From positions 1,184,001 through 1,248,000 of the forward strand of contig AP024596.1 of assembly GCA_019704295.1 (NCBI GenBank): a DNA stretch of 64,000 nt, read 5' to 3'. Under the pieces are notes generated by a model. That model saw only the letters and a program-made list of their open reading frames with translations. It was not told where the DNA came from and searched no databases. Source of the stretch: Sulfolobales archaeon HS-7 (GTDB lineage Archaea > Thermoproteota > Thermoprotei_A > Sulfolobales > Sulfolobaceae). Shown here piece by piece: positions 1 to 64,000 of this stretch. The stretch's first letter is position 1; the number at the start of each line of letters is the position of its first letter. The translations under genes were made by a program, and so were the position numbers.

Positions 1-628
1 CTGAGGGGAAACCGCCGAATCTTAAGAAATCTAGAAATAACTTCTTTATCTCGCTTTCGTTGGCTAGCAACTCCAAGGTTGTGCTTACTTTCATCCCTTT
101 GAATGATAAAAATTCCTTAAACGATAAGGGGAGCACTTCCGTGGAAATGTGCCTACCTGATAGTACTTCCCTAACTTTCCCCTTGTTCATAATTGATGTA
201 GACCCGGAGACGGCAACGTAAGCTCCCTTTCTGTCCACTAAGGACCTAACAAACCCTTCCCAATTCCTAACCTTGTGAATCTCGTCCAAGAAGATGTACG
301 GTTTTCCCTTTGCCCCTGTCTCCTCCGTATATATATTTAAAACTTCAAACAATTTCTCTGCAGAGTCGACCTCAGACAACCTAGCGTCCTCGAAGTTAAT
401 GATCAATGACAGGAAGGGACTCACGCCTTTCTCTTTTATTAGATAATTAACGATCTGATTAAATATGGTTGACTTACCGCTCCTTTTCACTCCCACTACA
501 TCCGCTACGAAATCCGCTTCCATTATCTCTAGGACTTTCCTGGTATAATGTCTGGGATGTCCTATGAATTGCTCCCTGTACCAGAAGTTCCAATCAATTA
601 GTGCCCTTATCACGTTTTCCCTATTCAT
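1..628 (-). CDS. ATP-binding protein, AAA+ / DUF4143-type ATPase (runs off the window start)
   Basis: Not in the ORF track. Manual translation from ATG at 628: MNRENVIRALIDWNFW...GVKRSGKST (Walker A)...INFED...YIFLDEIH (Walker B)...SGS...LSGRH...FGGFP. Paralogous to 33031..34263. Confidence 0.9.
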   Translation of the reverse strand, partial: MNRENVIRALIDWNFWYREQFIGHPRHYTRKVLEIMEADFVADVVGVKRSGKSTIFNQIVNYLIKEKGVSPFLSLIINFEDARLSEVDSAEKLFEVLNIYTEETGAKGKPYIFLDEIHKVRNWEGFVRSLVDRKGAYVAVSGSTSIMNKGKVREVLSGRHISTEVLPLSFKEFLSFKGMKVSTTLELLANESEIKKLFLDFLRFGGFPS

Positions 629-637
629 AAGAGGCCT

Positions 638-695
638 ATGAGTCAAAAGTTCATAAATTTGACTCTTATAATGAGTCAAAAGTTCATAAATTTGA
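638..695. promoter_or_regulatory. Tandem 25-bp direct repeat containing GAGTCAAA/TTTGACTC inverted half-sites over the ATPase promoter
   Basis: ATGAGTCAAAAGTTCATAAATTTGA occurs at 638-662 and 671-695. GAGTCAAA (640-647) and TTTGACTC (658-665) flank a minus-strand TATA-like TTTATGAA. Confidence 0.65.
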
Positions 696-1441
696 ATCCT
701 TAAATGATTCTCGACAAATCCTTCATAGGTATTTTTACCTAACGATCACCTGTGTGGAGGAGAGTATGAAGTTTTGGCCTGCTATTGTTAACGCTAGACT
801 AGTATTCAAACTAACGTTGGGTTTCAAATTAATGAGAGAACGTTAAACATAAAGTCTAAGAACGTTGAAGGCATCCATAAGGCACGTTTATTCGAAGGTC
901 ATTACGAGTCGAGGCCGAAAAACTTCACCGTTTATCAGAACATAAAAACCAAGGTGTTTGATTTGTATATGATGACGTCCTTTGGTGCCATGGTTCCCAG
1001 TGTTCTACAGAATGAGGCGTGCTATGTATAACGCTATGAGAGATCATCGCTTGACTATAAAGGTTTGACTAAGTATGATCTAGGATTGGCAGGAACCTTA
1101 GGATTTATGGAAACCTTGACCAGTACTTCGTGCTAGCAAGGCGTTATACGCTTAGATGTGTTATGCGGAATCCATGTAGGGCCTCACATTGGATAAAAGA
1201 AGCGTTATGGAGTGTTCCTGGTAACTAAATTTATAGAAATCGAGAGTCGACTATTAAGAACGCTTCCTGAGAGGAATTGAGTAGAGTTGTTGAGGAACTT
1301 CATCAAAAAGGAAGAGATTAGGCACACTTTACTAAAAATCAAACTGTAATAAATTGTTTTCTTACCATATATTTTCCATATTGTTGTATTAATAAATCTT
1401 AAAAGGCAAAAACTTTTTAAGCGAAGCGAATATAACGTATT

Positions 1442-2341
1442 GTGTCCCATGCTAAAGCTTCGACGAATTATGCCGAAATAATTTCTGAAGTAATCAATAA
1501 GGAAAATAAGATAAGGCTAATTCTCAAGACTTTCGGTATTAAACGCGCATTTTTGACACAATTGAGAAAGGACTACTCCTTTCGATTATATCCTGTATTC
1601 TTTTCCGAGGACTTTAACCTCAGTAAGAGGGTAGTTTGGTGTAGGAACTCAAAATTAAAGTACAGCATGGCTATGTCAATATTCGACTCTGTCATGAATT
1701 TATTCAGAGGGGATATAGAAACGAGTTCCTTTGTAACCGTCTTATTTACGGATTCTCAATCAAAAGATGGATTAAACGAAGTTATAAACTACCTTAACGA
1801 TTTAGGATTAGCGGAATGTGAGGTATTTAACGTTAGAAAAACCGTCAAGTTAACGAGAGAACCGAGTTGTTTCGATTTCGAAAAGGGGACGTGGGTTTGC
1901 GGAGAAGTATTAAATACGTATGGGAGGGACGCATCAGTCATAAGCAACAGCTTTGATGTTAAAGACGTGATCCTGTCCAACCATATCTATCAAGGTGAAA
2001 ATATCAGGAAGCTAATTCACCATTTACCCCACATTCTTCCAACAATTCAGGGGTTCACTTACACTCTCAAGTCGAACGATTACATAGTCGACGTAATTGG
2101 GGAGGAACCTTTAGACACTTTTCCCAATACTGTCTGGTATTTGAAGCTTGATAGGAGATATCTAACCGAGATCCATCTATCTAAGGAGGAGTTATATAAG
2201 TTCTCACATTTGTGCAAAAGGGACAGTATAATAAGCATAAGAAGCGAGAGTTTTTCCAAGGCTAAACCCCTTCCCGTAGAGTTTTTTAAAGAGGGAATTT
2301 GGAAGTTTCCTACAATAAAAGTAGTATATCAGGAAATGTGA
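1442..2341 (+). CDS. Hypothetical protein, possibly a crenarchaeal large Lrp/AsnC-like regulator
   Basis: 299-aa ORF with a TTTTTAAG TATA-like box upstream. It contains PSCFDFEKGTW, similar to PESYDPKKDVW in 7254..7952. Function is inferred only. Confidence 0.55.
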   Translation: MSHAKASTNYAEIISEVINKENKIRLILKTFGIKRAFLTQLRKDYSFRLYPVFFSEDFNLSKRVVWCRNSKLKYSMAMSIFDSVMNLFRGDIETSSFVTVLFTDSQSKDGLNEVINYLNDLGLAECEVFNVRKTVKLTREPSCFDFEKGTWVCGEVLNTYGRDASVISNSFDVKDVILSNHIYQGENIRKLIHHLPHILPTIQGFTYTLKSNDYIVDVIGEEPLDTFPNTVWYLKLDRRYLTEIHLSKEELYKFSHLCKRDSIISIRSESFSKAKPLPVEFFKEGIWKFPTIKVVYQEM

Positions 2342-2574
2342 GTACAGTAAACTTTTATAATTTTGTTTCTGTGAAAAATTATTTTCTTGTTACTCCGATG
2401 AAAAAATTAACTATTGCGAAAAAGGAAGGGATTAGACTAAATAAGTTTTAAATGACAACTCGGTTGACTGAAAATAATTAACTGTGTTTCCGCGGTAGGT
2501 ATCATATGTACTTAAGGTTTAAGGGGAAATATTTATAATGAGTTAGGACAGAAAAGCTTATAGGTGAGTGAAAG

Positions 2575-3978
2575 GTGATGCTAAGGCTTACTAGAGGATC
2601 TGTTGGAATTAAGGAAGCTTATAGCCAGGCTATGGCCGTTACCGCTCCCCTGGGTAGCGTAGTTTCAACTACGACTGCTGCTGTAGCTTATGCCGGAGGA
2701 GGGGTATTATTAGCGACCTTCCTAGCTCTGTTAGCTAGTGCTATGTGGATATTTACGTTAACGCGATATTCCGGGAAGGTGGCATCAGCGGGGGGATTTT
2801 ACTCCTTTTCCTCAGCTGCGTGGGGAAGTAAAAAAGTGAGCTTCTTCGAGGCATTCATTGAAATTGGAGCTTACGTTATTCTAAATGCTGCGAATGTAAT
2901 TGCGACTATAACGATACTAAAGTTCGTAAATAGCTTAGGATTTACGATTCCAAGTTTCATTAGCTGGCTCGTTCTGGGTATTTGCGTGATTTACCCCACT
3001 CTATTATCTCTGTACGATGTGAGGAAAGTATTAGGCAGAGTCGTTCTAATTGCGGGAAGTGCTGAAGTAGCACTATTGATAATGATGTTCATATACTCGG
3101 TAGTCACAAGGGGTTTTCAACCTCATTTATTCGTGTCAACCAGATCGATCGGAACAGGCGGATTCGCGTTAGCCTTTATACTTACCCTAGTTAGCATTTC
3201 TGGTGCTGGTGCAGCTACATATCTTGGAGAGGAGGCCAAACTTCCTACTAAGACGATTAATCTAGGGATGTGGCTGTCACTGATTATAGGGGGTATCGCT
3301 ATTTCCCTAGGCACTTACGGTTTACTCTCGCTTTGGTCAGGTCCTATTGCATCTATTCAGAACTCTCAACAACCTCTTTTAGCAGAGTTTAGTAGGATTG
3401 GAACTTTTCCGCTATTGCTCACAATGGTTTTAGCAATAAACAGCCTTGTTACGTCTAATATAGGCACGACTCTAGGGAGCGCTAGAATTCTGTTCAATCT
3501 TTCAAGAGAAAACGCTGCCCCTAAGCTATTTTCGAAAATGAGTAAAAGTGGTCAGCCAATAGTGGCCACTATAGTTATAGGTATCTTCACGGCGTTATTG
3601 TCAATTTTGCCGTCACTAGTTGAGGGATTTTACTCCGCGTTTTTAGACGTAAGTGCGATAGCCAGTATATTCTGGGTTACAGGAAGATTAATAGACTCTG
3701 CGGGTGTTCCGGTTTTCCTAATGAGAATAAGGCGTCTGAGTGTAATGAGTTTAATAATCCCGTTAGTGGTTACTGCCCTAAATGTGTGGGGAATAAGCGT
3801 ATCTGTGTCGCAGTTTGACATCGTTCAAGCGGGCATAATAACCATAACTGCAGGGTTACTAATACTATGGTACGCCAGGTACGGTAGGAAAGGTAAACCA
3901 GGTTCTCTCATGGTAGATGATAAAGGAGAGCTAATAACAAGAGACGAATTGTTAAAGAGGTTAATAGCGGGTACTTAA
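2575..3978 (+). CDS. APC-family amino acid permease
   Basis: About 12 hydrophobic segments; motifs QAMAVTAPLGS, SAGGFY, YLGEEAKLP, ARILFNLSRE. Confidence 0.9.
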   Translation: MMLRLTRGSVGIKEAYSQAMAVTAPLGSVVSTTTAAVAYAGGGVLLATFLALLASAMWIFTLTRYSGKVASAGGFYSFSSAAWGSKKVSFFEAFIEIGAYVILNAANVIATITILKFVNSLGFTIPSFISWLVLGICVIYPTLLSLYDVRKVLGRVVLIAGSAEVALLIMMFIYSVVTRGFQPHLFVSTRSIGTGGFALAFILTLVSISGAGAATYLGEEAKLPTKTINLGMWLSLIIGGIAISLGTYGLLSLWSGPIASIQNSQQPLLAEFSRIGTFPLLLTMVLAINSLVTSNIGTTLGSARILFNLSRENAAPKLFSKMSKSGQPIVATIVIGIFTALLSILPSLVEGFYSAFLDVSAIASIFWVTGRLIDSAGVPVFLMRIRRLSVMSLIIPLVVTALNVWGISVSVSQFDIVQAGIITITAGLLILWYARYGRKGKPGSLMVDDKGELITRDELLKRLIAGT

Positions 3979-3993
3979 GTTAATGACAATACC

Positions 3994-4860
3994 TTATAAT
4001 ACGTCTATTTCCTTTACCCTTGGTAGTACTCCTCTTTCCTCAGCTAGCTTGTAGAACACTTCCATTCCCGACTTTACTTTCTCAAAAGGAACATTATACT
4101 CATCAATATCAGTCCTTATCGTACTCTCCATTATTCCCTTATCGAAATTAGTCCCGTGGACGGAAGACATTATCTCCGCGTCTTTTTTTATAATGGTTTC
4201 CAAGTTCCTCTCCGCAAACCTCTTTGACCTTTCGTATAGGGATTTGAACTTCAGTCCAACTTCTTTGCCTAGTTCCTTGTTAAATACAACCATGCCCATT
4301 GGCATTGGCAAGCTTGATGAAAACTCCTTCCATAATTCCCACATGCTGCCCACCTTATACACCTCCTTACCTAGTTTCTTAAGCTGGTACATCGCCTTTA
4401 TCTCATGTACAGCAACTATAACGTCCCCCTCCCTTCCCAATGCGTTCAATTCGTCGATGACTTTCCTCACCACTACTAGCCTCCTGTACTTCCCGATGAA
4501 GAGCTTATATAAAGTAAAAGCCGTGGTATTGAGTCCGTGAACTATTACCCTTGAATCCGGCAGTTCATCGAACTTCATCTGATTTGCCGCTAGAATCGGC
4601 ATTCCGGTGATTCCGTCAGTCGCAGCAGCTACTCCGTTTGACATCACAAAATAGAAATCTTGAATATACGGATAGAGTGCTGCCGATGGTACTGAGACGT
4701 CAAGTTCTCTCTTTATTACCCTTTCGTTTATATCCTGCACTGTCTGTATGACCTCAAATTCCGTATTTATTCCTTCCTCCTTAACCCAACCCTCCATAAT
4801 AGGAATCATCGGGTATAAATCTCCTGAATCAGCTAATGCCCCTACTCTTATCGTTGTCAT
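3994..4860 (-). CDS. MqnA/MqnD-family periplasmic-binding-fold protein (MqnD-like)
   Basis: IRVG..DSGD, LNTTA..L, VHE and LPMPMG resemble the MqnD pattern (TTA, IHE, LPLPLG). Start at MTTIRV (4860) is preferred over 4896. Confidence 0.7.
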   Translation of the reverse strand: MTTIRVGALADSGDLYPMIPIMEGWVKEEGINTEFEVIQTVQDINERVIKRELDVSVPSAALYPYIQDFYFVMSNGVAAATDGITGMPILAANQMKFDELPDSRVIVHGLNTTAFTLYKLFIGKYRRLVVVRKVIDELNALGREGDVIVAVHEIKAMYQLKKLGKEVYKVGSMWELWKEFSSSLPMPMGMVVFNKELGKEVGLKFKSLYERSKRFAERNLETIIKKDAEIMSSVHGTNFDKGIMESTIRTDIDEYNVPFEKVKSGMEVFYKLAEERGVLPRVKEIDVL

Positions 4861-5078
4861 ATTCCTTAATACCTTATCTACATTAAAAAACTTCATTTAA
4901 CCCAGTGATTAGAAGGTAATATATTAACGACTAGACGAGTAGGACAAATCTATTATAAGTTAAGTTGGAGTATTCGCTTTTCATGACGATATAGCTAATT
5001 ATAAAGGAAGTGATTCAGTGTTAGGGTATTCTGAGGAAAGTTAATTAATATGTATGAGTAAAAACCTCAGAAAACCAC

Positions 5079-5681
5079 ATGGGTGTAATTGTTTTCATAA
5101 GGCATGGACAGAGCGTTTCTAACGTGATGAGGATACTCACCTGTGATAACGAAGGCTATCCCTTAACGGATGAGGGAATATCGCAGTCTCAGGCTGTGGC
5201 AAATGAAATTGCTAAGTTAAGAGTCGAGAAAATCTTTACTAGTCCGGTAATAAGGGCTTACCAAACTGCCTCAATTATTGGGGAACGATTGGGGCTAATT
5301 CCAATTGTGGATATGAGGCTGAGAGAAAGAGGTTTAGGAGAACTCAACAACACCAGAATAACGGATTATCACTGGAAGATAAAACTGTATCAAGGTATGT
5401 ATAAGGGCGTTGAGAGCTGGGAGGAGATGCAAAACAGGATGCTTCACTTTGTGAACTCAATAAGCAATTACTCGGTAGTAGCAGCCGTCTCTCATAACGA
5501 TCCGATAAAAAGCGTAATAGGACATTACCTAAATATGGACGATATATCGATGTTTGGCCTGGTTATTAATAATGCTAATATGACAATAATTAACACTGAA
5601 GCAGATAAGCCCATATTAGCCCTGAGCACACCGCTCCTCTCGAGAAATCTGTTAAACAACCTCCGTTCTTACGTTAAGTAA
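5079..5681 (+). CDS. Histidine phosphatase / cofactor-dependent phosphoglycerate mutase family
   Basis: RHGQS, SP..RA.QTA, LRER.LG, GVES and VSH motifs. Confidence 0.9.
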   Translation: MGVIVFIRHGQSVSNVMRILTCDNEGYPLTDEGISQSQAVANEIAKLRVEKIFTSPVIRAYQTASIIGERLGLIPIVDMRLRERGLGELNNTRITDYHWKIKLYQGMYKGVESWEEMQNRMLHFVNSISNYSVVAAVSHNDPIKSVIGHYLNMDDISMFGLVINNANMTIINTEADKPILALSTPLLSRNLLNNLRSYVK

Positions 5682-6335
5682 CGACAGATAGCTGCCAATT
5701 GAATCCCTTATCCCTCTGTTCAGGTTATCTATAATCCCTGTAGTAATCTTGACTGAATTTCTTTTCACCGTTCTCTCCACCAATTCATATGAGAGGTTAG
5801 CTATCTGATACTTCGAGATAATGTGACCGAAGCAATATCCCTTCAGAGCCATTTTCGTAAAAACTGGCGCGTAGTGGCCTCCTCCGAAACCAACCGCGAA
5901 TTCCTTGCAGTCTCCTCCTTTCCCTATCGCTTGAACAACAGAATCCGCTAGGAATTTCACCGCTTTTTCATCGTTCCATTCTCTCTCAGTACTGCCTAAT
6001 TCCGCAAAGACGATGGGGGATTTTATTTTATAAGGACCGTGGTGCGTAGCTTCGAACGAGGCCTTTATACCGAACGGATTACCATATAGGTTTCTGAGAA
6101 TGGAAGTTCCTAGAACGGGTTCGGCAATTCCTAGTTCAGTGGAGGCATCGCCTACGAAGTGGACTGTGAACGCAGGAGTCTTACTACTACTTTCATGTCT
6201 TGAAATAACTACTATTGGTTCATCAGACTCATAATGCAATTCTGTAGGATCCTCATCTACTATATGCCCATCGAATCCAAGTTCGATCAGTTTTTGTCCA
6301 ACCGGGTCCCTATTAGATATGATAATTACAACCAT
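5652..6335 (-). CDS. dtdA: D-aminoacyl-tRNA deacylase (archaeal DTD2/GEK1 type)
   Basis: SRHES, FTVH, EATHHGP, ELGSTEREW, GGGHYAP and GHIISKY motifs. Confidence 0.9.
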   Translation of the reverse strand: MVVIIISNRDPVGQKLIELGFDGHIVDEDPTELHYESDEPIVVISRHESSSKTPAFTVHFVGDASTELGIAEPVLGTSILRNLYGNPFGIKASFEATHHGPYKIKSPIVFAELGSTEREWNDEKAVKFLADSVVQAIGKGGDCKEFAVGFGGGHYAPVFTKMALKGYCFGHIISKYQIANLSYELVERTVKRNSVKITTGIIDNLNRGIRDSIGSYLSLLNVRTEVV

Positions 6336-6343
6336 TATGTAAA

Positions 6344-7045
6344 TTACCTCGCCTGAAAGAATAGAGCTCCCTTCTTATCTCGCCACAAGTAGAGCACCCC
6401 GCGATAGTAGAGGTATACTAATCCTCTCAAAGTGTTCAGTAGGGTATTATATTCCTCGGTAGTCCAACTCCATTTATGACGACTGAACATGAGATCAGTT
6501 AACGTTAAGTTCCCCTTGAGGTAACTGCCTCTGGGCCAGGTCTTTAAGGAAAATACGGGATAAACCAAGATTAATTCTCTACCTAATTCCCTGATCCCAT
6601 AACCCGTGTCCTGTCACCTCAGAGACGGGGAGGGCTCTCTCAAATCGCGCTCGATTAAATCCTTCTCATGCACCTCGTGAAAGCACAAATCCGCGTAACC
6701 TAAAGTGTTGCGGACTTCATACCCAAATTTCAACCTAGTCCTTAACGTCTCTTCGTTAGTTAACGTTAGAAGTCGCAATCCTAGGTCAGGCATTATTGAA
6801 ATTGTTGAAAAAAGGAGTATTTAAGTATAAGGGGTTTATCCGTCCTCACAATCTTCAGCCTTTTAACTCGTCTGTCCCTTACCTTCATTTCAATCACCCT
6901 ACTTTCATTCACGATCTCTATAGGATCTTAAGCCTCGACCACCTTGTATGTGTCATGAAAATCCTTTGAGCTTAATGATACGGGGTTTGCATCTCTGTAT
7001 TTCCACTCTCATCCTTTTGGGCCTAACTCATACCGGTATGGAGGA
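6344..7045 (-). pseudogene. Fragmented, unidentified coding remnant(s)
   Basis: Minus-strand frames read like protein but are broken by stops and frameshifts (MRVEIQRCKPRIIKLK.., DPIEIVNESRVIEMKV.., MPDLGLRLLTL.., GIRELGRELILVYPVF..QAR). Confidence 0.35.
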
Positions 7046-7253
7046 TCATCCTTATCAAAAATTTTATTGTATATAAAGATATTAACAGGGAAAAATTAAG
7101 TCCATTGAAATAACGCCCTTCTGAGTGCCTGGATTAACATGTATCTCCCAAACTAAAATGATTGATATGCTGTGGATTCCAGGATAACATTTTAAAAATG
7201 ATCATACTTCGCTTAATTTAATGAGGACTCGGGAAGCGTCATTCAAGCCTGGA

Positions 7254-7952
7254 TTAAGTTGGGTACATAGCGAGTTTTACTAATCTAATTGCGGTTAAAT
7301 GATTCCTGATCATCTCAATTTTCTCCAGAACTTTGACCATTCCTTCGTAAGGTCCGAAGAGCTCTGCGTTGTATACGTACACGTTTTCCTCAATACACCT
7401 GAATACTCTCATTAGGCGTATAAACGGCACGTATTCAAAAAACTCCTTGATATCTTCGTCCAAGAAGAACACTTCAATCATGAAATCCCTAGTTCCGTAG
7501 TCGATTAAGAAACTGGAGAAAAATCCACTGTGAAGTAATTGTAAAGACCTCTCTAACCCTAAATTCTCTACCTCTATTAGGTTGGAGCCAAATTTTCTGA
7601 TCGCCTCTATTCCTTTTCGCAGTTCCATCGGTGTCAAGTGATTAGAGGACGATTTTGAGGGGGCGGCTTTGACATTTACGGAGTACCAAACGTCCTTTTT
7701 AGGGTCGTAAGATTCAGGGATTCCTGAGTAGTTCAATAGACTGACGAACTCTAACTTGTCCATTATTCCGCTTCCCCTATAAGGAGTTATGTGTTCTAAC
7801 CGTTCAAAGTTCCTTTCGTAATGTTTTACAATACTATCATTTACAACCCCAAAAAGCCTTAGTTGCTTAACAATGCTCTTATAGTAAGTCAACGAAGGCA
7901 TGGATAATTCCCTACCGTTTTTCGCATTATTTACGAACCAGCTAAATTTCAT
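7254..7952 (-). CDS. Hypothetical protein (possible relative of 1442..2341)
   Basis: 232-aa ORF with a YDPKKDVW motif; no recognised domain. Confidence 0.5.
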   Translation of the reverse strand: MKFSWFVNNAKNGRELSMPSLTYYKSIVKQLRLFGVVNDSIVKHYERNFERLEHITPYRGSGIMDKLEFVSLLNYSGIPESYDPKKDVWYSVNVKAAPSKSSSNHLTPMELRKGIEAIRKFGSNLIEVENLGLERSLQLLHSGFFSSFLIDYGTRDFMIEVFFLDEDIKEFFEYVPFIRLMRVFRCIEENVYVYNAELFGPYEGMVKVLEKIEMIRNHLTAIRLVKLAMYPT

Positions 7953-8306
7953 TACCGAATGAACTCTAACATAAATCGAATATAAAGGAATTGGTATTAC
8001 TGCTATATGTATCTAGTAAACATAACTCGGAACTTATCAAGGGATTAACGTATTTCTCATGAGTAGGATCTCTCTTTTTTTGAAGGAACTGCATGACTAT
8101 GGCGTGTGAATTTTACGATTAATAGGCTAAAAACGTCTCCATATATACCTAGGACGCTGCGGTTTCAGATGAGCATTAGTAAGTAAAAAGTAAGCCTAAA
8201 CAAAGTGCTTATTTGAGATCCCCTGGTGGTGTACTCTTTAAACTAGGCAAAAACCTAAACTTGATAGCGGGATAAACGTTTTCTATGAGGTTACGAAAAT
8301 ACCTTT

Positions 8307-9221
8307 ATGAGGTATGCGATATTCGATTCAGATACTGCAAGTGATGACGCTATCGCCTTACTAACATCAGCCAAGTTCTTTAGATTAATAGCGGTAACAA
8401 TAGTGGCAGGAAATGTGGATTTCGATCAGCAGGTGAGAAATGCAATATTTACTTTGGATTACTTTGGCTATGATGAAATTCCGGTATATCAAGGTGCCAG
8501 ACGACCGATTATGGGTAAGTGGGAGTACGCGAAAGAGGTGCACGGGGAGAACGGAATGGGGGAAATACAGGAAGTCAACGTGAAGAGGTCGGCTAGTATA
8601 GGCTTTGCCCCTGACGTAATACTGGAGATGGCTGAAAGATATTCGGGAGAACTTGAGATTTTCGCAGTTTCACCGTTAACAAACATAGCTCTAGCGTACT
8701 TGAAGGATCAACGTCTTCCAAAGAAGATAAAGAAGCTATGGATCATGGGAGGGGCTTTCTCTAGGGGAAACGCGTCACCCATAGCTGAGTATAATTTCTG
8801 GGTAGATCCCGAGGCAGCGTCCTTAGTGCTTAACGCAGGTTTTGATATAACAATTGTACCTTGGGAGACATGCGAACTCGGTGCAACTGTAGACGATTCG
8901 TTCTGGAACGAAATTTCCTCCCTCAAGACTAAAGCGTCGGAGTTCTTCGTAAAAGTCAACTCCAAAATGAGAAATTACTCTAAAAGAAAGGGACAGAAGG
9001 GGAGCGTCCAGACGGATACCTTAACGGTAGCCGTAGCTTATAATCCTAATCTTATCCTAGAGTCAATAAGGGGGAAAGTTGAGGTCGAGACGTGTTCCAT
9101 GAGCAGAGGGGCTATGCTTGTAGATTATTACGGCTTAGAGGGAAAAGAACCAAATGCGACTGTCGTCTCTAGGATTGATGGTCAGGCGTTTCGTGAGTTT
9201 CTCCTAGATGTTCTCTCTTAG
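8307..9221 (+). CDS. Inosine/uridine-preferring nucleoside hydrolase family
   Basis: N-terminal DSDTASDD Ca-binding motif, VHGENG, PLTNIA, IMGG and AEYNFWVDPEAA. Confidence 0.93.
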   Translation: MRYAIFDSDTASDDAIALLTSAKFFRLIAVTIVAGNVDFDQQVRNAIFTLDYFGYDEIPVYQGARRPIMGKWEYAKEVHGENGMGEIQEVNVKRSASIGFAPDVILEMAERYSGELEIFAVSPLTNIALAYLKDQRLPKKIKKLWIMGGAFSRGNASPIAEYNFWVDPEAASLVLNAGFDITIVPWETCELGATVDDSFWNEISSLKTKASEFFVKVNSKMRNYSKRKGQKGSVQTDTLTVAVAYNPNLILESIRGKVEVETCSMSRGAMLVDYYGLEGKEPNATVVSRIDGQAFREFLLDVLS

Positions 9222-9615
9222 AGCACTCCGCGTACGCAACCAAACTTATTCCCCTTATTTTCATTCCCTCCTCAGTAACGCTCTTGATAAGGCCACTTAC
9301 GTCAACTGGAATATCTATGATCTGATCAGTGTCGATGCAAACGACGTTTACGTGGTCGTCCTTCTTCATTTCATACCACGCAACACCCTTAGCTTCAAAA
9401 GCATTCAGAATCCCGTATTCAGTTAACGTCTCAAGAGTATTGTAGACCGTGGAAAGGCTTATTCCCGGCTCTACCTTCTTTATACTCTCGTAGATCTGCT
9501 CTCCTGTGAAATGCCCTCCTGAAGAGATTATATTAAGAATAGCAAGTCTCTGCGGCGTTACCTTTAGACCTGCGGATCTAAGTTTCTCTGCTATTTCCTT
9601 TTGACTCATAGTCAT
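9169..9615 (-). CDS. Fur-family transcriptional regulator
   Basis: GLKVTPQRLAIL, HFTGEQIY, ISLSTVYNTLETL, then HVNVVC. Confidence 0.9.
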   Translation of the reverse strand: MTMSQKEIAEKLRSAGLKVTPQRLAILNIISSGGHFTGEQIYESIKKVEPGISLSTVYNTLETLTEYGILNAFEAKGVAWYEMKKDDHVNVVCIDTDQIIDIPVDVSGLIKSVTEEGMKIRGISLVAYAECSKREHLGETHETPDHQS

Positions 9616-9693
9616 TACTACTCAGAAACAGTTATAAGCTTTCTCAGTGTTCGGGTCTCTTCATCACAATCTCAGGAAGACCCGCTCATCACC

Positions 9694-10641
9694 TCAGCCC
9701 GTTATGAACTGGTGTGTCTTTACCTTTCCGTTCTCTAATATTACCAACAGTGCGTGTAAAATACCTGCATTATATTCACTTCCAGGATTGAAAATCAGCG
9801 TTTCACCTATCCTATCGAATCCCCGCGACTCATGAATGTGCCCGTGAATTCCCAAGAGTGGTTTAAATTCTTCAATAACCTTTCTCACGCTCTTAGACCC
9901 CACGTGATCCGTTTCAATCTCCCCTCCCCTTACAACTGGCCTCAAATCTGAGGTTAGTTTAAATGCATTGTCGAGGTTAGTTCCGTAAGGGGGAGCATGA
10001 ACGTTGACCACAGTCCGAGAAGGATCCGATACCTTATCCATCATGCGTTTTATCTCGGAATGGATCTTTTCCTCAGGTGCCTCTCTGTAGGTATTCCATG
10101 GCGTGGGGTTAACTACGCCATAAGAGATCATCTCATAGTTTCCCGGAAGGGGTATTACCTCCCCCTCAGATCTCTTCATAACTTCCGGCGGGATTGCCTC
10201 AGCCGCGTATTCCGGATCGTCATTGCCCAGATTGTAGTAGATAGGTACATTTATTCCTTTGCTCCTAACTACGTCGCTCCAGCTCCTCAGCTTATCCGTA
10301 ATTGCCTGTTTAAACGCCTCTTCCTGAGCCCTTTTATTCTCGCTTAATTCCTCTAATTCCGTATGTGTTACTACCTTATAGTAAACTCCCTTCTCTGATA
10401 ACTCCTTCGTTAAGACCTGAAGGCGATCTGAGGTGTACTCCTTACCATCAAACTCGTAGACCCCGTTTCCCTTATCAATTATCGTCGCCAGTGCCTTCCC
10501 CGCCAAATCCCCTCCAATGATCAGGACATCAGCTTCGTACATCTTAGATGCATTTAGGAACTTCCTAAAGGTCACGTCGGAGCCGTGAAGATCTGAGGTA
10601 AAGAAAAGCCTTACGGATTTACCGCCTTTCTTACCGAACAT
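9694..10641 (-). CDS. Calcineurin-like metallophosphoesterase (Icc-related)
   Basis: SDLHG, GGD, GNDD, HAPP, GHIHE and NPGS motifs. Confidence 0.9.
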   Translation of the reverse strand: MFGKKGGKSVRLFFTSDLHGSDVTFRKFLNASKMYEADVLIIGGDLAGKALATIIDKGNGVYEFDGKEYTSDRLQVLTKELSEKGVYYKVVTHTELEELSENKRAQEEAFKQAITDKLRSWSDVVRSKGINVPIYYNLGNDDPEYAAEAIPPEVMKRSEGEVIPLPGNYEMISYGVVNPTPWNTYREAPEEKIHSEIKRMMDKVSDPSRTVVNVHAPPYGTNLDNAFKLTSDLRPVVRGGEIETDHVGSKSVRKVIEEFKPLLGIHGHIHESRGFDRIGETLIFNPGSEYNAGILHALLVILENGKVKTHQFITG

Positions 10642-10744
10642 TAGATCACAGGATAATTTAGAGTTCCCACTTAATTAGCTTAATCCGCCATAGTTGAGTT
10701 AAGGAGGAATAATCTTTTTAATTAGATTTTATAAGTTTATAGTT

Positions 10745-11098
10745 ATGAATGAAAATAATCAGGATGTATTGGAGGGCAAAACGGTTGAACTTACAGACGA
10801 TACCTTTGAGAACTTCATAAAGACCCATAAGATAGTAGTAGTGGACTTCTGGGCACCGTGGTGTGCGCCATGCCATATGATCTCCCCTGTACTTGAGGAG
10901 GTAGTGTCAAAATATCCTGGAGTGATCCTAGCTAAGGTCAACGCAGACGACAATCCCAAGGCAAGTTCAACATATTACGTAATGAGTTTACCCACAATCA
11001 TAATCTTTAAGAAAGGAGAACCCGTGGAAAACATAGTGGGCGCGGTTCCGGAGGAAGTAATAGAGGAGAAGCTAAGATGGGTAACCAAAACGCTCTGA
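10745..11098 (+). CDS. trxA: Thioredoxin
   Basis: VVDFWAPWCAPC active site and cis-Pro SLPT loop. Confidence 0.93.
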   Translation: MNENNQDVLEGKTVELTDDTFENFIKTHKIVVVDFWAPWCAPCHMISPVLEEVVSKYPGVILAKVNADDNPKASSTYYVMSLPTIIIFKKGEPVENIVGAVPEEVIEEKLRWVTKTL

Positions 11099-11676
11099 TG
11101 ATAGGAATAGATGCATTAGACTACGGATACTTCTTAAAGTGCAGACTAAAGGTTCTGTCCACTCTCTTCAATACTGCGTACAGAGGTGTAGTGGAGAACG
11201 AACTGTATATGGATACCGTCGCCTCCTGGAAAAGAGTTCTTAACGTTGGAGATGAAAATCCCTTGATACGCGATCCCAGGATAGAGTTCGCTAACATTCC
11301 GCTCGAGGAAAAAAAGACTATTGGGAAAATCTCAATACCATATGACAAGTCAATTCCCCTTGAAAAAGAACTTGAAATGGTGACGGAATTCGTTTCCAGC
11401 GAAATTGAGGAAAAGGCCCTGGTTGTGGATATAACCGCTATTGGAAGGGGAGCATATGATAGCATTTGCAACGCCTATGAAAAGATCGACTCCTCCTTAA
11501 CGAAGCTGCTAAAGAAGGCAGATAACTTCTTAATCATGTCCCCCTACGGGATCAATCCTAAAGGAACTAGAAATAAGTTCGGCGTGTTCATCTCAACTTT
11601 CCCCCGACCAAAAGAGCACGAAACGGTCAAGATCGAGGAAGTCGGAAAGTTTTTCTTAACCTTAATTCAACCCTAA
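11077..11676 (+). CDS. Hypothetical protein, minimal alkaline-phosphatase/phosphodiesterase-like fold
   Basis: LMIGIDALD start, YEKID, IMSPYG (where active family members have SDHG). Overlaps the trxA 3' end. Confidence 0.6.
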   Translation: MGNQNALMIGIDALDYGYFLKCRLKVLSTLFNTAYRGVVENELYMDTVASWKRVLNVGDENPLIRDPRIEFANIPLEEKKTIGKISIPYDKSIPLEKELEMVTEFVSSEIEEKALVVDITAIGRGAYDSICNAYEKIDSSLTKLLKKADNFLIMSPYGINPKGTRNKFGVFISTFPRPKEHETVKIEEVGKFFLTLIQP

Positions 11677-11779
11677 TTGAAACTTAAGGAACGAAGCGTT
11701 TTAGATCATTCCTATCTAAATCTAAGGCTGAGAAGAGGTCACAGACAAAACGTCTCCCCTTTTAACCAGTATTATGTTG

Positions 11780-12512
11780 GTTCCCCTAATCAGTTGAACC
11801 GATTCATTATTTATGACGACCCCCCAGGGGAGTAAAGTGCAACAGTGCCTTGATCTAATACCCTGTACGTGTTCTCCAGTTTCTCTAATCCTTTGGGCAT
11901 CACGAATATCTCGCTAAGTCCTATAACCTCCGTCTTTGCGTCAAAGCCCTTCATTAATAAATATTTAAATTCCAATTCATTAAGAGAAAAGTTTACGTTG
12001 TAATCTGGTTTGATTACATTGGCTTCTCCGGTAAAGTAATCGTATACTATAACGTCGTTACTCACTCTGAGTTCTCTAGGGGAGAAGTTTACCTCTATTC
12101 CTTTACCCTCTTATCACGAGATACCAACCCGTAGCCCTGTTAAATGCCTTTAACGGAACGTTATTGTTATAAGGATCTGCAAATACGTCCCCGAAGGGCG
12201 TTAGAATTTCATCGGAATTGGTACTGTACTGTCGGAAAGGGCTATCCTTTTGATTATTTCCTCCTTTTCCATCCCAGGTATATCCGTAATATACACTATT
12301 CCACCAGATAGCGCCCTCAATATAGCCTGGAACGTAGCGTTATCATCTACTGTCATGAACATGTCGAAGTCTGGTATACCGAAATACCTGAGGTATAGCA
12401 AATTGTAAGTATTAAAAACTGCGTGAAGTTTAGCCATATCCTTTACGTCTTGTTGATAATCCTCCGAAGTCCTGAGTATTTTTGCGGGTTGGAAGGAACT
12501 TAACGATTCCAT
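11780..12512 (-). pseudogene. Sip1/raffinose-synthase-like alpha-galactosidase (GH36), C-terminal remnant
   Basis: RTSEDY, PDFDMF, RALSGGIVYITDIPG; then DVFADPY..LKAFN in another frame; then VYDYFTG in a third. The N-terminal half is missing. Confidence 0.8.
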
Positions 12513-12873
12513 AATTATGGCTCCTATGAAAAATTCAGATCAGTGCTCCATCCAGTTTCACCAGATTTTTATAGGTTAAGGAGAAAAGTATGTTTAGACC
12601 TTTTGAACTAAGAGTACATATATAAAAAGATAGAAGGGTTAAACCTACTAGTAATTTTACAAATTCATGTTTATTAATGAATGTCTCTGTCACTTTTATC
12701 CCGAATTTCTACCTTTATGGAAGATTAAACTAGATCCATCTCTAGAGTCGGTCAAAGAGTGATTTCCTAAATGTTCTCCATATGACATAGTTCAGACTTT
12801 ATTATCTGATAACTCATGATATAGCAAATACACGAAAAGTTTTTTTAAGCCGTATGCGAAAACTCTCTAAGCA

Positions 12874-14622
12874 ATGCGAGTGAGAATTAAGAATATAGGC
12901 GGGTTAAGCAGTCTAGACGTGAAAATAGATAAAGGACTTACTCTGTATAAGGCCCCCAACTCTTACGGGAAAACATCATTAGTTAGGGCTTTGATATCGC
13001 TTTTGACGAGCGAGGTTAAGGCGGAGGATCTCCTAAACGTTTCGGAAGACGAGGGATTAATAGAACTGCACCTGGACGACGACACGTACTTCAGGAAAAT
13101 AGCCAGGCGAGGAAGAAGGATAATGGAGGAGAAGAAGCTATTAATGGACGACAGAAGGGCACTCTACCTATCATTTTTCTCTCCTGAGAATAAGATAGTT
13201 AATCAGATAACGACAGGGAATGAGGACATAGAGTGGTTCCTATCGGAGACCTCTCAAATAAACGCCCTTGCTGCGAAAAGGAATGAACTCGAACAATACC
13301 TTTCCTCCCTGGAGAAGAAACAGGGTGAGTTGATGAGGAAATACAAGGAGTCCTCTCAGGCCATAGATAAAATAAAGGAAATAGAATTGGAAATGGAGAA
13401 AATACAGAATGATATAAAGATGTCCCAGGTAGCGAACAACACTAACGTTGCTCTTCTAGTGACTAAAACGAATAAGATAGAGGACTTGAAACAGAAGATA
13501 AATGCAAGAAAGGAGGAACTTGAAAACACTAGGAAAGTATTTGAGAGGTATAAGGCGAAGGAAAACGAGATAACGCAAAAGATAGACTACAAGTACAAGG
13601 AAACCCTTAAACAGAAATTGAGCGATCTAGTCCAGAGAATAGAGAGTAAGAGTCAACTCATACGGGAAGTTGAGGCTAATGTTTCTTTCCTTAAGAAGAT
13701 ATTAGAGGGTGTGCAGGACGCGCAGAGGAAGCACCTCGAGACGTGTTACTTGTGCGGTACCAACGTTAACCCCGAACACTGGAACGCTAGAATAACCGAA
13801 ATAAGCTCAGAGATAACAAAGGCTAACAGTTCGATTTCGGCAATAAGGATGGAGCTAGACCAGTTACAGAGGGAAAAAGAGGACGCGGAACAGCAGATGT
13901 CCGCAATAGAGAAGGTAGAAAATGAGTTAGAAATCGTTAGAAGTAAGGCTAAGGAAATTGAGAAGAAAATGGAGTTAATACAATCGGACATAGATAACCT
14001 AGAAAGGCAACTCAGAGAAGCTGAGGGAGTCATGCGGAGTAGTATAATGTTCGCAACAACAAGGACTTCCGAACTTAATAGGAAACTGGAAGAACTTGCG
14101 AAGAAGAAGGCGGAAGTAGAGGATGAACTCCTAGAAAACGGTACGCCCGCATCCTTAATGGATGAAATACATGAACTCGACGAGGAGATAAGAAGCGTTA
14201 GGAAGAGAGTTGAGGAAATTACCAACGAGTACGTGAACAGAATAACCTCCGTGAGGGAGAACTTCAATAGGGAAATAGAGAGATTGACTGCGAGTATGGG
14301 TTTCGACTTCCACGCGGAAATTAATGAGAGGTTTAAAATAGTGGTTCGCAGGAAAAACGTTACTTTAGACCTGAGGAAACTCTCTTCATCTGAGAGGGTT
14401 ACAATAGCTCTTGTGGTGGTCGTAGCCGCGATGAAGTCCTACTTCAAGACGCCGTTCTTCATAGTTGACGAAATGTTCATGACTTATGATCAGAAGAGAT
14501 GGGATGCAATATTGAGCTATATCATCACACTAGCTCCCTACGTCATAGTAACGAGATCTGAGGAAAGACCGTCAATCACCTCGGTGAGCTCCGAACCTCA
14601 GGAAGAGATATATCAACAATAG
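12874..14622 (+). CDS. clsN: Archaea-specific SMC/Rad50-like ATPase, probable coalescin (ClsN)
   Basis: KNIGG, Walker A APNSYGKTS, long coiled coils around a central CYLC zinc hook, signature LSSSE and Walker B FIVDE. 582 aa, with a TATA box at ~12841. Confidence 0.75.
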   Translation: MRVRIKNIGGLSSLDVKIDKGLTLYKAPNSYGKTSLVRALISLLTSEVKAEDLLNVSEDEGLIELHLDDDTYFRKIARRGRRIMEEKKLLMDDRRALYLSFFSPENKIVNQITTGNEDIEWFLSETSQINALAAKRNELEQYLSSLEKKQGELMRKYKESSQAIDKIKEIELEMEKIQNDIKMSQVANNTNVALLVTKTNKIEDLKQKINARKEELENTRKVFERYKAKENEITQKIDYKYKETLKQKLSDLVQRIESKSQLIREVEANVSFLKKILEGVQDAQRKHLETCYLCGTNVNPEHWNARITEISSEITKANSSISAIRMELDQLQREKEDAEQQMSAIEKVENELEIVRSKAKEIEKKMELIQSDIDNLERQLREAEGVMRSSIMFATTRTSELNRKLEELAKKKAEVEDELLENGTPASLMDEIHELDEEIRSVRKRVEEITNEYVNRITSVRENFNREIERLTASMGFDFHAEINERFKIVVRRKNVTLDLRKLSSSERVTIALVVVVAAMKSYFKTPFFIVDEMFMTYDQKRWDAILSYIITLAPYVIVTRSEERPSITSVSSEPQEEIYQQ

Positions 14623-15091
14623 CAACTCAAAAATAACGCGTTAGTGAACGTTGGCTATTTACATTAGTAGTGACAACATTTGTGAAGCTTCTGAACCTCG
14701 ATTTGAGGAATGGAAACTTTAAAGGCACCACACTTTGCCTCCAACACAGTTATGGGAACAGTGAGGCCAAAACGCTATCTACGTTTAAATCGTAGCAAAT
14801 CGCTATCCTCATCCCTAGAGTTATGCGTTACCCCCACGTAGAAGAAACTAGTGCTAATCTCGGGATTAATGATAATCATGTTTGACAATTATTACCTTTG
14901 GCGCTTCCGCAGAATTCAGGAAACTTTTAAGTTATCCCAAATTACCTCATCAAGTTAGACCGCTGATCGCCCTCAGGGCCTCAAAAACATTAGAGCTGGG
15001 TAAAATCTTCAGTTCCCTCACTTTAATCCCTAAAACTCAGGGACTGTTGTTACTTTGTGAAGTAATATCGGTCATACATTTGATTCCGACA

Positions 15092-16288
15092 TTAACTGAG
15101 ATTTACTGCGTTCTCTCTCTGGCCGATCTCCATCATGGAATCGACCTTTACTGCCTCTGATCTCATGAGGAGAATCAAGAGAAATATAAGGGGGATAGTT
15201 ATAGCAAAAGTATTCCTTATCCCCATTAATTTAACTAAGTAACCCGTTATAAACTGCGTTGCTATTCCCAGAGTCATCATCACGGAGAAGAAAACGCTGT
15301 TTACCGCATTTCTCAATCTGGTATCTATAGTCCTAGTAATGGAAATAATAGAGAAGGGGTATGTGAGTCCATGAGGTATTCCCAGTATGAGTAGTGCAGC
15401 TAAGTACAGAGGTAAGGACTTAGTGAGGAAAATAAGGGATACCCCTATTAAGGTAATTGATGATGAGAAGATCACACCATTCCACAGTTTACTCACTGGC
15501 CTCAATGATATGAGAAACCTGGAGAGAAATGAGGTCAAGAAGAAAACTGAGAAAATGTACATAGTTGAGGAATAACTAGCCCCTAGAGCATCGACGGCAT
15601 AAATCCCTCCGAAAGTAGTAAAGAGCGAGAAGACGACCTCATACGAGGCAATATTATATATTGCCAATCTGAAACCTGGATTCCTAAAAACCTCTTTAAG
15701 GGGGGGAAATATCTCCTTTGTGTCCTCTTTTGGAAACTCAGTAAGTGTTGACATTACCGCTGTAACAAGAGCGAGGGGTATGAAAACAAGGTAGGCCTCC
15801 CTTAAGGTGACGAAGTTCAGAATATATCCCTCAATTATCGGGCCAACAACCAGACTTGCACTCAGGGCTACTGTATAGATAGCGAGCATTCTCTCCCTTT
15901 GCTTTCTATCATCGAGAAGTCCTGCTGAGGTAAGTATGTTAGGCATTATGAATCCCATTATGAATCCCGCAAGACCTGCTATAAGCCAAATCGTATAGGG
16001 ATTTGATAGCCAGAATCCTACGAAGAGGACTGCGTAGATGAAGCTTGAGGCAATGAACACCTTCCTCCTTGTCGAAACACTGAGCCTAGAATTTACGAAA
16101 CCCGAACTTATTAGCGTCGTTAGGGAAACCACTCCCGATATAATTCCTATTAATTCAGGAGAGAAGTTCAAGTCATACTGTGCCAGGAGTGGCGTTGTAG
16201 TTATTAACATATTGTTCGAGGCCCTCATTGCAAAAGTCAATGTAACGATGATTATAACTAATTGGGCAAAGGAGTACTTCTTGACCAT
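15092..16288 (-). CDS. MFS transporter
   Basis: 12 TM pattern in two halves, 398 aa. Confidence 0.85.
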   Translation of the reverse strand: MVKKYSFAQLVIIIVTLTFAMRASNNMLITTTPLLAQYDLNFSPELIGIISGVVSLTTLISSGFVNSRLSVSTRRKVFIASSFIYAVLFVGFWLSNPYTIWLIAGLAGFIMGFIMPNILTSAGLLDDRKQRERMLAIYTVALSASLVVGPIIEGYILNFVTLREAYLVFIPLALVTAVMSTLTEFPKEDTKEIFPPLKEVFRNPGFRLAIYNIASYEVVFSLFTTFGGIYAVDALGASYSSTMYIFSVFFLTSFLSRFLISLRPVSKLWNGVIFSSSITLIGVSLIFLTKSLPLYLAALLILGIPHGLTYPFSIISITRTIDTRLRNAVNSVFFSVMMTLGIATQFITGYLVKLMGIRNTFAITIPLIFLLILLMRSEAVKVDSMMEIGQRENAVNLS

Positions 16289-16334
16289 ACCACAGACTGA
16301 TAGAAGGTAAATAAAAGTTTTATCTTTATAAAGA

Positions 16335-17060
16335 TTATTTTGAATATATTTCGGATTGGACGATTTCAGTTAGTTCCTCATATGAGGAGTTAATCTGGGG
16401 TATTCTCAAACCATTGACGAGCAGGTATTGCGGGGAGTAACCCTGAATTAGCATTGGTGAAAAAAGGTAGCCGTTTACCATGTAAGTGCCGTTTGGTCCA
16501 GTAATAATAAGTACGGTGTTTATATGTGGGGGTTTACCCTCATAGGCGCTAGGGGAGAAGAACGAACCGGCAATCCACTTCTCAGTTGTGTACTCCTTAA
16601 CCAGCAGGTATATTGGGGAAGGAAGTGTCGTCTTTAACTCCACTAGCCCCTCAGTTAATAAGCTCGTTCTCACGGGAGTGTTGCTTGCCGTAGCGTTTAG
16701 GTACTCGTTGTACAGGTAAACGAAAACGAAGTGAACAGAGGAATTCGGCGTAAAGTTGTTGAAGATCAGGGAGGGAGTGTTAGGGGAGAAGGAGTCGTAA
16801 GGGTCGGAAAAACCTAAAGTGTAATTAACTTTTCCAAAGTGAATCATTGTAAAGTAAAGAGGCCAACTTAAGCTCGCCCCTACAGGACACCCTATCCACG
16901 ATATGAAGTAAACGTAAACGCCGGAAGGTGCTAGATCCGCGTTGTTTACCTTGAATAAGGTATTTGCAGGGACCTCAAAAGGGGACAGGATAGTGGGCAG
17001 TATGAGGATTAGGGCAAAGGCGATAGCGAGAATAAAAGGTATAACCCTGGAGAACTTCAG
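16335..17060 (-). CDS. DUF929-family membrane-anchored protein (probable CTG start)
   Basis: The frame is open 71 codons upstream of the tracked ATG (16847). That stretch holds a signal/TM segment and the FISWIGCPVGASLSWPLY motif. Confidence 0.75.
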   Translation of the reverse strand: MKFSRVIPFILAIAFALILILPTILSPFEVPANTLFKVNNADLAPSGVYVYFISWIGCPVGASLSWPLYFTMIHFGKVNYTLGFSDPYDSFSPNTPSLIFNNFTPNSSVHFVFVYLYNEYLNATASNTPVRTSLLTEGLVELKTTLPSPIYLLVKEYTTEKWIAGSFFSPSAYEGKPPHINTVLIITGPNGTYMVNGYLFSPMLIQGYSPQYLLVNGLRIPQINSSYEELTEIVQSEIYSK

Positions 17061-17761
17061 CTCTTCCTACCCCTCAAGGCGGAAATTATCTTGCGTGGAT
17101 CGTTTGTAGTTACGGAATCTGCATACGAAAACCTGTTTAATTCCTCCTCCGAATCCACCGTCCATACACCAAGTTTGATTCCTTCAGTATTGCACACCGT
17201 CTTATCCTCTTCCGTTGCCAAGCTTTTAGAGATGTGGAACCTATTTGCGCGAATTTCCTTTGCTATTCCTATCATCCACCTTGCCTTTCCTATGAAGATC
17301 ATTCCGGTCTCTACGTTACTTACCTCCCTTACCTTAGCTAGTGCATCGTAATCGAAGGACGTTATCTCAATATCCTTATATCCGAATTCGTCAATTAGAG
17401 AGAGGAGTTTCTCCTCAATCCCGGGATAGATCTTATGAGAGTGCTTGATCTCTATTACGTACCGGTAATCTCCAATCGATTCAAAGACCTCTCTTAACGT
17501 GGGGACTTTTTCCGTAATTTTCCCGTAGGTGATCACGGCTCGCTTTATCTCCGTAGCTGTAAAGTCTTTAACCCTCCCTCGAAAATTCGTCGTTCTATTT
17601 AGGGTGTCATCGTGAATTACGAAAATCTCTCCGTCTTTGCTCAAGTGTACATCTAGCTCCACCCCGTCCGCTCCGATTTCCCTTGCTAACTGGAACGACG
17701 TTAAGGTATTCTCCGGGGATTCTGCTGAGGCTCCTCTATGAGCGATAATTGTAGGCTTCAC
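17057..17761 (-). CDS. Glycerophosphodiester phosphodiesterase
   Basis: IAHRGAS..PENT, ELDVHLSKDG, HD, IEIK, VWTVD and TTNDP motifs. Confidence 0.93.
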   Translation of the reverse strand: MKPTIIAHRGASAESPENTLTSFQLAREIGADGVELDVHLSKDGEIFVIHDDTLNRTTNFRGRVKDFTATEIKRAVITYGKITEKVPTLREVFESIGDYRYVIEIKHSHKIYPGIEEKLLSLIDEFGYKDIEITSFDYDALAKVREVSNVETGMIFIGKARWMIGIAKEIRANRFHISKSLATEEDKTVCNTEGIKLGVWTVDSEEELNRFSYADSVTTNDPRKIISALRGRKS

Positions 17762-18216
17762 TTATTCATATCCTAGTTCACGAAAATATTTTTTTCCATT
17801 AAATCTTTTAGACGCTCCCTGAGAGTTTTTTTGACATTTTTACTCAACATTAAAGTCTCCATCGGTTTCCGTCGCATTCTTATCGGATCTTCCGTTATCT
17901 TAATGGACAAAAACTTTAATGAACTATTAACTTTTAACTACCGAAACCTAACTCTTTTTACATCAAATAAGTTTTAGGTCGACTAGGAGAGCTATGAATC
18001 AAATCTTACCAAGTAACTACTTCACATGATGCCTCGGTTTTGTAAAAATCGCTGTGTTTCATAACTTTTATAAAAATTATATAAATTTTTATATATTTAT
18101 TTTAAGGTACAGAATAAGATATGATTAAGAGGAATTCCGTAATTTGACTCATATTTTAAAAAAATCTCAAAATATAGAAATTACTATTAAACGTCGCACG
18201 CATTTGCGCCGTTAAT

Positions 18217-18370
18217 GCTTTCATTGCGGATTATAATTTATAAGAAAGTATGAAAAAATACAGTAAATTACTAAGTTTAAATCCCTATGCAGTGATTCCA
18301 CTAGTATTGAATTAAATTTGTTACAGTTACTAAAATAAACTGATTTTTTAAAGGATACGTGAATCACTCC
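18217..18370 (+). repeat. Dispersed ~160-bp repeat, copy A
   Basis: Core GTATTGAATTAAATTTGTTACAGTTACTAAAATAAACTGA, collinear with the copies at 32.5, 34.3 and 53.3 kb. Confidence 0.8.
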
Positions 18371-18407
18371 TACGGCTTTCTCGGTAGGAGATAAAACGTA
18401 AATGGAG

Positions 18408-19070
18408 TTAGAGAAGTCCATTATTATAAATTGCAAGTTTAGTAAGCTCATATATTACTTCGATGTTAGTTTCTACGGAGATTTGACAAAAATTAGCTTG
18501 AGTCGGAGAATATCCGTAAAGTAGAAATAGGGACCGGGCAACTAGTTTTGGAATATTATACCTCTTATTTTTCAATTCCTTTTCAATGTGGCTCTGAATA
18601 CCCAAATATATGTAACTCCATGACTGAGCTAAACCGTGCTTATCTAATATTGCACGTATTTGCTGCTCTACATTTTTTCTTTTTTTCCTGTACTGAAGCC
18701 ACTTAGCTGCCCTCTCTAAGTCTTTAGTCTTAATTGCCATTCTATATGCTGCAGATACGTCCTCGTTGGGAGTATTATATGATGCTATGTATATAATGTT
18801 ATTTAGGCCTTGTGTCGATTGTCGCACATCATCCTCTTCTATGCGTCCTCCCTTCAAGCTAAGTAACTTAAAGTGGAGGAATATTAGGATGAATTTGGCC
18901 TGGTCATCGTTAGTGGGCATTGGCTCGATTCTTAATGTCTGCCCGTCGAATACTATTCTACATTGGGAAAAAGGTTCTGCGAATTCGTATTTTTGATGAC
19001 CGCCATTCCTCATTATGGTCTCTACCTCGTTCCTGTATTTTTCTATGTATTTTTGTATCTTTTCCGTCAT
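18408..19070 (-). CDS. Hypothetical protein; C-terminal half resembles the rudivirus/lipothrixvirus-type capsid four-helix bundle
   Basis: 220 aa. Its ATG directly follows the upstream stop (TAAATG). Segment NVEQQIRAILDKHGLAQSWSYIYLGIQSHIEKEL. The CDS is solid; the fold call is tentative. Confidence 0.6.
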   Translation of the reverse strand: MTEKIQKYIEKYRNEVETIMRNGGHQKYEFAEPFSQCRIVFDGQTLRIEPMPTNDDQAKFILIFLHFKLLSLKGGRIEEDDVRQSTQGLNNIIYIASYNTPNEDVSAAYRMAIKTKDLERAAKWLQYRKKRKNVEQQIRAILDKHGLAQSWSYIYLGIQSHIEKELKNKRYNIPKLVARSLFLLYGYSPTQANFCQISVETNIEVIYELTKLAIYNNGLL

Positions 19071-20015
19071 TTACCTACACCTAGAACTTATTTTATCAAT
19101 AAAATTATTTAAATCATCATTATTTTCCAAATACTTAATACCTCCTTTTCTTATTAACGTAACTTTAACTTTAGAGTTCGTCCTACCGGTATTATCAACT
19201 ATGTTCAATTCTACGGCATCATCCCTTGGGTTAACAGCAACACCGTAAGGTACTTTAAATTTCTTTCGATTGCTTAGTAATTCTATGTATTTAAATAATT
19301 GAATCCAATCGACGCTTTTAAATTTGAGCCTTTTTACTTCAATAGGTATATAACAATTTCCTACTTGCAACAAAGTATCTATCTTACCTTCGATTGATCT
19401 CCCGACTTCCATGAAGTTAGCAATCTCATATTCCGGGTAAACATTAAGATTGTATTCCATTAAGAGCCTGGCTAGCTCGTATTGATAAAACGCCTCATTA
19501 TCTAACCCGTAACTTTTCGCGTCGATTTTCCCCTTAGTCTCGCTAGATATAATTTTAAAGATGTCCCTGATTATACCTTCCAAATCGTTTGGAGATTGCA
19601 CGGGTAATATGCCCATGGGTATTACAGGGTTAATATATTTCAGGCATTCATAATCAAACTCATTCTTGAAAAGGAGGACATTAATATTATACGAGGCTTG
19701 ATACCTATAAGAAATTGCAAATACACCGTAAAAGGAAGGTTGTACCTGTGAAGAATACTCGACAATTTGATCTAAGGCAGGTGTCTCTGTGCGACTTTCC
19801 TTAAATTCCAATAATAACCTTAAATTCAAGTCGGAGTCCGCCAATGCGAAATCTGCCCTTTTACGCTTAATAGGCATTTCAAGCATAGGAGTAAGATACT
19901 CTACATTATTAATTATGAAATTATTCGAAATAAGTAACTTCATTACTTGAGAATAGAACATTAGTTTACCTAAACTTTCCAGATTCGGGCCTGAAGAATC
20001 CTCGACTATGGCCAT
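19071..20015 (-). CDS. Tandem PD-(D/E)xK endonuclease-domain protein
   Basis: Domain 1: RADFAL..LLEFK..DQIVEY. Domain 2: EAFYQ..PEYEI..KIDTLL..PIEVK..IQLFKY..GVAVN. Confidence 0.75.
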   Translation of the reverse strand: MAIVEDSSGPNLESLGKLMFYSQVMKLLISNNFIINNVEYLTPMLEMPIKRKRADFALADSDLNLRLLLEFKESRTETPALDQIVEYSSQVQPSFYGVFAISYRYQASYNINVLLFKNEFDYECLKYINPVIPMGILPVQSPNDLEGIIRDIFKIISSETKGKIDAKSYGLDNEAFYQYELARLLMEYNLNVYPEYEIANFMEVGRSIEGKIDTLLQVGNCYIPIEVKRLKFKSVDWIQLFKYIELLSNRKKFKVPYGVAVNPRDDAVELNIVDNTGRTNSKVKVTLIRKGGIKYLENNDDLNNFIDKISSRCR

Positions 20016-20322
20016 ATTAAGTATTATTTTTATAAAGAATAAAATAATTAACTAATAAGATAGTCCAGGCGATTAAGGTCTATTTTATTAACTACAATCA
20101 ACAGATAAGATGGATACAATAAAGTAAACTGTAGAGCAAACTATAGAGCGTAATTCCCCTAATTTGCCAATTCGAGGGTGTCGTTTACGTCTCCCTGGCG
20201 GGTTATAGAATTCTCCGCTAAATTAATATATTTTAGTAAATAATAATTTAAATATATATTCAAATAATAGGAGAAATTGGAGTACCTATAATGTTATTAC
20301 AAATATGAGAGGGGTTTACAGG

Positions 20323-20586
20323 TTATACGTGAGGGAAATGGTTGTGATTTACAAAATCCTTCAAGGGGCAGAATAGACCAAAACTCCTCCTTTCAACAAG
20401 GGAATTGAATGACTTCACAAGGTTGTTGTTTTTAGCCACTTCGCCTATAGCGAAAAGGCAGTTGAGCACATCGTTTTTGTCTACAGAGGGATTTCCATCT
20501 TTAGGGTGAGGGACGAACTTGTTTAACTCCTTCATCTCGCTCACGTTAAGCTTCAAGTGGACAACATAGTATCTCTCAACCCTCAT
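20323..20586 (-). CDS. Hypothetical small protein
   Basis: 87-aa ORF overlapping the upstream 63-aa ORF by ATGA; no motif. Confidence 0.35.
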   Translation of the reverse strand: MRVERYYVVHLKLNVSEMKELNKFVPHPKDGNPSVDKNDVLNCLFAIGEVAKNNNLVKSFNSLVERRSFGLFCPLKDFVNHNHFPHV

Positions 20587-21052
20587 TCTAGAGGTGCAAA
20601 TAGCAGACTGTAAGGCAGTACAGTCCTCAAGTGTACTCGCTTTCTCCGTACAGAGTCAGATAAAGTCTTCAATTTCGTGTGATCTCCATAAAGTATTATC
20701 CTATCATAGAATTCTCGTGTTATTCCTAACAAAAATTTAGATTTTAAACTTAAACTTAATTTTACGTCGTACACTGTAATGTACTTTCTACAAGTAAATA
20801 AACTGAAATTTTACATCGGATAACTAACTAATTTAGCTTCCGATGAAGGAGTTTTGTAACTTCTACTAATTATTTGTGTTATTCACGTTTAACACAACCC
20901 TTATGCATCTCGTGAACTAAACGCTCAGAGGAAAACTGTCCCAATAATTATGTGGGTGAGACTATCAGAGTTGTGAACCCCCACGTAGAGAATTATACCT
21001 TAAGATCCTAAGTTGAGGATAAAGATTTAACTTATTGCAAAGAGTTATCGTC

Positions 21053-22099
21053 ATGAAGTACGTAAGATTAGGGAAAAGCGGTCTAAAAGTCTCAACAGTA
21101 TGTTTGGGAACTTGGCATCTTCCGGTATCGAAAGAGCGGGACTCTTACGGGGTTTTCAAGGTAGACGTAGTTCAATCGAAGAGAGTGATTGGAAAGGCAA
21201 TTGACCTAGGGATAAACTTCATTGACACAGCGAATAGATACCACGGTGTCCTAAATGACGAGGATCCAGAACACGCTGGGACGGCGGAAAAGATTTTAGG
21301 GCAGACGATTAGGGGCTACGATAGGGAATCACTAGTAATATCCACGAAAGTAAGGGGGATGGTTGCCTATCATGAAAACGGAGAGGGGTTGTCAAGGAAG
21401 CACATAATGTGGCAGATCAGGGAATCCCTTAGGCGGTTGAACACAGATTATGTGGACATCTACTTGATGCACTGGCCTGATGTTGAAACTCCCTTAGAGG
21501 AATCCCTAGATGCAATGATCGACCTGGTTAAAATGGGAAAGGTGAATTACGTTGGAGCCAGCAACTTTCACCCAGAAGATATTGACTTCATGGTAAATTA
21601 CGTGAGAAGGGCGGGAGCCCCGTTTAACGTCATTCAAGATCAGTATAGTATATTGAGGAGGGGATTGGAAACCGATAAGGTCCCTCTGGCAAAGCGTCTG
21701 GGTCTGGGCATTATGGCCTTTTCCCCACTTGCGCAGGGGTTTCTGACCGGAAAATACCTTGATGGTATACCGCAAATGTCCAGGGCGTCTTACGTTGAGA
21801 AGATGAAAGAGTGGTATTTCACCGAGGAGAATATCAAGTTCCTCAGGGAATTTCATGAGATAGCTAAGGAAAACGGATTGAAGGATTCTCAGTTAGCCCT
21901 GTCTTGGGTGGTAAAGACAGGTGAGGTTCTGGGGGTTTCGATGATACCGACGATAAGCGTAACCTCTGTAGAACAGTTGGAGGAGAATATTGAAGGAGTG
22001 GAGTACTCCATGAGCAATGACGTTTATAGGAGATTGAACGAACTCTCGAGGAATTTCCTTAACAGAAGGTCGGAGCCACCTAAGACGACGAGGTTGTAA
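21053..22099 (+). CDS. Aldo/keto reductase
   Basis: LGKSGLKVS..CLGT, FIDTANRY, ISTK, YLMHWPD, GASN and FSPLAQG motifs. ATG at 21053 is preferred. Confidence 0.93.
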   Translation: MKYVRLGKSGLKVSTVCLGTWHLPVSKERDSYGVFKVDVVQSKRVIGKAIDLGINFIDTANRYHGVLNDEDPEHAGTAEKILGQTIRGYDRESLVISTKVRGMVAYHENGEGLSRKHIMWQIRESLRRLNTDYVDIYLMHWPDVETPLEESLDAMIDLVKMGKVNYVGASNFHPEDIDFMVNYVRRAGAPFNVIQDQYSILRRGLETDKVPLAKRLGLGIMAFSPLAQGFLTGKYLDGIPQMSRASYVEKMKEWYFTEENIKFLREFHEIAKENGLKDSQLALSWVVKTGEVLGVSMIPTISVTSVEQLEENIEGVEYSMSNDVYRRLNELSRNFLNRRSEPPKTTRL

Positions 22100-22103
22100 G
22101 GAT

Positions 22104-22961
22104 ATGAGGAAATACGTGGACGGCCATACTCACCTTTGGCCGAAAGAGTCGCTTACTCAGGAAATGAGGGAACGAGGAGAGACGGTAGGTTATTCGATAC
22201 CCGACATTAACGTAAGTGAAGTAGTAAGGGAGATGGACGAGGCTGATATAGATTTCGTTGTGGTAATAGCTTATCCTATGAGGAAACTATGGAATGCACG
22301 AGAGGATTTCCCATTGAGGGTTATAGACGCCTGCAAAGAATACCCCGACAGGTTCTCGATAGTGGGCGGAATTGAGGTAAACGAGCTAACGACAGAGGAA
22401 GTGAAAAAGTGGCTTGAAGTCCAGTACTCGTCGGGTGTAACGGGGTTCAAACTACATCCACCCCACATGTGGGTTAAGCCCAACGATTACAGGGAAGAGG
22501 AAAGGGGATTGAAAGGTCTCGAACTCCTGTACCAGTTTGCAGAGGACCACGATCTTCCGGTAATTATTCACACAGGTACTTCATTTTTCTTAACAGCTCG
22601 TAATAAGTACGCTGATCCCGTTTTCGTTGATGACGTAGCGGTTGATTTTCCCAAACTCCGAGTGATAATGGCTCATATGGGGAGACCTTCATGGACGTCC
22701 GCAGCATTTCAATTAGTGAGAATAAGGAGGAACGTCTACGGAGACTTGTCCAGTATTCCACCGAAGAGGCTTACCGAATACCTCCCACGGGTGGATGAAA
22801 TAGCGGATAAGTTAATATACGGTAGTGACGCAGGTGGTCCAGGAGTTAAAGGTCTTAAAGCACACCTGACGGAGTTCTTAAACTCTGGAGTATCCTTGAG
22901 AACGAAGGAGGTAATGACAAGGGACAACCCGAGGAAGTTCTTCAGGGTGATAGAGAGGTAG
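22104..22961 (+). CDS. Amidohydrolase family (amidohydrolase_2)
   Basis: DGHTH, FKLHP, IHTG, AHMG and YGSD metal-binding motifs. Confidence 0.9.
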   Translation: MRKYVDGHTHLWPKESLTQEMRERGETVGYSIPDINVSEVVREMDEADIDFVVVIAYPMRKLWNAREDFPLRVIDACKEYPDRFSIVGGIEVNELTTEEVKKWLEVQYSSGVTGFKLHPPHMWVKPNDYREEERGLKGLELLYQFAEDHDLPVIIHTGTSFFLTARNKYADPVFVDDVAVDFPKLRVIMAHMGRPSWTSAAFQLVRIRRNVYGDLSSIPPKRLTEYLPRVDEIADKLIYGSDAGGPGVKGLKAHLTEFLNSGVSLRTKEVMTRDNPRKFFRVIER

Positions 22962-22966
22962 AGGGA

Positions 22967-23710
22967 TTGAAGTTTTCCGTAAGAAGCGTTGTAACGGTAG
23001 TGCCTTACAGAAAAGTGGAGAACTTAACGGGGGTTCTGCGGATGCTTCCTAGAACCCAGAAAAAAGATGTTGATGTAGTCATTCCTAACTTGTGTTCCTA
23101 TAAGGTTCTACACGACAGGTTCAGGAACTCATACCTCGAGGTAAGCTGTAGGAGGTTACAAGAGGAGTTGGACATAGAGATCTCCTATACTTATGAGAGA
23201 GTGGCAGATACCGAACGCCCTGATAGCGTATTTCTGGAGTCGAGTAAATACGTTGACGTCAAAAAATTCGAGAGTCTAGGAAAGATGCTGAGGGGGGATA
23301 GGGAAGAGGAAACCTTTATCAATGCGGTTAATTACGCGAGGAAAATCCTTTCTTACGAAAGGGTGATGGACTTCAAGTCTGGATATGAGTCGGTAAAGAG
23401 GGGAATAGGGGTCTGCTTTCACTTTAGTCACGTTGTAATAGGTATTCTGAGATCTCAGGGAATACCCTCCAGGATAGTATCGGGATTAACGCCGTTCAAA
23501 GAGCGTACGGAGGAATCTCATGCTTGGGTTCAAGGTTATATAGGAAAGAAATGGATGGACGCGGATCCTACGGCTGGACTCATAGGCGTCGGGAATTACA
23601 TAACCTGGAATGTGGGTAGGGACGAATTCGATGTCAGGACCAAGTTCTCCGGGTTAGGGAAATTTCAGCTAAGGGAATATCATGAAGTAAGAGCGGTGAG
23701 GGAAAGTTAG
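22967..23710 (+). CDS. Transglutaminase-like domain protein
   Basis: GVC.HF.H, GIPSRIVSG, HAW and DADPT give a Cys-His-Asp triad. Confidence 0.85.
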   Translation: MKFSVRSVVTVVPYRKVENLTGVLRMLPRTQKKDVDVVIPNLCSYKVLHDRFRNSYLEVSCRRLQEELDIEISYTYERVADTERPDSVFLESSKYVDVKKFESLGKMLRGDREEETFINAVNYARKILSYERVMDFKSGYESVKRGIGVCFHFSHVVIGILRSQGIPSRIVSGLTPFKERTEESHAWVQGYIGKKWMDADPTAGLIGVGNYITWNVGRDEFDVRTKFSGLGKFQLREYHEVRAVRES

Positions 23711-23843
23711 CGTCATTTCAAGGGTAGATAACGACGCTGTTCTCAATTAATGAGTGGAGTATCCCTTATTGATTAATACATTTACTGAGAGTTAATAGCG
23801 GATACAGAGCAATCTATAATACCGTTCGCAACTAACAGTACCC

Positions 23844-24536
23844 ATGTGTAGAATGTTCGCATATTATGGACAATCTGCAGAGAGGTTGTTAAGCCTGTTC
23901 GGAAGTCTTCAGAGAAGTGCTGAGAGAGATTTCAGGTGTAACCACCCACACGATGACGGGTGGGGGATTGTATTGCTTACTAAGGATAAACTAATGCATT
24001 ACAGGAGCCTTCGCCCTATTTACGATGAGGAGTTCCCCTTTAACTTGAGGGATGAGGAGATGATGACAATAGTTCACGCGAGGAAGGCGTCTCCAAATTC
24101 CCCCAGGGGGGTACAGTTCTCGCATCCGTTTGTCTTGACAAATCATAACGGTACCTACTTTATGGCTCATAACGGAAGCGTAGACAAACAGAGCCTCTCT
24201 AATGAGAGGGATTTGGAAAGCGTAGTGGATAGTGAATTGCTTCTGGAATATATCGCAGGAGGAAATTCGGTGGAGAAGCTAGTTAAGGACTTTCAGGGTA
24301 AGGGCAATCAGGGGAAGAACGTAATCAACCTACTTCTCCTGGAGATTAGGAGAGATGGACAGGCTACTCTTAGTTATTACTCCTATTTCGAAAAAAATAA
24401 GGAATGTTATGAGATGTTTTATGCAGGGGACGCTATATTCTCCTCTACTATGATCGACTATGGGCAAAATGGAGAGGTAGTGGAGAGTGAAAAATTTATG
24501 ATCCTTGGAAGCATAAAGACAAGGGTCGTCAGGTAG
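23844..24536 (+). CDS. Class II glutamine amidotransferase-like Ntn hydrolase
   Basis: MCR N-terminus (Cys2 nucleophile), HDDGWG, HARKAS, HPF, AHNG and DSE motifs. Confidence 0.88.
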   Translation: MCRMFAYYGQSAERLLSLFGSLQRSAERDFRCNHPHDDGWGIVLLTKDKLMHYRSLRPIYDEEFPFNLRDEEMMTIVHARKASPNSPRGVQFSHPFVLTNHNGTYFMAHNGSVDKQSLSNERDLESVVDSELLLEYIAGGNSVEKLVKDFQGKGNQGKNVINLLLLEIRRDGQATLSYYSYFEKNKECYEMFYAGDAIFSSTMIDYGQNGEVVESEKFMILGSIKTRVVR

Positions 24537-24921
24537 TACCCAATCTTCAAGTGGCAGATCGAGAGACGTAATTTCAACTTCGTAGGAGGGGGGATCGCGA
24601 GGGATGGTCAGCCCCTCATAGAAATATCTCTTTAACGTAAAAGGTCGCGATATCCCTTAGATCTAGGGTATTATAGCTGAGCTAATGCGCTAAGTTCTAG
24701 GGGAACTTCTGTGTAGAGAAAACCCTCTATATCCCCCCACTGGAAATTATAGAATTGTTAGATGGATCCTCAGTGGGATGAAAGGGATAGAAGTTTCTCA
24801 GAGAAGAAGATCGCCATGCGTAAGCGCTCAGTTAGTACAATGAAGAAATTCAACTTAATAAGTGCCTGTAATTACCCGGAAAAAAAGATGTATTTGCTTA
24901 TATCTTTCGCACAACTCCTCA

Positions 24922-25884
24922 TTATCTTCTTCTCCTCCCGTAAACTGCTATTACGATTAAAGTAAATATGATCACGACAAGGGCTAACTCCGCTATGTAA
25001 AAGCTATTTGGAGACGTTGAAGCAGTTACGGGTTGGGAGGTCGAAGAAGATGGAACCGGGGAGGATGTAACCAGTTCTATCCCATAGCTCTTATTTTGGA
25101 GAGTGTAATTATATACATAGAGGGATAGATGAGCTCCCCCGTTGAAGGTCCCAAACTCCGTTCCTAATTCTACACCCATAAGGAAAAAGGAACTGTAGTT
25201 TCCCAACAGTTCCACTTCTTCGAAAAAGTAGGAAAGGTCGATCAAAACAGTTCCACTATCCACTGGCTCGTCCGACTCAAACGTTAGTATTCTCGTATTA
25301 GCCCCTCCCGTACCGTTGTATATCGTCCATTCAACGTTTTCGGTAACGCCATTTACCGTTACTGGGAGAGTTAAGGTCAAGTAAGGATCTCCCGCGGGAT
25401 AAAGAGAGGGCGTGTGATAAAGCCAGATCATTACCTCTAGATCACCTGGACCTGGAGAGTGTCCAGGAGAGGGCCTGTTCTCCACCCAGAAGTCGAAGGA
25501 GAAGTCGTTGGGGAGATTCTTCGGCACGTTCAATCTGTAAGAAATCGATGCAGAGTAGTTAAATGAAACGAACTTATTTAGCTCAAGGGGAAAATATAGA
25601 TATTCTTCCGGCCCCCAACTTTCATCTTCAAGGTTCCTCCCGTATCCTATCTCGGGATATCCCGCAACTACGTCATTAGGATCCTTTTCGGAAATCGAAG
25701 TTAGGTTAACGTTTGCCCTTAGCGTTCCATTAACGCACATTGTCACGTTACCAGACGCTGAACTCAAGTTCCAGAGATCGGTGTTTATACCGCCATACTT
25801 AAGAGGCGAGTAGGAATAGAGGGAAAGAGCGTTTCCAGTTATACAGGAGAACGCCAGAAAGAGCATCAATAAGTTTGAGATCAT
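24922..25884 (-). CDS. GH12 endoglucanase, membrane-anchored
   Basis: Signal peptide, GYPEIGYG, DFW, LEVMIWL, GVELGTE, Ser/Thr linker and a C-terminal TM followed by RRRR. Confidence 0.85.
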   Translation of the reverse strand: MISNLLMLFLAFSCITGNALSLYSYSPLKYGGINTDLWNLSSASGNVTMCVNGTLRANVNLTSISEKDPNDVVAGYPEIGYGRNLEDESWGPEEYLYFPLELNKFVSFNYSASISYRLNVPKNLPNDFSFDFWVENRPSPGHSPGPGDLEVMIWLYHTPSLYPAGDPYLTLTLPVTVNGVTENVEWTIYNGTGGANTRILTFESDEPVDSGTVLIDLSYFFEEVELLGNYSSFFLMGVELGTEFGTFNGGAHLSLYVYNYTLQNKSYGIELVTSSPVPSSSTSQPVTASTSPNSFYIAELALVVIIFTLIVIAVYGRRRR

Positions 25885-26240
25885 AACTGTTAATAAACTA
25901 TCAAAATTAAGAATATTTGCTTTACGTTACCGAAAACGGCTACCGAACCTGAAGGTTATACTCCTCTCATTGACAATTTTCCAGATATTACGACGACTTG
26001 ATCAAGTTCTCTAGTAATTAGAAATAAAGCCTTCTAATTTCCTCTTTCCGATAGTAGCCTATGTTTACTCTTTGAATAACTCTAAACCCCTTAGGAGAGT
26101 TTTCGCCACCTTTAAGGTTCTACGTGTTTAGTGCGAGCAATACTATTTATCTTTTCAGAAAATCTCATTATATATATTATTACAGAAATTTTAATAAATA
26201 CCACGGTAAACATATAATACTCAAAAAATCTACCTATTAT

Positions 26241-28745
26241 ATGAAGTGGTGGATATTACCCTTTATTGGGGCAATAATAGCTGTTCTTGTAATCCTCTCC
26301 TCTCCCTTTTCTATATTGAATCCATACATGGGGATCTGGAGCGAAGCATCCATCGTTACAAGGAGTGAAGTACTCAACCTCCCGAAAAACTTAACCTATG
26401 ATGGGATATTTTTCCCAACCTTAAAGCGACCGGTAAGAATAGAGGTTACTGATAACGGTGAAGGTGTAATATTAGCTAAAGATCCTTATGATCTCTATTT
26501 CGGCGAGGGATATTACCAAGCTTCGCAGAGGCTTTTCGAGATGGAGTTCTTCGGTTTAGTAGCTTCTGGAAACGTAAGCAGTTGGGTAGGTGAAGAGGGA
26601 TTAAACTCCGATTTGGCAATGCACTTAATCGGTATTCCCTATAACGCTAATTTGACCTTGAATTGCTTAAGAATGAAATATCCGGTAATATACTCCTATT
26701 TGGAGGCTTTCTCTAACGGGGTCAACGCCTATATTTCCCAACTGAACTCTAGGGATGAACCCCTATGTTTTAGGCTCTTGCACGCCAAGCCCTATCTATG
26801 GTCCCCCTATTACACTTTAGCTTTCGCAGAGTTCATGGCTTGGGGACTTACCTCGGGTTTCTCTGGGGAAATTCAATCGGCGATGATATACGCGTCGTTC
26901 AACTACTCAATAGCGTCGTTGTTAAACCCCTACTACCCGTATTTCACCAACGGTAACATTACTATGATGCCTGGAGACGGCACGATAAACGGCTATAATC
27001 TCACAGATCAGGGAGTAAATCCCTCTTATTTATGGTCGTTAAACTGGTATCAGGATTGGGCGATCGGTATACCCAAAAGTACATTACAATCGATAATACC
27101 GCTAATGAATTACTCGCTTAACAATATATCGGATCCATTAACGAATTTCATTGACTTCGGAAGTAATTCATGGGTTGTCTCTGGAAATAAGAGTACTACG
27201 GGTTTCCCGATCCTCGCTAATGATCCTCACCTAACTCTGTATTTCCCCTCAGTGTGGATCCAAGTCTGGCTAATGGGAGGGGGATATAACGTAAGCGGGT
27301 GGGCACTGGCGGGAATTCCAGGAGTGTTAATAGGTCATACTAACCAAACCGCATGGGGACTAACTACACCCTTCGGAGCGTCATCTGACGCTTACCTTGA
27401 GGTCCTTAAGGGGAATGATTACCTGTATGAAGGGAATTACCTTCCCATGAAGCATGTCTCATTCGTGCTTTTAGGCAAAAAATACTCAGTTTACTATACT
27501 AATAATGGCCCCCTTGTAGCTCGCGAGGGGAATTACGGGATAAGCCTCTATTGGCCAGCTCAGCAATCCCCGATGACCACTGTAGTTGCCGAATTCCTAT
27601 TGGATAACTCGACGTCTTTTGCAGACCTGCTTAGGGCCGCGGAACTGTGGAATTTTCCCCCTCAAAACATGGCGCTTGTGGGAAGACATAATTTCGGCAT
27701 TATAAACGCGGGGACTTATCCCCTGATAAACGAGACGCTCCCCGACGGAAGGAACGTCATGGTTATAGGTTCTAGAGGACCTCTTAACGGTTCTTCCGGA
27801 AGATACGAACCTGTGGGATTCGTTCCATTCAAGTACCTTCCTCAAACTATAGATCCCGAGAGGGGTTACGCGTTTGCACCGAATCAGCCTACGGCTTGGG
27901 TTAATTACCCGTTTCCGCTAATTGGAGGATATTGGGTGTCAGACGGGAGAGCACTGGATGTGTATCATTACCTAAGCGTTGTTCAAAAACTCTCTATATC
28001 GAACATGATGGGATTACAAGGAAATGTTACTGACTACTGGTCTTATCTACTTAAGCCGTATCTGGTGAACTCCCTTAAAGGGATGAATATGTCAGGTTTG
28101 GAGTCTAAGGCATATAGTTACCTCCAAGAATGGAATTCAACCTTCTATCAGGGGGAAGTGGGACCTACCGTGTATACATATCTCATTGCAGAGATGGTCA
28201 ATACCTCTCTCAACTCGTTCCTCCTTAAAAAGGGAATTTACTTTTACACGCAGACTAGCGATTCTTATATTCCCTCGCTCTTCCTCTACTTAGCTATTAA
28301 CCAACCCAACTCAACGCTATTTAACGGCAACTTCACCTTCTTCGTAAGGGAAAATTTCGCAAGGGAAATTTCCTTTCTATCTCTAGAACTAAACCAGAAC
28401 GTCTCTTCATGGACGTGGGGGAAAGTACATTACGTGGAGTTCTATAGTCCTTTGGGAATTACCGCCCTTTCCTTAGGGCCTTATCCAGAATGGGGAGACT
28501 CCTTTACACTATCTGCGGGATACTTCCCATATGTTTTACAGGTTCCGCTCCCTTACGTTACGATAGGACCATCGCTCAGGTTCATAGCCTCCCCAGGTTC
28601 CGACCAATTCTATGGCGTTTTTCCTGGAGGCTCAACGGAAAACATTCTGAGTCCTTTAGCTTACGTTCAACTAAATAAGTGGCTTGACTTTGAGTATTAC
28701 AACATGAACAACGTTAGCGTTAACTATACTATAACTCTAAAGTGA
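26241..28745 (+). CDS. Penicillin acylase family (S45) Ntn hydrolase, secreted
   Basis: GSNSWVVSG..S.TG..ILANDPHL beta-chain start, GVNAYI, WGLT and PGG motifs. Start MKWW at 26241 gives a signal anchor. Confidence 0.9.
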   Translation: MKWWILPFIGAIIAVLVILSSPFSILNPYMGIWSEASIVTRSEVLNLPKNLTYDGIFFPTLKRPVRIEVTDNGEGVILAKDPYDLYFGEGYYQASQRLFEMEFFGLVASGNVSSWVGEEGLNSDLAMHLIGIPYNANLTLNCLRMKYPVIYSYLEAFSNGVNAYISQLNSRDEPLCFRLLHAKPYLWSPYYTLAFAEFMAWGLTSGFSGEIQSAMIYASFNYSIASLLNPYYPYFTNGNITMMPGDGTINGYNLTDQGVNPSYLWSLNWYQDWAIGIPKSTLQSIIPLMNYSLNNISDPLTNFIDFGSNSWVVSGNKSTTGFPILANDPHLTLYFPSVWIQVWLMGGGYNVSGWALAGIPGVLIGHTNQTAWGLTTPFGASSDAYLEVLKGNDYLYEGNYLPMKHVSFVLLGKKYSVYYTNNGPLVAREGNYGISLYWPAQQSPMTTVVAEFLLDNSTSFADLLRAAELWNFPPQNMALVGRHNFGIINAGTYPLINETLPDGRNVMVIGSRGPLNGSSGRYEPVGFVPFKYLPQTIDPERGYAFAPNQPTAWVNYPFPLIGGYWVSDGRALDVYHYLSVVQKLSISNMMGLQGNVTDYWSYLLKPYLVNSLKGMNMSGLESKAYSYLQEWNSTFYQGEVGPTVYTYLIAEMVNTSLNSFLLKKGIYFYTQTSDSYIPSLFLYLAINQPNSTLFNGNFTFFVRENFAREISFLSLELNQNVSSWTWGKVHYVEFYSPLGITALSLGPYPEWGDSFTLSAGYFPYVLQVPLPYVTIGPSLRFIASPGSDQFYGVFPGGSTENILSPLAYVQLNKWLDFEYYNMNNVSVNYTITLK

Positions 28746-29107
28746 GGAAAATGATAAGAGCTATTATTTCAATTTTAGCCTCAATAGTGATAAGTTATGC
28801 TACCCTCATTTTATTACCCATTACGTTGTTTGCAGTAGCAATAGGCATACCTTTGTTTTTGATTAAGCCTAGGTATTCTGGAATTTATGGATTTGCAATT
28901 GGGTTGTTGACATCTCTCTCCATTTACCTGCTCTATTCGCCCTCAGCAGTTTATCAACTATCGGTAAGGACGGGGGAGATCATTGGTATTCCAGGATCTG
29001 TTCTAATTATACTGTATCCGTTAATTTATGCTGTTATAGCTGGACTGTCCTCACTTCTCTTCTCGGGAATTTATGAAATTGCAAAAAATATAGGAAATCG
29101 CAGGTAA
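28742..29107 (+). CDS. Small membrane protein
   Basis: Hydrophobic 121 aa; GTGA-type coupling with the acylase gene end. Confidence 0.65.
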   Translation: MRKMIRAIISILASIVISYATLILLPITLFAVAIGIPLFLIKPRYSGIYGFAIGLLTSLSIYLLYSPSAVYQLSVRTGEIIGIPGSVLIILYPLIYAVIAGLSSLLFSGIYEIAKNIGNRR

Positions 29108-29198
29108 GGTTCTATTAGTATGGGTATTGCATTATAACTTCGCAATAGTTCAATACGTTCTTCACGATTTTTTTAAACGATAAGGGTTATAATAAATC

Positions 29199-29540
29199 AT
29201 GGATAAGTATTACTTCGCACTACTGGGAGAGGCGGGAGCGGCGGGAATAGCAAAAGCCTTTTACGTAAGGTTCAAAAAAGTTGAATTGAGAAAAGCCTAT
29301 GAGCAGGAAACAACCCATTGGGAATACTTTAGAAAGTTCAGGCGTTCCTCTTTGGAGTATCCCGTTTACTACGTCCTTTTCATCACAGGGATATTGATCT
29401 CGCTGTTGGGATTTGGCGTTACTAAGCGCGCAATAAGGAGATTAGAGAAAGCCGCGATAAATTTCTACGTAAGGAACTTTCCAGGCGATAAAGATATAGA
29501 GGCAATTCTTGAACAGGAAAGAGAGCATATGAGGATCTAG
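29199..29540 (+). CDS. Ferritin-like di-iron protein (rubrerythrin/COQ7-like) with a hydrophobic insert
   Basis: E..(GEAGA), ETTH, E..(LEKAAINFY) and EREH match the E/ExxH/E/ExxH pattern. Confidence 0.65.
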   Translation: MDKYYFALLGEAGAAGIAKAFYVRFKKVELRKAYEQETTHWEYFRKFRRSSLEYPVYYVLFITGILISLLGFGVTKRAIRRLEKAAINFYVRNFPGDKDIEAILEQEREHMRI

Positions 29541-29932
29541 AAATACTAACGGTTCCGCATAACTCGTCATTATGGGGATCTTTTTGAAGTTCTCACTTCC
29601 TCTTTAAAAAATAATCTACATCTTTAACCTAACGTAAGTATTTGGAGTTCTAAACCATAAGGATAACCCCATAGGATCGCCTTTCTGCTGCAACAACGGC
29701 TCCCAGACTAGTTTGTAAGAGCTGGGTAAACCCTGTGGGCAAGATCCTTGGACCATGAAGACCTTTCTAACGCCTCAAAGGAGTGTTACGACAATCTAAT
29801 CAAACTTCCGTCACACAGGTCTCATCGAAAGAGAGGAGATAGTAAGGCTAAGAGACATTTTCGACCAGTATAATTAGCTGCCCTTGTTCGCTGTAGGGAC
29901 TTTTTACCTAACTAGTTTTAAACCGAACTCAT

Positions 29933-30097
29933 GGGGCCGTTAACGTGTTCATCGCGAATTCAGTTTATTTAGATAAATAGAATGAATTTAGTTAAATACC
30001 ATCGTACGGATTGGGTAGAGATTCGCTCTTAACAATTTCCTTTGTTTAATCCCAATTTACCATAATTACAATTCTTAATGGAAACCTGAGTTGCCCC
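29933..30097 (-). repeat. Dispersed ~160-bp repeat, copy B
   Basis: GGGGCCGTTAACGTGTTCATCGCGAATTCAGTTTATTT...GTTGCCCC; closest to copy F. Confidence 0.75.
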
Positions 30098-30163
30098 TTG
30101 GGAAAGTCCTCTCATTAACCTTTGAGTGATGATCTTAAATACGGAAAATACTAGTTTATTTCT

Positions 30164-32359
30164 ATGTACATTGGTCAGCGAGTAAAGAGGAAGGAGGACT
30201 TCAGGCTAATAACGGGTAACGGAAGGTATATCGACGACATTCAAATTAACAATGTTCTTTACCTCTCCATATTGCGAAGTAATGTCCCTCACGCAAAGGT
30301 AAAGAAGGTCAATTATGAAGACGCGATGAAGCTATCAGGGGTAGTTAATGTAGTAACAGGCCTTAACTTAAACGTGGACAACAGGCCTAGGAATTTCCCC
30401 ATGGGAAAGGATGAGGTTCTCTACGTTGGTCAACCCGTAGCGGCCGTTCTCTCCACGGATCGTTATGTGGGATACGATGCCCTTGATCTCATTACCTTCG
30501 ACTATGAAGAATTGACTCCCGTTGTAGATATAGAACAGGCGATGACTAATAAGGTAAAGGCCGTTGAGGGAAGGGATAATTTAGCCTATAAAAGGACTTA
30601 CAGAGGTGGAGAACCCGAAAGTGCGTACAATAAGAGTGAGGTTAAACTGGAACAGGAGATAGAGATAGGTCGCGTTTATCCCTCTGCGATGGAACCAAGA
30701 GGACTTTTAGTAGAATATCAGGGGGACAGGCTAACTGTGTATGCCTCAACCCAATCCCCTCATTACATGAGGAGTTTCCTATTAAACGCTTTCTCAGATA
30801 TGGTTAGAGATATCAGGGTTATCCAAGCTGACGTTGGAGGAGCCTTCGGTTCGAAGCTATTCCCTTATCCCGAGGATTACATAGCCGTTTACTCTTCTTT
30901 AGTGACGAGGAGGTCGGTAAAGGTAGTGTTGCCGAGAAGAGAGGACATTTTATCTACATATCATGCAAGGGATCAAAAACACAGGGTTAGGGTTGGGGCT
31001 AACAGGGACGGAAGAGTAAACGCGATTATTGATGATGTGTTTATTGACCTGGGGGCGGCCTGGCACGGGACGTATTTAGCTGATATAGCCGCAACCTTAA
31101 TAACAGGTCCTTATGATATAAGGAATGCGTTAGCTAACGTTTTCGGCGTCCTTACAAACAAGGTTCCTTTAGACCAGTATAGGGGAGCTGGGAGACCGGA
31201 GGCTGCTTTCGTTTATGAGAGGGTAATGGACATTCTCGCTGATGAACTTAAAATGGATCCCGTAGAGTTGAGGAAAAAGAACGTAATACAGTCAACGCCC
31301 TACGTTAATCCTTTCGGTCTGAAATACGATAGCGGAAATTACATTAACCTGTTAAATAACGCTGAGAAATTCTATAGTCAAATGGAGGACAGAGCTAGGA
31401 AATTAAGGGAAAAAGGGAAAAGAGTGGGAGTAGGAATTTCCTTTTACGTAGAACAGAATAATTTCGGACCTTGGGAAAGCGCCTCGGTCAGGTTACTATC
31501 TAACGGAAAGATCGAGGTGATTATAGGGGCGGCTCCTCATGGTCAGGGTACGGGCACGGGGATAGCTCAAGTCGTTGCAGACGAATTGGGAGTAAACCTT
31601 GATGACGTTGATGTCATCTGGGGAGATACTGATAAGATTTCGAATGCTTTCGGAACATACGGTAGCAGGAGTCTGACGTTAGCTGGAAACGCAGCCCTCC
31701 TAGCGGCGAGGAAATTAAGGGAAAACGTGCTGAGACTCGCAGCCTCATTTATGAAAAGTGACGTAGAGGAATTACAGTATAAAGAGGGGAAAATAGTGAA
31801 TCCAAAGAGTTCAAGGGAAATGACGTTAAAAGAGATAGCTAGGAGAACTACGGGGGATCTAGGGGGAATATGGAAATACAAGGCTGAACCTCTCTTAGAG
31901 GCAACAGCTTCGTTCGGTATGGATAACTTTACGTTTCCTTACGGGAGTCACATAGCAATGGTTGAAGTCGACGACACTGGAAAGGTAACTATCCTTGAGT
32001 ACGTGGCATTGGATGATATAGGAGTGGTAGTCAATCCCATGCTGGCCGAGGGTCAAGTATTCGGAGGCATAATTCAGGGTTTCGGCGAATCCCATTTAGA
32101 GGAGGTAATTTACGACGAGAGCGGAAACCCCCTTACAGTGAGTCTGGGGGATTACGCTATTCCGACCGCGGTTGAGTCTTTCAACATGAAGTGGATTTAC
32201 AGTGAAGAGGGAAAGGCTAATTCCCCGCTACCTGCTAAGGGTATAGGGGAAGGTGCCACGATAGGAGCTCCGCCCGCTATTATAAGGGGAATTGAACGAG
32301 CTACAGGGAAGAGGAGAACAAAGATCCCATTGAGAATGGAGGATTTGTCCCCTTACTGA
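30164..32359 (+). CDS. Xanthine dehydrogenase-family molybdopterin large subunit (CutA/aldehyde oxidoreductase-like)
   Basis: RKED.RLITG.G.Y.DD, MEPR, GGAFGSK, YRGAGRPE, HGQG, GSRS and KGIGE motifs. Confidence 0.92.
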   Translation: MYIGQRVKRKEDFRLITGNGRYIDDIQINNVLYLSILRSNVPHAKVKKVNYEDAMKLSGVVNVVTGLNLNVDNRPRNFPMGKDEVLYVGQPVAAVLSTDRYVGYDALDLITFDYEELTPVVDIEQAMTNKVKAVEGRDNLAYKRTYRGGEPESAYNKSEVKLEQEIEIGRVYPSAMEPRGLLVEYQGDRLTVYASTQSPHYMRSFLLNAFSDMVRDIRVIQADVGGAFGSKLFPYPEDYIAVYSSLVTRRSVKVVLPRREDILSTYHARDQKHRVRVGANRDGRVNAIIDDVFIDLGAAWHGTYLADIAATLITGPYDIRNALANVFGVLTNKVPLDQYRGAGRPEAAFVYERVMDILADELKMDPVELRKKNVIQSTPYVNPFGLKYDSGNYINLLNNAEKFYSQMEDRARKLREKGKRVGVGISFYVEQNNFGPWESASVRLLSNGKIEVIIGAAPHGQGTGTGIAQVVADELGVNLDDVDVIWGDTDKISNAFGTYGSRSLTLAGNAALLAARKLRENVLRLAASFMKSDVEELQYKEGKIVNPKSSREMTLKEIARRTTGDLGGIWKYKAEPLLEATASFGMDNFTFPYGSHIAMVEVDDTGKVTILEYVALDDIGVVVNPMLAEGQVFGGIIQGFGESHLEEVIYDESGNPLTVSLGDYAIPTAVESFNMKWIYSEEGKANSPLPAKGIGEGATIGAPPAIIRGIERATGKRRTKIPLRMEDLSPY

Positions 32360-32527
32360 TCAGTATAGATACCCATAATATGTGTGGTTATGAACTTTTT
32401 TAGTTAATAATAACAAACTAGGGGGATTTAAAGGGAATAAGCATTTCCCTTTCTACCCATCCTTTATGAATTTACTTTATTTTATTGATTTGAAATTAAC
32501 TAATTGTTTGCGGACTCGGTCGGTTAC

Positions 32528-32678
32528 GCATTCATTACAAATTGTAATTTATGAGAGAATATGATAAAATATGGAAAATTTCTGAGTTTAAATCGCCGCA
32601 AGTCATTGAGGTACTATTGAATTAAATTTGTTATAATTACTGAAATAAACTGAATTTACATGGAGACGTGAATCCCCC
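32528..32678 (+). repeat. Dispersed ~160-bp repeat, copy C
   Basis: ...CTATTGAATTAAATTTGTTATAATTACTGAAATAAACTGAATTTACATGGAGACGTGAATCCCC. Confidence 0.8.
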
Positions 32679-33030
32679 TCTATCCTTGATAACGGGATTT
32701 TCCCGTTTTAGAAATTGTCTCATATTTAGTAAAATTGGCGAAACGTGACTGTCTCTTAAATCAGATGAGGACCTTCAGCATGATAGCGAGAAAGGAGCGT
32801 CCCTTAAAAGGGAATACAATTCAGTCACGCGATAAAGTGGTAGATTAGCTAGAGGTATATATCAAATTTCTTACTACTATAATAATGTCCTTGAGATGAT
32901 GCACATCTATAATCATCATATTATCATTGCTGAATTCTGGTTTGACTTGTGCAGTACACTGCAAAAGATCTATCGTAGGTTAAATTAGTATATTGCATAA
33001 GCTTATAAATATCAAGGTTAATTATACTCC

Positions 33031-34263
33031 GTGAGTGAAACAAGACAAGTGCTATTAGACCAGAAGGTAAGATTAGAAAGAAAATTTGAAAAGGAGATAA
33101 TTATTCAGAGAGATATTCCAAATCTAAAAAAATATCTTTCACAACCGAACGTTTTAGCGATACTTGGCGTTAGAAGAAGCGGTAAATCCACATTGGCTGA
33201 ATTGTTATTAAGAGGGGAGAATTTTGGATATGTGAATTTTGACGACGACAGATTAGTGGGGATTAAAGTCCAGGATTTACATAAGTTGGAAAAAGCCATC
33301 TACGAGTTATTTGGCGAAGTTAAGTACTTCCTTTTCGACGAGGTTCATAACGTAGAAGGCTGGGAATTATTCGTAAGTAGGTTAAGAGAAGAGGGTAAAA
33401 AGATAATAGTAACTGGAAGCAATTCAAAAACGCTCTCTGGCGAACTGGCAACTGCATTAACTGGGAGACATGTGAATTTCACCTTATTCCCCTTCTCCTT
33501 TTCAGAGTACTTGAGATTTAAAGGTGTTAAGATTGAGAAAATCAAGGATACATTCACTTCTTCCTCAGAAGGAGCGATTATGAGGGAATTGGAGAACTAC
33601 ATGAGAAAAGGAGGTTTTCCAGAAGTGTTGAAAATCTCTGATGACTTCATTTTCTCAATATTTTCTGACATAGTTTATAAGGACGTAGTAGAGAAGTTAA
33701 GAATAAAGAGGATCGAATTATTCAGAGCATTTACTGTAAACATTGTAAAATACTACTCAAATGAAGTTTCGTTATCTAGATTATCTAAAACATTAAAACT
33801 TAGTAATAATACAGTCGAAGAGTGGTTTAATGGGCTTATAAACGCATATGTAATAACAACGTCTGAAAGGTTCACTAATAAACCAAGGGAAGGCATGACG
33901 TCGCCAAAGAAAGTTTACGTAATAGATCCAGGTTTTATATCTTCAATAGCACTGGACGACTCAAAAGGCAGGATAATGGAAAATTTAGTTGCGTTACAAC
34001 TATCTAGAGTTGGAGAGAAATTATTTTATGTAAAGAGCAATAATTACGAAATAGATTTTTTTGTAAAAGATAAGGCAATTCAAGTTACCTATGCTTCAGG
34101 AAAAGACGAAATACCTAAAAGGGAGATTGAAGGATTAAATAAAGTAAAGGCAAGGAAAAAGGTCGTGATTACTTGGGACTATGAGGATGAAATAAAAGAA
34201 ATAAAATTTATACCTATATGGAAATTTTTACTTAGTACGGAACGTTACTTGAAGAGTAGTTAA
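33031..34263 (+). CDS. ATP-binding protein, AAA_14 + DUF4143
   Basis: GVRRSGKST, FLFDEVH, TGSNS, LTGRH, GGFPE, KVYVIDPG, ENLV and EIDF motifs. TTATAAAT box at ~33003. Confidence 0.92.
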   Translation: MSETRQVLLDQKVRLERKFEKEIIIQRDIPNLKKYLSQPNVLAILGVRRSGKSTLAELLLRGENFGYVNFDDDRLVGIKVQDLHKLEKAIYELFGEVKYFLFDEVHNVEGWELFVSRLREEGKKIIVTGSNSKTLSGELATALTGRHVNFTLFPFSFSEYLRFKGVKIEKIKDTFTSSSEGAIMRELENYMRKGGFPEVLKISDDFIFSIFSDIVYKDVVEKLRIKRIELFRAFTVNIVKYYSNEVSLSRLSKTLKLSNNTVEEWFNGLINAYVITTSERFTNKPREGMTSPKKVYVIDPGFISSIALDDSKGRIMENLVALQLSRVGEKLFYVKSNNYEIDFFVKDKAIQVTYASGKDEIPKREIEGLNKVKARKKVVITWDYEDEIKEIKFIPIWKFLLSTERYLKSS

Positions 34264-34267
34264 GCTA

Positions 34268-34428
34268 GGGATTTAGAGCTCTTTTGCGAGTTGTAATTCA
34301 GAGAAAGAACGATAAAATAAAGTGAATCGTTGAGTGCAAGTCCCTCACTGGTCATTGCGGTGGTATTGAATTAAATTCATTAAAGTTATTGAAATAAGCT
34401 GAATTCACAAAGGGGACTCCTATTGCCC
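34268..34428 (+). repeat. Dispersed ~160-bp repeat, copy D
   Basis: Starts 5 nt after the ATPase stop. Core GGTATTGAATTAAATTCATTAAAGTTATTGAAATAAGCTGAATTCACAA. Confidence 0.8.
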
Positions 34429-34721
34429 GTAAAGGGTAGATAACTTCTATAATTACTCTTAGTATGGGGGTAATAATGTCTTACTATGATCAAATCATTA
34501 GGAAAAAATCAGCGAAATTGATACTACTAACCTGACTCCCTTCATGTAAAAAATATAAAGATACTATATTTCCAAATCCCTGTATTAATACAGGTTGATA
34601 TGTGGGGTAATTTCGTCTCATACACATGGCAGATCTTCGGGTCTCTTCCTATCCCCTTGTATTATAATTTTAAATAAAACTGAGAAAAAAGAGTTAAAGG
34701 AATACTCAACTAATCGTGTAT

Positions 34722-34889
34722 ATGGGTGAAACAATGCAGCAGTTAACAAAGAAACATGAAATCAGGGCCGAGACGGTGGACATATCTAAACTACCGGAAG
34801 AGTACCTAAGAATTGAGTTTCCTGAAGATTGGAAATATAGGAAGAGAATAAACGCCTTAATGGACGGGACCTACTTCTATCAAGGCTAA
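34722..34889 (+). CDS. Small hypothetical protein (55 aa)
   Basis: MGETMQQLTKKHEIRAETVDISKLPEEYLRIEFPEDWKYRKRINALMDGTYFYQG. Below the track cut-off; TTAAAG at about -28. Confidence 0.5.
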   Translation: MGETMQQLTKKHEIRAETVDISKLPEEYLRIEFPEDWKYRKRINALMDGTYFYQG

Positions 34890-35549
34890 TTTTGAGCCTT
34901 TAATCTAATTCTTTGATCTAATTAAGGTAGTCTAGAGGTATGAGTGCAAGATATACTTTTTGTCCCTAAAAGTTTAAGCATTTTCACGTTATCCTACTCC
35001 TAAAATAAGGAGTTACCTTTTTATCTTATAGTTGATCGGACCTTTAGGGTCAAAATAAAACCTCTCATGAGGCAATGCAGAATTACCCTGACATTTAGGA
35101 ACAATAAGAATCATACTACAGAGGATGTTATTATATACAAACTAATAACCTTGGTTTTTAGGGTCTAACGAAGTATATGAAGGGGGATTAACCTTATTTA
35201 AAATAAGAAGGGTTGTGTCTACATAAATTAATAGTTACTGTGTGAGAAGTTAAATTATATTATCAGAACATGGTACAGTTATTAGCATCGTTTATAATAT
35301 CTCAAAATTGACGTGAAATATATTATCCGTCTTATTCTGAACTAGTCAAATTTTTTAAATAGTACCCACTAAAACTAGAAGTATACCAGTTGTTTATCGT
35401 GGATAAATTTAAATAATTTATCTAATGAAGGGATTTGGGGTAAGTACTTACATACATTCCAGTGTTAGCGAATATAAAGTCCCTTATAAGCAGATTGCCT
35501 CAATTTAGGAAAACATGATAAAACGAACAACAAACCTCATCTTTTTAAG

Positions 35550-35866
35550 ACGGTGTAAAGCATTTTAACTAGCTCAACAGCCAACTTTCTTGTGACCCCT
35601 TCTCCTGGTCAACTTATAAAGGAGCGGGAGCCGACTCCTTCTCCCGCAATGCCAGAGGGTGGCTACGAAGTTGAGTTTAAAAATAAGAGGACTAACATAG
35701 TTTGTCTCCTACCAAAAGGTTCACAACACAGGAAGTTACTTACACTAGCGTGCACCTCAGTCGAGTTGTTGAAGGAGTTAAACTACAGGAGGAGGCGACA
35801 ATTCTCCGCGAGGGAAAAGTTGACTTCAAGCGAACGTGGGGGAAGTATTACGAGAAGTGCAAGTAA
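35550..35866 (+). mobile_element. tnpB: IS200/IS605-family tnpB 5' remnant
   Basis: KRTNIVCLLPKGSQHRKL..ELNYRRRRQF, then frameshifted EGKVDFKRTWGKYYEKCK*. This matches the Sulfolobales TnpB N-terminus. RuvC is absent. Confidence 0.75.
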
Positions 35867-35959
35867 CGTGAGTGATTATAAATTAATTTACAGTTATCTC
35901 CTATACTCATGTAGTTTTAGTGTGTAAGATTTTGAGTTTACTACCATAGCTAAGTTATT

Positions 35960-37783
35960 TTACTTGAACACGAGAACGCCTTTTGGCGGAAGCGATGTCT
36001 TTCCATCTACAACTGTACCGTTTCCCGCTATAATAGACTTGCCGTCAATAATATCGTTTTGGATAACCGTGGTATCGTATGAGTGATTTATGAGAATGAG
36101 AAGCTTTTCCCCACTTCTTTCCATCTCTATCGTCTCCACATGGGGGACAACGGTTTTAATTGGACTTATCCCTGCGCTCCTCAATAAACTATCATAAACT
36201 GTTAGTAATTCCCACTGCATATTCTCCGACATAGTGGAAACCAATTCGAAAGGTAGTAGGGATAGGAAGGCCTTTCCGTTATATGTTATAATGGGTCTAC
36301 CTTCCACGTCTGTGGCTATGACTTCAGCGTCCACTGGTCTTACCTCGTACGTGTAGATAGGTGTCGGAAGTTCAACCGTTAAAACCTCATTTTGCAGCCT
36401 TATCTCGATCTTCCCCTCATATTTCCTTCCGTAGGTTCCGGCTTTTGAGGCGTTTTCTACTCCAAAAAGTTCCTCCCATAAATGAGTTAATGCGTCGTGA
36501 GCTGAATAAACTAGATTAGGTATGTATTTAAATGTAGAGACGTAGAGCCTCGCATTTGAGTTAATTATCTTCCTCCACGTGGTGGTTTTAAGAACAGGAA
36601 TTGAGGGTGCGATTATAACTCCAACATCGGTCAACTCCTCGTCTTCATTAAAGGTTCGAGGATTTATCCCTAGGGAGTTTAGGAAGCTGATCGATGTAGT
36701 TAAAGGACCGGGAATTCTAAAGAGAAATTCATAGCTCCTATTAGGCAGTTCGTATTTCCTGTAATTTGGTATAATGATTCCCACACGACTTAACTTTGGG
36801 AGAAAATCTTCTCCTACTTTAACTAGCTCTTGATGAAACTTATAGAAGCTTTTGACCGAGGGTTTCTCCTTTCCATTTACATCAATAAGGCCAAAGTTAA
36901 GTTCAAGTGGCTTCCATAAATAGGGAGGATCTGCTTCATGTGTAAAATCTGAAAAACACCAAGCTAACGCCCCGGCTGCCCCGTGTCCATATGAGCTCCA
37001 GAGAACTTCGTAAACAAATTGGGCGATTGATTCTTGGGAATATTGTGACGTGCTAAATCCAAACTCCTCGAGAACAACAGGTACTCTTCCACCCATCGAG
37101 TAAAGCTGAATAGTAGCTCCGTATACGTACCCGTGTCTGACAGGATCTGTGTCATACCTGTAGAGGTGAATTCCTACGTAGTCGGAATATTTTCTAACGA
37201 TTTCAGGATCCTGAAGGTATGAAAGCACGTCTCCAGAGGATACTATCTTCCCTCTTGCGGAGTCGTGAAGAGCTATCATGAGAGGTAGAGACTCCTCCAT
37301 AGAGGAAGGGTTTCTTACGAGGGAAAGCTCATTGCTGAGGAGGTAACCGAGGAGAGCGGGATGATCTTTTACCCTCTCTATTATGGCGTTAGAGAACTTC
37401 GCGAATTTACTAACCGCTTCAGGGGAGAAGACATCGTTGTTAGGGGCCCATGGGATGAACCAGTTCCTCCCGCTCATGTGCCCCACTATCATGGAAACTA
37501 ATACGTATATTTGGTTTTCCTTTGCGATATCCAGAAGGGTTACCAGTTGTCTAACCGACTTTTCATTAACATCTCCATAAATGGAATAAAAGTCTTCATC
37601 TAAGAGAAAAATTCTTACTGTATTACCTCCAAATTCTTTAATTTTTGAAAAATCCCTTCTTATTTCCTCCTCTTTCCAGTTTTTCCACATCTTTATGTTC
37701 TGCTCTCGTGGCCAGTAGTTTACCCCCAGAAGAAATTTCCGTTTACCATTAAAGCACAGCCCATTTCCACATATTTCTATCAT
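35960..37783 (-). CDS. GH5-type glycoside hydrolase (beta-mannosidase/mannanase-like)
   Basis: GVNYWP, VGHMSG, NE (acid/base), IHLY, LEEFG (nucleophile) and WCFSDF motifs; no signal peptide. Confidence 0.85.
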   Translation of the reverse strand: MIEICGNGLCFNGKRKFLLGVNYWPREQNIKMWKNWKEEEIRRDFSKIKEFGGNTVRIFLLDEDFYSIYGDVNEKSVRQLVTLLDIAKENQIYVLVSMIVGHMSGRNWFIPWAPNNDVFSPEAVSKFAKFSNAIIERVKDHPALLGYLLSNELSLVRNPSSMEESLPLMIALHDSARGKIVSSGDVLSYLQDPEIVRKYSDYVGIHLYRYDTDPVRHGYVYGATIQLYSMGGRVPVVLEEFGFSTSQYSQESIAQFVYEVLWSSYGHGAAGALAWCFSDFTHEADPPYLWKPLELNFGLIDVNGKEKPSVKSFYKFHQELVKVGEDFLPKLSRVGIIIPNYRKYELPNRSYEFLFRIPGPLTTSISFLNSLGINPRTFNEDEELTDVGVIIAPSIPVLKTTTWRKIINSNARLYVSTFKYIPNLVYSAHDALTHLWEELFGVENASKAGTYGRKYEGKIEIRLQNEVLTVELPTPIYTYEVRPVDAEVIATDVEGRPIITYNGKAFLSLLPFELVSTMSENMQWELLTVYDSLLRSAGISPIKTVVPHVETIEMERSGEKLLILINHSYDTTVIQNDIIDGKSIIAGNGTVVDGKTSLPPKGVLVFK

Positions 37784-38674
37784 TTAACTCACCGAAGACG
37801 TCAGTTTTTTTATTTCCTGGACGCTGACCTTACCCTCCCTCACGAGCTTAAGCAACCTCTTGAACTCTTCGGAAAACTCTTCGCTTCCCGTCAAGGTTCC
37901 AATTGCTTCTGACAGTACCTCTTCATCTAGGTAGATCATCTTAACGGACATCCCTCCGTCAATTGTGAAATTGACTCCAGAGATCCATGACGCCTTTTCC
38001 GAACATAAAAAGGATATTAAGTTAGCTACGTCCTCCGGATTTCCGACCCTTCCCGTTAAATGTTGTTTATGATCTAGAGGAGAAAGATCGCTCTCATGAG
38101 GAGGGTACTGGTATCTTGACGTGTCGATCCACCCCGGTGAGATTGCAACGACTCTTATTCCGTATCTGGAGAGACTTACTGCCATAGCGTGAGTTAACGC
38201 TATGACTCCACCTTTTGATGCGGAATAAGGCTCTGTGAACGGTTCAGATTGAAAAGCTCTTGTCGACGCCATGTTTACAATCACTCCTCCTGTTCTACTC
38301 ATAATTTCTCCTAAGTGTCTGGAACAAAGGTAGGTACCAGTAAGATTAGTGCCGATTACCTTTTGCCAATCGGCTATGGACTGTTCGAAAAACGGCTTAC
38401 GAAATGACGCAATTCCTGCATTATTGATCAGGGCATCCACTCTACCAAACGCAGAGTCGATGAATTTCTTTAACTCAATAATACTCATTTCATCAGATAC
38501 GTCAGTTTTCTTAAAGACCACATTAAGATTTTTTTCTCTTAGGTTCTTCTCCCTGAATTTTCCCGCATCTTCATCTATATCCGCTATTACAACCAGGTAA
38601 CCATCCTGAGCCAGTCTCTCGGTAACTGCGCTACCAATCCCCTTGGCACCCCCCGTTACAACTGCTACTTTCAT
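37784..38674 (-). CDS. Short-chain dehydrogenase/reductase
   Basis: VTGGAKGIG, NNAG, YSASK and PGWIDT motifs. Its stop abuts the GH5 start. Confidence 0.92.
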   Translation of the reverse strand: MKVAVVTGGAKGIGSAVTERLAQDGYLVVIADIDEDAGKFREKNLREKNLNVVFKKTDVSDEMSIIELKKFIDSAFGRVDALINNAGIASFRKPFFEQSIADWQKVIGTNLTGTYLCSRHLGEIMSRTGGVIVNMASTRAFQSEPFTEPYSASKGGVIALTHAMAVSLSRYGIRVVAISPGWIDTSRYQYPPHESDLSPLDHKQHLTGRVGNPEDVANLISFLCSEKASWISGVNFTIDGGMSVKMIYLDEEVLSEAIGTLTGSEEFSEEFKRLLKLVREGKVSVQEIKKLTSSVS

Positions 38675-39956
38675 AATTAAAATTAGGTTCATATGGAAAT
38701 AAAATTAAACCTCTTCTGTACCTCTTTAACTAATCGTTAACATCTCATATCCAGACCTAAAGGGTTAAGGAGGAAGAGTCCATAAGAGCTTTCTTGGTGT
38801 CTAAAGGTTTGTGGAAAATAATCTGACTTATCATCTAAGTGAGTATCACTCCAATCAAAAGTCCTGCATGGAATATCTTGAGCGTCATGTTCGATTCTTG
38901 GGTGTCTACGGTGCCTGTACAATCCTTATGGCAAACAAGCCCTAACTGTAATTGCGGTAGCAATTCGCAATCAAGATTGGAAATCTACGTTTAACACATA
39001 AAAAAGGGGTCCGTTAAAGAAGTTTATTTATCTCTTATATGCAGACAACTCTTCTAAAGATAATGTAATACAGGTTAAACTTTGGCAATAAAAAACGGCT
39101 ATCAACTACTATAAAGGTGGTTATTTGATATAGTGAGACTTCTGGCGGACCTTGCCTCTCCACTTAATACGGAATTTTCACAAATAGTCATTAGGATATT
39201 ATATACGGGTATATACACTACCGACCATTAACTTTATTTAAGAAATAGGGCATTACACGTATTGTTTTCCACTTCCCTTCCTCGCCCGCTTTACAGATAT
39301 TATGGGTTATTCCAGCCCAGATGTCCTTAGGATGTTGAGGTATATGTTGTAATTCCGGTCTATGACCTAATTACAATTACGATAGGCAAATATGCGATCA
39401 GCGATTGTCAAGTCCTTATCAACGTGTCCCCATCTAATACAAGTCAAGGCCGTATACGTTGAGATGACGAGTATATTCTTCGTAGTGCATCTTTCGAATC
39501 TACACTTTATAATACCCTGAGCCTATGAAGAGGAGCTCCGTGTAGCCTTATCCTACGAGGGTACTTAAGCACTAACAGCATGGCTAACAGGGGGAGTGTC
39601 CAAATTAAGGAGGCTATCCGCCTTGTAGGTCTAGGCTAGATAAAATTTTGCAGTATTCAGGACTTTTTCTAATGTTAGGAGTAAAAACAAAGGTTTTTCA
39701 TTCACATCACTCACGAAAGTTAACAACGACTTAGTTTTCTGGAGTTCGTGATATTCCCCTGCATTTCGGATAAGGTGATTAAAAAAACAATCAATTCCAA
39801 TATCAACCTCGCGCGATTTCATTAACGTTTGTTACGTAAAAGTACCAAAGTGTTACTTTAAGTTTTTTCCCCGACTATTAAACGTTATTTAAGTTGTTAA
39901 GTCAGAGACCTAAGGGAAAATAATAAGTTAATAAATTATCAAAACAAAACGGTAAT

Positions 39957-41786
39957 ATGGCAATTCATAACGATAAGGTAAGGTTTTTGACGTACGTAAC
40001 AGCCCCCTTCGCTATGGAACTCATTAGAACGGGAGCTGTTAAAAAATTTCCTGAAATTTTGTCATCCTACGGAATAGAAAAAGTATACATAGAGAACTAT
40101 AGGGACGGACTATTACTAAGCAAAAGCGATCTCCAATATCTGAAGGATAGGTTTGAGAGAAGACTGGAGGTTTCGGGAGGAATGGCAATAGGTACGTGGG
40201 GTGAGGGATGGGGAGAGATGGAACAATACGAATTCAAGGTAGCATGCATAAGCGACGAAAGGAATAGACAAATGATAAAGGCCGTTGCCGAAAGGAACGC
40301 CGAAGTTTTTAATGAAGTCATTATTGACGACTTCTGGGCAAACTGGTGTTACTCTGAAAAGGACGTTGAGAAATTTAACGAAATTTACGGGTATAGGTTA
40401 GATAAGAACACGTTGTCCAAACTACTAGCTGATAATGACGAAGAGATATCCTCTCTTTGGGCAAACTACTCGTCGCAACTTCTTGAGGACGTGTCTAAAA
40501 ATTACGTAGTAGAGCCTATGAAAAAAATAAACAGTAACTTGAAACTGATTCTAAAGGTTGGGGAGTGGAGGGAACTCTACATTCACAGGGGGTTAAACCT
40601 TCGTAGACTATCGAGACTGTTCGATAAGTTCTATGTGGGCACGGAGTCAAGAGAATTCTCCCCTGTCACAGGTTCTCTATATATCGTGCAATTCGTAAGG
40701 GCACTAGTAGGAGAGAAAGTAAAAGGGGTCTGGTTCGATCTTTATGATGGTATTACGTGGGAAGAACATGCAAGTTTACACACGTTAAGAAATCAAGCTA
40801 AGCTAAGCATGATGGGCTTCACTGATGAAATTTTGCTTTTTGATGCGAGACATTTTATGCAAAATTCTAGCGATAAGGAAATTCGAGGAATTGTTAACGA
40901 AATACGGCTTATGAAAAGTTGGAGAAGAAGGGTAACTGGCGAGGAAAAGGGTCTAAAAAAACTTGCTATACAACACCCCTATAATCAGGTCTTTGATGGC
41001 TATTTTGCCGATACGCTCGGATTAATAGGGGTGCCCATAGTATACGCGTCTGTTGATAGTGTAAAGGAAGGGGACAACGTTTTACTTACTGAAGGCGACA
41101 TCAAATATGTCGATATTTTAAGACTAATAGAGCAGGGGGCCAACCTGATCCTAACTGCATCAGCTGCTGAAAAATTAGGTAATACGCTGGGAGAAGTTGG
41201 ATATCAAATACTAGGAGTAGATTCTAGGAATCCGATCCTGCATCAATTCGTTAACGGGTATGCCTTCTTCTCTAAGGGAATTGGAGCCTCAAGACGTCAC
41301 AGGGTTGCTCCTGGATTTCTTGCAGGTCCAATATTTAATACAAATGACTCCGCTAATGTAATGCTGTGGCTATACGATGGAAAATTATCATATCCCGTGA
41401 TTTTTCAAAACAGTTATAGGACAGTGAAGGTCTCCGTATTAGGTATCACAAAGTACTATGGGTATCTTACGTTTAATTATCCTGAACTTGTAAGACAGGT
41501 AGTAAGGGACATCGCTTTCAATAACTTGGATTTCAGCGTTGAGGCAATAGGACACACTCTGACTAACTTAGTTACCGTGGTAAGGGGGAATAGCGTTACA
41601 TTTGTAAACCTCAATCCCTTTAACATAAGATTCTTCGTTAACCTTAAGGAAAACTCATATGTTGAGCTGGAAAAGCCGAGCGTAGGGGCTAAAATAGTTA
41701 GTGAGGAGAGCCTGAACAACGGAAAAAGAGTAAAAGTCGGAGTTAGCGCACATGGGCAAGCCTTACTTAAGATCACTACTCGCTGA
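39957..41786 (+). CDS. Uncharacterised 609-aa protein, possible glycoside hydrolase
   Basis: TIM-barrel-like N-half with YIENYR, IIDDFW and VGTESRE; beta-rich C-terminus; lies inside a sugar locus. Confidence 0.55.
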   Translation: MAIHNDKVRFLTYVTAPFAMELIRTGAVKKFPEILSSYGIEKVYIENYRDGLLLSKSDLQYLKDRFERRLEVSGGMAIGTWGEGWGEMEQYEFKVACISDERNRQMIKAVAERNAEVFNEVIIDDFWANWCYSEKDVEKFNEIYGYRLDKNTLSKLLADNDEEISSLWANYSSQLLEDVSKNYVVEPMKKINSNLKLILKVGEWRELYIHRGLNLRRLSRLFDKFYVGTESREFSPVTGSLYIVQFVRALVGEKVKGVWFDLYDGITWEEHASLHTLRNQAKLSMMGFTDEILLFDARHFMQNSSDKEIRGIVNEIRLMKSWRRRVTGEEKGLKKLAIQHPYNQVFDGYFADTLGLIGVPIVYASVDSVKEGDNVLLTEGDIKYVDILRLIEQGANLILTASAAEKLGNTLGEVGYQILGVDSRNPILHQFVNGYAFFSKGIGASRRHRVAPGFLAGPIFNTNDSANVMLWLYDGKLSYPVIFQNSYRTVKVSVLGITKYYGYLTFNYPELVRQVVRDIAFNNLDFSVEAIGHTLTNLVTVVRGNSVTFVNLNPFNIRFFVNLKENSYVELEKPSVGAKIVSEESLNNGKRVKVGVSAHGQALLKITTR

Positions 41787-42723
41787 TCTCCCAGCTGTAC
41801 AAATGATATCCCCCTACAGCCACGCCGTTTTGATTGTTAATTTCCATTCCTACCTGTATTGCATCTAAGTAATAGTGCAAAATAGAATCTTTCCATCCCG
41901 CCTTGGATTCTAGAATTACGGACAACTGCTTTAGGGCAATACCCACTGGAATCTCGAATTCGCCTGAATATAAAGGAATTTTAGGGGTAAAAACTACCAG
42001 AGTCCAACCACCCCCACTTACATTTAACACCCAAACATTCCACGAAATGGGAGTCTTCGTACCGTTTATGTAATCAGTTAATGTGATCGAACCAGCGTAT
42101 TGGTAATATGGAGCCCTTGATAGATTTTCCGTATAATACATCCAGAACATGACTTCCAGGTCTCCCTTGGTAATAGAACTCACGTTAGTCCCCGGCTGAG
42201 GTGTCAGCCAAATATCATACGAGAAATCAGTTATACTTCCCCTATACAAAAACAGAGCGTACTTAACAGTGGAAGTGAAGTTTGGCGTTTGCCCCAGAAT
42301 TTCTGGTAAAGGTAACCACGAAACCTCATAGGTCCTGTTTTCGAATGGAAACCACTCCTCTGCTCCATACATGAGTCCTGGATATCCTAATACCGGAGTA
42401 CCTGGAGCAGTTTTCTTTACATTTGTTAGATTTACTAGGACGTAAAAACCCGTTCTGTTATACGTAACTAAAGAGTACCCATTTGCCTCTTCCACGTTCC
42501 ACATGAAGGGTGAGGCAATTAATGAGGCCTCGTTTCCTCTTATGAAGGTAAGTGGGTACCAATAGTATTGATTGCCTATAGCAGTGGCGTTATTTGTTAT
42601 TGCCGGTATTAAAAGGACAGTCTCTTGGGACGAGGAAATTAGCTTGGACTGCCTTGCTTCGAGGTAAAGAAAAGAACTAGCTACTAAGATAACTACTATT
42701 GCAATAATTACTTTACTCCGCAT
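41776..42723 (-). CDS. GH12 endoglucanase, N-terminally anchored
   Basis: FMWN, GYPGLMYG, SYDIW, LEVMFW and IQVGME motifs. Last gene of the ABC operon. Confidence 0.85.
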   Translation of the reverse strand: MRSKVIIAIVVILVASSFLYLEARQSKLISSSQETVLLIPAITNNATAIGNQYYWYPLTFIRGNEASLIASPFMWNVEEANGYSLVTYNRTGFYVLVNLTNVKKTAPGTPVLGYPGLMYGAEEWFPFENRTYEVSWLPLPEILGQTPNFTSTVKYALFLYRGSITDFSYDIWLTPQPGTNVSSITKGDLEVMFWMYYTENLSRAPYYQYAGSITLTDYINGTKTPISWNVWVLNVSGGGWTLVVFTPKIPLYSGEFEIPVGIALKQLSVILESKAGWKDSILHYYLDAIQVGMEINNQNGVAVGGYHLYSWEISE

Positions 42724-42726
42724 ATC

Positions 42727-43527
42727 TCAGTCAATCCTAGTGTATGGGTTTGGTACGACTTTTGTTAACAATTTCGTGTATTCATTTTGTGGGTTCGTTA
42801 TAACCCTTTCAACGTCACCCTCCTCAACTATTCTTCCTTGTTTGACTACGTATACCCTGTCAGCTACATATCCAATAGTCGCTATATCATGGGTAATGTA
42901 CATTATTGATATCCCCTTTTCATCTCTAAGTCTCTTGAAGAGCTCTAACAAGGACGCTCTTATTGACGCGTCCACGTTTGAGACAGGTTCATCCGCTACC
43001 AGAACCTTTGGATTTAGGGCGAGAACTCTTGCCAAGTACACTCTCTGCCTCTGCCCACCAGAAAGCTGGAAAGGATATTTATACAGGAATTCCTCTGGAG
43101 GGGAAAGCGATACCTCCTTGAGGAGTTCGACGACCCTCTCCTCTATATCTCCGTTATATTTGTATAATTTAAGGGGCCTCTCAATATGCCACTTAACTGT
43201 GTGGGTAGGATCTAGTGAAGAATAGGGATCTTGAAACACCAGATTGACATCAGCCCTATATCTCCTAAGTTCCTTCTTGCTCATTTTCGTTACGTCAAGT
43301 CCCATTGGATAATACATTATACTTCCCTTTGTTGGCTTAAGTAATCCGACAATCATCCACGCGATTACCGTTTTTCCTCCCCCGCTCCCTCCTACCATTC
43401 CAACTATTTCATTCTCCCTTATTTCCATATTTACGTCCCATATACCAGGTCTGTGTTCTTTCCTGAGTAAACCAGTCCTAACGATAAAGTCTTTGTAGAC
43501 GTGAATTAACTCGATTAGTTTACTCAT
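42727..43527 (-). CDS. ABC ATPase, DppF/OppF-like
   Basis: GGSGGGKT, VFQDP, LSGGQRQR, ADEP and ITHD motifs. Confidence 0.92.
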   Translation of the reverse strand: MSKLIELIHVYKDFIVRTGLLRKEHRPGIWDVNMEIRENEIVGMVGGSGGGKTVIAWMIVGLLKPTKGSIMYYPMGLDVTKMSKKELRRYRADVNLVFQDPYSSLDPTHTVKWHIERPLKLYKYNGDIEERVVELLKEVSLSPPEEFLYKYPFQLSGGQRQRVYLARVLALNPKVLVADEPVSNVDASIRASLLELFKRLRDEKGISIMYITHDIATIGYVADRVYVVKQGRIVEEGDVERVITNPQNEYTKLLTKVVPNPYTRID

Positions 43528-44527
43528 AGATCTTCTTCACCTCCTTTTTCCACTCGGGATATCTACTACATATGTAAAATCCGTATTGATCGTAACTCAC
43601 CTTTTCCGGAGGGACCTCCCTGCACGTATCTGTAGCGAAAGGACATCTTGATGAGAATACGCATCCCTTGGGATACCTTCCGAAACCCTCAAAGTCCCCA
43701 GGAATTCGCGGTAGTTTTTTGCCCCTTGATGTTATCGTAGGTACGCTATGTAAAAGTAGGTATGTATAAGGATTATAAGCGTCTTCAAGCAGGGTCTCAT
43801 AGCTGCCGTATTCCAATACCTGTCCTCCATACATAACTGCTATATAGTCCGATATCTGAAACAGCATTGCGATATCGTGACTTATGATCAGGAGGGATAA
43901 ACTCTTCTCCTTCTGAAGTCTCTTTATTAGCTTAAGTATTTCATGTTGAACGACCACGTCAAGACCTGTTGTAGGTTCGTCCATTATGACTATTCTCGGA
44001 TCAAGAATCAATGAAACGGCTATTACTACCCTTTGTCGCATTCCTCCTGACAATTGAAACGGATACATGTCCAAAACCTGTTTATCTGAGAACCCGACGT
44101 CCTCCAGAGCTCTGTAAATCACGTTAATATTAGAGTAGTAATCCATACCCCTTGATTTTAAGACATCGAAGAATATCTCCTTAACCTTGCGTATGGGATT
44201 TAAGGAGTTCTGGGCAGCTTGAGGTACAAAAGAGATCAATTTCCCTCGTATCTCGTTCACCTGTTCGTTGTCCATTGAGAGCACGTCATACTTACCGTCT
44301 ACTATTATGCTCCCCGATTCGACTAACATAGGGGGATTTATGAATTTCATAATGGCCGAGGCAAGTGTCGATTTCCCGGAACCTGATTCCCCAGCTATTC
44401 CCGTTATTTTGTTTGACGGGATATCAATGGTTACATTCCTTAGTACTGTGGTAAGTCCAGAGTCGGATATATACCCGACTCGGAGTCCCCTAACTGATAT
44501 TGCCGGTTCCGTCACCATTATCACCAT
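43520..44527 (-). CDS. ABC ATPase, DppD/OppD-like
   Basis: GESGSGKST, LSGGMRQR, MDEPTT and a C-terminal C..RC....C oligopeptide-type domain. Confidence 0.92.
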   Translation of the reverse strand: MVIMVTEPAISVRGLRVGYISDSGLTTVLRNVTIDIPSNKITGIAGESGSGKSTLASAIMKFINPPMLVESGSIIVDGKYDVLSMDNEQVNEIRGKLISFVPQAAQNSLNPIRKVKEIFFDVLKSRGMDYYSNINVIYRALEDVGFSDKQVLDMYPFQLSGGMRQRVVIAVSLILDPRIVIMDEPTTGLDVVVQHEILKLIKRLQKEKSLSLLIISHDIAMLFQISDYIAVMYGGQVLEYGSYETLLEDAYNPYTYLLLHSVPTITSRGKKLPRIPGDFEGFGRYPKGCVFSSRCPFATDTCREVPPEKVSYDQYGFYICSRYPEWKKEVKKIYE

Positions 44528-45482
44528 TATTTTCTTTAATTTGTTTATAATATTTCTTTATATTCCACTCCCTTAATTTTGGATTAGCTACTCTATCTAT
44601 GCCCCTGTTTATTAAAGCAAATGAAAGGGCAACGAGACCAATCATTAGTCCTGGTGGGACGTACCACCACCACAGACCCCTTAAGTAGGCCTCTCCTCCG
44701 AGGGACCAGTAGAGCATCGTCCCCCAATTCACTTGAGTTAAACTTCCAAGCCCGAAGTAGTATATGAAGGTTAATCCCGCGATACCGTAAATTGCTGTAA
44801 AGAAGAAATTCGAAGCTATAAAGGGAAGGTTATTAGGAATGATTTGTTGAAATATAACGTTCATTTTAGATTCCCCTATAAGCTCTGAGGAAAGTATGTA
44901 CTCCTTCCTTCTAGTGGAGAGTACAAGGGATCGTAATACACGGGCACCCCACGCCCAACCGGTGGCTGACAGCGCCCCCAGAATTACAAAGTAGCCTAGC
45001 TTTATGGAAATTGCACCGAGATATGCCCCTATTAATTCGATGATGAGAATTCCCGGTATTATGAGAAATATTTGCGTAATTCCACTCAATATTCTGTCCA
45101 CTATCGTGTCGGCATAAAGACCTGCGGTAATTCCGACTAAAATAGCTATAAATGTTCCTATGAGACCAGTTAATATCCCTACTGCTATTACGGGAAAACC
45201 TCCCACTAATAGCTGGGAGAATACGTCCTGTCCGTAATCAGTCGTTCCGAGTAGATGCTGGAAAGATGGAGGTAGATCTCTCGGAAAGCTAGTCTGATTG
45301 GGGTTATAGGGGGTATAGAAAACCCCAATAGTACAGAAGACAATTATACCTAGAAGAAGGTAAAGTCCTACACGCGATATCCTCTGTTCCCATATACCCT
45401 GTAAAAGACTGTAAAACGCACTTTGTTTATCCACGTTAATCCTGAATCTCCTCTCTCTTTGTTTAGTTCTACTTACGCCCAT
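44490..45482 (-). CDS. ABC permease, DppC/OppC-like
   Basis: HLLGTT.YGQDVF, WG.ML and WWW..PPG motifs. Confidence 0.9.
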   Translation of the reverse strand: MGVSRTKQRERRFRINVDKQSAFYSLLQGIWEQRISRVGLYLLLGIIVFCTIGVFYTPYNPNQTSFPRDLPPSFQHLLGTTDYGQDVFSQLLVGGFPVIAVGILTGLIGTFIAILVGITAGLYADTIVDRILSGITQIFLIIPGILIIELIGAYLGAISIKLGYFVILGALSATGWAWGARVLRSLVLSTRRKEYILSSELIGESKMNVIFQQIIPNNLPFIASNFFFTAIYGIAGLTFIYYFGLGSLTQVNWGTMLYWSLGGEAYLRGLWWWYVPPGLMIGLVALSFALINRGIDRVANPKLREWNIKKYYKQIKENNGDNGDGTGNIS

Positions 45483-46513
45483 TATACTCCCTCAGTCTCC
45501 TCATGACTAGTTCTAGGGTCTATCATTCCATAAACGATATCTGCAACGAAATTACTTAGAACCATTGCGGTAACGAGCATGAAGAATATTCCATTTAATA
45601 ACGGATAATCTAATGCGGTAATCGCTTCGTTAAAGAAATATCCTAAGCCAGCGTAATTGAAAAGGAGTTCGATTGCTATCGCACCTAGCACAGAGTAACC
45701 AAGAGCTATGGAGAAGCTAGTGAAGTTGGGTAGTAGTGCTAACCTGTAGGCTTTTTGTGATACCTGTTTCTCTGGAACACCCATAAGCCTGTAATAGTTC
45801 ATGTAGTCTTCCTGAAGTATTGGGATCATGTTATTTCTCATTCCCATTACCCATCCTGCCAATGAAAATGCGATCAGAGTTATTACTGGTAGCATTGCAT
45901 GATAAACAACTGACCAAATAAAGGGTAATGAGAATTCCGGCCTAATGAACTTGAAAGTGTTATACTGACTACCCAAAGGAAATATGTGAGCGTCAACCGC
46001 TAGAAACTCTATGAGAATTTCTCCCGTAACGAATACTGGAAATGTGTAAAGGAACATTGTGCCTCCAACAATGAGGTAATCCTTTATGCCGCCTCGAGAT
46101 AGAGCTGCAGTTCTCCCCAAAATGTTTCCAATGAAGAAGGCTCCTACAACTGCAGGGATTACTATCGCAAAAGTCCAAGGAGCAGCCTCCTCTATTATTT
46201 GAGAGACGGGCACAGGAAACTCCAAGAGAGAGGGACCGAAATTAAGCTGTATAATATCTTTAAGGAAATCGAAATATTGAATGTAAAGCGGCGTGTGGTA
46301 GTATTGTGACAACCCAAGTTGCTGAACAAGAATCTCTATTTCTTGTTGAACGTTATTCCCATACGCTGATGCCGCTGCTCCTATTCTACCGTAAATTATC
46401 GTTCCTAAAACACTCCCAGGAATAAGACGAGGCAAAATGAAATCAATAGATATGCCGACAAACCAAATGATTATATAATATATACCTCTCTTTATTAGGT
46501 ACTCCTTTTTCAT
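45482..46513 (-). CDS. ABC permease, DppB/OppB-like
   Basis: PRLIPG, PLY.QY, NFG.S, E..F.Y.GLG, DYP and DPR motifs. Confidence 0.9.
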   Translation of the reverse strand: MKKEYLIKRGIYYIIIWFVGISIDFILPRLIPGSVLGTIIYGRIGAAASAYGNNVQQEIEILVQQLGLSQYYHTPLYIQYFDFLKDIIQLNFGPSLLEFPVPVSQIIEEAAPWTFAIVIPAVVGAFFIGNILGRTAALSRGGIKDYLIVGGTMFLYTFPVFVTGEILIEFLAVDAHIFPLGSQYNTFKFIRPEFSLPFIWSVVYHAMLPVITLIAFSLAGWVMGMRNNMIPILQEDYMNYYRLMGVPEKQVSQKAYRLALLPNFTSFSIALGYSVLGAIAIELLFNYAGLGYFFNEAITALDYPLLNGIFFMLVTAMVLSNFVADIVYGMIDPRTSHEETEGV

Positions 46514-46764
46514 TAAGTATAGTATGCAGTTATAACTATATAAATATTAACTACTCAATAAGTTCTAAATTCAGTTGAGAATTATCAGATATTACCTCGA
46601 GAATGTACGCTGATCAATTACGTAATATTTAATTAAATGAGGATAACTGGTGGCTGTTCCTTCTCCCCTTGTATAATTATATAATTCATGGAGATATGTA
46701 ATATAAGTATTTGCATAAAGTTTAAATAGTCATGATAGATGAAGAAATTAGATAAGGTGAAGAT

Positions 46765-48837
46765 ATGAGTATAGAACTCAACTTAAAGAAAATGGTTTCT
46801 CTGTTTTTAGCAATATTGATGGTAATGGGATTCGGAATAATGCTGACGCCAGTTTTAGCCCAAAGTTCAACATCAACGACGCAGCCAGAGGGTAGTATAA
46901 CAATACTGGGTTCACCAGGCGAAGTGTGGCAAGATAACTTCAATCCATGGAGTGCTCCAGCCTTACCAGGCGGCTTAATTTACTTTATTTACGAACCGTT
47001 GGCACTGGTTAACCCGCTAAGTGGGCAAGTAATCCCATGGTTAGCAACTAATTGGTCGTGGACTTCTGGGTACGTTTACGTTAATAACTCAGGAAACTTA
47101 ACCAAAGTTCCTACAAGAGCCATTATAGTAAATCTGAGGGAAAACGTAACATTTAGCAATGGTGTTCCCTTTAATGCTACAGCAGTTTGGTACACAGTTG
47201 CCCTTGAACAGGCATATCCTCAATTGGGATATTTAGCTGGAACAGTAGCTAACATCACAATATTAGGACCGTACAGTATTGAGATAATATTCAATCCAAA
47301 TCAGGGGCCAATAACTCTTTACACACTGCTTAGGCAATTTATAGTAGATCCCTATCAGTGGGGTGCAATATTTCCACTCAAGCAACTTCCTAATGGTACT
47401 ATTGTGGCACTGAATCAAACTGGAAACCCATACAGATATCCTAATACCGATCCGATAGGCACAGGTCCATATGTGTTATACAGTTTTACCCCGCAGGAAA
47501 TAGTTCTAGCTGCTAACCCGCATTACTGGATGCCGGGAGAACCACGTATTAAGTATTTATACTACCCATCATATCCGAGCAACGTTCAGGCAGACACTGC
47601 TCTCAACAACGGTCAGATCACTTGGGGTGGAATTTTCGAACCTAACATTCAGCAAGATTTTACTTCTAAGAATCCTCAATATTACCACTACTATTTTGAA
47701 CCCCAAGTACCGGTTATGCTAACTTTTAACGATTTGATGTGGCCTTTATCTGATCCAGTGCTTCGTCAAGCGATAAGCTTAGCGATCAATAGAACTGCCA
47801 TATATTACCTCGGCGAGTACGGATATGAACTACCCTCGGCAACACCCCTTCCAATACCACAACAACAACTATATGTTCTTAACTCGACTGTCCTCAAGCT
47901 GGCGGAACAATTCGCTCCTCCTGACGGTAACGTTTCAGCCGCACTTCAACTGTTAAAGAGTCACGGATTTTCTCTAAATTCACAGGGGCAATTGGTAGCT
48001 CCTAACGGCACCGTTGTACCTCCACTTACAATAATCACAGTCGCAGGATGGACTGATTGGGATGCTGATCTGACGTTGATATCTCAACAATTAAAACAGA
48101 TAGGTCTGACCGTAAACGTGGAAACACCACCGTTTTCGGTTTGGTTTAGCGACATGGAGACAGGACACTACGACATGGCTATTGCATGGGATTTAGTAAG
48201 TGGTCCTACCCCGATTGAAGAGTTAGAGGGCTACCTATACAACTACTGGAATTCCCCCGGCAATGTTACGCCTATAGGAAACTCAACTTACTATAACTGG
48301 GAGAGGTTTAACCTATCCGTTGTATCCCCCTCTTTTGAACAGATGGTACAGTGGGCATGGAATAATTTCAGTGTAAACCAGACTGCATATGACAACATTA
48401 TAAATAGACTTGCATTACTCTGGATCCAATACATGCCCTCAGTAGGATTAGTCTATAGTGCATATTGGTACGAATACATTAACTCAACTGTAGTCGGATG
48501 GCCGAACGCCCAAAACCCCTATTGGTTAGGATCTCCTTACAATGGACTGCCTGAGACGGAGCTTCCAGTAGTCCTCGCTCTTCACTTAGTAAATCAGTCG
48601 GTACCAATGCCTTGGTGGTACTATACCTCTCAGGTACCGAAAAGCTGGTACACTTCGAGCAATCCGTTCGTGGTATCTCCCACAACTACTACCCCAGTCT
48701 CAACAACTACTACTTCAATGACTACTCCGCAGTCAACTACGACTCATCCAACAAATAATACGATTATATACGTGGTCGTAGCTATTGTAATCATCGTTGT
48801 GATAGCGGCTGCTGTATTAGTAATGAGAAGAAAATAA
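46765..48837 (+). CDS. Family-5 substrate-binding protein, probably for oligosaccharides
   Basis: NFNP, IYEPL, PWLA, PIGTGPY, GWTDW; Thr/Ser linker and C-terminal TM with RRK. Divergent from the permease operon, which ends in GH12. Confidence 0.9.
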   Translation: MSIELNLKKMVSLFLAILMVMGFGIMLTPVLAQSSTSTTQPEGSITILGSPGEVWQDNFNPWSAPALPGGLIYFIYEPLALVNPLSGQVIPWLATNWSWTSGYVYVNNSGNLTKVPTRAIIVNLRENVTFSNGVPFNATAVWYTVALEQAYPQLGYLAGTVANITILGPYSIEIIFNPNQGPITLYTLLRQFIVDPYQWGAIFPLKQLPNGTIVALNQTGNPYRYPNTDPIGTGPYVLYSFTPQEIVLAANPHYWMPGEPRIKYLYYPSYPSNVQADTALNNGQITWGGIFEPNIQQDFTSKNPQYYHYYFEPQVPVMLTFNDLMWPLSDPVLRQAISLAINRTAIYYLGEYGYELPSATPLPIPQQQLYVLNSTVLKLAEQFAPPDGNVSAALQLLKSHGFSLNSQGQLVAPNGTVVPPLTIITVAGWTDWDADLTLISQQLKQIGLTVNVETPPFSVWFSDMETGHYDMAIAWDLVSGPTPIEELEGYLYNYWNSPGNVTPIGNSTYYNWERFNLSVVSPSFEQMVQWAWNNFSVNQTAYDNIINRLALLWIQYMPSVGLVYSAYWYEYINSTVVGWPNAQNPYWLGSPYNGLPETELPVVLALHLVNQSVPMPWWYYTSQVPKSWYTSSNPFVVSPTTTTPVSTTTTSMTTPQSTTTHPTNNTIIYVVVAIVIIVVIAAAVLVMRRK

Positions 48838-48955
48838 AATTAAGAATATAAGTTAATATTTTTTATTATTGCTATTTTTATCCCATTAGGTTAACTCAAT
48901 CCTCAGGTTTTTCAGGATTATATACGCTTATATACTCGTTCTCAAAAAGTATACT

Positions 48956-49192
48956 ATGCCGTTAATAACTGTTAAAGTAGGGGAGGAGTTAAAGAGGAAA
49001 ATGGAAAAATACCCAGAGATCAATTGGAGTGAAGTTATTAGAAGATCAATAGAAGAGGAATTAAGGCATCTGTCAGGTAAGGATATAGCAAAGGCGGTTC
49101 TACTAACTGAGAAAAACAAGTTCAAGCCCGATGTAGATTTGGTAACTGCCAAGGAGGCAAGGAAATGGAGATCGTTATTGACGCCTCGATAG
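48956..49192 (+). CDS. vapB: VapB-type RHH antitoxin
   Basis: ITVKVGEELKRKM..INWSEVIRR.IEE; overlaps the PIN gene. Confidence 0.8.
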   Translation: MPLITVKVGEELKRKMEKYPEINWSEVIRRSIEEELRHLSGKDIAKAVLLTEKNKFKPDVDLVTAKEARKWRSLLTPR

Positions 49193-49578
49193 TCTACCGT
49201 TGGTATGCAATTGACGATTATAGCGACTTGGCTATAAGAATAAGGGACGATCATCTTGAAGGTAAATTCGAACTATCTTCCCTAAATATCATGCCCTATG
49301 AAGTCCTGGAAACCATTAGATTCCTAGCTAGTAGCGTCCAGGAGAGTAAATTAAAGGATATTGGAGAGAGTATATACCTGTATGGGATAAAAATGCACTC
49401 GTTTAATGAGGTTTACGAATTGGCTTGCTCTATTTCGTTTGCAGAGGGAATAACTATTCTCGATTCAAGTTACTTAGCGCTTGCGATAAAGCTAAAAACG
49501 AAGTTATATACAGTTAATGAAGCATACAGGGATTTACGGGAAAAGTACAGTGAGAATCTAAATTTTATAACCCTTTAA
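49165..49578 (+). CDS. vapC: VapC PIN-domain toxin
   Basis: VIDAS, YEV, ILDSSYLALA and LYTVN (last Asp not conserved). Confidence 0.8.
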   Translation: MEIVIDASIVYRWYAIDDYSDLAIRIRDDHLEGKFELSSLNIMPYEVLETIRFLASSVQESKLKDIGESIYLYGIKMHSFNEVYELACSISFAEGITILDSSYLALAIKLKTKLYTVNEAYRDLREKYSENLNFITL

Positions 49579-49608
49579 TGTGATGGTATATAATCGTATA
49601 TACGACCC

Positions 49609-50796
49609 TCACAAGGTACTGGCGAATTTCTTGATTGCCTCTAAATCGGCATTTGCAACGGTTTCCCACGATGATCGCAATTCTAAAAATTTATCCGTAT
49701 TGTTGTCGATGAACCATTCCTTATTCAGAACCTTGAGAGTAATGTCAGCTATGTCTCCTATGTTATCTTCCTGAACCCTGAGCACGTCCTTCACTCCAGA
49801 ATAGATCTCCCTAGTTGCCTCAATGTCATATGTAGTTACTGGCGTTCCTGCGGCTAAGGACTCTAATATTACCAGGGAGAAACTGTCGTAATGTGAGGGA
49901 TACACCGTTACTTTGCCTTTCGAGATATAGCGATACAATTCGGTTCCCTCTTTGTAACCTAAATACTCCACGTTTACGTTCAATCTTCTAACGGACTTCT
50001 CGAATACGTCTCTATCGTATTCGGAGGAGAAGTTTCCAAATACGTAAATCCTATAATCTCTCTTCTGGTTAACTCTCTTCCATATTCTAGGTATTTCGAA
50101 TATCCCTTTCTCCGGTATTAGCCGGGTGAAGTAAACTGCGTAATCCTCTTTTTCCTCACTCCTCAATCTTGTGATATAGGAATCAAATGCATTACTGGGT
50201 ACTGTAACTCTGTAGGGGATCATCTCATCTAATCCAGATAATTTAACTGGAGTTTCAGAGACGGAGATTACGAAGTTCAGCATCCTCTCCTTTATGACGT
50301 GTAACCAGCGAGTTCTCTGGTACTCAGAGTCCTTTACCGCTTCTGAAAACGCCTTAAGCGCCCTGGGAAGAGGGCCACGAAATTTTATTTTGAATAGCGT
50401 CCCATAGTCCTTGTAAAAAGGTTGAAGTTGAAGTTGGAGACATAGCGGTTTATTTTCAACTATCGAATGGGCGAAGATAATTTCCTCTGATGAATTGCTG
50501 TAGATACTTGCTATGGTTGATTCCCTAGAGACCTTACGGTAAATATCGGTTATCCTCTCCAACTCCATCCCTTCTCCTATCGCATCAATAACTTCCCCAT
50601 AAACTCCCACATCCCTAAGTTCCTTAATCTTGCTGCTAATTCCTTCATGTTGATTTAAAAAGATCTTTAAATTCCTTAACGAAGGTAATACGACTACGTC
50701 GTCGCGTTTAGCTAACCGTTTTGACACCTCTAAGTTCCTTTTATATCCCCCCGTATTTTCGATGATTCCAAAGTCGATAAATAACGTAACTTTCAA
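49609..50796 (-). CDS. Glycosyltransferase family 4
   Basis: RLIPEKG and YPSHYDSFSLVILESLAAGTPV motifs. Confidence 0.9.
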   Translation of the reverse strand: MKVTLFIDFGIIENTGGYKRNLEVSKRLAKRDDVVVLPSLRNLKIFLNQHEGISSKIKELRDVGVYGEVIDAIGEGMELERITDIYRKVSRESTIASIYSNSSEEIIFAHSIVENKPLCLQLQLQPFYKDYGTLFKIKFRGPLPRALKAFSEAVKDSEYQRTRWLHVIKERMLNFVISVSETPVKLSGLDEMIPYRVTVPSNAFDSYITRLRSEEKEDYAVYFTRLIPEKGIFEIPRIWKRVNQKRDYRIYVFGNFSSEYDRDVFEKSVRRLNVNVEYLGYKEGTELYRYISKGKVTVYPSHYDSFSLVILESLAAGTPVTTYDIEATREIYSGVKDVLRVQEDNIGDIADITLKVLNKEWFIDNNTDKFLELRSSWETVANADLEAIKKFASTL

Positions 50797-51279
50797 TTTA
50801 CTCAGTAATTGATTTTGCCTAAGTTTAAAAAGGCCTTATACAACATTTTTATAATCACTTTAAATTGCTCTAATTCCGTCGACCTGTTAGGTAATAGCGG
50901 TATATACTGATCTATTATTTGGGATATATGTTATTTTATAAAATTATAAGAATAAAAACTATATAATCAGCACTTATCTCCTTGGGGGAGTTCTCAAGTG
51001 AAATAACCCCAATAGCGTAATTCAATCAGAACGTTCCCTTTTAGTAATAAAAGACATTAATCTTTACTCATTTGTTTTAATTTAAGTTATTCTCAGATTT
51101 AAGAGTTTAATTTATACTTCATAACCCCTAACCCAATTTCGATCATTGAACAGCCCCTTAGCATTCACGACCTTTTAGTTGGTAATTTATTCCCATTCCC
51201 TCATTAACTAGCAATCATTACACGCTTTCACACACTTTCTGTGTAACCAAGGCTTACGTATTTTCTCACAATTCTTAAT

Positions 51280-51903
51280 TCATAGCTTTACCATCACGTA
51301 GTTAAAACCCAGATATGCAAATAGGAACGGTATCAGAAAGATTTCGTCAAGACCTAAGGCTACCTCACCTATCCACAATGTGCCCAAGCTAAAAAGCAAT
51401 GCTGATAGGACGAACTTCAACTGTGGAACCCTGATTCTTCCAACCTGAGATTTCAGCGTTCCCGTTAATACTGTGGTTACTATTGCAGCAAGGACAGTTC
51501 CCAATAGGGTGGAGTAATAACTTTGAGGCAGTAACGCAAGGAGAACGAGGGCCGCCTCTAATCCTTCAACAGCTGAGACCGCGAAAACAACCGAAAGTCC
51601 CTCCTCCTTTTCCTCTCTGGCTCTTATAAGATGCTTAAAAGACCTCCTCGCACTTCTCAAAAGCCTGTATCCGAAGTAAAATAAAATTACCGAGGAGGCC
51701 AGTAATACGTAATTGATCGGCACTAGGTAAATTAGTCTGCCAATGGTAAACGTTGGGATCAGCACTAGGGCAACGCCGGCTATAGCGTAAATGAATGGAA
51801 GCTTACTTTTGTGTATATTATGGTAAATGGCTGCTATCGCCCCAGCTTCCGTCAGCTCCAAAAGTGAAAACGCGAAGGATGTAATGAAAACTCCTACGTC
51901 CAT
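51280..51903 (-). CDS. Membrane protein, COG4280/FTR1-like with repeated ExxE motifs
   Basis: Two-repeat TM protein with ELTEA and EGLEA. Confidence 0.6.
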   Translation of the reverse strand: MDVGVFITSFAFSLLELTEAGAIAAIYHNIHKSKLPFIYAIAGVALVLIPTFTIGRLIYLVPINYVLLASSVILFYFGYRLLRSARRSFKHLIRAREEKEEGLSVVFAVSAVEGLEAALVLLALLPQSYYSTLLGTVLAAIVTTVLTGTLKSQVGRIRVPQLKFVLSALLFSLGTLWIGEVALGLDEIFLIPFLFAYLGFNYVMVKL

Positions 51904-52016
51904 AGCGGTTATATCTTCTTGAAGAGGAAATAAATTTAACCACGTCTTAAAGATGTTCCTCCACTCTTATATTTTGAATTAAAAATCTATATAACCAGAT
52001 GTTGACAATATATAGT

Positions 52017-52592
52017 ATGAACGTTATTATTGCTCCTCATCCTGATGATGAAACCATATGCTGCGGAGGATTGATAGTAGATCTTCTAAAGCAACGTAAA
52101 CCTGTACACGTCATTTTCGTAACCGATGGAAGATTTGGATCGAAAAATCCAAGCCTAAGGGGAAGTAATATCTTAGTGAATTTAAGGAAGGAAGAGGCTA
52201 GAAGGGCGACGAGCGTTCTCGGGTTAGAGGAAAGAAATCTTACGTTTCTCGATTTTCCCGATAAGGGCGTCTCAAACAATATTGCAGTGAAAAAGAGGAT
52301 TACCGAACTCTTGAACGAATTAAAACCCGACGCTGTCTTCTATCCTGAGAGTACTGATTTACATGAGGATCACAGTTCGATCGGTGTGTTCGTTGACGAA
52401 ATCGTAGGTAATTTCGGAAGATATAGATATATAGTGTGGGGAGAGAAAAAAGGAGTCCCTAAACTTGCTCTCGACATTACCAAGTACTATGGGAGAAAGC
52501 TGGCTGCCCTGTTTCAATATTCGACTCAGTTAGGAGGTTTACCCCCCCAGATCTGGGGTAATATCGTATCAAGAAGGGAGATCTTTTACTAA
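52017..52592 (+). CDS. PIG-L/LmbE-family N-deacetylase
   Basis: APHPDDE, VTDG, R..E, DFPD, H.DH and Y.TQ motifs. Confidence 0.88.
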   Translation: MNVIIAPHPDDETICCGGLIVDLLKQRKPVHVIFVTDGRFGSKNPSLRGSNILVNLRKEEARRATSVLGLEERNLTFLDFPDKGVSNNIAVKKRITELLNELKPDAVFYPESTDLHEDHSSIGVFVDEIVGNFGRYRYIVWGEKKGVPKLALDITKYYGRKLAALFQYSTQLGGLPPQIWGNIVSRREIFY

Positions 52593-52635
52593 AACTTAGT
52601 ACAAAATATTAAAAAGTGGTATAATACCTAATACT

Positions 52636-53169
52636 ATGGAAGAGATTGCAATTTTAGGTGGAGGATGTTTCTGGTGTATGGAGGCTGTTTTTTCCAGGGT
52701 TGTAGGTGTTCTGTCAGTAACGCCAGGGTATGCGGGCGGTGATTTTCCAAATCCTACGTATGAGGACGTCTGTTCTGATGTAACCGGCCATGCTGAGGTA
52801 GTAAAGCTTGCGTTCGATAACTCGGTCATAAGTTATGAGGATATTCTTGATATATTCTTCGATGTTCACGATCCTACTACCCCGAACAGACAGGGTAATG
52901 ACGTGGGTTCCCAATATAGGTCCATAATTATTTACACTAGCGAACAACAAAGGAATATTGCCCTATCTAAAATTAACGATGTCGAGAGGAAATTAGGCAA
53001 AAAGGTAGTAACTGAGGTTGTTCCCTATAAGGAATTTTACGAAGCGGAGGATTACCATCATAAGTACTTTGAGAAGCACCCGAATCAACCCTACTGCAAG
53101 TTCGTAATTTCTCCGAAGGTCGAGAAGTTCATGAAGCATTATCCTCAAAAGGTAAGGATAACCGGGTGA
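52636..53169 (+). CDS. msrA: Peptide methionine sulfoxide reductase A
   Basis: GGGCFWC, GHAE, HDPT, QYRS and AEDYHH motifs. Confidence 0.95.
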
Positions 53170-53309
53170 TTTAACCCCTTTTACTTTCTGTGGGTCTAAA
53201 GGAAAATATCGTGTGATATCTCCATAGAACTCCTAAGATCATTATATTCCCTTAACTCCTTTATCATCGTCTAGTTCAAGGGGCATCCTCAAGGAGGAAA
53301 GGATGGTTC

Positions 53310-53455
53310 TGAAGTCCTTTGCAAATAGTAATTTTTAGGAATGGTGGTTAAAGCGGAGTACCTATAGGCGTGGACCCATGGTAATCGCTGTAACAATCAA
53401 TTAAATTTGTTACAATTTTCAAATAAACTGAATTCACAAAAGATACGTAAATTGT
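53310..53455 (+). repeat. Dispersed ~160-bp repeat, copy E
   Basis: CAATTAAATTTGTTACAATTTTCAAATAAACTGAATTCACAAAAGATACGTAAAT. Confidence 0.7.
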
Positions 53456-53827
53456 CAGAGAAACTCGATCTATCCCCTAGATTACTAAAAGTATAAAATC
53501 CCTGTTTTTTCTATCGACCTGAAGATTATGGAGACTTGGAAGAGGCTCTGGTTATCTCAAATCTTAAGTCTAACATTCTCCAACTTCGCGTAACTATTCG
53601 AATGAGCTTGCAGGAATCGAGAATGTTAGACTACTTTCTGGTATATAGCAGAAACCATGGAATTCAGGAAAGTGTTGTTACTCCTAGGGAAATAGAGAAC
53701 TCATTAAAGCTTTTGCCCAAAGGCCACTTATTTACCCTCACATTGTTATAACGTCTGTCAGCGGATATCGATTCTCATCAGATTCTAACGTGTTGTATTT
53801 ATATACTTTAGAAACGAAGAAAGTAGT

Positions 53828-54139
53828 ATGATAAATACAAGTGGAGTTTACAAAAAGTATATATCAGAAGAAGGTTATCTACTACTGCATAATAAAGAAA
53901 AAAAGAAGGCCTACGAAATTAACCTTGGTCTAAAAACCGTCTCTTTCAGGAAAGTATTAAGGCGTTTTCCCTACAAACCTTTTAAAAACAATCGCTTTGA
54001 AAGGAAATATCAAGATCAATTAAGAAAATCTTACCATTCAAAGAAGGATAAAAGTTACGCATACTTTTCTTACCAATTGATGAGGACGTTAACGAAAATA
54101 ACGCAATCAAGATTAGGAGGGAAAACACATGTGGATTAA
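53828..54139 (+). CDS. Hypothetical basic protein
   Basis: 103 aa, Lys/Arg-rich; overlaps the next gene. Confidence 0.35.
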   Translation: MINTSGVYKKYISEEGYLLLHNKEKKKAYEINLGLKTVSFRKVLRRFPYKPFKNNRFERKYQDQLRKSYHSKKDKSYAYFSYQLMRTLTKITQSRLGGKTHVD

Positions 54140-54551
54140 GGATCCGATATCCCTTTTGAGATTTGAACATTCGATTATCAGAGTCCGTTCCTCCTTAGCT
54201 TTGGCTTCTCTCGACTGGGAGATTGGGTGGATTATGCTCAAGGATCTATACACGTTCGTAACGGAGTGGCACGCGAAGATTGAGGATATATACGTATTCC
54301 CCTTACTAGGAGTTCAGAGCAAGCCGTTTTCTAATGACCACTTATTACTTGAGAAGTATGGAAAGTCGTGTTTAAATGAGAGGAGGAGGGACTGGGCGGA
54401 GAGATTCATAAGTATACTTATAGAACACAACATTAATGAGGAAAGGAACTTATTCCCTGACGAAATGGACGCACCCATAACCATGCAGAGAATTGTTGCA
54501 AATGCAAAGGAATATAAGGATTATTTCGCAATGACAGGACTAGAACCGTAA
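54129..54551 (+). CDS. Hemerythrin-like domain protein
   Basis: EH, HAKIED..FP, DH and HNINEE..FP pattern; GGAGG Shine-Dalgarno upstream. Confidence 0.75.
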   Translation: MWIKDPISLLRFEHSIIRVRSSLALASLDWEIGWIMLKDLYTFVTEWHAKIEDIYVFPLLGVQSKPFSNDHLLLEKYGKSCLNERRRDWAERFISILIEHNINEERNLFPDEMDAPITMQRIVANAKEYKDYFAMTGLEP

Positions 54552-54582
54552 GAAAAGGTTTCGCTAAAGAGGTATTAAAGGG

Positions 54583-57513
54583 CTATTTCTTCCTATACCA
54601 GAGGAACACTATTACCACAAGTAGCACGATTCCTGTAGCGATAGAGATCACGAGTTGTAATTTTAAGGAAATTGCCAGGTTCTCGTTTATTGGCTCTTCG
54701 ACTATTACCTTCGACCCAGGTGCCAGAGTAAACGTGCCCTCGAATTCACCTTTATCGTATATCGGAATGCTGGCGTTCAATATTAAAGTACTCCCTTCGT
54801 TTAACCAAGTTCCCCTTCCATTAATGGTAACCAAGAATTGCGTTACAGTATAGACTTTTAGAACAGACGGCGAGGTGAGGGTTATGTTTTCCCAAGAAGC
54901 GTTTGTAATCACCTTGCGCGTATCATTATTCACGTAATACGTATAATTCCTTAAAATCACGTTTGAATTGTATGGGAACCAGTTTGACGTAATAATTTCG
55001 CAACTCCCATTTACGAAGGCTTTTACTGGAATGGTGGATAATACCGTTAGATATTCCTGTCTTATCACCTCAACAGTTAGATTAAAAGGTGAGTTCAGTG
55101 TAAAACTCCTTGGAGAGATTTCGGTTATTACATATCTTGTCCCGTTTTCCTTGTAAATGGTTACGTTTTCGATCACGAATGAGGTATTCGCATTATACCA
55201 CCCGCTGGTAACCGATTCGTTAGTGCCGTTTACCTCACCGAAAACCGGAATTGGCGAGGAAACGTTCAAGTAAAACTGAGTGATCCAATTTCCGTTTATC
55301 TCAATCGGTTTAACTATAGAAAAGGATAACCCTGTGTTTATATATCCTAGGATTTCCCTTTCGTCTTGCGAAATATATATCGAGTAATTGGAAATAATTA
55401 CTTTAGTGCCCTCTAAATACCAACCGCTAGTAATCTGTTCTAACGTGGAATTAACATATCCTTTAATTGGGAATAAGGAGTTTACAGAGAGGTAGTATTC
55501 GTTATAGTACAGTACATCCACCCTCTGATTAGGCCGCATAACTATTCCCCTTGAAGAATAAGCTACCCATCTCTCCTGTTCGTTAGGGGCATAGAGAATT
55601 CTCGAGTAGTTATAGTATGATCTCGCGTTAACCCAATGTAATCCTACAGGAAGTGTTGCATTACGTGAAAAGTAACAAAACGTTACGTTAGGAGTCAAAT
55701 ATCCTTTACCTCCTGTAACCGAGAACGAGAAGTTCAGGTAAAACTGCTGATAATAGGTGGCCAGTATGACAGAGGAATTCTCAATCACTCCTGCTGAGTT
55801 TAACGTAACCCATCTTTGATCTCCAGAAGTGTAATTAAGGAAAAAATACTTAGAACCAGTTGGTAGAATCAAGTGTTCACCAGGTATTATTGTCGTATTA
55901 CTACCATTGGGGAATATCAACAGGATACTTAGGTTAGAGGAAGAAATTCCGATAAATTTATCAAGAAAGGTGACGTTAACCACCTTAGGTACGAGGTATA
56001 TTCTTAATTCGGAAGTCGAATTAATTCCGGGCAATAGTGTTAAAGTTAGATATATCATGTATTCCCCGAAACTATACGATGAAGGAGGGCTAACGGAAAA
56101 ATTGAGTAATATACTCTGATTTACGTAATACGTCCCCGTCAGTCCCGATATAGGGAAGTCCTCTGGATTACTGCATGAAACCGTGACATTACCGAAGCCG
56201 TTAAGAGTCAAGTTCTCGTGGTAGAGATTACCTGGGACGAGGTAAAGGTAGTCAACGGTAGGAGATGTAGATAGTTGCGGAGCAAATACAGTGTAGTTAC
56301 TGCCCGGACTGAGAGAAGTTGAAGCTTCTCCGACTACCTTCCCATTGACCACTGAAAGGAAACCGTACCTCATTGGGTGAAGAACCAGAATAGCTTCATT
56401 ATTGAGGTAATTTAACTTTAGACCAGCGGAAATCGGATATGAGGGATTATATCCAACAACGCATCCTACGTCGTGATCCGTAACGATTCTTATAAGGGAA
56501 ACATTATCTCCGTTCCATAGTTGGGTCAATGATGAGGAATTCCCTTGTGATAGTAAAGCGGATAATTGCCCTGTTGTCACATTATAGCGACATGACACTT
56601 TTACGTTACTAACCGTTTCAGCGGTATCCACGCCAAAATTATACGTGTTAATGGGTTCTTGGAAGTTGTGACCGTTAAAATAACATATAGACAACTCGAC
56701 CTCGGAGTTACTTACGTTTGCGCATGCTCCATCATCGACTCCACCCATAACTAATTCGAGATCGTAATATAGACCGTCCGGAGTGTACTCATTACCGTTG
56801 ATTGTTATCGATATGTTGGACGATCTAGGTGCGTTACGGACGGTTACTTGATCGTAATTTATCCAACCATGCCCGTCATTGTACCAGAAGTAAATTACCG
56901 GACAGCCTTTACTGCTATTACTTACGTTCATCATCAATGAGACGGAGAACGGCTCTTTAACTCCAACAAACCCCCCAGGGTAACCTGAAGCGCTGTCGAA
57001 ATAAAAAGAAACACCTTCATTATAACATATAAGACCGTTTCCCACTACACCTCTAACTCCAGCTTTAGGAGCCGACATATTCCAGATATTATCCCAAAAC
57101 TCAATACTTCCCCCCATATTGTATTGGGAAACGTCCTGAATCCACAAGGCGTATTGCCTGTTGTCATTCCAGTACGTTAAAACAGCATTAAGTTCAAAGG
57201 AAACCGCGTTTTCCGTTGTATTGGATTTGAATTTCGAAATGGCGGAAAGGCGGTAAACCTTAACCACGCCCTTAACTTGGTCTGTTTTTACATAACATGG
57301 ACCTTTCTTTCCTATCCCTAAAAAGGAGATTCCTCTTGGCGCTAGAGAGGAATTGTAAGTGTTATGTACGTTTATCATTCCGCTATTCTTCAACCGTTCT
57401 ATAGGATGGGCTAATCCATATACCGGATTCTGAATGTTACCGTTGGTCACCAGGTAACTTGCAAATGATGTGCTCAACATCAGGACAATAAACGCGAGAC
57501 CTATATATCCCAT
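54583..57513 (-). CDS. Thermopsin-family (A5) protease with repeat stalk and TM anchor
   Basis: AP.GI, S.ELNAVL, WIQDV, DNIWN, DLELVMGG and G.DTAE motifs; repeated QFYL..S..P...NG...SGWY units; C-terminal TM followed by RKK. Confidence 0.88.
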   Translation of the reverse strand: MGYIGLAFIVLMLSTSFASYLVTNGNIQNPVYGLAHPIERLKNSGMINVHNTYNSSLAPRGISFLGIGKKGPCYVKTDQVKGVVKVYRLSAISKFKSNTTENAVSFELNAVLTYWNDNRQYALWIQDVSQYNMGGSIEFWDNIWNMSAPKAGVRGVVGNGLICYNEGVSFYFDSASGYPGGFVGVKEPFSVSLMMNVSNSSKGCPVIYFWYNDGHGWINYDQVTVRNAPRSSNISITINGNEYTPDGLYYDLELVMGGVDDGACANVSNSEVELSICYFNGHNFQEPINTYNFGVDTAETVSNVKVSCRYNVTTGQLSALLSQGNSSSLTQLWNGDNVSLIRIVTDHDVGCVVGYNPSYPISAGLKLNYLNNEAILVLHPMRYGFLSVVNGKVVGEASTSLSPGSNYTVFAPQLSTSPTVDYLYLVPGNLYHENLTLNGFGNVTVSCSNPEDFPISGLTGTYYVNQSILLNFSVSPPSSYSFGEYMIYLTLTLLPGINSTSELRIYLVPKVVNVTFLDKFIGISSSNLSILLIFPNGSNTTIIPGEHLILPTGSKYFFLNYTSGDQRWVTLNSAGVIENSSVILATYYQQFYLNFSFSVTGGKGYLTPNVTFCYFSRNATLPVGLHWVNARSYYNYSRILYAPNEQERWVAYSSRGIVMRPNQRVDVLYYNEYYLSVNSLFPIKGYVNSTLEQITSGWYLEGTKVIISNYSIYISQDEREILGYINTGLSFSIVKPIEINGNWITQFYLNVSSPIPVFGEVNGTNESVTSGWYNANTSFVIENVTIYKENGTRYVITEISPRSFTLNSPFNLTVEVIRQEYLTVLSTIPVKAFVNGSCEIITSNWFPYNSNVILRNYTYYVNNDTRKVITNASWENITLTSPSVLKVYTVTQFLVTINGRGTWLNEGSTLILNASIPIYDKGEFEGTFTLAPGSKVIVEEPINENLAISLKLQLVISIATGIVLLVVIVFLWYRKK

Positions 57514-58440
57514 TAATAATTATTCGTGAAGGAATATAAATTCCTTTGCAATTTTGTAATTTGTGATATAAAGTAGAGAAACTGAGACATAGTGAATGGA
57601 TTACTTCTTTTACTCTTTGTATCCCTCTTTGTCTGTAATTTGCCTTAATTGGTTATTTGAACTCCGCCGTTAACGATCGTTACTACTCTTTTTTAGGCCT
57701 GTCGGTGACTCTTAAAAAGGGGTAAACTCCTCCTCTGCGGACGAGTTTAAATATGTTATCGGAAAAGAAATGATAGAGCTTCTCTCACCTAGATGTACTT
57801 GTACTAATGTCTTCTTACCAACAAACTGAGCACCCATATTATCTGCATGAATAGAATTCTCACCCCCACTTAAGTTAACCAGTGTCCGCCTTCAGTGGAC
57901 TCAGCTACTACGTCTTCTATTTTCAAGACGAATTATTGAAGTTCTTGACGTCAAATATACATGTACATTATTCTGAATATTTTAAAAAGTAGGGAGTTTT
58001 AATACGGCTCTAGCCTTAATGTCTCCCTGTCCTCTCTATATAGAAGGAGAATTACGTTTGTTTACCTCCCTATCAGCTTGCGCTTTCATAGCGAGGTTTT
58101 CATTTAGACCGAACCTAAATACAGATAATACGGTTAGAAAATAAAAACAGTATTAAAGGATCCTGTCACAATAGTTGTTTGGTATAGATCGATGTATATT
58201 TGAGTTAAGCATTATGACAACATGCAAAGGTGTGCATTTACTTTATCTGGGGATTTTCTCTAAATTTCCCGTTAACTTAGCTCAAAACCCCTTTAAAGGG
58301 ATCGGATCTGCTACTATTTGTAAATTGACAATCAACCTATAAATTTTCAAACTCCTAAGGTATACGCTCGACTCAACGTTAATAGGAATTTTTGACATAT
58401 TATAGAAAAAACTTTTAACGTAGAGCTATATTCAAAGTGT

Positions 58441-59049
58441 ATGATTGTCGAGGTTAGAAACGGGAAATTGTTGATGGATGGAATTGAAGTTGGCGAGGTG
58501 AAACACAGCATGTCGCTGGACAAACCGCTAGTTGTTACGAACATAGGCATAGAGCTCAAGAGGCAGGGGTTTGGTGTCTACTCTGTATTGAAGAACGATT
58601 CTGAAATAGGAACGCTACAAGGAAGGGATCTGAAGCTATCGTATAATGGAAATGAATACAGTCTTAGTAAATTCGATCCCCGTGAGGCAGTTAGAGGAAA
58701 CTACGAAACTGAAATACTTTTAAACGGCCTTCAGATAGCTAAGGCATCGATTACAACGGGGGATGTAAGGATAGAGGGGGACATTCCGGATAGGGACGTT
58801 GCGGCAATATATGCATCCCTCATGTACCGATACGCCACGGTTACTAACTACAGGGTGGAGAGGAGGAATATAAGGAATCGTTTTAGAGTACCCATTGTCA
58901 TAGCTAATATTGGGATTCTCCTATTAGCTGGATTCCTACCTGGTCAATACTCAGTTCTCGTAGCCCTTATAGGGATTGTAGTCCTTGATCTAGCGATATA
59001 CCTCATATTGCGAAGCAAAAGAAGAACAACAGAGTATTACAGTTCTTAA
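58441..59049 (+). CDS. Hypothetical protein with two C-terminal TM helices
   Basis: 202 aa; beta-rich N-terminus; TATA-like box upstream. Confidence 0.6.
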   Translation: MIVEVRNGKLLMDGIEVGEVKHSMSLDKPLVVTNIGIELKRQGFGVYSVLKNDSEIGTLQGRDLKLSYNGNEYSLSKFDPREAVRGNYETEILLNGLQIAKASITTGDVRIEGDIPDRDVAAIYASLMYRYATVTNYRVERRNIRNRFRVPIVIANIGILLLAGFLPGQYSVLVALIGIVVLDLAIYLILRSKRRTTEYYSS

Positions 59050-59443
59050 CACTTTAAAGGACAGAATTTCTCTCCTAAGCATCATTCTTTGAAAAGGAGG
59101 TAAGATACATTAATCTTTAGATTCCACGGAGAGTAAATCCCTGATTGCCCTCTAGACAACGCTAAATTAGAGTTTACTATTCATAGTAAGTTACGTATTA
59201 AGGCTTAGATCCTTATCTGATAGGTGCGTAAGTTCTAAACATTTTTCACCAAAAATGATATACGCCTTAAATACCTTTAACTATCTTTGAAAAATATCCT
59301 GAGAAGCTCTCCCCCTAACTTGGGGAATACTAACATTTTGTCCATACTTTGAAGTAGAAAGCTAAAAATAAAGTATACTTCCCAGATTCATCAGGACTTT
59401 CCAGACACAAGAAAGCGTGATTACTTCGGACGTAAGTTAATCG

Positions 59444-59857
59444 CTACTGCGTAAAGTCCCTTATGTGGACTACAAAAGGTAATTCCTTCACTTTTCTGAG
59501 TAGTTTTTCATCGGCTGTATATACCTTATCCTTCAAGATTTTCCCTAATGCTATGTATGTAGCGTCGTATATCGTTATGCCGTACTCGGAAGAAAGTGAA
59601 ATACTCTCTCCAAGTATATCATCAAATCCGTAAAGCGAAATCTGAAAGTTCGATAAAATTTTCCCTACTTCCTCTAATTCCCTCTTTCCTAAATTATAAG
59701 TGTACTTAAGTCCGTTTAAAACCTCAAAGGGGAGAATACAAGGTGCTGATAAGTCCTCTAATCCCCTAACATAAGCTTCCTTCAAGATCAGCGATTCTTT
59801 ACTGTAATTTTCATTGGCAAACCACTTTATTACAACCGAAGCATCTACAACTGCCAA
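59444..59857 (-). CDS. vapC: VapC PIN-domain toxin
   Basis: VVDASV, FEV, IYDATYIAL and YTAD (all acidic residues present). Confidence 0.9.
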   Translation of the reverse strand: MAVVDASVVIKWFANENYSKESLILKEAYVRGLEDLSAPCILPFEVLNGLKYTYNLGKRELEEVGKILSNFQISLYGFDDILGESISLSSEYGITIYDATYIALGKILKDKVYTADEKLLRKVKELPFVVHIRDFTQ

Positions 59858-60105
59858 TTCCTTTCACGCCATTCCCTAATAACGTCTCCTGAATTCTTAC
59901 CGCCGTAGTTTAAAAAGAACTGATAAGATCTAACAGAAGCTTCAGAGATTTTCTTGTAGTCCTTTCCTCCTTTTTTCCCTTTTCTCTCTTCCTCCTCTAT
60001 TACCTCCTCTATTTTCCTCCTTATTACCTCGCTCCAGTTTATGTAACTTAATTCGTCCATTTTCCTCTTTAGCTTCACGTCTATCCGTATACTAATTACC
60101 GGCAT
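59845..60105 (-). CDS. vapB: VapB-type RHH antitoxin
   Basis: MPVISIRID..LKRKM..INWSEVIRR.IEE...IREWRE. Confidence 0.85.
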   Translation of the reverse strand: MPVISIRIDVKLKRKMDELSYINWSEVIRRKIEEVIEEEERKGKKGGKDYKKISEASVRSYQFFLNYGGKNSGDVIREWRERNWQL

Positions 60106-60114
60106 ATAGATGAA

Positions 60115-60151
60115 GTACGAGCCGTACATTATAAGATTTACGCTAACGTAA
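60115..60151. promoter_or_regulatory. Two short palindromes flanking the vapB TATA box (putative autoregulatory operator)
   Basis: GTACG-AGC-CGTAC (60115-60127) and TTACG-CTAA-CGTAA (60138-60151) lie either side of TTATAAG. Confidence 0.5.
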
Positions 60152-60491
60152 TAAGTGTACTAACAATTTGACTTCCAGTGTTTTCTCATAGCGGTCGTAA
60201 CTATCAGAGCAAGTTGTTTCGATCTGACGTCTTCCTGCCATAGAATAATACCCTTTCAGAGAGTTGATCGTTCCCTTCTCAATTCGAGGTTACATCTCTG
60301 GGGCAGTAGAGGGCGTCAGAACTTCCCCCATCTGAAAAGAGGAGGAGATTTTGATTAACCCATGATAATTTCCAATGTGTAATTAACAGAATAACTAAAT
60401 AAACTAAAAGGTTACAAAACACATTTATCTAGAATTAAATCCATTTAATTATAAGCAGAGAAGTAATATAAAATAAGCTTATTTATGGTAA

Positions 60492-60652
60492 AGGCCGTTT
60501 ATGTGTTAATTCCGAATTCACTTTATTTACAAAAATAAAATGAATTTAATTGAATGAACTCATAAGGACTAGTTAGAGGTTCGCATTTACAATTTCCTTT
60601 ATTTGATCCCTATTTGCAACGATTACAGTTTGTCATGTAAACCCGAATTCCC
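60492..60652 (-). repeat. Dispersed ~160-bp repeat, copy F
   Basis: GGCCGTTTATGTGTTAATTCCGAATTCACTTTATTT...ACAATTTCCTTTATTTGATCCC...GAATTCCC; collinear with copy B. Confidence 0.75.
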
Positions 60653-60992
60653 TATCACATTGAAAAATCAGAACCTATTCGATTTACCAGGGAGATATTC
60701 ATGAAGTTCGAGAATAGTAAAGTATAAGCTTAGTGACACTTAATGATAAATCTTTAGCTAAGAACCGGAGGTAGAGACAGCATCTAATATAGGTATGAGT
60801 TATTAACACTAAGAAGTTCTCTAGATATAGGACCTAATTTATTCTGTTAAACACTTTATTACATTTAAGACTAATTTGTAACTAAATAATAATATTTTTA
60901 GCTAAAATTACTATTTTAAAATAGTTGATAAGTTAGTTTAATTACTATTATTACAAGAAATATTTTATACCCATAAGGAATACAGTTATTAA

Positions 60993-61538
60993 TTGAAGAT
61001 TTTTAAGCGTAAAATAGAATATACATCTATGAGTAACTCATTAGAGAGATATGCAGAGTTCCTTGAGGATTATGCAAGATATTTACTTAGTAATAAACCT
61101 GTTATTGATATTTCCTTATCTCCACAGGAACTAATTGATGAGGCTTCTAGGATTAAAGCTAAACTAAAAGTAAGGTCAGAAAAAGGTAGAATTATAATAA
61201 ATCTAAATGAAGGGGAAGCTGTCTATTTTACAAAATTCTTGGGAGAGATCGTATTTTCCTTTGATAAGCTTTATAGACCTTTAAAGATAGAAATCGAGAT
61301 AAAAGAACGTATTCATGAGTCCATTTTTAATGAAAGTCAAAAGAAATGTAAGTCAATAAAATATGACAACGGTTTTATTGAAGTGTTTTTAGCAAAAGGT
61401 GATGCGGAACATTGGGCGCACATTGAGGGGGAGATCGTATTTTCCTTTGATAAGCTTTATAGACCATTAAAGATAGAAATGGAGATAAAAGATTTAATGG
61501 ATAATGAGAAAGTATTAAAAAGTGCTGATCTTATCTGA
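60993..61538 (+). CDS. Hypothetical protein with two DUF2283-like repeats (possible antitoxin)
   Basis: GEIVFSFDKLYRPLKIE occurs twice; KYDNGFIEVFL..EGEIVFSFD..KIE pattern. The true start is probably ATG at 61029. Confidence 0.55.
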   Translation: MKIFKRKIEYTSMSNSLERYAEFLEDYARYLLSNKPVIDISLSPQELIDEASRIKAKLKVRSEKGRIIINLNEGEAVYFTKFLGEIVFSFDKLYRPLKIEIEIKERIHESIFNESQKKCKSIKYDNGFIEVFLAKGDAEHWAHIEGEIVFSFDKLYRPLKIEMEIKDLMDNEKVLKSADLI

Positions 61539-61815
61539 CCATGCTAAAAAACATTTAGAAGATATTAAGCGGTATTTAAGTAAATTTAATGATCCAATAG
61601 ATCCTTTAAGTAATGAAGTATTTCCATTTTTAGAAAGAATAAAAGGAATTCCTCAAACTCCTAATTTACGCTTAGGCGAATCAGAAAGATGGAGGATAGT
61701 TATTCACTTTAGATCTTGTGCGAAAATAAGATACGTGATAGCTAAAAGGAGGAGTGAGTTAATTTTAGTAACAGTACATCCAGATCCAGATACTCAAAAC
61801 TATATAGAAATGTGA
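61522..61815 (+). CDS. DUF4258/BECR-fold-like small protein (possible toxin)
   Basis: ILSDHAKKH N-terminus and IRYVI..LILVTVHP C-terminus; overlaps the upstream gene. Confidence 0.5.
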   Translation: MLILSDHAKKHLEDIKRYLSKFNDPIDPLSNEVFPFLERIKGIPQTPNLRLGESERWRIVIHFRSCAKIRYVIAKRRSELILVTVHPDPDTQNYIEM

Positions 61816-61976
61816 TGTCAAGATAGAATTATCTAACCTAAATAGTCCCATACCAATAATTTCTTATTTATTATTCAAATATCTTCTTTACTTTCTTGTC
61901 TTCGATATGAATCTAGAATATCTTTACCTTTATATATTTATACTTAATCGAAAATAACTTTTCTTAACAAGAATCT

Positions 61977-62045
61977 GGGGCGATTCATGTCTACATTGCG
62001 AATTCACTTTATTTTATTAGTTTAAAATTAACTAATTCATTGCAG
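61977..62045 (-). repeat. Dispersed repeat, partial copy G
   Basis: GGGGCGATTCATGTCTACATTGCGAATTCACTTTATTTT matches the end of copy C (reverse complement). Confidence 0.6.
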
Positions 62046-62063
62046 GTTGGTAATACTAAATAA

Positions 62064-62720
62064 GGGACGAGCCGGAAATAATACCATGGAACAACCTGAA
62101 TTACCAAGTATAACCGAATACGGATTTTACTTTCCAGCTCGTCCCACCTTCCGCAGGACGCATTATTAAACAAATTGGTCGTAGAGATCGAGAGGAAAGC
62201 CCTTGAGGAAGCGGAGGAGATGAGTCCAAAGTAGGGGAAAATGGGTTGAGGGGAAGAGTCTCTAGTTTCTGCATCCTCAAGGGCTTCGTGCTCTTGATGA
62301 AGGGTAGGAGGAAGATCTACGGCATTCTACTTAAGCGTGAAACTATCTGTCTTGTACAAGGAGGGCAAGGGGATCAAGACGCGCGTAGAGGCGCCTTACG
62401 CTTCGCCTCTAATACAGCTATGGGAACAGCAGGTCCAGAAAGTTACATACATAAACGTCCCAGTCCTTGACCTTCCTGGGCAACTTGGACCTATTTACGA
62501 CTAAACCATTATAAGGACTTGCTATTCTCGTCCCTGCTACGTATTTTTCCCAAGGAAGACCTTAGCGTATAACACACTTCCCTCTTCCTAGCAATACCCA
62601 TAGCCTCTCGAACTCTTCCTCTCCGAACCTCCACTTCCCGCCCTAAGTACTACTGGTTTAACCTCCCCTTCTTTACGTACTCCCTAAACTCGGTATACGA
62701 TATTCCCAGACGCCGTCAAC
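62064..62720. mobile_element. Degraded transposase-like remnant(s)
   Basis: GC-richer, broken frames (MEQPELPSIT..PQDALLNKLVVEIERKALEEAEE..); GGGACG...CGTCCC 6-bp ends at 62064 and 62461. Family not assignable. Confidence 0.35.
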
Positions 62721-62815
62721 TTCCTTAGGTCTTAGCATTGCGTGGGATATATGATGAAACAACATAAACTCTACGGTCTAAGGGGACTGCTGACAACGAC
62801 AGAATATTTAAGTAC

Positions 62816-63301
62816 TTGAAGGTAGAGATATCTCTTGTGGAAGAGCTTATTAGGAGAGCTGAAGAAAAAGGGATTGATGTTGAGGGATTACTCATCTCTG
62901 CTTTGTCAAATAAAGACCCTCAGAACGAGATTAAACTTAGGCTCGAGTTGGCTGAAAAATATATGAAAAGTGCAGAGGAGTACTTAAAGCAAGGTGATCC
63001 AGTTCAGGCTTCAGAAAAGGCATATAAAGTAGCTGAAGAAGTCGTTAAGGCCTTAGCCGAAAAGTTTGACTTACCGGAATACCAACAAGCAATCAAAGAA
63101 GGTAGGTGGTACACTTATCTTCTAGCTAAAGCTTCTAACGCCCTAGCAATTAAGTTGGGGAAATGGGCGCTAGACGGTTGGGATAGCGGCTATGTAATTC
63201 ACGTCTGGGGGTTTCATGAAGCAAAGCTCACAGTTGACGACATCACTTCATACGTTGAGAGAGTTAGAGAGATGTTAGAAGAATCTAAAAAGATACTATA
63301 G
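62816..63301 (+). CDS. PaREP1-family (HEPN-like) protein
   Basis: GDPVQASEKAYKVAEE..KALA, GRW and HVWGFHE motifs. Confidence 0.9.
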   Translation: MKVEISLVEELIRRAEEKGIDVEGLLISALSNKDPQNEIKLRLELAEKYMKSAEEYLKQGDPVQASEKAYKVAEEVVKALAEKFDLPEYQQAIKEGRWYTYLLAKASNALAIKLGKWALDGWDSGYVIHVWGFHEAKLTVDDITSYVERVREMLEESKKIL

Positions 63302-64000
63302 AGTTAACCTTACAATTTTATGTTCTTTTGCTAATTACTTCAAAAGGGAAGGATATTACTATTAGTTAGATCTAATTTTTACATAAGCTTCACTACTGTT
63401 TCTATCATTAATATTAGGGGTCAGCTAGGACTTTAACACATGGTAAATTTATTGAAAAGTCGTGACAGTTAGATTTACCCTAAACACTTACCTATCTGCT
63501 TACTCCATTCATGTTAACGGGGGGATTCAAAGAAGGCCGAGGACCCGTGATAATGTCCAATTGATATTAAATGTTATTTACTTTATTAAAAATTTTAGGA
63601 TATAAGAATAATCCACCCCACACCTATCAATCATGACAATAACAGGGTGTTACGAGAGATAAAACTCCTTGTTGACTTTCTTTGAACTAAAAATATTTAG
63701 CGTTACCTGCTGCAAATCTTTAACTCGTCTGACCAAAAACATTTTTAACAATAATATTGTATATTATATTTAGATAGTTCTTTTTATGTTCAATAAATTT
63801 TCTCTATATTATTTCTGACTTATAATTGAATTCAGGACATATTTTAAAACTTTGTTAGTTTATTCAGTTATTCATAAATTACACATTAAACATTCTCGCT
63901 CGACCCTAGTAAATGTTCTTAAACTAATACTAATTGAGTAGAGCGATGATAGAAGCGATTTTCGGCAACGCAAGAGATATGAGTGAAGTTGAGGACATTA

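Follow-up and report, generated by a model that had tools for sequence, protein, structure and literature searches.

Members of the Sulfolobales are the hosts of rudiviruses and lipothrixviruses. Reviews describe the major capsid protein (MCP) as unique to Adnaviria, and a 2025 preprint took DUF732 as the closest structural outgroup. True MCPs consist of a helical bundle and an extended arm, which binds DNA and wraps it into the A-form; they act as homo- or heterodimers, and paralogues share little sequence similarity (PMC7189273). Extra, possibly non-structural MCP copies were reported in rod-shaped viruses (Hoswirudivirus, Demeterviridae). SIRV2-like variants with a truncated arm, and fused ones, occur among MCPs, which is a parallel to the gene described here, P0001; unlike it, the extra copies reside in virus genomes, next to the functional MCP and a glycosyltransferase (bioRxiv 10.1101/2025.08.23.671958).

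P0001 is encoded in the chromosome of Sulfolobales archaeon HS-7, whose genome is a single contig of 2,151,177 bp. The gene was first picked by eye for its MCP likeness in a stretch of 64,000 nucleotides, hereafter the window, to which the following coordinates refer:

18408..19070, minus strand: P0001, an ORF of 220 aa in which an N-terminal domain and an Adnaviria-MCP-like domain are fused (ORF list; 213-aa homologue with 38% identity)
18423..18707, minus strand: MCP-like helical bundle of P0001, residues 122-216 (model with pLDDT 81, structure searches); predicted helices at residues 123-144, 149-167, 173-185, 189-196 and 199-216
18666..18779, minus strand: basic segment of P0001, residues 98-135, net charge +5, continuing into bundle helix 1 (profile match, charge count)
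18780..19070, minus strand: N-terminal domain of P0001, residues 1-97, kept in homologues (sequence comparison)
19071..20015, minus strand: P0002, a 314-aa tandem PD-(D/E)XK nuclease gene (HSDR_N_2 and PDDEXK_3 matches in the family)
17762..21034: low-GC island between glycerophosphodiesterase-like and aldo-keto-reductase-like genes (GC content)
18202..18377: one copy of a ~160-bp non-coding repeat that is dispersed in the genome, lying immediately downstream of P0001 (blastn against the genome)

The original prediction compared a 37-residue segment with the SIRV2 MCP. This segment is present at P0001 residues 132-168 (about 18567-18677, minus strand), and the SIRV2 sequence used agrees with the GenBank record of SIRV2 ORF134. 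The proposed ungapped register was reproduced by BLASTP (13/48 identities, 21.6 bits, pairwise E 0.004). With MCP-only profiles, P0001 was ranked first among the 3,680 ORFs of the genome (E 0.034 and 0.007); one of these profiles included AFV2 ORF180, and after its removal P0001 was second of 3,680 (E 0.05). When the MCP alignment was searched against 47 genomes of the family, the sole matches were P0001 (E 0.026 per genome) and a probable virus contig with two MCPs. HHalign comparison of the P0001 family with MCPs gave a probability of 80-84% over 59 columns, with a score of 35.5 compared to a maximum of 25.8 across 150 block shuffles. The profile match extended to approximately residue 108, with a 10-column gap in the arm. 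The two homologues of P0001 on their own matched the MCP profile weakly (5.6 and 4.5 bits). No significant match to P0001 was found in database-wide searches of Pfam, PHROG and PDB sequences or in Foldseek, and no named relative was detected in Pfam, PHROG, PDB sequences, a 5.8-billion-protein search or the ESM Atlas. P0001 did not reach the cut-offs of PF12193 and PF21660 and had no match to phrog_7510; a scan of the genome with the two Pfam families returned zero matches, as did the control sets. P0001 is not a strict member of the MCP family. Two repeat proteins, P0004 and P0007, were discarded as candidate relatives because their matches were inflated by repeats.

Structural comparisons pointed to the same proteins. 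Residues 122-220 were modeled from a three-sequence alignment (pLDDT 81), which yielded five helices and not the four originally proposed, residues 189-196 forming an additional short helix. In a search of this model against 48,161 PDB representative chains, Adnaviria MCPs occupied ranks 1-5, 8 and 9, i.e., seven different MCPs in the top nine, at 9-18% identity. The five highest-scoring were SIFV (Z 8.9), AFV1 (8.5 and 8.2), SFV1 (7.7) and PFV2 (7.2), with rmsd 2.6-3.1, and ranks 8 and 9 were Yellowstone SIRV and SSRV1; the Z margin over unrelated helical domains was less than 2, in a range that the tool calls common for bundles. Non-viral bundles reached Z 7.1-7.3 in searches of PDB structures, the best unrelated chains scoring 7.1 in the search against the 48,161 representatives. 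Foldseek placed AFV1 ORF140 and SIRV2 at ranks 1-4, but with non-significant E values (0.38-0.9). Residues 1-95 of the model were aligned with SIRV2 residues 43-128. This alignment covers the last helix of both proteins, consistent with the suggested pairing of the final P0001 helix (NIEVIYELTKL, residues 202-212) with that of SIRV2. The full-length protein, modeled from the single sequence, gave a low-confidence model (pLDDT 42.7), in which the N-terminal and arm regions were poorly modeled and which matched domains of the PAL and HAD-cap types best, AFV1 ORF140 coming eighth. A PAL or HAD-cap identity for P0001 was not accepted because it rests on this unreliable model.

The closest known proteins are Adnaviria MCPs, namely those of SIFV (6WQ2), AFV1 (ORF132/ORF140, 5W7G/3FBL/3FBZ), SFV1 (6D5F), PFV2 (6V7B), SIRV2 (3J9X/3F2E) and SSRV1 (6WQ0), with Pfam families PF12193 and PF21660. 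Adnaviria MCPs and the P0001 bundle could be aligned over 75-91 residues with an rmsd of 2.5-3.9 A. They have the same ungapped register over helices 1-2, including the conserved glycine turn and an aromatic residue 22 positions ahead of this turn, and both have a basic stretch before the bundle. It is doubtful that such likeness reflects convergence or chance, in which case the partner of a mobile nuclease gene would simply contain a helical bundle of small size that resembles PWI, GH2 or HAD-cap domains. The Z scores of 7.1-7.3 of non-viral bundles and Foldseek E values of 0.38 or worse are in line with this explanation, as are the selection of the gene by eye and the fact that AlphaFold has seen capsid structures, which makes model and sequence likeness not fully independent. 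However, it does not readily account for seven MCPs among the top nine of 48,161 chains, or for genome-wide E values of 0.007-0.05 in the same register, with all 150 shuffles beaten. Because two kinds of test agree on one small protein class, we consider homology between the C-terminal half of P0001 and the Adnaviria MCP probable. The likeness is more than chance, but moderate and not overwhelming. The specific assignment to rudivirus MCPs stood as far as an MCP-like fold is concerned (structure search and controlled profile tests), but the likeness is to the whole class of Adnaviria MCPs, with SIFV and AFV1 placed above SIRV2 structurally.

P0001 differs from Adnaviria MCPs in that it is chromosomal, located behind a foreign domain of 100 residues and coupled to a nuclease, and in that it has an apparently shortened arm and one additional short helix and falls under all family cut-offs. 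The N-terminal part had been described as an unrelated region of ~110 aa; the foreign domain is indeed present, but it is only ~100 residues long, the MCP likeness starting near residue 108. This domain did not match MCPs (HHalign probability 0.07), and no family or fold could be assigned to it. The predicted basic helix (RKKRK) corresponds to residues 128-132, within a segment that, judged from its sequence, is probably a shortened form of the DNA-wrapping arm. A virion-forming role for P0001 is unlikely. DNA coating or filament formation by P0001 would also be less likely, because its DNA-wrapping arm seems short and has a foreign domain in front of it. We regard as unlikely that P0001 is an MCP homologue unconnected with viral coat protein, whether it simply binds DNA or confers specificity on a nuclease of the restriction type, for instance by recognising modified or unusually shaped DNA of any invader, or coats DNA as a small protein: the greater part of the arm seems to be lacking or reduced, and the best-kept likeness is in the bundle. 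A DNA-binding function would be compatible with the pI of the protein (9.2), the net charge of its basic segment, +5 as in SIRV2 residues 1-50, and the binding of DNA by the MCP arm (PMC7189273).

The stop codon of P0002 abuts the start codon of P0001, P0002 ending on the preceding base. The original prediction did not mention this nuclease, whose conserved coupling to P0001 is the chief hint at a function. P0002 carries two PD-(D/E)XK domains in one chain, and members of its family pass Pfam cut-offs (HSDR_N_2, PDDEXK_3). Two sets of residues, D55/E70/K72/Q83/Y87 and D213/E226/K228/Q239/Y243, were invariant in the four sequences of the family, and both active sites look intact at the sequence level. 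P0002 shares the D...ExK and QxxxY motifs with PD-(D/E)XK defence modules (HsdR N-terminal, Cas4-like, PADLOC PDC-S01/PDC-S26), as well as weak profile matches and the island context; it differs in having two domains in 314 aa, without a helicase, a methyltransferase or the Cas4 cysteine cluster. Just one cysteine was invariant in the four sequences, and a Cas4 identity was rejected since the four Fe-S-cluster cysteines are not kept. No DNA methyltransferase was found beside P0002, the lone motif match within ~30 kb being 16 kb away, and Type II restriction-modification was discarded for lack of an adjacent methyltransferase gene. Modification-dependent restriction would be in keeping with a PD-(D/E)XK nuclease that has QxxxY motifs and no methyltransferase, and the occurrence of such a nuclease in P0002 is a further point for P0001 as a DNA-binding subunit; a chromatin version of that explanation is difficult to reconcile with how rare and patchy the gene is. 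No single system in PADLOC-DB 2.0 matched both genes: P0002 was only weakly similar to Cas4 and P0001 to RTasYodC (E 0.003), and no PADLOC system matched P0001 convincingly. Prediction of a P0002-P0001 complex gave a score of 0.24 against a mark of 0.32 and was given no weight.

The two genes reside in an island with a GC content of 29-37%, compared to 45-46% in flanking genes and 39.6% in the genome. The ~160-bp repeat downstream of P0001 is MITE-like, with about 35 copies in the genome at 67-83% identity (blastn), and had no match in Rfam. A second low-copy repeat, with 2 other partial copies, was observed upstream of P0002 (20210-20368), as were two small overlapping ORFs of 87 and 63 aa (20323-20774, minus strand) with no family match. 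Neither att sites nor meaningful repeats were found within the island. The original prediction had also held that no other virus genes surround P0001, suggesting exaptation and not a provirus. Comparison of the window with SIRV2, AFV1, parts of SIFV, SFV1 and AFV2 by tblastx revealed no Adnaviria gene, in agreement with the former claim, and a provirus identity for the locus was rejected on the basis of the missing Adnaviria neighbours. We also judged it extremely improbable that the locus is what is left of a filamentous virus that integrated and is now decaying. The low GC might be expected of a remnant, as might the fact that two of the four loci carry broken copies, but no Adnaviria gene was found in the window by this comparison, neither gene was found in viral collections, and another lineage has kept the fusion and the order of the two genes intact at 38% identity.

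This other lineage is represented by an Acidianus-like metagenome contig (L080), which contains an intact 213-aa P0001 homologue that can be aligned along its entire length at 38% identity. The locus L005, from an A. hospitalis assembly, has a homologue whose frame is broken by a one-base deletion in a stretch rich in A. Gene order and the abutting or overlapping arrangement of the pair are kept in both. In a third genome (G010), only a C-terminal remnant of P0001 was detected (44-46% identity), ~1 Mb from the nuclease gene, and the N-terminal half of the homologue was not found; the nuclease frame is intact and followed by IS-like sequence, with no partner behind. A 35-bp sequence just behind the G010 nuclease (L003:7907-7941) is also present 2 kb before the remnant (L008:10779-10813) and may mark a rearrangement that separated nuclease and partner. 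Further family members were not found in 401 genomes of the phylum, 301 genomes of the class, IMG/VR, phages, plasmids or a GTDB pattern scan, four genomes of the genus to which G010 belongs being covered except for 8 kb each. Two independent intact copies of the pair are known, and copies are broken in two of the four loci; the P0001 family is rare and patchy. A comparison of the pairs in L005 and L080 showed 9 amino-acid replacements against 1 silent substitution, along with one frameshift. This excess of amino-acid changes points to possible decay in one lineage, where selection on the pair may have been relaxed. The nuclease is preceded by a ParB-like gene that is uninterrupted in L080 (L080:4663-5286) but, like the P0001 homologue, split in L005 (L005:2367-2988), which may reflect assembly errors in L005 or a decaying island there.

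The neighbours of the pair in L080 and L005 encode an Xre-HTH protein, an HExxH protein, a ParB-like protein and Cas_APE2256. Such a neighbourhood is typical of defence islands (the HExxH and ParB-like labels were given by motif). The neighbours in these two loci are also toxin-antitoxin-like, and P0001 and P0002, as a coupled pair located on an island and next to a dispersed repeat, could form an addiction module, in which the MCP-fold protein would neutralise a toxic nuclease. This is very unlikely, as the nuclease appears to have kept its frame both in G010, where no partner follows it, and in L005, where the partner is frameshifted. That the frame persists in genomes whose partner gene is not intact is more easily explained if the partner is an activator than if it is an antitoxin.

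A second MCP-like gene was identified in the HS-7 genome. This 94-aa ORF (genome positions 2066181-2066465, plus strand; L071:9682-9966) matched the MCP profile with E 0.003 and an HHalign probability of 54%, and would correspond to a stand-alone bundle without an arm. A relationship between this ORF and the P0001 family was not detected. It is located within an integrated conjugative element that encodes a VirB4-like ATPase and a Sulfolobus_pRN plasmid regulator, near a KwaA-like gene, and has relatives in G010 (71%) and G027 (partial). The KwaA-like gene codes for a 199-aa membrane protein (PADLOC E 9e-8) and is divergent from a 436-aa gene (L071:10040-12003), the two possibly forming an unusual Kiwa-like module. 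In addition, a contig in a Sulfolobaceae bin (L072, G014:C299) contained two tandem lipothrixvirus-type MCP genes and is probably a virus contig that was binned there. The plasmid-borne 94-aa ORF may point to a wider pool of the MCP fold beyond viruses. As to the direction of MCP transfer, capture from virus to host would be favoured by the fact that the gene is confined to a few of the organisms that these viruses infect; of the exaptation originally suggested, the absence of a provirus holds, whereas the virus-to-host direction is drawn from patchy distribution only.

We infer that P0001 and P0002 are co-expressed and act together. They may represent an anti-virus cassette made up of two genes, one encoding an MCP-fold subunit, that is rare in Sulfolobales and spreads horizontally, a tentative reading to which we give somewhat less than an even chance. 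In such a cassette, the MCP-like domain would pair with true MCP subunits, or join the MCP-DNA filament of an invading rudivirus or lipothrixvirus, through the conserved bundle. A divergent MCP copy could pair with viral MCPs because MCP heterodimers include paralogues with little sequence similarity. The N-terminal domain would then recruit or activate P0002, which would cut viral and possibly host DNA and would be quiet without P0001. That the captured coat-protein fold is such a decoy sensor, joining viral MCP and triggering a double-headed nuclease, is conceivable, if rather on the unlikely side. Mouse Fv1 is a host restriction factor derived from a retroviral gag gene. The logic proposed for P0001 would be analogous, in that a capsid domain taken over by the host would recognise the capsids of related viruses or poison them; however, fold and host are unrelated, and for P0001 the corresponding step is inferred and the effector nuclease is next door.

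In the literature, which we covered incompletely, there was no report of a cellular SIRV2-fold protein or of the P0001-P0002 cassette. The P0001 domain is probably a real capsid fold in a new candidate defence module. A host-encoded MCP fold in the natural hosts of these viruses bears on the origin of the fold and on whether it passes from one to another of viruses, plasmids and chromosomes. An antiviral cassette would represent capsid-derived immunity in archaea and be directly testable in the SIRV2-Saccharolobus model. If P0001 is a decoy, an immune system made from the capsid of the very virus it counters would be a first for archaea.
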